From Gemmatimonadota bacterium (GTDB taxonomy: Bacteria; Gemmatimonadota; Gemmatimonadetes; Longimicrobiales; RSA9), in the NCBI GenBank assembly GCA_040905425.1, contig JBBDRO010000082.1, positions 1-21,903 on the forward strand: a stretch of DNA of 21,903 nucleotides, written 5' to 3'. The position numbers and the translations under genes are program-made. Position 1 is the stretch's first letter. The number at the start of each line of letters is the position of its first letter. Below, one piece after another: positions 1 to 21,903 of the stretch. The notes beneath the pieces are model-generated. The model was not told the DNA's origin. It searched no databases and saw only the letters and a list, made by a program, of their open reading frames with translations.

Positions 1-430
1 CGGGGTGGACGATCTTCAGGGGCAGCTCCGGGTCGGCGTAGTGTTCTGCCGGCGTGTAGCCGGTGAGCGCTTCGGCCGCGGGACTCACGTACTCGAAGCC
101 GCGTTCCGGGTGGAGGCGGTAGCGGAAGATCATGTCAGTGGAGCGGCGGGCCAGCAGGTCCAGGTGGGAGGCCACGTGTTCACTGCGCCGGAAGAACGTG
201 TGCAGCAGGGCGTACAGGAGTAGGGTCGTGACGAGAATGAAGAACCCGCCCTTGAGGGCGTCCGCGGAAGCGTGCCAGGTGGCGTTGGGACTGAATCGGA
301 GCAGGAGGTGATCGCTGCCCAGGACCCAGATCGCGGCGATGAGGCCGTACGCGCAGGCAATCCCCAGCGCGCGCCGACGGGCGGAGCCGCTCGGCTGGTG
401 GAGCAGACGTTGCTCGAGGATTGACACCAT
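1..430 (-). CDS. Membrane-bound PAS-domain sensor protein, N-terminal part only (histidine kinase or diguanylate cyclase/phosphodiesterase); runs off the window edge
   Basis: Not in the ORF track because it has no stop within the window. Manual translation from ATG at 430: MVSILEQRLLHQPSGSARRRALGIACAYGLIAAIWVLGSDHLL...KGGFFILVTTLLLYALLH...DMIFRYRLHPERGFEYVSPAAEALTGYTPAEHYADPELPLKIVHP. Two TM helices followed by a typical PAS start (YVSPA..LTGY.P.E....P....IVHP). AAGGA SD-like site just upstream. Confidence 0.85.
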   Translation of the reverse strand, partial: MVSILEQRLLHQPSGSARRRALGIACAYGLIAAIWVLGSDHLLLRFSPNATWHASADALKGGFFILVTTLLLYALLHTFFRRSEHVASHLDLLARRSTDMIFRYRLHPERGFEYVSPAAEALTGYTPAEHYADPELPLKIVHP

Positions 431-569
431 GGGTCCTTGGGGGGGGGCTGTCCGAACGGGTGGCCACATCGAATATATAGGGAAACGGACGGCGGTGCGC
501 GAGCGGAGCATCCCGCCCACGGTGTCGGCCAGCGGACGCGGGCGCTGCCACAGCCGGCCGTGCGTGCAA

Positions 570-1025
570 CTAGCGCTCCGGCGGTGGGTGCGCCGCCAGC
601 GCGTCCAGCAGGTCCCGCCCCAGGCCGCCCCAGATACGAGGCGGCGCCAGTTCCACGCTGTTGCCGGCGGGATCCCGTACGTACAGCGATACCCCTCCCT
701 CCGGCCACGTCACTTCCTTTTCTATGGCGACGCCGTGCGCCTCCAGCCACTCGCGCCACTCATGGCGCGTCTGCTCCTCGATCACGAAGGCCACGTGCCC
801 GGCGCCGCTGGCGCCGTGCTCCGGGACCCTACCGCCCGCCTCCCGTGTGGCGGCCGGATCGAAGAGAAGCAGCGTGGTGTGTCCGGCTCGCAGCGCCACC
901 AGCCGGCCGGGCGCCCGCAGGAGGACCGGCAGGCCGATCACCTCCGAGTAGAAGCGCTCGAGCGCGCGCAGGTCGGGACCGTAGAGGGCGGCTTCGAGAA
1001 GCGGGGGTGGCGTGCACTCCAACAT
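570..1025 (-). CDS. VOC (glyoxalase/bleomycin resistance) family protein, about 151 aa
   Basis: LEAALYGPDLRALERFYSEVIGL ... HGASGAGHVAF ... SLYVRDPAGNSVEL are classic VOC motifs. Start set at ATG 1025 (alternative ATG 1088); the longer ORF from 1340 is not VOC-like upstream. Confidence 0.9.
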   Translation of the reverse strand: MLECTPPPLLEAALYGPDLRALERFYSEVIGLPVLLRAPGRLVALRAGHTTLLLFDPAATREAGGRVPEHGASGAGHVAFVIEEQTRHEWREWLEAHGVAIEKEVTWPEGGVSLYVRDPAGNSVELAPPRIWGGLGRDLLDALAAHPPPER

Positions 1026-1101
1026 AGGGGCGCCCGGGCCGCACGGAGCGGGCCAGGGCGAGTTGCGAAGGTCACGGGGAGTGTCCATTCCAGGAAAAGT
1101 C

Positions 1102-1131
1102 TTGACGTACGCTGGCCTGCCGTTGCACAAT
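1102..1131 (+). promoter_or_regulatory. Candidate sigma70-type promoter for the DyP cluster
   Basis: TTGACG (1102-1107), 18 nt spacer, CACAAT (1126-1131), in the divergent intergenic region. Confidence 0.4.
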
Positions 1132-1339
1132 GGGAGCGCGTCCAGGGCGTGTGGAGGGGCTTCGGCCCACCTGCCATCCGCACGTCCGGAGAAGCAGTTG
1201 ATGCAACCTCCCCGGTTAGGGCCACGCCATTGGGCGTTGCCTGCCTGGGTGCGTGCGGCTGTTTCCGAACGTTCCTTAGCACGTAACGCCAATACCATCC
1301 GGGCCTGCCCGCAGGTCCGCCTCTTTGCGGAGCATGCCA

Positions 1340-2758
1340 ATGACTACCGCTACAGCCACGCGTCCGGCATCCCGCGCCGCAAGTCTTCCTTCCTCGGCGA
1401 CGGAGCGGGATGGCGCCGTCCGCCAGGGCGGCATCACCGTGGTCACCGCCATCCTGCCGGGCCATACGGAGGAACTGCGTACACTGCTGCGCTGCATCGA
1501 CCGGGACGAGGATGCGGGCACCGACGTGGAGGACAACACCATCGTGCCGTTCGGCAAGCTGACCCGCGTGCACTTCGCGCGTTGGCTGGTCTTCGATGAG
1601 GCCACCGAGGTGCGCGGCCGGACGATCCCCGCCACGCTGGTCTTCTGCAGCAATTATGACGAGCCGCTGCAGGACCACCTCGCCGAGATGATCCGGGTGG
1701 CTGGCCCTGGGCTGGACCGGATCTACGGCCATTGCGCGGGCTACCCCTCGGCAGGACACCAGGAACCGGCGGCCGTGGCGGCCTATCTGCGAAACCACTG
1801 CCGGAAGGTGGACACCTTCTACAACGGCACCTACGGCAAGTCCGTGGATCAGATCCGCCGTGAGGCACGCCTGCGCCAGGCCATCGGAGAATTTCTGGAC
1901 GAGCGGGCGGCGCGGCCGGACGGCCCGCCGCGCGACGGTGCCGAGGTCCACCGGGCCGTGGTGGCGTTCGTGCGCGGTCGCCCCGACCTGGAGTGGGCCC
2001 TCACGCCGCCGCGCGCCACGCGCCCGCCGTTTCCCGGTGGCCCGCCGCTATGGGTCCTGCTTGGTGCCCTGGTGCTGGGCGTGATCGCGGCGCTCGTGGG
2101 CGCGCCCATGGCCACGCTGTCGATCCTGGCCGTCGTGCTCGTGGTGGCGCTCCTCTTCACCGCGGTCCTGCTCATCCACGAGCGCCGCGATGACGCTACC
2201 GCATGGACCGAAAAGCACCGTCCGAAGAAGCCGGACCTGGCCAGGCGCGAGGATCGGGTGGTCCAGAACCAGCTCAGCAGCGTCATCAACATCAAGCCTG
2301 GCCTGCTGCGGGCGGTAACGCTGCGCGGGGTGCTCTTTGCCATCAACGTCCTGGCCCGCCTCGTCTTCTACAAGGGCAAGCTCGGCACCATCCCTTCCAT
2401 CCATTTCGCGCGCTGGGTCATTGTGGACGATGGTCGCAGGCTGGCCTTTTTCAGCAACTTCGACGGCAGCTGGGAGAGCTACCTGGGCGAGTTCGTGGAC
2501 AAGGCGTCCACCGGACTCACCGCCGTATGGAGCAATTGCGTGGCGTTCCCGCGCACGCGCCTGCTGGTGACGCAGGGCGCGGCCAACGAGCAGGCCTTCA
2601 AATCGTACGCGCGTGACCGCCAGGTGGTGACCGATGTCTGGTACTCCGCCTACAAGACACTCACCGTGCTGAACATCACCAACAACTCTGAGCTCCGCAG
2701 AGGATTATCGGAAACGCTCGGCGGCGCGCGCCTCGAGGCGTGGCTGCGGCGGCTATAA
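1340..2758 (+). CDS. DyP-associated membrane-anchored protein with two HFARW-motif domains (uncharacterised, about 472 aa)
   Basis: GGAG 7 nt before ATG 1340 (alternative ATG 1334). Internal duplication VHFARWLVFDE..LVFCSNYD / IHFARWVIVDD..LAFFSNFD, separated by a hydrophobic two-helix hairpin (about 2048-2176). Ends 12 nt before the DyP gene. Confidence 0.85.
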   Translation: MTTATATRPASRAASLPSSATERDGAVRQGGITVVTAILPGHTEELRTLLRCIDRDEDAGTDVEDNTIVPFGKLTRVHFARWLVFDEATEVRGRTIPATLVFCSNYDEPLQDHLAEMIRVAGPGLDRIYGHCAGYPSAGHQEPAAVAAYLRNHCRKVDTFYNGTYGKSVDQIRREARLRQAIGEFLDERAARPDGPPRDGAEVHRAVVAFVRGRPDLEWALTPPRATRPPFPGGPPLWVLLGALVLGVIAALVGAPMATLSILAVVLVVALLFTAVLLIHERRDDATAWTEKHRPKKPDLARREDRVVQNQLSSVINIKPGLLRAVTLRGVLFAINVLARLVFYKGKLGTIPSIHFARWVIVDDGRRLAFFSNFDGSWESYLGEFVDKASTGLTAVWSNCVAFPRTRLLVTQGAANEQAFKSYARDRQVVTDVWYSAYKTLTVLNITNNSELRRGLSETLGGARLEAWLRRL

Positions 2759-2770
2759 GGGAGGGCCGAC

Positions 2771-4201
2771 ATGGAATATGCACTGGAGAAGGAGCGGATG
2801 CAGGGGCTCATCGTGCGCGGTTATGGCGGGCTGCCGTCGGCGCAATTCCTGGTACTGGGTTTTGGCGCCGCCAGCAGGGGGCGGGCGTGGCTGGCCGACC
2901 TGGCCGACCGGCTCACCGCCGCTACGGAGCGGCCGGAGCGGCGCGCACTGCACGCTGCCTTTACCCACGGCGGATTGAAACAGCTCGGTTTGCCGGCCGA
3001 GGCCCTGGCAAGCTTCTCCCCCGAATTCCAGGAGGGCATGTCCACGGGCCACCGCAGCCGCATCCTGGGCGATCATGGCGAGAGCGATCCCGCCCACTGG
3101 ACGTGGGGCGGCGGTTCCAGGGAGGTGCACGCGATCCTCATGCTCTACGCCGTGGATGATGAGGAGTTGGCGGCGTTCTTGAGCCACGAGGCGGGCAACC
3201 TTGCCGGCCACGACATCACCGTCGTGGCGGAACTGGACACCTTTGCCTGTCCCGACTTCCGCGAGCACTTCGGTTTCCGGGACGGCATCGCGCAGCCGAT
3301 CATCGACGGTCTGCCGCGTTCCGGTCCCGCGGACAATACGGTGGCACCAGGCGAGTTCGTGCTCGGTTATCCCAACCAGTACGAGCGCTTGCCCGGCTCG
3401 CCCACGGTAGCCGCGGCCACCGATCGGGCGGGCGTGCTTCCCCCTGACCCCGACGATGGCAACGGCGCCGCGGCGTGGCGCGATTTCGGCCGCAACGGCA
3501 CCTACATGGTGTTCCGCCAGCTCTCCCAGGACGTAAGAGGATTCTGGAGCTTCGTGGACCGGATGAGCCGCAACGCCAACGGCGAACAGCAACTCGACGA
3601 GTGCGTGGCGCTGGCCTCGAAGATGGTGGGCCGCTGGCCGAACGGAGCCCCGCTGGTGCTGGCGCCGGAGCGGGAGGAGCCGGCACACGCGGGTGAAGAC
3701 GCCTTTGCTTACCACGCCACCGATCCGCATGGTCTGCGCTGCCCCGTCGGCGCCCACATCCGGCGCGCCAACCCGCGTGACTCGCTGGCCCCGGATCCGG
3801 GGGATTCCACCGTGGTGTCCAACCGCCACCGGCTGCTGCGCCGTGGCCGCACGTACGGCAGGCCGGTGGCCATGTCCATGGAAGCCAAGGACGTGCTGGA
3901 AGCCGAGAGCTACGAAGGTGAGCGCGGTCTGCACTTCGTCTGCCTGAACACGGACATCGCACGCCAGTTCGAATTCGTCCAGCACACCTGGATCAACAAT
4001 CCCAAGTTCGAGGGCATGTACAATGATGTGGACGCCGTGAGCGGGGACCACGACAAGAAGAACGCCGGCTACTTCACCATCCCCGCGGAGCCCGTGCGAC
4101 GCCGCGTTCACGATGTGCCCCGCTTCGTTCACGTGCGCGGCGGCGCCTACTTCTTCATGCCGAGCATCGACGCCGTACGCTACCTGGCCGCGCTCACCTA
4201 G
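2771..4201 (+). CDS. Dye-decolorizing (DyP-type) heme peroxidase, long class C/D-like, 476 aa
   Basis: EHFGFRDGIAQP (GxxDG distal Asp), GAHIRRANPR (proximal His), HRLLRRGR (distal Arg), GLHFVCLNTDIARQFEFVQ, RGGAYFFMPS. SD AGGGAGG. No signal peptide seen. Confidence 0.95.
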   Translation: MEYALEKERMQGLIVRGYGGLPSAQFLVLGFGAASRGRAWLADLADRLTAATERPERRALHAAFTHGGLKQLGLPAEALASFSPEFQEGMSTGHRSRILGDHGESDPAHWTWGGGSREVHAILMLYAVDDEELAAFLSHEAGNLAGHDITVVAELDTFACPDFREHFGFRDGIAQPIIDGLPRSGPADNTVAPGEFVLGYPNQYERLPGSPTVAAATDRAGVLPPDPDDGNGAAAWRDFGRNGTYMVFRQLSQDVRGFWSFVDRMSRNANGEQQLDECVALASKMVGRWPNGAPLVLAPEREEPAHAGEDAFAYHATDPHGLRCPVGAHIRRANPRDSLAPDPGDSTVVSNRHRLLRRGRTYGRPVAMSMEAKDVLEAESYEGERGLHFVCLNTDIARQFEFVQHTWINNPKFEGMYNDVDAVSGDHDKKNAGYFTIPAEPVRRRVHDVPRFVHVRGGAYFFMPSIDAVRYLAALT

Positions 4202-4215
4202 CCGGAGGACTGGCC

Positions 4216-4833
4216 ATGCTGAACCTGAATCTGAATCCGAAGACGGATGTCCTGCCGTTCGTGGCCGCCACCGCGGGAGAGTTCGCCGCGCTCTTCTACT
4301 GGCTGCGCCTCCTCGAGGGCGGTCAGCCGTGGCTGGCCGCCGTGGTCCTCTGGGTGGGTTTCTCCGTGGAGCGCATCGCGGTAGCGCTCTGGATCCTTTT
4401 CGTCTACACCCCCAAGGACGCCAGCGCGCCGGCTCGGCCGCCGCTCTGGCAGAGCGCCCTCACGCTGGTGGCCATCACGGTCTCCGAGGTGCTCATCTGG
4501 GTGATCTGGCTGGCGCTGGCCCGGAGCAGCGGCCATCTGGTGGCGGGCGCCGTGCTCATGGCGCTCATGCTGGCCGAGCACAGCGTGGAGATGTCACTCA
4601 TCAAGCGGACGCCGCCCTTTGCATGGGTGACGAACCGGAGCACCATCTTCTTCACCGTCATGGAGGTCGCGGGCGGCATGGGCTGGCTCTACCTGACCTG
4701 GAACGGCCAGCCGCTGGCCGGCGCGGCCGTGCTGCTCGCCGGCCTCTCCGTGGAGCATGTGCTGCAGGGCTCCCAGCTCAAGCCGGAGGTGGTGGTGCGG
4801 CCGGCGCCGGCGCCGGAGCGGCAGCCAGCATGA
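4216..4833 (+). CDS. Uncharacterised 6-TM membrane protein made of three hairpin repeats with intramembrane Glu and Glu-His/Arg
   Basis: GGAGG SD; six hydrophobic segments; gapless repeat T-x2-E-x6-WL-x-L...VL-x6-E[HR] occurs three times. Confidence 0.85.
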   Translation: MLNLNLNPKTDVLPFVAATAGEFAALFYWLRLLEGGQPWLAAVVLWVGFSVERIAVALWILFVYTPKDASAPARPPLWQSALTLVAITVSEVLIWVIWLALARSSGHLVAGAVLMALMLAEHSVEMSLIKRTPPFAWVTNRSTIFFTVMEVAGGMGWLYLTWNGQPLAGAAVLLAGLSVEHVLQGSQLKPEVVVRPAPAPERQPA

Positions 4834-4886
4834 GCCGCGGCAGCGCGGGGCGCGCCCCGCGCCACGATCCGACCAAGGAGGATGCC

Positions 4887-5285
4887 ATGCCCATGAACCT
4901 GTCCACCCGCCGCCGGGTGCGCCGGGGAGCCCTGTTGCTGGCGCTCGCCTGCACGGCGGCCGCGAGCACCGGCTGCTACCGCTACCACGTCTACCGGGTG
5001 GGGGGCGCCGAGGGCAGGGAACTGGGCAACCAGCCCTCCACGGAGTGGCAGGGCCGGACCCTGCACGCCTTTGCCTGGGGCGCCGTGCGGCAGGATCTGC
5101 CCGTGGACAACTGCCCGGTCGTGAACGGCTACCGCACCGGCATCGAGGAGGTGCGCGTGGAGAACAACCTGGGCTACGTGGTGGCGTCCACCGTGACGCT
5201 CGGCCTGTGGGCGCCGCTCCGGGTGAGTTGGCGTTGTGCCCGCCCGCCCGTGCTGGCCGACACGCTCCAGGTGAGCCGGCCGTGA
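4887..5285 (+). CDS. Bor/Iss-like lipoprotein, about 132 aa
   Basis: AAGGAGG SD before ATG 4887. Basic n-region, hydrophobic core, lipobox-like ASTG-C. Mature part HAFAWG...C...V.VENNLGYVVASTVTLGLWAPLRVSWRC resembles the Bor family pattern with two Cys. Confidence 0.75.
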   Translation: MPMNLSTRRRVRRGALLLALACTAAASTGCYRYHVYRVGGAEGRELGNQPSTEWQGRTLHAFAWGAVRQDLPVDNCPVVNGYRTGIEEVRVENNLGYVVASTVTLGLWAPLRVSWRCARPPVLADTLQVSRP

Positions 5286-6817
5286 TCCGCCGCAACGGCG
5301 CGCAGGCGTGGGACAACGTGCACGTCACGTTCAGGGCGCAGCTGGACGACCTCATCGACGTGGACAACGGTCCGCCGGCGGGGGGCACCCAGCAACGCGG
5401 CTTTCCGCTCCTGCGGCAGGTGGCCGCCGACCTGGACGGCCTGGCCGCCGAAGCCCGCCAGCGCGGCAAGCGCATCCGGGCGCTCGGCTCCGGCTGGGCC
5501 CTCACCGACATTGCCCTCACCGATGGCTGGCTCATCAACACCAAGCCGCTGACCGGCTGCTTCGAGCTCTCCGAGCGCTACTTCGAGGATTCCTTCGAGC
5601 AGGCGCGGCGGCCGTTCGTGGTGCTGGCGCAGGCCGGCATCTCGGTGGGCCAGCTCAACACGCATCTGGAGTTGGGCGCCACGGCCGGCTTCCCGCGCGC
5701 GCTCCGCACGGCGGGCATCGGCGCCGGCCAGACCATCGCCGGCGCCGTGTCCGGCAACACGCATGGCTCCGCCATCAACTTCGGCGCCATGCCGGACTTC
5801 GTGGTGGGCATCCAGCTCGTCACGGGCTCCGGCCGGAGCCTCTGGTTGGAGCGCGCCTCGGAGCCCGTGCTGACGGACGAGTTCGTGGCCAAGCTCGGCG
5901 CTGAGCGGATGCGCGACGATGACGTCTTCGACGCCGCCGTCGTGAGCTTCGGCGCGTTCGGCATCATCACCGCCCTGGCCATCGAGACCGAGCCGCTCTA
6001 CCAGCTGGCCTTCGCCCCCGTGCACGACATCTCGCACGCCGACCTGAAGCACAAGCTGAGCCACCTGGCCTACGATGATCCACCCGGCCTGCACCACTAC
6101 GAGTTCGTGTTCGATCCCTACAGTTCAAACGAGATGGCCATGGAGGCCGTGGCCACCAAGGTGCCCGTCGAGCCGGGGCATACACCCCCCGAGCCGGTGT
6201 GGATCGTCCGCAGCGAGAAGGGCTTCGCGCTCGGCCCCCACACCCCTGGCGTGATCCTGGACCTGCCGCTGGTCACCCCGGCACAGAAGACCGCCTTCCA
6301 GTTCAAGCAGTACCGCGAGCGCTGCATCCTGGATGACACGCGCGGCACCCCCGGTCAGCTCTTCACCGCCACCATCACCTACCTGGAGGGCTACACGGAG
6401 TCCGCGCTGGGCGTCAGCGTCCACGACGCGGCCACCATGATCGACGTGAGCGCCCGCGTTATCCGGGACATGGACCTGCCCGCCATGGCCCAGGTGCGCG
6501 TGGCCCACCCGTCGCGCGCGCTGCTCGGCTTCACCTACCTGGCGCCGAAGACGGCGGTCTTCGAGTTCGGACTGGCCCATGACGACCGCTTCCCGGAGTT
6601 CGAGGACAACCTCACGGCGGCGCTCACGGCGGAGGGCGTGCGCTACACCTTCCACTGGTCCAAGAACTCCGGCCTCACACCCGCCCGCCTGCAGGCCATG
6701 TACGGCAACAGCCGCGTGCAGCGCTGGCGCGACGCCCGGAAGCGCGTCTTCCACGATGACGCCGCCCTGATGGAGGTGTTCAGCAACGAGCACCTCGAGC
6801 GGGCTGGCCTGGCCTGA
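5282..6817 (+). CDS. FAD-binding oxidoreductase, VAO/PCMH fold, ALO/L-gulonolactone-oxidase-like, about 511 aa
   Basis: GTG start overlaps the upstream stop (GTGA). RIRALGSGWA, AQAGISV, QTIAGAVSGNTHGS, SFGAFGII (FAD_binding_4-type) and C-terminal FHWSKN (compare ALO 'PHWGK'). Confidence 0.9.
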   Translation: MIRRNGAQAWDNVHVTFRAQLDDLIDVDNGPPAGGTQQRGFPLLRQVAADLDGLAAEARQRGKRIRALGSGWALTDIALTDGWLINTKPLTGCFELSERYFEDSFEQARRPFVVLAQAGISVGQLNTHLELGATAGFPRALRTAGIGAGQTIAGAVSGNTHGSAINFGAMPDFVVGIQLVTGSGRSLWLERASEPVLTDEFVAKLGAERMRDDDVFDAAVVSFGAFGIITALAIETEPLYQLAFAPVHDISHADLKHKLSHLAYDDPPGLHHYEFVFDPYSSNEMAMEAVATKVPVEPGHTPPEPVWIVRSEKGFALGPHTPGVILDLPLVTPAQKTAFQFKQYRERCILDDTRGTPGQLFTATITYLEGYTESALGVSVHDAATMIDVSARVIRDMDLPAMAQVRVAHPSRALLGFTYLAPKTAVFEFGLAHDDRFPEFEDNLTAALTAEGVRYTFHWSKNSGLTPARLQAMYGNSRVQRWRDARKRVFHDDAALMEVFSNEHLERAGLA

Positions 6818-6831
6818 GGAGGGGCCTCCCC

Positions 6832-7530
6832 ATGCAGCATTTCAAGCGACGTCCCCGCATCGCGCGCCGCGCGTTCCGCACGCTCGCGCTGGCGGCCACG
6901 CTGCCGGTGCTCGCGCCGGCGCTCACGTCGGCGCCCACGAGCGCGCAGGTCACCGATGCCGGCTTCGTCCCCAGACACAACCTCTTCGATCCGCACGTGG
7001 CGTACGCCGCGTATGCCTTCGACGACGCCGACATGGCGGCGCTGCGCGCCGACCTGTGGGGCAGCGCCTGGGGCGTGACACTCCTCGGCGGCATGCAGTT
7101 CGTGGACGGCGCGGACAACGGTGTCCAGGCCGCGGGCGTCCTCATGCGCCAGCTCCAGGCGCACGCCAACTGCTTCGGCGCGGCGTGCGTGGGCATTCAG
7201 TTGCAGGCGGGCGCCGCGCTGACGCGCCGGGACGGTGTCTCCGTCGTGGAGGCGCCCGCGGCGCTCGGCCTCATCCAGCGCTTCAGCGTCCCGCGGCTCG
7301 GCGTCTTTCCCGGCGTGGTCGGCCATGGCTGGGCGAGCGGCTCGGTCGTCGGCCGGTGGGCGGACAACCTCGACGAAGTGGGCTGGGGGCTGGGCCTGGG
7401 TCTCCGCACCACGTTCCACGGCGCCCTGGCGCCATGGGGCGCGCACGTCTTCGGCGGCTGGCGCTGGTTCGACGGCCCCGTGGACCGAAAGCTCGAGCTG
7501 GGCATTCATCGTGTCCTGAAGCGCATCTGA
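6832..7530 (+). CDS. Exported protein, possibly a small outer-membrane beta-barrel, 232 aa
   Basis: GAGGAGG SD. Signal peptide (RRPRIARRAFRTLALAATLPVLAP...TSA-Q). Alternating Gly/aromatic strands (VGWGLGLGLRTTF, WGAHVFGGWRWF, KLELGIHRV). Confidence 0.7.
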   Translation: MQHFKRRPRIARRAFRTLALAATLPVLAPALTSAPTSAQVTDAGFVPRHNLFDPHVAYAAYAFDDADMAALRADLWGSAWGVTLLGGMQFVDGADNGVQAAGVLMRQLQAHANCFGAACVGIQLQAGAALTRRDGVSVVEAPAALGLIQRFSVPRLGVFPGVVGHGWASGSVVGRWADNLDEVGWGLGLGLRTTFHGALAPWGAHVFGGWRWFDGPVDRKLELGIHRVLKRI

Positions 7531-7532
7531 GC

Positions 7533-8612
7533 ATGAGCAGCTACGGCTCCGTCACGATCCGGACGCGGGACACGTCGGCGCTCGATCCCAACAGCCCGGC
7601 GTGTGATGCCCACGCCAGCTTTCAGGCGCTGGCCACCACCGGTCGCCCGATCCTGATCGAGATCGGCCAGGCGCCGTTTCGGGGCAAGCGGAAGGCACGC
7701 TACCACCGAGAGGACTCGCCCGGAATGAACCGCGCCGAGAACCATTTCCAGGGCATGGCGCGCCACGGTGACACCCTCTACCTCACCGGCGCCGACTGGG
7801 ACGAGCCCGCCGCGCACCTTTTCGTCTGCGCGCTGGACACGGACGCGGGGGGCGCCCCCACCGGCGCGCGCCTGGAGAGCGTGCTCGCCCTGGACACCGA
7901 GCTGCCGCACGCCGGCGGTGTGCAGCGCCTGGGGGATGTGCTGGTCGTGGCGCTTGAGGGGCCGGCCCGGGATTCCCGCGTGCGCTTCCTGCACCTGGAA
8001 GACCCCGCGCGGCCCACCTTCGTGGGCGGACACAGCGAGATCGTGCGTACGGGACAGACCAAGGCCAGCGCGGGCGCCGTGGCCCGTATGGCCGACGGTC
8101 GGCTGCTGGTGGGCGTGGCCTGGCGCAACGCGCTCGACCTCTACCTCACGCGGGATGCGGATCTCCGCAACGGCTACGTGCCGGCCGGCGGTGCGCCCGC
8201 GCCCCGCACGCTGGATCTGGGACCCACGCACGGCAAGCCTGCCTACCAGGCCATTGCCTTCCTGCCTCCCGAAGAGTGGGCGCGGGCGGATGGCGGCGCC
8301 CGCGAGGTGCGGCTGCCCGTCGTGGGCTTCCGCAACACCAGCCAGGCGCTGTCCAACTGGTGGCGGGGGGAGGATCACGCGGACCTCTTCGAGTTGATCA
8401 TTCCCGGCCAGGCGCTCGATGCCTGGCCCGGTGGCCCCGAGATCCTGATCCGCCCGATCACCTCCAGCGCCTTCGACTTCGGCCGCTTCGACGGCAACTT
8501 CTCCGCCGCGGCGGGTCTCGACGTGGAGGCGGGCGGCGCCCTGGCCATCTACGCGGCGCATCACTGGCGCACCGGTGAGGGGATCAGGTTCAGCGTCTGT
8601 GGGGGCGGGTGA
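7533..8612 (+). CDS. Hypothetical protein, probable beta-propeller, about 359 aa
   Basis: ATG 2 nt after the upstream stop. Recurrent blade-like motifs NHFQGMARHGDTLYLTG, PHAGGVQRLGDVLVVALE, KASAGAVARMADGRLLVGV, PAYQAIAF, NFSAAAGLDV. Confidence 0.7.
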   Translation: MSSYGSVTIRTRDTSALDPNSPACDAHASFQALATTGRPILIEIGQAPFRGKRKARYHREDSPGMNRAENHFQGMARHGDTLYLTGADWDEPAAHLFVCALDTDAGGAPTGARLESVLALDTELPHAGGVQRLGDVLVVALEGPARDSRVRFLHLEDPARPTFVGGHSEIVRTGQTKASAGAVARMADGRLLVGVAWRNALDLYLTRDADLRNGYVPAGGAPAPRTLDLGPTHGKPAYQAIAFLPPEEWARADGGAREVRLPVVGFRNTSQALSNWWRGEDHADLFELIIPGQALDAWPGGPEILIRPITSSAFDFGRFDGNFSAAAGLDVEAGGALAIYAAHHWRTGEGIRFSVCGGG

Positions 8613-8652
8613 GAGGCGGTTCTTCCCTTGAGTGCGAGAAAAGGAGTACGCG

Positions 8653-10308
8653 ATGCTTGATCCGATTTCAGCCCTGAGTGGCGTCGGCACGCTGACGGAC
8701 ATTCTCACACGTGGTGGTCCTCCAGCGGTGCTCGCGGTGTTCGTGGTCTACCTGATCCGTGTCTCGGCCAGGAACATCGACAAGGCCAGCAACGATGAGG
8801 ACAGGCAGCACTACCGAGCGGTCCACCGGTCGATCGTCCGCATGACCTACGTGGTGACGGTGGTGGTCCTGGCGTTCTTCTTCATGGGCTTCTTCTTTCC
8901 CACCCGGCAGCCTGTATCTGGTGTGGTGACCGGGCTGACGCAGCGCGAAACCGAGCCGGTGAGCGCGTCGGATCCAGCTCTCCTCCTGCAGAGTATCCAA
9001 CCGCGCAATCCCAACCTTCATTTCTACCGACTGGCCACCTACGAGGAGGACAGTGATCGTGTCAACCTGAGCTGGATCATCCGGCCGACCGAGGTCGCCA
9101 CGATGATCGAGCTGACCTTCGTGCACCATTATCTACTCCTCGAGGATGCGCCGGGCCCGGCCACGCCGAGCCGGCGGTCCCAGCCACGGCCCGTTTCCGA
9201 GCGCATCAAACGCGATTTTGTCGTGGACCTGAGGAAGATCGGGTATGCCTGGCCGCAGGACATCGAACTGCAGTATATCCCGAACACCGTCGACTCCGTC
9301 CGGGCGGTCGGCTCCCTGCACGTGAGGATCGGAGCGGGCGAATGGGAGCCACTCGAGTGGTCCACCCTGGCGCCACCCGCGGTGGCCACGCGTCGCGACG
9401 GGCGGCAGCCGACCGCCCTGCTAGCTCGCCTCTCGCGCCTGTTGGTAGGCGCCGTGAAAGCGCAGCAACTGCGGCTGTCCTCCGCGCGCCTGGACGCCGA
9501 TCGCCTGCGCCGGGATCTGGCTTCGGGTGATCTTCAACGCGAGGCACGGGCGCTCCAGATGCTGCTCGAGAACGTGGCGGCGCCCGATGACCTCGTGATG
9601 CTCGTGGAGCCGTCGAGATTGCAGAGCTTGAACGCCGTGGAGCGGGGGAATCTGATACGCAATACCTGGCATGCCATGCAGGATCTCCGCGGCGATGCCG
9701 ACGCGCCGGCGGTTTCGGATTCGGTCCTCTCCCGGATGGGTAGCACACTGTATCGTCTCGGGGATTATCCGCTCGCTGCCGAAGCGTTCAAAGGTATCCG
9801 GGATCCGGCACAGCTTTCCGATAGCACGCGGTTTTATCGCGCGTACGTGTTCCATGTATCAGGGCTGGCGGAAGATGCGTTGCGGGCGTACGCGGCCGTG
9901 CTGGATTCCGAGACGGACCCGTTCGTCCGTTCGGCGGCCTACGACAATCTGGCCGGACTCAGGTACCAGCGGGGCGAGCTTCCCGAAGCGGAATCGGCCT
10001 GGCGCAGGTCACTGGAGCTGGATGCCCATAACGATGAGGCGCTCAATAATCTGGCCTGGATCCTCCAGGAGGACCCGGATCGCCTGCAGGAGGCGCTCCG
10101 TCTGGTCACGAGGGCGCTGGAGTTGAAGCCCGGCACACCCGAATACCTGGACACGCGTGGTTGCCTTCTCCTGCGTCTCGAGCGTACTGAGGACGCTGTA
10201 CGCGCCTTCGCCGCCGCGGCCGATATCGCACCGGGTGAGCGCACGATTGCGGCGCATCTCGAGAACGCCCGTGCAGCTGGAGGAGGACGCTATCGCTGCC
10301 CCATGTGA
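8653..10308 (+). CDS. Membrane-anchored tetratricopeptide repeat protein, about 551 aa
   Basis: AAGGAG SD before ATG 8653. Two N-terminal TM helices. C-terminal TPRs (AYDNLAGLRYQRGELPEAESAWRRSLELDA; ALNNLAWIL...ALELKP; YLDTRGCLLLRL...AVRAF). Confidence 0.85.
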   Translation: MLDPISALSGVGTLTDILTRGGPPAVLAVFVVYLIRVSARNIDKASNDEDRQHYRAVHRSIVRMTYVVTVVVLAFFFMGFFFPTRQPVSGVVTGLTQRETEPVSASDPALLLQSIQPRNPNLHFYRLATYEEDSDRVNLSWIIRPTEVATMIELTFVHHYLLLEDAPGPATPSRRSQPRPVSERIKRDFVVDLRKIGYAWPQDIELQYIPNTVDSVRAVGSLHVRIGAGEWEPLEWSTLAPPAVATRRDGRQPTALLARLSRLLVGAVKAQQLRLSSARLDADRLRRDLASGDLQREARALQMLLENVAAPDDLVMLVEPSRLQSLNAVERGNLIRNTWHAMQDLRGDADAPAVSDSVLSRMGSTLYRLGDYPLAAEAFKGIRDPAQLSDSTRFYRAYVFHVSGLAEDALRAYAAVLDSETDPFVRSAAYDNLAGLRYQRGELPEAESAWRRSLELDAHNDEALNNLAWILQEDPDRLQEALRLVTRALELKPGTPEYLDTRGCLLLRLERTEDAVRAFAAAADIAPGERTIAAHLENARAAGGGRYRCPM

Positions 10309-10371
10309 ACACAGCTGTAGGAGGGCCACGAGCCGTGGCGCCCGCGCAGGTGGCCCGGATAACTTGCCTTC

Positions 10372-10818
10372 ATGAAGCCCTGCGTGGTGTGCGGCAACGA
10401 CATCCCGGCCAGCATGACGGTCTGCCACTTCTGCGAGGCGCCGCAGCCCGGCGGCGCGGCCCCGCGCGGACGCGGCGGGCCGATCGTGACGGTGAACCTC
10501 GAAAAGGGGCAGCCCACGGTGGAGCGGGCCGTTAGCACGCTGGACATGCGCGTGGCCGAAGCGCGCGTGCGGGGGACGCGGGTGCTACGGGTGGTACACG
10601 GCTGGGGCTCGTCCGGCACCGGCGGTGCCATCAAGCAGGCGGTCGGCGGGCACCTGCGGGAGCTCCAGCGGCAGGGTGTGGTGCGCGCACGGATCCCCGG
10701 CGAGGAATACCCCGATCAGTCCACCGCCGGCCGCAATCTGCTGTCCCGCTACCCCGAGCTGAAGCGGACGCTGAAGGCGGATCGTTCGAATCCGGGGATT
10801 ACGTTCGTGGAGATGTAG
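10372..10818 (+). CDS. Smr/MutS2 C-terminal domain protein with N-terminal zinc ribbon, 148 aa
   Basis: CVVC-x10-CHFC followed by VNLEKGQPTVERA...LRVVHGWGSSGTGG...NPGITFV. Confidence 0.85.
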   Translation: MKPCVVCGNDIPASMTVCHFCEAPQPGGAAPRGRGGPIVTVNLEKGQPTVERAVSTLDMRVAEARVRGTRVLRVVHGWGSSGTGGAIKQAVGGHLRELQRQGVVRARIPGEEYPDQSTAGRNLLSRYPELKRTLKADRSNPGITFVEM

Positions 10819-10835
10819 GCGCCTGACCCATGCCC

Positions 10836-10851
10836 TGGCGCCGCCCGTGCA
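10836..10851 (+). promoter_or_regulatory. Sigma54-like -24/-12 element upstream of the ChaN-like gene
   Basis: TGGCGCCGCCCGTGCA has GG-N10-GC spacing; 14/16 identical to the element upstream of PBP1A. Confidence 0.3.
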
Positions 10852-10864
10852 GTATCATTCCCCC

Positions 10865-11995
10865 ATGAGAAACCAGCTGCAGCTCCGACTCTTCCTGCCC
10901 CTTGCGCTGGTCGTGGCCGCCGGCGTCCCGGCCGCGGCGGCCGCGCAGGACCACCCGCCCGTCCTCCCGGACACCGCCTACACGCCCGGCGCGTACCGCG
11001 TCTTCACGGGCGCGGGTGAACCCGCGCGCCTGGAGGACGTGGTGCGAGCCATGGGCGGCCACGAGGTGGTCTTTATCGGTGAGACCCACGACGATCCCAC
11101 CGGGCACATGCTGGAGCGTGAGCTGCTGGCCCGGGCGTACGCCGCCTACGGCGCGCCGGACGGCCAGCCGAAGCCGGGTGCCGGGGGAGAGACCCGGGGA
11201 GCGGAGGCCGCGAGTGTGGACGCGGCCGGCGGCGCGGACGCGGGCCGGTCCCGCGCGCTGGCGCTGTCGCTTGAAGCCTTTGAACGGGACGTGCAACTCG
11301 TGCTGGACGAGTATCTGGCAGGCCTCATCACCGAGACCGCCTTCCTGGCGGACAGCCGTCCCTGGCCGCGCTACCTGACCGACTACCGCCCGCTCGTGGA
11401 GTCCGCGAAGGAGCACGGGCTGGACGTGATCGCGGCCAACGCGCCGCGGCGCTACGTGAGCCGCGTCACGCAGCAGGGGCGGGCGGCGCTGCACGAACTC
11501 CCCCCCGCGGCGTTGGAGCTGCTGCCGCCGCTGCCGTACGGACAGCCCTCGCCGGCCTACCGCGATCAGTGGATCGCCGTCATCTCCGCGGTGATGGCGG
11601 GGGAGACCATGAAGTGCGGGGTGCCGGTGGAGCAGCCGCCGGCCCACGCGGGCGCGCATGCCAACATGGGCAACCAACTGCACAGCCAGGTGCTCTGGGA
11701 CGCCAGCATGGCGTACTGGATCGCGCGCCATCTGGACGCCCCGGAGGACGCCCGGACGGGTGCTCGGCCGGACGCCCTGGTGCTCCACGTCGTGGGTGGC
11801 TTCCACGTGGCGCGCGGCACCGGCACGCCGGAGCAGCTCGAAGCCTATCGACCGGGCACACGGGCCATGGTCGTGATGCTGCGGCCGGTGGCCGACGTGG
11901 GCGCGTTCGAGGCCGCACCCGCTGGGCAGTGGGGCGACTTCGTCATCCAGACGGACGAGGCGCGCACGCTCGAAGCCATCGAGTGCCGGAGCTAG
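10865..11995 (+). CDS. ChaN/PhuW (EreA-ChaN-like, heme/cofactor-binding) family exported protein, about 376 aa
   Basis: Signal peptide ending AAAAA-QD. VVFIGETHDD, LSLEAFERDVQ..LDEYLAG, YRPLVE.AK...VIAANAPR, QVLWDASMA, VGGFHV..G.G.P. Confidence 0.9.
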   Translation: MRNQLQLRLFLPLALVVAAGVPAAAAAQDHPPVLPDTAYTPGAYRVFTGAGEPARLEDVVRAMGGHEVVFIGETHDDPTGHMLERELLARAYAAYGAPDGQPKPGAGGETRGAEAASVDAAGGADAGRSRALALSLEAFERDVQLVLDEYLAGLITETAFLADSRPWPRYLTDYRPLVESAKEHGLDVIAANAPRRYVSRVTQQGRAALHELPPAALELLPPLPYGQPSPAYRDQWIAVISAVMAGETMKCGVPVEQPPAHAGAHANMGNQLHSQVLWDASMAYWIARHLDAPEDARTGARPDALVLHVVGGFHVARGTGTPEQLEAYRPGTRAMVVMLRPVADVGAFEAAPAGQWGDFVIQTDEARTLEAIECRS

Positions 11996-12029
11996 CCGAC
12001 CGCCGTTCCGACCGCAACCAGGAGATCCT

Positions 12030-12491
12030 ATGAGCATGGACATCGTACTGGCCACGCGGTTCGGCCCCTCCTCGGCCGAGCCTGCGGCGGTGGCCGCGGA
12101 GTTGGCGCACCGCTACGACGGACGCCTCACGGTGGTCTACGTGGCCGTGGAGCTGGAGGCGCTGAACGCCATCGGCGGCGAGTCGGGCGTGGATCCGCAC
12201 GACGAGCGGGAGCGCATGCTGGCGGGCATCCACGAGGAACTGCGGCAATTCGTGGCCGACAACCTGAGTGCCGAGGACGTGACCACGCGCGTGGTGGAGG
12301 GTGGCCACGTGGCCGACGCCGTGACCGACATTGCCCGCGAGATCGGCGCCGACTTCCTGGTGGTGGGTACCCGGGGCCGCGGCAAGCTGGCGCGCCTCAT
12401 CCTGGGGGACACCACCCAGAGCATCCTGCACAACACGCCGTGCCCCGTGGTGGTCGTGCCGCTGCACGAGCCGGACGGGGAGGGCGCCTGA
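12030..12491 (+). CDS. Universal stress protein (Usp family), 153 aa
   Basis: IVLAT.F, LTVVYV, ADFLVVGTRGRGKLARLILGDTTQSILHNTPCPVVVVP; AGGAG SD. Confidence 0.95.
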   Translation: MSMDIVLATRFGPSSAEPAAVAAELAHRYDGRLTVVYVAVELEALNAIGGESGVDPHDERERMLAGIHEELRQFVADNLSAEDVTTRVVEGGHVADAVTDIAREIGADFLVVGTRGRGKLARLILGDTTQSILHNTPCPVVVVPLHEPDGEGA

Positions 12492-14293
12492 CCGCCGCCG
12501 CGGCACCCGCCTTCACACCCGAGGTGGCGCGGGCGTTGGCGCTCACCCTGCTGGCGCTCGTGCTCTTCGCGTGGAACCGCTTTCGCGTGGACGTGGCGGC
12601 GCTGGTGGTCATGCTGGCGCTCATCCTCTCGGGAGCCGTCTCGCCACGCGACGGCATCAGCGGCTTCGCGCACGAAGCCACCATCACCGTGGCGCTCATG
12701 CTGGTGCTCGCGGCGGGCCTGCTCCGCACGGGCGCCATCGACGTGCTGGCCGGCTGGACCGCCAGGCTGTCCAACGGCAGTGAAACGCGCCTGCTGATGG
12801 TGACGGTGCTGCTTATCCTGCCGCTCAGCGCCGTGGTCAACAACACGGCGGCCGTAGCGGTCCTGATGCCCATGGTGCTGGGGTTGGCCCGCACGGCGGA
12901 CGCCACCCCCTCGCGCCTGCTCATGCCGCTCTCCTTCGCGGGCCAGCTGGGCGGCACGCTGACGCTCATCGGCACGAGCACCAACCTGCTCGTGGCGGGT
13001 CTGGCGCTGGACCTGGGGGTGGGGCGGATCCGCCTCTTCGACATAACCTTGCCCGCCGCTATCGTGTGCGTGGTGGGGGTGGTCTATCTGCTCACCATCG
13101 GTCGCTGGCTGCTGCCGCACCGCGAGGTGGAGGCGGATCTGCTGCGCAGCTACGAGTTGCACGACTACCTCACGCTGCTGCGCGTGCGCAGTGATTCGGA
13201 GCTGGTGGGCCGCAGCCTCAGTGAGGCCCGCTTCGGCCAGTCGTTCGGCCTGCAGGTGGTGCGCATCCGGCGGGAGTCGGGTGTGGTGGCCATGCCGCGC
13301 GGCACCACCATCGTCCGCGCCAGCGATCTGCTCGTGGTGGAGGGCAAGATCGCCGACATCGCCCGTATGCGGGATCAGCAGGACATGGAACTGGTGGAGA
13401 CGGAGCTGCCCTTCTCGGAGGCGGCGGAGGCGGAGGACGTGCGGCTGGCGGAGGTGCTCGTGCCGCAACGCGCGCACGAGGTGCGCCATACGGTGCGTGA
13501 CCTGGCGCTGCGCGCGCGCTTCGGCGTCAGCGCCATGGCCGTGCGGCGCCATGGCCAGGCCCTGCGGGAGCCCATCGGCGAGCTGGTCCTGGAGCCGGGT
13601 GACATGCTGCTGGTACAGGGCACCGCGGACGCCCTAAGGCGCCTGCACGAGGAGAGTGACCTGGTGCTGCTGGGTGCGGTGGACCTGCCCATTGTGCGGC
13701 GCACCAAGATGAAGCTCGTGGTGCCGATCGTGCTGGCGGTGGTGCTGCTGCCAGCGTTCGGCGTCACCACCATCCTGGTCTCGGCGTTGATGGGTGTGGT
13801 GGCCATGTTCCTGACCGGCTCCCTCACGCCCGACGAGGCGTATCAGGAGATCGACTGGATGGTGATCGTCATGCTCGGCGCCATCCTGCCGCTCGGCCTG
13901 GCCATGCACTCATCCGGCGCGGCGGCGTACGTGGCGCACCACCTGCTCGCGCTGGCGGCGCCCCTGGGGCTGCATGGCGTCCTGGCAGTGTTCCTGCTCA
14001 TCACCACGGGCTTCACGGCCATCATCTCGAATGCCGCCGCCGCGGTGGTGCTGGCGCCGGTGGCGGTGGCGGTGGCGGGGACGCTGGGCGTCTCGGCGCT
14101 GCCCTTCGTGATGGCCGTCATGATCGGCGCCTCGAACAGCTTCCTGTCACCCGTGGGCTATCAGACCAACGCCATGATCTACGGCCCGGGCGGCTACCGG
14201 TTCCTGGATTTCCTGCGCGTGGGCGGGCCGCTCACGGTGCTCGTGGTGGCGGCCGCCACATTCGCCATACCGCTCTTCTTTCCCTTCCGCTGA
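12488..14293 (+). CDS. SLC13/CitMHS-family permease with two TrkA-C domains, about 600 aa
   Basis: LSAVVNNTAAVAVLMP, PSRLLMPLSFAGQLGGTLTLIGTSTNL, central TrkA-C pair, IISNAAAAVVLAP, SFLSPVGYQTNAMIYGPGGYRFLDF. Start uncertain (CTG 12488 overlapping the Usp stop, or GTG 12524). Confidence 0.92.
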   Translation: MTAAAAPAFTPEVARALALTLLALVLFAWNRFRVDVAALVVMLALILSGAVSPRDGISGFAHEATITVALMLVLAAGLLRTGAIDVLAGWTARLSNGSETRLLMVTVLLILPLSAVVNNTAAVAVLMPMVLGLARTADATPSRLLMPLSFAGQLGGTLTLIGTSTNLLVAGLALDLGVGRIRLFDITLPAAIVCVVGVVYLLTIGRWLLPHREVEADLLRSYELHDYLTLLRVRSDSELVGRSLSEARFGQSFGLQVVRIRRESGVVAMPRGTTIVRASDLLVVEGKIADIARMRDQQDMELVETELPFSEAAEAEDVRLAEVLVPQRAHEVRHTVRDLALRARFGVSAMAVRRHGQALREPIGELVLEPGDMLLVQGTADALRRLHEESDLVLLGAVDLPIVRRTKMKLVVPIVLAVVLLPAFGVTTILVSALMGVVAMFLTGSLTPDEAYQEIDWMVIVMLGAILPLGLAMHSSGAAAYVAHHLLALAAPLGLHGVLAVFLLITTGFTAIISNAAAAVVLAPVAVAVAGTLGVSALPFVMAVMIGASNSFLSPVGYQTNAMIYGPGGYRFLDFLRVGGPLTVLVVAAATFAIPLFFPFR

Positions 14294-14313
14294 GACCCCT
14301 TCAAGCCGCGTCC

Positions 14314-15609
14314 CTACTCCGGGTTCGGCGCTTCGATCACCCGCGCCTCCTCCACGCCGCGTCCGCGGACAGCCGAGACCTCGAGCACCACACCCTCGTG
14401 CTCCACGCGGTCTCCGACCGCGGGCGCCCGCCCCAGCTTGGCCATGACGAGGCCGCTCACCGTGTCCACTTCATCGTGCTCGAGGATGAGGCCCAGAGCC
14501 TCGCCCAGTTCGTCCACCCGGACGGTTCCGGCCACGGCGGTGCGCCCATCCTCCGTCTTCCGGATGGCGGGCCGTTCGCCGGGGTCGGCCAGGTCACCCA
14601 CCACCTCTTCGAAGATGTCCTCGAGGGTAAGGATGCCCGCCGTGCCGCCGTGTTCGTCCATGACCACCGCCAGGTGGGAGCGCGAGCGGCGGAGCGCCGC
14701 CAACACCCGCTCGAGCGGCTCGGTGGCCGGCACGAACGGGACCTCCCGTACCAGGCTGCGCTCCAGCGTACGGCCGCCCCGGAGGCCGGTCACCAGATCC
14801 TTCACATGCACCGCGCCGACCACGTTGTCGAGTGAGCCCTCGTAGACGGGAAAGCGCGTGTGTCGTTCGGTGCCGAGCACCTCGGCCGTCTGGGCCCGGG
14901 TGGCGCCGAGTGGGAGTGCCAGGACGCGCGTGCGCGGCACCATGATCTCGCCCGCCGTGAGCTCGGCGAACTCCAGAAGTTCCTGGAGGATGCGCGCCGG
15001 TTCGCGCGCCAGCATCCCGCCCGCGCGGCTCTCTGCCACGATGAAGCTCAGCTCGTTCGCCGTGCGGTAGCTCTCCGCGCCCGTGGCGGAGCGCTCCACG
15101 CCGGCCAGCTTCAGGATGCCGTTGCCGATGCCGTTCAGCGCCAGCACCAGCGGGTAGAGGCCCAGCTCGATGCCTCGCATGGGCAGCGCCACGGCCATGG
15201 CCACGCGGGCAGGGGACTGCAGCGCCAGTGACTTGGGTACCATCTCCCCGAGGACCACGTGGAGGTACGTGAGGAACGTGACGGCCACCACACTGGCCAG
15301 CGCGTGGGCGCCGATCCAGCGCAGTATGCCGAAGGCTTCGAACTGGTGTGCCAGCCACTCGGCCAGCAGGTGCTCACCGTACATGCCCAGCGCGAGGCTG
15401 GCGGAGGTGATGCCGAGCTGGGCCGTGGCAATGTAGCGGTCCTGCTCACGGGCGTCGGCCAGCACGCGCTGAACCATACGCGCCATGCGGTTGCCTTTCC
15501 TGGCCGCGCGTTCCACCTCCAGCCGGGAGGAGCCGATGATGGCAAACTCCGCGGCCACGAAGACGCCGTTCAGGGCAATGAGCAGGGTGATGATGAGGGC
15601 GGGGATCAT
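14314..15609 (-). CDS. Hemolysin-family CNNM/CorC protein (DUF21 + CBS pair + CorC_HlyC), 431 aa
   Basis: NGVFVAAEFA, QLGITSASLALG, HVVLGEMVPKSLAL, IMVPR, HTRFPVY, VMDEHGGTAGILTLEDIFEEVVG, DTVSGLV. Confidence 0.95.
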   Translation of the reverse strand: MIPALIITLLIALNGVFVAAEFAIIGSSRLEVERAARKGNRMARMVQRVLADAREQDRYIATAQLGITSASLALGMYGEHLLAEWLAHQFEAFGILRWIGAHALASVVAVTFLTYLHVVLGEMVPKSLALQSPARVAMAVALPMRGIELGLYPLVLALNGIGNGILKLAGVERSATGAESYRTANELSFIVAESRAGGMLAREPARILQELLEFAELTAGEIMVPRTRVLALPLGATRAQTAEVLGTERHTRFPVYEGSLDNVVGAVHVKDLVTGLRGGRTLERSLVREVPFVPATEPLERVLAALRRSRSHLAVVMDEHGGTAGILTLEDIFEEVVGDLADPGERPAIRKTEDGRTAVAGTVRVDELGEALGLILEHDEVDTVSGLVMAKLGRAPAVGDRVEHEGVVLEVSAVRGRGVEEARVIEAPNPE

Positions 15610-16934
15610 GCGGGGCCCCCGCTCGGCTCGTCGTCCCCCACCGCCTTCGCCAACACGCTCAGTACGGCGTGGCGCTCCATAGTCTCCACCTGCACCGTGA
15701 CGCCGTCGATGTCCAGCGTCTCACCGGGCTCAGGAATGTGCCCCAGGCGCTCCATGATCAGCCCGCCTACCGTGTCCGATTCCCCGTCCCAGAGTGTGCC
15801 GATCCACGGCGTGGCATCGTGCAGCAGCATGTCCCCCGGCAGGCGGACGCGGCCGTCCGCCAGCTTTTCCGGCTGCCCGCCGGCGTGCTTGTACTCGTCG
15901 GCCACCTCGCCCAGCAGTTCGGTGAGGATGTCCTCCGTAGTGATGATCCCGGCCGTGCCGCCGAAGTCATCCACCACCACGGCCATGATGCCGCGCTCCC
16001 GGCGCATGAGAGCCAGCACGCGATCGGCGGACACGCGCTCGTGCACCGCCAGGATGGGCCGCACGAGCGGCTCGAGCGGCTCGCCCGCCTCGCTCTCCCC
16101 CGACACCCAGGCCATGGCCAGGTCCTTGGCGTGCACCATGCCCACGATATCATCGATGGAACCCTCGTATACCGGCAGGCGCGTGTACGGCAGGTCCGCC
16201 GCCCTGGCCACCGCGGCCGCGAGTCCGGCGTCCTGGTCCAGCGCAACCACCCGCGTGCGCGGTACCATCAGCTCCCCCGCCGTGCGCTGCGTCAGCCCCA
16301 GGGCGTGCACGATGCGGCGCTGCTCCTCCGGCTGCAGGTGGCCGCCCGCCCGGCTCTCCGCCACCAGGTACTTGATCTCCTCAGCCGAGTGCAGGTGGCG
16401 GTGCGCCTTGGGCTCCACGCCAATGAGGCGAAGCACGATCCAGCCGCTGCCGTTCAGCACGGTGATGAACCATCCGAGCAGCTTCTGGGACCAGCGCAGC
16501 GGGATAACGGTGAGCAGCGCAACGCGCGTGGGGAACTGGAGCGCCAGTGATTTCGGCACCAGCTCGCCCAGGACCATCTGGAAGGTGGTGAGGACAATGA
16601 GCACCACCGCCGCCGAGGTGGACTGCGCCGCCACCGTCTGCATACTGCCCCAGCGCTCAAAGAGCGGCGCGAGCGCCTGCCCGAGCGTGGCCTGCCCGTA
16701 GGCGCCGAGCACCAGGCTGGACACGGTGATGCCCACCTGGCAGGCGGCAATGTAGCGGTCCAGACGCGGCGCTTCGTCCAGCGTGGGCAGGAGCCGGCGC
16801 GCCAGGCGGTTGCCCTCCTCCGCCATCTGCCGGACGCGGCTTCGCCGCACACTCACCGCCGCGAATTCCGCCGCCACGTACAGCCCGTTGAGCGTGATCA
16901 GGACGGCCAGGACAATCCAGGTGAAGGGGCTCAA
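15606..16934 (-). CDS. Hemolysin-family CNNM/CorC protein, second paralogue, 442 aa
   Basis: NGLYVAAEFA, QVGITVSSLVLG, VLGELVPKSLAL, YTRLPVY, VVDDFGGTAGIITTEDIL. TTG start; ATGA overlap with the downstream paralogue. Confidence 0.95.
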   Translation of the reverse strand: MSPFTWIVLAVLITLNGLYVAAEFAAVSVRRSRVRQMAEEGNRLARRLLPTLDEAPRLDRYIAACQVGITVSSLVLGAYGQATLGQALAPLFERWGSMQTVAAQSTSAAVVLIVLTTFQMVLGELVPKSLALQFPTRVALLTVIPLRWSQKLLGWFITVLNGSGWIVLRLIGVEPKAHRHLHSAEEIKYLVAESRAGGHLQPEEQRRIVHALGLTQRTAGELMVPRTRVVALDQDAGLAAAVARAADLPYTRLPVYEGSIDDIVGMVHAKDLAMAWVSGESEAGEPLEPLVRPILAVHERVSADRVLALMRRERGIMAVVVDDFGGTAGIITTEDILTELLGEVADEYKHAGGQPEKLADGRVRLPGDMLLHDATPWIGTLWDGESDTVGGLIMERLGHIPEPGETLDIDGVTVQVETMERHAVLSVLAKAVGDDEPSGGPA

Positions 16935-17004
16935 CGCACGGCCGATTGCGGGAGGGGTTCAGCGGCAGAAACGGCCACGGAGGGTGGCTGCGGGGGTGTG
17001 GGTC

Positions 17005-17946
17005 TCAGCCGCCCGCCAGGCGTGCGGTGCACACGGTGCCGAGCAGGGCGCCGCATACTACGAAGAGCGTGAGCCACAGGACGGCTCGCCGCCGGAAATG
17101 GCTGGCCAGCTCCTCCTGGGATCTGGGGGACAGAATGAAGGGGCGGCCATCCGGGGGCTCGAGCAGCAGGTTCACGGCGGGCTCCAGCGCGGCCTCGGCC
17201 GCGCGCCCCGCCACCACGCGTTCCGCCTCGGCCCGGGCACCTTCCCACTCCCCCATGTCCACCTGCCCGCTGCCGTCGGCGTCGAAGCGCTCTATCAGGG
17301 CCTGCCGATCCGTCTTCCATTCCTTGAGCTGCTCTCCCACCTGGCGGCGCTGCTCGGCCGCGCCGAAATCACCCGTGCGCGTCTCGAAGTGGCCGATGGC
17401 GTACATCGGTTCGCCGGGACGCATGATCCGCTCCGTGTAGCGGTAGCGGCCGAACAGCCGGCTGAACCCGGAACCGGTGGGGCCGCCGGTTGGTCGCCGG
17501 CTGTTGCCATACCAGACGGTGTTCACGTTGGCCACCACGTCCGCCCCCTGCGGATTCACCAGCGCGTGGCCGGTGTCATCCTCGAAGCGGATGAGGTGGG
17601 GGCTGGTGTCCTTCTCGACCGTGACCCAGGTCGTGCGCGTGCGCCCCTTGGAGGTGCGCCGCGTCTCCTTGCGCTGGATGTGGTAGTGCCACCACGTGCA
17701 CGCTCGACCGGTGAGCGGCGCGGTGAGCGGCGCCTCATCGGACGGTAACTGACGCCCGCACAGCTCCGTATAGCCCTGCGCCGCCGAGCGCACCAGCGAC
17801 GTGGCCACATCCTCGATCACCCGCGCGCCCGCCAGCGAGCGACGCCAGAGCCAGAAGCCCACGCCCGTGCCTACCGCCAGGAGCGCCACCGTTTGCCAGA
17901 AATCGCCCGCGTCCTGCGCCACGATCGCCTGGATGAAGCCGTCCAT
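17005..17946 (-). CDS. GIDE-domain (MUL1/MAPL-like 'E3 ubiquitin ligase family') membrane protein with EF-hand-like loop, about 313 aa
   Basis: ATG 17946 after GGGGAGAG. N-terminal TM, IEDVATSLVRSAAQGYTELCG, APLTGRACTWWHY, F.DDTG..LVNP.GA, RYTERIMRPGEPMYAIG, PFILS, C-terminal TM. No RING domain seen. Confidence 0.8.
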   Translation of the reverse strand: MDGFIQAIVAQDAGDFWQTVALLAVGTGVGFWLWRRSLAGARVIEDVATSLVRSAAQGYTELCGRQLPSDEAPLTAPLTGRACTWWHYHIQRKETRRTSKGRTRTTWVTVEKDTSPHLIRFEDDTGHALVNPQGADVVANVNTVWYGNSRRPTGGPTGSGFSRLFGRYRYTERIMRPGEPMYAIGHFETRTGDFGAAEQRRQVGEQLKEWKTDRQALIERFDADGSGQVDMGEWEGARAEAERVVAGRAAEAALEPAVNLLLEPPDGRPFILSPRSQEELASHFRRRAVLWLTLFVVCGALLGTVCTARLAGG

Positions 17947-17966
17947 GGTGCTCTCCCCGCCCCGGG

Positions 17967-18533
17967 TTAGCTGAACAGCTCCTTCATGTTCACGTCCGCC
18001 AGCTCCTCGGCCTCGAACTCCAGCAGTTCGGCACCACGGAAATTGAAGGCGTTGGCAATCATCACGTCGGGGAACTGCTCGATGCGCACGTTCAGGTTGG
18101 TCACGGTGGCGTTGTAGAACTCGCGCCGGTCGGCAATGGCGTTCTCGAGCTGGCTGATGCGGGCCTGGAGCTGCTGGAAGGAGCGGTCCGCCTTGAGCTC
18201 CGGGTACGCCTCGGCCACGGCGAACAGTGAGCCCAACCCCATGCGCAGCTGGCCCTCGGCCGGACCCAGCGCCGCCACGTCCCCCGCCTGGCGCGCCTGG
18301 GACACGGCACTCCGCGCCCGCATGACCTTCTCGAAGGTCTCCTGCTCGTGGCGCATGTACTGCTTGGCCGTCTCCACGAGCTTGGGCAGCTCGTCGTGCC
18401 GCTGCTTCAGCAGCACGTCGATGTTGGCCCAACTCTTCTCCACGTCGTGCTTGAGCCGCACCAGGTTGTTGTAGATGGTGGCGGCGTAGACCACCGTGAC
18501 CACCACCAGCGCCAGCAGGATCCAGCCAATCAT
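17967..18533 (-). CDS. lemA: LemA family protein, about 188 aa
   Basis: N-terminal TM, YNNLV, WANIDVLLKQRHDELPKLV, AVAEAYPELKAD..F..LQ..I...EN.IA..R.FYN, FPDVMIA. GGAG SD before ATG 18533. Confidence 0.95.
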   Translation of the reverse strand: MIGWILLALVVVTVVYAATIYNNLVRLKHDVEKSWANIDVLLKQRHDELPKLVETAKQYMRHEQETFEKVMRARSAVSQARQAGDVAALGPAEGQLRMGLGSLFAVAEAYPELKADRSFQQLQARISQLENAIADRREFYNATVTNLNVRIEQFPDVMIANAFNFRGAELLEFEAEELADVNMKELFS

Positions 18534-18626
18534 GGACGCAGCTCCGTGTCGGAGGGTGGGCGGAAGGCGGCCGCGCACGGGGCCGGCCGGTCCGACGTTA
18601 CACGCAGTGGCGCTTCGATGCCAGTA

Positions 18627-19310
18627 TCACGCGTCCTCGAGCTGGCTCTCCGTGCGGTCCGGGAGCCTGCCCTCGGGGTGCCGCTGGCGGAGCAGCTGTT
18701 CAAGGAAATCCACCTGCTTCTGGAGTTCCTGCACCTGGCTCTCGAGGAGGTCAAGGCGGCGGTTCTCGGCAGGCTTCTCCGCCCTGGGCGGGGAAACCTG
18801 CTTGTGCGTCACCTTCTCCGGTTCGAGCGCGATGGCTGGCAGGGCCAGCATGTGGTCCACCACGCGCCGCACCATCCGGGTGGGTCCCAGACCCGGGATG
18901 GACTCCCTGTTCGCCGCGCTCAGGCCGGACAGCGCCACTTGCAGTTGGTAGGCGTCGTCCTTGGGAACGCTGAGCGCGTATTTCTGGCCGCTGGCCGTCA
19001 GCAGCACGCGGCCTCGGAAGGGCCCGATGCGCAGTGTCACCCGCGTGATGTGGCCCGCCTGGACCTCGATCTGGCGCCATCCGGAACGCACCCCCGAGCG
19101 CATGCACAGCAGCCGCCGGTCCGTGACCACGATAAGCCAGGTGCGGCGCAGCCAGCGCAGGCGCGCCACCTTGCCGCGGGAGAGCGCCTGCAGCTGCTCA
19201 TCGGCCTGCAGGACGGCGGGCAGATCACGGAACTCGCGCTGGTCCCACCAGTGCGAGCCTTCGCCCATGGCTTGCAGTTGCTGATCGATGGAGCCGCGGT
19301 CGAGGGGCAT
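18627..19310 (-). CDS. Bacterial PH-domain protein (bPH_3/YokE-like) with C-terminal coiled coil, 227 aa
   Basis: EFRDLPAVLQADEQLQALSRG...WLIVVTDRRLLCM is typical of bacterial PH domains; heptad segment LDLLESQVQELQKQVDFLEQLL. Confidence 0.75.
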   Translation of the reverse strand: MPLDRGSIDQQLQAMGEGSHWWDQREFRDLPAVLQADEQLQALSRGKVARLRWLRRTWLIVVTDRRLLCMRSGVRSGWRQIEVQAGHITRVTLRIGPFRGRVLLTASGQKYALSVPKDDAYQLQVALSGLSAANRESIPGLGPTRMVRRVVDHMLALPAIALEPEKVTHKQVSPPRAEKPAENRRLDLLESQVQELQKQVDFLEQLLRQRHPEGRLPDRTESQLEDA

Positions 19311-19399
19311 GCTGGCCTGTTCGGGTGAGGGATTGCTGGAAGTGTAGGATCGCCACGGGAAGGTCCGAGGCGCAAGCGGCGCGCCGCCGTGGTCCGCGC

Positions 19400-21796
19400 C
19401 TAGGCCCCTCCGGCCCGTGGCAGGCGGGGTACGCCGAGCGCTGGATCCACCGGCCCGCGATCCGGGTTACGCGTGCGTGTCCGATCCCGTCCCCGACCGC
19501 CGAAGACCGACTCGAACCAGCCGGCCAGCCGGTCGACGAACGGCTCGTCGGCCCGGCGCGGACACGCCTCGGGCGGCTCGGTCCCCGCCAGGAAGAGCTC
19601 CCGTCTGGCCATGCCGCTTCGGATACGGCAGCCCGCGCGCAACACCATGCCCGACTCTGGATCCACCCGCAGGGTGAGGACGCCAGCGGGCGCCTCCCAG
19701 GCCGGCGGCGGCGGCCGGTCCTGGTGCGCGCGCGCCATGACGCGGCCCCATATGGGTGCGGCCACCCCACCGCCGGTGGCGCGATAGGGCAGGGGGCGCA
19801 CGTCGTCGTAGCCCACCCACACAACGCCCACCAGTTCGGGCGTGTACCCCACGAACCATACGTCCGTGGCGTCACTGGTGGTGCCCGTCTTGCCCGCCGC
19901 CGGCCCGCGCAAGCCGGCGGAGCGCGCGCGTGTGCCCGTGCCCCGGTCCACCACGTCGCGCAGCATGTCCGTCAGGATGTAAGCGACGTCCCCGCGCACC
20001 ATCGTCGCGCGCTCCGGCTCCGGACCCCGCCACAGCACCGTGCCCTCCGCGTCCTCCACGCGCAGCACGAAGCGGGGCTCCACACGCGTCCCCAGGGTGG
20101 CGAAACCCGCGTACGCGCTGGCCATCTCGGCGGGGCTCACCGCGGTGACACCGAGCGCGGCCACGGGTGAGGCGGGCACCAGGCCTTGGATGCCGGCGCG
20201 GCGCGCGAAGTCCGCCACCGCGGTGGTGCCCACCGCGGCGGCGAGCCGCGCCGCCGGCACGTTCTGCGAGCGCACCAGCGCCTCGCGCATGCTCATGCGT
20301 CCTTCGTAGGTGCCCGAGTAGTTGCGCGGCTGCCACGTGCGGCCGCCGTCGAGCGCGAAGCGGAAAGGGCCGTCCAGGATCGGCTGGCTCGGTACGAAGC
20401 CGCGCTCCAGCGCCGCCGCGTAGACGAACGGCTTGAAGGCGCTGCCCGCCTGCCGGCGCGCCAGGCGGGCCCGGTCGAAGCGCGAATGGTCGAAATCCCG
20501 GCCGCCGATCCAGGCGCGCACCTCGCCGGTGCGGGCGTCCATGAACACGACCGCGCCCTGCACGTACGGTGTCCGCTGGCCGGCCGGCGGGGCGTCCGCA
20601 CGGTAGCTGTCCGTGGCCATGCGGCCGTAGGCGCCGCGCTCCACCGCGCGCAGCTGGTCCTCCAGGGCGTCCTCGGCCGCCTGCTGCGCCGCCGGGTCCA
20701 GGGTGGTGAGGATGCGCCGGGGCGCGGCGTACAGCTCCGCGCCCAGCTCCACCTCGAGGAGGCGGCGCACGTGTTGGACGAAGTAGGGCGCCGGGCCGTC
20801 GCCGGCGCGGGCGCCGTCCGCCTCGGGGACCACCGCCACGTCCCGCGCCCGCGCCGCCCCGGCTTCCTCGGGGTCCACCAGCCGCTGCTCCTGCATGAGC
20901 GCGAGCACCAGGTCCCGCCGGGCGCGTGCCTCCTCGGGACGGCGACGCGGGTCGTAGTGCGCGGGGGCGCGAGGCAGCGCGGCCAACAGGGCGGCTTCCG
21001 GCAGCTCCAGCTCCCGCGCCGGCTTGCCGAAATAGTAGCGGCTGGCCGCCTCCACCCCCCGTGTCCCGGCACCCAGGTAGACATGGTTCAGGTACAGCTC
21101 GAGGATCTCGACCTTCGTGAACCGATCCTCGATCTCGCGGGCTACGCGCGCTTCCAGCAGCTTGCGCCCGAAGGATTTCTCCTCCCGCCGGATGCGGTCG
21201 GGGAAGAGGGTGCGTGCCAGCTGCATGGGGATGGTGCTGGAGCCCTGCACGGGTGCGCGAGCCCGGATGTCCGCCCGCAGCGCGCCCAGCACCCGGATCC
21301 AGTCCACGCCGCGGTGCTCGAAGAAGCGTCGATCCTCCACCGCCACGAAGGCCAGCGCCACATACGGCGGCAGGGAATCCAGCGGCACCACCTCGTACTC
21401 CATGGGGGCCAGGTCGGCAAAGCGTTCCCCATGCCGGTCCAGGAGCACCGCCGCGCCGCCCGGCTGGTAGGAGGTCAACTGGCCCACGTCCGGGCAGCCG
21501 CGCAGGCCGCAGCTCTCCCAGAGCAGCCACCCGCCCAGCAGCGCCACCGCGCCCAGGATGGCGGCCTGCCGGGGTGTGGGCGCATGGCGCCGCGCTGCCG
21601 CCGCCCTGCGTCCCAGAGTGTCGTGGGCGGCCAGGATGCGTGCCCGGATCGCGGGCCAGCGGCGCCGCACGCCCGCTTCGAGCGCGAACGTCGCTTGACG
21701 AACCTCCTCCATCCGCGCGCGCAGGAATTCGTCCGCGCGGCGCAGGAGTTCGCGCCACCGCTCCGGTGGCTCGCCCGTGGGGAAGTCGGCAGGCAT
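19400..21796 (-). CDS. Class A penicillin-binding protein (PBP1A family, transglycosylase/transpeptidase), about 798 aa
   Basis: GT51 motifs EDRRF.EH.GVD, QGSSTIPMQLAR, RKLLE, KVEILELYLN; transpeptidase SxxK (GSAFKP), SxN (SQN), KTGT; single TM. Start uncertain (ATG 21796 chosen). Confidence 0.95.
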   Translation of the reverse strand: MPADFPTGEPPERWRELLRRADEFLRARMEEVRQATFALEAGVRRRWPAIRARILAAHDTLGRRAAAARRHAPTPRQAAILGAVALLGGWLLWESCGLRGCPDVGQLTSYQPGGAAVLLDRHGERFADLAPMEYEVVPLDSLPPYVALAFVAVEDRRFFEHRGVDWIRVLGALRADIRARAPVQGSSTIPMQLARTLFPDRIRREEKSFGRKLLEARVAREIEDRFTKVEILELYLNHVYLGAGTRGVEAASRYYFGKPARELELPEAALLAALPRAPAHYDPRRRPEEARARRDLVLALMQEQRLVDPEEAGAARARDVAVVPEADGARAGDGPAPYFVQHVRRLLEVELGAELYAAPRRILTTLDPAAQQAAEDALEDQLRAVERGAYGRMATDSYRADAPPAGQRTPYVQGAVVFMDARTGEVRAWIGGRDFDHSRFDRARLARRQAGSAFKPFVYAAALERGFVPSQPILDGPFRFALDGGRTWQPRNYSGTYEGRMSMREALVRSQNVPAARLAAAVGTTAVADFARRAGIQGLVPASPVAALGVTAVSPAEMASAYAGFATLGTRVEPRFVLRVEDAEGTVLWRGPEPERATMVRGDVAYILTDMLRDVVDRGTGTRARSAGLRGPAAGKTGTTSDATDVWFVGYTPELVGVVWVGYDDVRPLPYRATGGGVAAPIWGRVMARAHQDRPPPPAWEAPAGVLTLRVDPESGMVLRAGCRIRSGMARRELFLAGTEPPEACPRRADEPFVDRLAGWFESVFGGRGRDRTRTRNPDRGPVDPALGVPRLPRAGGA

Positions 21797-21809
21797 GTCC
21801 CGCCCGTGT

Positions 21810-21825
21810 AGCAAGGGCGGCGCCA
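21810..21825 (-). promoter_or_regulatory. Sigma54-like -24/-12 element upstream of PBP1A
   Basis: Minus strand TGGCGCCGCCCTTGCT closely fits TGGCAC-N5-TTGCW with GG-N10-GC spacing. Confidence 0.4.
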
Positions 21826-21903
21826 CGCCGCCGCCGTCAGCCGGATGCGCTAGTGATGTGTCGCAGAAGTCACGTTGCATTCGGAACCGGCTGCATCCCA
21901 GCC

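Follow-up and report, generated by a model that had tools for sequence, protein, structure and literature searches.

Do closely packed bacterial genes around a DyP haem peroxidase serve one redox system? The question is raised by the window, a 21,903-nt stretch of DNA from a Gemmatimonadota bacterium, in which a preliminary description made from the sequence alone had read seven genes as a candidate for a single undescribed oxidase-peroxidase system of the cell envelope. We give a probability of about 60% to another reading, namely that the stretch is a composite, in which a G1-G2-G3 module, an independent G4-G5 pair and the lineage-restricted genes G6 to G8 lie together on one strain-variable 9.2-kb block. 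The features are the following:

G1, 1340 to 2758, + strand: 472 aa, membrane-anchored tandem ABM-like double barrel, obligate DyP partner
G2, 2771 to 4201, + strand: 476 aa, class-V (C/D-type) DyP haem peroxidase, no signal peptide
G3, 4216 to 4833, + strand: membrane protein of six helices in which Glu...Glu-(Arg/His) is repeated three times, third component in this clade
G4, 4887 to 5285, + strand: 132 aa, Bor-like lipoprotein, first gene of a separate two-gene module
G5, 5282 to 6817, + strand: 511 aa, VAO-family ALO-like flavoprotein, no signal peptide
G6, 6832 to 7530, + strand: 232 aa, rare exported-looking protein, no conserved partners
G7, 7533 to 8612, + strand: 359 aa, rare beta-propeller-like protein, no signal peptide, no conserved partners
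G8, 8632 to 10308, + strand: membrane and TPR protein, gap of 19 nt, inside the strain-variable block and beyond the range of the preliminary description
G1-G8 block, 1060 to 10287, no strand: 9,228 bp, present or absent between co-occurring related populations

G1 to G7 all lie on the + strand within 1340-8612, each as a single copy in the 4.12-Mb genome, and their ORF coordinates confirm both the common orientation and the gaps of 12, 14, 53, -4, 14 and 2 nt reported at first. The cluster does not end at 8612, as had been proposed: the tight co-oriented run goes on through G8, an Smr gene (gap 63 nt) and a ChaN gene (gap 28 nt) to 11995. The entire G1-G8 block is missing from a related population in the same samples. 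Contigs of the block-absent form, from runs X1 and X3, have position 1059 followed by 4 filler letters and then position 10288, and the block-present form is seen as a 9,534-nt contig in run X1 and a 2,023-nt contig in run X2. Co-transcription and a local functional link may extend to all eight genes, because G1 to G8 are gained or lost together in these samples and lie in one orientation, with short gaps (-4 to 53 nt among the first seven) and without predicted terminators in between. The same features speak for all seven genes, or the eight of the block, forming one envelope redox system, in which H2O2 from G5 would feed the DyP and G3, G4, G6 and G7 would traffic substrate or cofactor.

What part of this arrangement is conserved elsewhere? 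G2 lies directly behind G1 in 149 of 149 informative loci, that is, those that extend far enough (the remaining 11 of the 160 end within 205 nt after G1), either fused to it in frame (24 pairs, forming one clade on the G1 tree) or as a separate gene (125 pairs, median gap 9 nt). G1 and G2 are an obligate pair. The neighbourhood counts over 160 loci cover G1 homologues other than the closest relatives (64-79% identity), and among these near kin the gene arrangement may be conserved. In Novosphingobium aromaticivorans pNL2 (1443 aa) and Sulfitobacter pSpoCB-1 (1620 aa) the fusion is a triple one, P450-G1-like-DyP, and blastp puts G1 at residues about 510-930 of both proteins, between P450 and DyP. 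Such single chains of P450, transmembrane regions and DyP have been described as DyP subclass V4 (Biochem Biophys Rep 2022, PMC9719856); in its accessible parts, that paper mentions "some transmembrane regions", with no folded partner module and no experiments. A class-V DyP and a G1-like module are common to the V4 fusions and the window, and G1 is the unrecognised middle module of the published fusions. In the window, however, G1 and the DyP are separate genes, the six-helix Glu/His protein comes next, and the genome has no P450 of the type associated with G1-G2. Fungal dioxygenase/peroxidase-P450 fusions (Ppo) are given as an analogy for V4 in the same paper (PMC9719856). They likewise hold a haem peroxidase-type enzyme and a P450 as one unit, and patatin-like lipase genes adjoin some G1-G2 loci, but their peroxidase has an unrelated fold, the P450 on the bacterial side resembles the ordinary O2-activating type and the window has no P450.

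The DyP contexts summarised in the introduction of that paper are EfeUOB iron uptake, encapsulin cargo and Sco/ECuC/DtpA (PMC9719856). All have a DyP-family haem peroxidase in common with the window, but EfeU, EfeO, encapsulin and copper-chaperone Pfam families were absent from the scanned window ORFs, and the distinction from EfeUOB and encapsulin drawn in the preliminary description stands. The idea of an undescribed redox system survives in part: a conserved module is present, and a literature search for it found no description, but of the seven genes no more than the first three make up the conserved unit, namely the G1-G2 pair and, in this clade, G3.

What kind of protein is G1? It is an unannotated protein occurring across many bacterial phyla (of 8000 candidates scored, 422 are homologues at E<=0.001), with no match to any Pfam or NCBIfam family, Pfam ABM included. 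Its two HFARW motifs (VHFARW and IHFARW) and two hydrophobic helices are as first noted, the helices making a transmembrane hairpin at about residues 237-283, inserted between two ABM-like repeats. The AF2 model (pLDDT 81.3) has the two-repeat ferredoxin-like barrel of the tandem ABM/SchA-like proteins WhiE-ORFI (9lmn) and Abx(+)O (9ltx), with a Foldseek E of 2.7e-5; by fold it is best matched by 9lmn_B, at Z 15.2 and rmsd 4.2 over 226 aligned residues, and 9ltx_A reaches Z 11.4. Identity to G1 is 10-12%, however, and the membrane hairpin and the tie to a DyP are found only on the side of G1. These fold relatives belong to aromatic polyketide pathways.

His78, Arg81, His355, Arg358 and Trp359 are invariant in 15 G1 sequences, and these residues occupy equivalent strands in both repeats. 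Might the two HFARW histidines, one per half-barrel, bind a haem, making G1 a membrane cytochrome-like relay or a haem-handling partner of DyP and P450? The invariant residues are consistent with this, as are the position of G1 between both haem domains of the triple fusions and the appearance of the haem-binding ABM-fold proteins IsdG and MhuD among weak fold matches (Z 4.1). However, G1 has no sequence similarity to IsdG-type proteins and its best fold matches are cofactor-free polyketide-tailoring proteins, and we consider it unlikely that G1 is a haem protein.

G2 was correctly labelled a DyP: it matches TIGR01413 with 107.4 bits (cut-off 100.5), and its matches to Pfam DyP_N and Dyp_perox_C are below their cut-offs. 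Among solved structures it is closest to chains 8re3/8re2 (E 3.4e-62), which are DrDyP of Deinococcus radiodurans (8RE2/8RE3), with the distal Asp and Arg and the proximal His conserved; no variation is seen across 12 sequences at Asp171 of GFRDG, His329 or Arg357/358/360. The published work on DrDyP, formerly class C and now class V, dealt with this protein by itself and reports that it is inactive at physiological pH (PMC10820274). No Tat signal was found in G2, whose N-terminus begins with the conserved first strand, and the protein appears to be cytoplasmic, as do both domains of G1 in the predicted topology. The conserved Trp407 would be the equivalent of the fungal surface radical Trp, judging from aligned ranges and a statement in PMC9719856.

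Modelling of gene pairs, which the preliminary description had suggested, gave G1 (residues 25-472) with G2 a score of 0.86, against 0.00 for the best of 3 controls, the score being the model's own confidence from unpaired, shallow alignments (15 and 12 rows). Of 157 solved complexes, 116 attain the mark for this score, as do 2 of 215 mismatched pairs, counts that apply only approximately because our own alignments were used. The G1-G2 runs had at least 89% of contacts in common, with a partner pLDDT of at least 89, and the modelled interface brings the conserved G1 residues 375-388 and 440-448 onto G2 residues 395-417. From this model we infer that G1 binds G2.

We propose that a widespread membrane-associated peroxidase module is represented here by G1-G2-G3, in a local form that has no P450. 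G1, as two ABM-like half-barrels linked by a two-helix membrane hairpin, would bind the cytoplasmic class-V DyP and anchor it to the membrane's inner face. This DyP would oxidise a lipophilic or aromatic substrate with peroxide, and G1 might take this substrate from the membrane, or relay its electrons, via the G2 surface around Trp407. The substrate class is a guess by analogy with the fold relatives (polyketide-tailoring ABM proteins) and the variable neighbours (P450, patatin, SnoaL-like, ABA4-like).

Which protein is the third partner? G3 has no Pfam family. Its AF2 model (pLDDT 88.6) shows six long helices, and E22, E52, R53, E91, H122, S123, E150, E180 and H181 are invariant, so the earlier Glu/His 6-TM label, with invariant Glu, Glu-Arg and Glu-His, was apt. 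G3 is found in 11 other loci of the 160, directly behind G2 or, in L023, behind an intervening P450, and 10 of these 11 have no P450. Elsewhere the third partner is most often a P450 (52 of 160 loci), which resembles ordinary O2-activating bacterial P450s and does not point to a single chemistry; ABA4-like (15 loci), patatin (5) and VAO-type (4) genes also occur among the 160, and SnoaL-like genes sometimes adjoin the module. G3 would stand here in the position occupied by a dedicated P450 in other lineages.

A protective role may also be considered, in which the module would not be biosynthetic and G1 would relay electrons from membrane quinol or G3 to a DyP that reduces cytoplasmic H2O2 or lipid hydroperoxides. 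The anchoring of G1 in the membrane next to a cytoplasmic G2, the contact surface of G1 around Trp407, the anthrone- and quinone-like aromatics on which ABM-fold relatives act and the fact that the module here operates without a P450 agree with such a role. However, neither a quinone-binding motif nor a cofactor site was recognised, the adjoining P450, SnoaL-like and patatin genes fit a small-molecule pathway better than detoxification, and a housekeeping defence would seldom be spread so patchily (0 of 36 same-family genomes). We consider protection unlikely.

Do G4 and G5 belong to the peroxidase module? Both had been named aptly. In G4 the lipobox Cys is conserved and the Bor match is weak (E 0.042 for the window copy), and PF06291 matches 5 of 7 members of its family (best E 2.8e-6). 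G5 carries FAD_binding_4 (PF01565, 47.8 bits against a cut-off of 26.4) and partial sugar-lactone-oxidase subfamily matches (TIGR01679 and TIGR01678), and its best matches, 8ot8, 2vfr and 7a24_z (GLDH), are consistent with the VAO aldonolactone oxidoreductases (ALO, GULO, GLDH, xylitol/alditol oxidase). Its C-terminal HWSK aligns with HWGK of the ALO-type protein of locus L107, a motif that we take to mark the aldonolactone oxidoreductase family. G5 differs from that family in having no match to the PF04030 ALO domain, in standing always behind a Bor-like lipoprotein gene and in its GSGW, which aligns with GSGH of 8ot8 and the L107 protein and places a Trp, throughout the G5 family, at the position of the covalent-FAD His of flavinylated relatives. 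Because of this Trp, H2O2 production by G5 is not predictable.

G5 homologues are numerous at 54-71% identity, and the Bor-like G4 gene lies immediately upstream in 7 other loci, 5 of which have no G1 or G2 nearby. A G1 profile search in five G5-carrying genomes (G408, G231, G430, G293 and G190), with G000 and G044 as positive controls, returned nothing, and a sixth has only a remote G1 copy about 1.1 Mb away. G4-G5 is a separate two-gene module, alone in six genomes without a close G1. The proposed oxidase-peroxidase couple retains one argument, namely that in L032/L038, L107 and L143 a G5-like or ALO-type VAO flavoprotein is again encoded close to G1-G2 and in the same orientation, which, with the window counted, makes three separate positions on the G1 tree; a VAO HMM gave 4 matches across the 2.1 Mb of G1 loci, and the 4.12-Mb genome contains just one, G5 itself. 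However, 145 of the 149 informative loci have no such flavoprotein. G4-G5 would work without the DyP module in most genomes and would have been recruited beside it a few times, and a facultative link, for example peroxide or substrate supply, is possible.

How do the seven genes fare as one system? Beyond the first two, co-occurrence over the 160 loci extends to G3 (11), a G5-like flavoprotein (4) and G4 (2 of those 4, both in one genus) and not to G6, G7 or G8 (0 of 160). The genes downstream of G3 differ in every G3-type locus examined, and the best G1 homologues and the best G5 homologues lie on contigs of differing size. A single envelope machine is not indicated, because G2 and both G1 domains appear cytoplasmic and, like G5 and G7, have no export signal, whereas G4 and G6 have one. 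Together with the independence of G4-G5 and the missing covalent-FAD His, these observations make one system of seven or eight genes unlikely, in spite of the shared block and the recurring flavoprotein.

In the composite reading, G6, G7 and G8 are lineage-restricted neighbours without demonstrable tie to either module. G6, with its signal-like N-terminus, has only 8 remote representatives (31-40% identity) in 1.84 billion proteins, and none of its homologues lies near G1, G5 or G7 homologues. G7 has 5 homologues (38-51% identity) in 5.8 billion proteins, and the 4 distant genomic ones have none of the other window genes nearby. The ESM Atlas model of G7 resembles lectin, DUF6454 and LVIVD propellers, in agreement with its description as propeller-like, and G8 matches TPR families.

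What is most worth following in this array is the obligate pairing of a membrane protein, G1, with a DyP-type peroxidase, G2, found here in a form that lacks a P450 and bears a third gene, G3, with a possible facultative link to a flavoprotein. The window is one complete contig (21,903 bp), and the genome to which it belongs has 4.12 Mb, 115 contigs and about 70% G+C. The genes concerned are:

1340–2758, + strand: G1, ORF, double-HFARW membrane protein
2771–4201, + strand: G2, ORF, DyP; gap from G1 12 nt
4216–4833, + strand: G3, ORF, 6-TM Glu/His protein; gap from G2 14 nt
4887–5285, + strand: G4, ORF, Bor-like lipoprotein; gap from G3 53 nt
5282–6817, + strand: G5, ORF, ALO-like flavoprotein; gap from G4 -4 nt
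6832–7530, + strand: G6, ORF, exported-looking protein; gap from G5 14 nt
7533–8612, + strand: G7, ORF, propeller-like protein; gap from G6 2 nt
8632–10308, + strand: G8, membrane plus TPR protein; gap from G7 19 nt
downstream of G8, + strand: Smr gene; gap 63 nt
10847–11995, + strand: ChaN-type gene, after the Smr gene; gap 28 nt

The seven ORFs G1 to G7 and the gaps between them are exactly those of the preliminary description, but the array does not end with G7 at 8612, since G8, the Smr gene and the ChaN-type gene continue on the same strand. Its labels also hold for G1, which carries two HFARW motifs and two hydrophobic helices, for G3, whose model has six long helices with invariant Glu and His residues, and for G7, whose ESM Atlas model resembles beta-propellers; a signal-like N-terminus was seen in G6. 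A terminator scan found no terminator-like site between the array genes, the sole + strand site being inside G1, and gave 4 sites in total against a shuffled-control mean of 4.2. Three promoter-like sites came from a promoter scan, none of them at the start of any array gene.

By its profile and its catalytic residues G2 is a DyP-type peroxidase, with haem binding and activity predicted from the sequence. The label DyP is borne out by TIGR01413 (107.4 bits, cut-off 100.5), and the Pfam families DyP_N (24 against 27.5) and Dyp_perox_C (16.9 against 20) stay below their cut-offs. The GXXDG aspartate, the proximal histidine and the distal arginine are kept and align with those of solved DyPs, and D171 (GFRDG), H329 (GAHIRRANPR) and R357, R358 and R360 are invariant in 12 sequences; the roles of the distal Asp, distal Arg and proximal His in DyPs are described in the available portions of PMC9719856 and PMC10820274. 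G2 should be cytoplasmic, since it lacks a signal peptide and opens directly with the first strand that its family conserves. Among solved structures the nearest relative of G2 is DrDyP of Deinococcus radiodurans, a class C, now class V, enzyme that alone is inactive at physiological pH, according to the accessible text of PMC10820274. Trp407 of G2 is likewise invariant in the 12 sequences; in fungal D-type DyPs, its counterpart in the alignment is the Trp of F-x-Q-x-x-W-A-N. From the aligned ranges, together with the statement in the part of PMC9719856 at hand that class V keeps a surface Trp, 'site 5', we infer that Trp407 would be this surface radical site. Two known DyP contexts differ from that of G2: for the EfeUOB iron-uptake type, G2 scores 22.3 bits against a cut-off of 428 (TIGR01412) and lacks the N-terminal extension, and the EfeU and EfeO families are absent from the scanned window ORFs; for encapsulin cargo, no encapsulin family is among the Pfam matches of the same ORFs.

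The evidence for the pair comes from conservation and from complex modelling. Among 8000 candidates scored, 422 G1 homologues were found at E≤0.001, and Pfam domains are absent from them, save for a few that also carry DyP_N. We collected 160 G1 loci, 80 from species genomes with the G1 alignment and 80 from metagenomes, and a G2 homologue directly follows G1 in all 149 loci that extend far enough, the other 11 stopping no more than 205 nt past G1. In 24 of the 149 the two genes are fused in frame, and the remaining 125 have them as two genes (median gap 9 nt). Carriers named among the species-genome loci include Gemmatimonadota, Bacteroidota, Myxococcota and Acidobacteriota, and further phyla with carriers are Actinomycetota, Planctomycetota, Chloroflexota and Pseudomonadota. 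Carriers that can be cultivated are Archangium minus, Halomonas heilongjiangensis, Segetibacter aerophilus, Hanamia caeni, Algoriphagus sediminis and, with a fused form, Novosphingobium aromaticivorans. In the metagenome scan with G1, no relative exceeded 59% identity in its best segment, or 49% when the match covers most of G1; those of 64–79% identity are known as proteins only, are absent from the scan results and are excluded from the neighbourhood counts. The best homologues of G1 and those of G5 are on contigs that differ in length, a weak proxy for separate neighbourhoods. The preliminary description had proposed modelling of gene pairs, and this upheld the pair G1–G2: the complex of G1 (residues 25–472) with G2 scored 0.86, the best of three controls 0.00, and this mark is reached by 116 of 157 solved complexes and by 2 of 215 mismatched pairs, counts that are rough because our own alignments were used. 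The model runs have at least 89% of contacts in common, with a partner pLDDT of at least 89. On the G1 side the predicted interface comprises residues 375–388, 440–448 and 466–472, which make up the most conserved stretch of G1, and on the G2 side residues 395–417 and 438–447; the neighbours of Trp407 at 405–406 and 410–412 contact G1 in this model. We conclude that G1 is an obligate partner of the DyP G2, and that the predicted interface between them is a confident one.

What kind of protein is G1? Its model (pLDDT 81.3) consists of two ferredoxin-like repeats with helices 237–252 and 256–283 between them, and the top ranks of the fold search are tandem ABM/SchA-like polyketide-tailoring proteins: 9lmn_B (Z 15.2, rmsd 4.2, 226 residues aligned), 9ltx_A (Z 11.4) and 3mcs_B (Z 10.0). 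Foldseek concurs, and G1 has the ferredoxin-like alpha+beta barrel of the ABM superfamily, in its case in tandem. Sequence profiles are silent in this respect, as G1 matches no Pfam family, ABM included, at E≤0.01 and gives only chance-level matches on its hydrophobic part at E≤10, and its profile finds only chance-level matches among PDB sequences (E at least 0.32). We also considered that G1 might be a degenerate DyP: BLASTP and hhalign gave nothing (hhalign probability 0.09 between the G1 and DyP families), and among 50 VIA rows no DyP occurs and ABM-type proteins come first. The hairpin has basic residues on either side, and its helices are connected by a loop of four residues; therefore both G1 domains probably face the cytoplasm. 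In a genome of the same family, locus L196 (G031:C1, 5134–9235, minus strand) encodes ABM-like repeats that match both halves of G1, with no hairpin seen; next come a DyP, 35% identical, and a P450, 42% identical to the one of Skermanella. The repeats show the two halves of G1 to be homologues of each other.

The pair has relatives within larger fused proteins. A tblastn search of plasmids with G1 matched its C-terminal repeat to stretches of giant proteins that bear cytochrome P450 or DyP-domain annotations, and those of Novosphingobium aromaticivorans pNL2 (1443 aa) and Sulfitobacter pSpoCB-1 (1620 aa) are P450 - G1-like - DyP fusions with a hydrophobic hairpin mid-protein. In Skermanella the same three parts are three overlapping genes, and the ESM Atlas structural neighbours of G1 include the same fused clusters. 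These fusions are the 'subclass V4' that the available portion of PMC9719856 describes as a P450, 'some transmembrane regions' and a DyP; our full-text literature searches returned no description of the G1 partner protein beyond that paper. The window agrees with V4 in having a membrane-spanning module upstream of the DyP, as G1 aligns to the middle of the fusions and directly precedes G2, but differs from it in that no P450 shares a polypeptide with them and G1 and G2 are separate ORFs. The TPR protein encoded upstream of the Sulfitobacter fusion has no similarity to G8.

Beyond the pair, the neighbourhood is variable. The counts for each accessory gene are as follows.

Accessory genes next to G1–G2: count among all 160 loci; count among the 81 that have at least 2.5 kb either side of G1–G2
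P450 family: 52/160; 34/81
ABA4-like: 15/160; 9/81
G3: 11/160; 8/81
VAO-type flavoprotein: 4/160; 4/81
Patatin: 5/160; 2/81
None of these: 88/160; 37/81

In 20 of the 52 P450 loci the gene precedes G1–G2 on the same strand, in 17 it comes after the pair, and in 15 it lies upstream in divergent orientation. In the 4.12 Mb of the window's genome, tblastn with four P450 queries found no P450 of this kind (E≤1e-5), and 10 of the 11 G3 loci are without one, so that G3 holds the third position in this clade. In six G3-type loci the genes downstream of G3 are different each time, and there G1–G2–G3 is self-contained. No Pfam family was found for G3; it is unrelated to the ABA4-like proteins (hhalign probability 1.2), and its best fold matches (Foldseek E 0.27, VIA Z 7.2) are in the chance range for helical bundles.

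G4 and G5 form a module of their own. The window copy of G4 scores 14.4 bits against the cut-off of 25 for the Bor family PF06291, which matches 5 of 7 members of the G4 family (best E 2.8e-6), and the lipobox Cys is kept in all 7; the label Bor-like lipoprotein would denote a probable remote kinship. For G5, the label ALO-like is sustained by PF01565 (FAD_binding_4, 47.8 bits, cut-off 26.4) and by partial matches to the sugar-lactone-oxidase subfamilies TIGR01679 (70.1 against 292 bits) and TIGR01678 (66.1 against 397), which are below cut-off and span its N-terminal FAD-binding part only; a Pfam scan gave no match to the ALO-type C-terminal domain PF04030. The position of covalent FAD attachment is a Trp in G5 and in all 7 aligned G5-type sequences, and a His (GSGH) in 8ot8 and in the ALO-type protein of locus L107. 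In plant GLDH, loss of covalent FAD goes with dehydrogenase-like behaviour, and therefore H2O2 formation by G5 cannot be assumed. The genes of G4 and G5 overlap by 4 nt, although G4 is exported and G5 lacks a signal peptide, so that the two proteins would sit in different compartments.

G5 homologues of 54–71% identity are many, yet few genomes have one: a match is present in 5 of 61 relatives and in 8 of 401 genomes of the phylum, the window's own genome counted. A Bor-like G4 homologue lies directly upstream of a G5 homologue in 7 other loci, 5 of which have no G1 or G2 nearby. The G1 profile found nothing in genomes G408, G231, G430, G293 and G190 and matched in the controls G000 and G044; in G031 the remote, apparently hairpin-less ABM-DyP-P450 set is about 1.1 Mb from the G4–G5 pair. 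A flavoprotein does recur beside G1–G2. In Chryseolinea (L032/L038) a G5-type/ALO-type flavoprotein, G1–G2 and a P450 are in one co-oriented array, in L107 the flavoprotein is directly upstream of G1, and in L143 a lipoprotein-like ORF and a G5-like gene are downstream of G1–G2. A flavoprotein HMM gave 4 matches in 2.1 Mb of G1 loci against 1, G5 itself, in the 4.12-Mb genome, and a FastTree of G1 places the association at three separate points, the window included. We read the flavoprotein beside G1–G2 as a real but rare recruitment. In the L032 array, two DUF2589 genes (7260–8624) and a 1273-aa protein without a Pfam family lie between the G4–G5 pair and G1–G2–P450.

Why, then, are eight genes so tidily arranged? 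A search of 1.84 billion proteins gave 8 remote representatives of G6, and one of 5.8 billion gave 5 homologues of G7; a further 4 distant G7 homologues, in genomes, have no other window gene nearby. G6, G7 and G8 occur in none of the G1 loci. In contigs from two sequencing runs (310 nt in X1, possibly the source sample, and 3,941 nt in X3), window positions 1059 and 10288 are joined across four filler letters, and 1060–10287 (9,228 bp) is missing, that is, G1 through G8 bar the last 20 nt of G8. This block-less form differs from the window at 45 of 490 places in the left flank (about 91% identical) and at 3 of 2,213 in the right flank (about 99.9% identical), and the form with the block is represented by contigs of 9,534 nt (X1) and 2,023 nt (X2). 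There is thus a co-occurring related population without the whole block. Since the block is present or absent as a unit and 36 other genera of the family gave no G1, the eight genes are inherited here as one accessory block, which accounts for the tidy arrangement and does not require a common function; a local functional link among G1–G8 may still exist. The block boundaries have no repeats, the window has no tRNA, and GC and GC3 are no different between block and flanks. Just past the block, the gene for the ChaN-type haem-binding protein is a core gene, 59–65% identical (tblastn) in 5 of 5 same-family genomes; synteny anchored on it in these five revealed no other window gene in common.

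The preliminary description had taken the seven genes for a candidate envelope redox system in which the flavoprotein, as an oxidase, feeds H2O2 to the DyP. Gene neighbourhoods favour part of this reading, with an obligate G1–DyP pair and a repeated flavoprotein link, G3 being an occasional companion, but the seven-gene envelope system is unsupported: G6–G8 are present in none of the 160 loci, G4–G5 pairs occur without G1 and G2, and the genes after G3 vary. A tidy seven-gene array can therefore be a mosaic of independent modules. To our knowledge, most bacterial DyPs have no established natural substrate or role, and the existence of an obligate partner calls for a different approach to these enzymes. 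We tentatively propose, at a probability of roughly 0.3, that class-C/V bacterial DyPs have in G1 their missing physiological partner. Together, the two proteins would form a new membrane-anchored two-subunit peroxidase, in which a cofactor-free (or haem-binding) double ABM barrel would take a membrane-derived substrate, or its electrons, and feed the DyP via the surface tryptophan route. The third subunit would be interchangeable (P450, G3 or ABA4-like), and a few lineages, that of the window included, would have recruited a non-covalent ALO-like flavoprotein as a dedicated supplier of peroxide or substrate. To the known forms of the module the window adds one that is P450-less and G3-bearing, and the rare but repeated ALO-like flavoprotein link. 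In the literature searched, including the available part of PMC9719856, we found no attempt to co-express a DyP and G1, or these two together with G3 or the P450, which would be a direct test.

Some further observations concern the surroundings. PADLOC gave no match for any window protein. Defence-island-type genes surround some G1–G2 loci elsewhere: TIR+SIR2 at L049, L159, L160, L134 and L055, patatin phospholipases at L018, L021, L059, L063 and L129, and an endonuclease (nuclease) with a GH25 lysozyme at L107. To the same defence-island type belongs a large Ser/Thr-kinase-AAA-GAF protein, encoded at 25 G1–G2 loci. In the window itself, 14314–16934 on the minus strand holds two tandem CNNM/CorC-type (CBS-domain) transporter paralogues beside a CitMHS/TrkA-C transporter gene.
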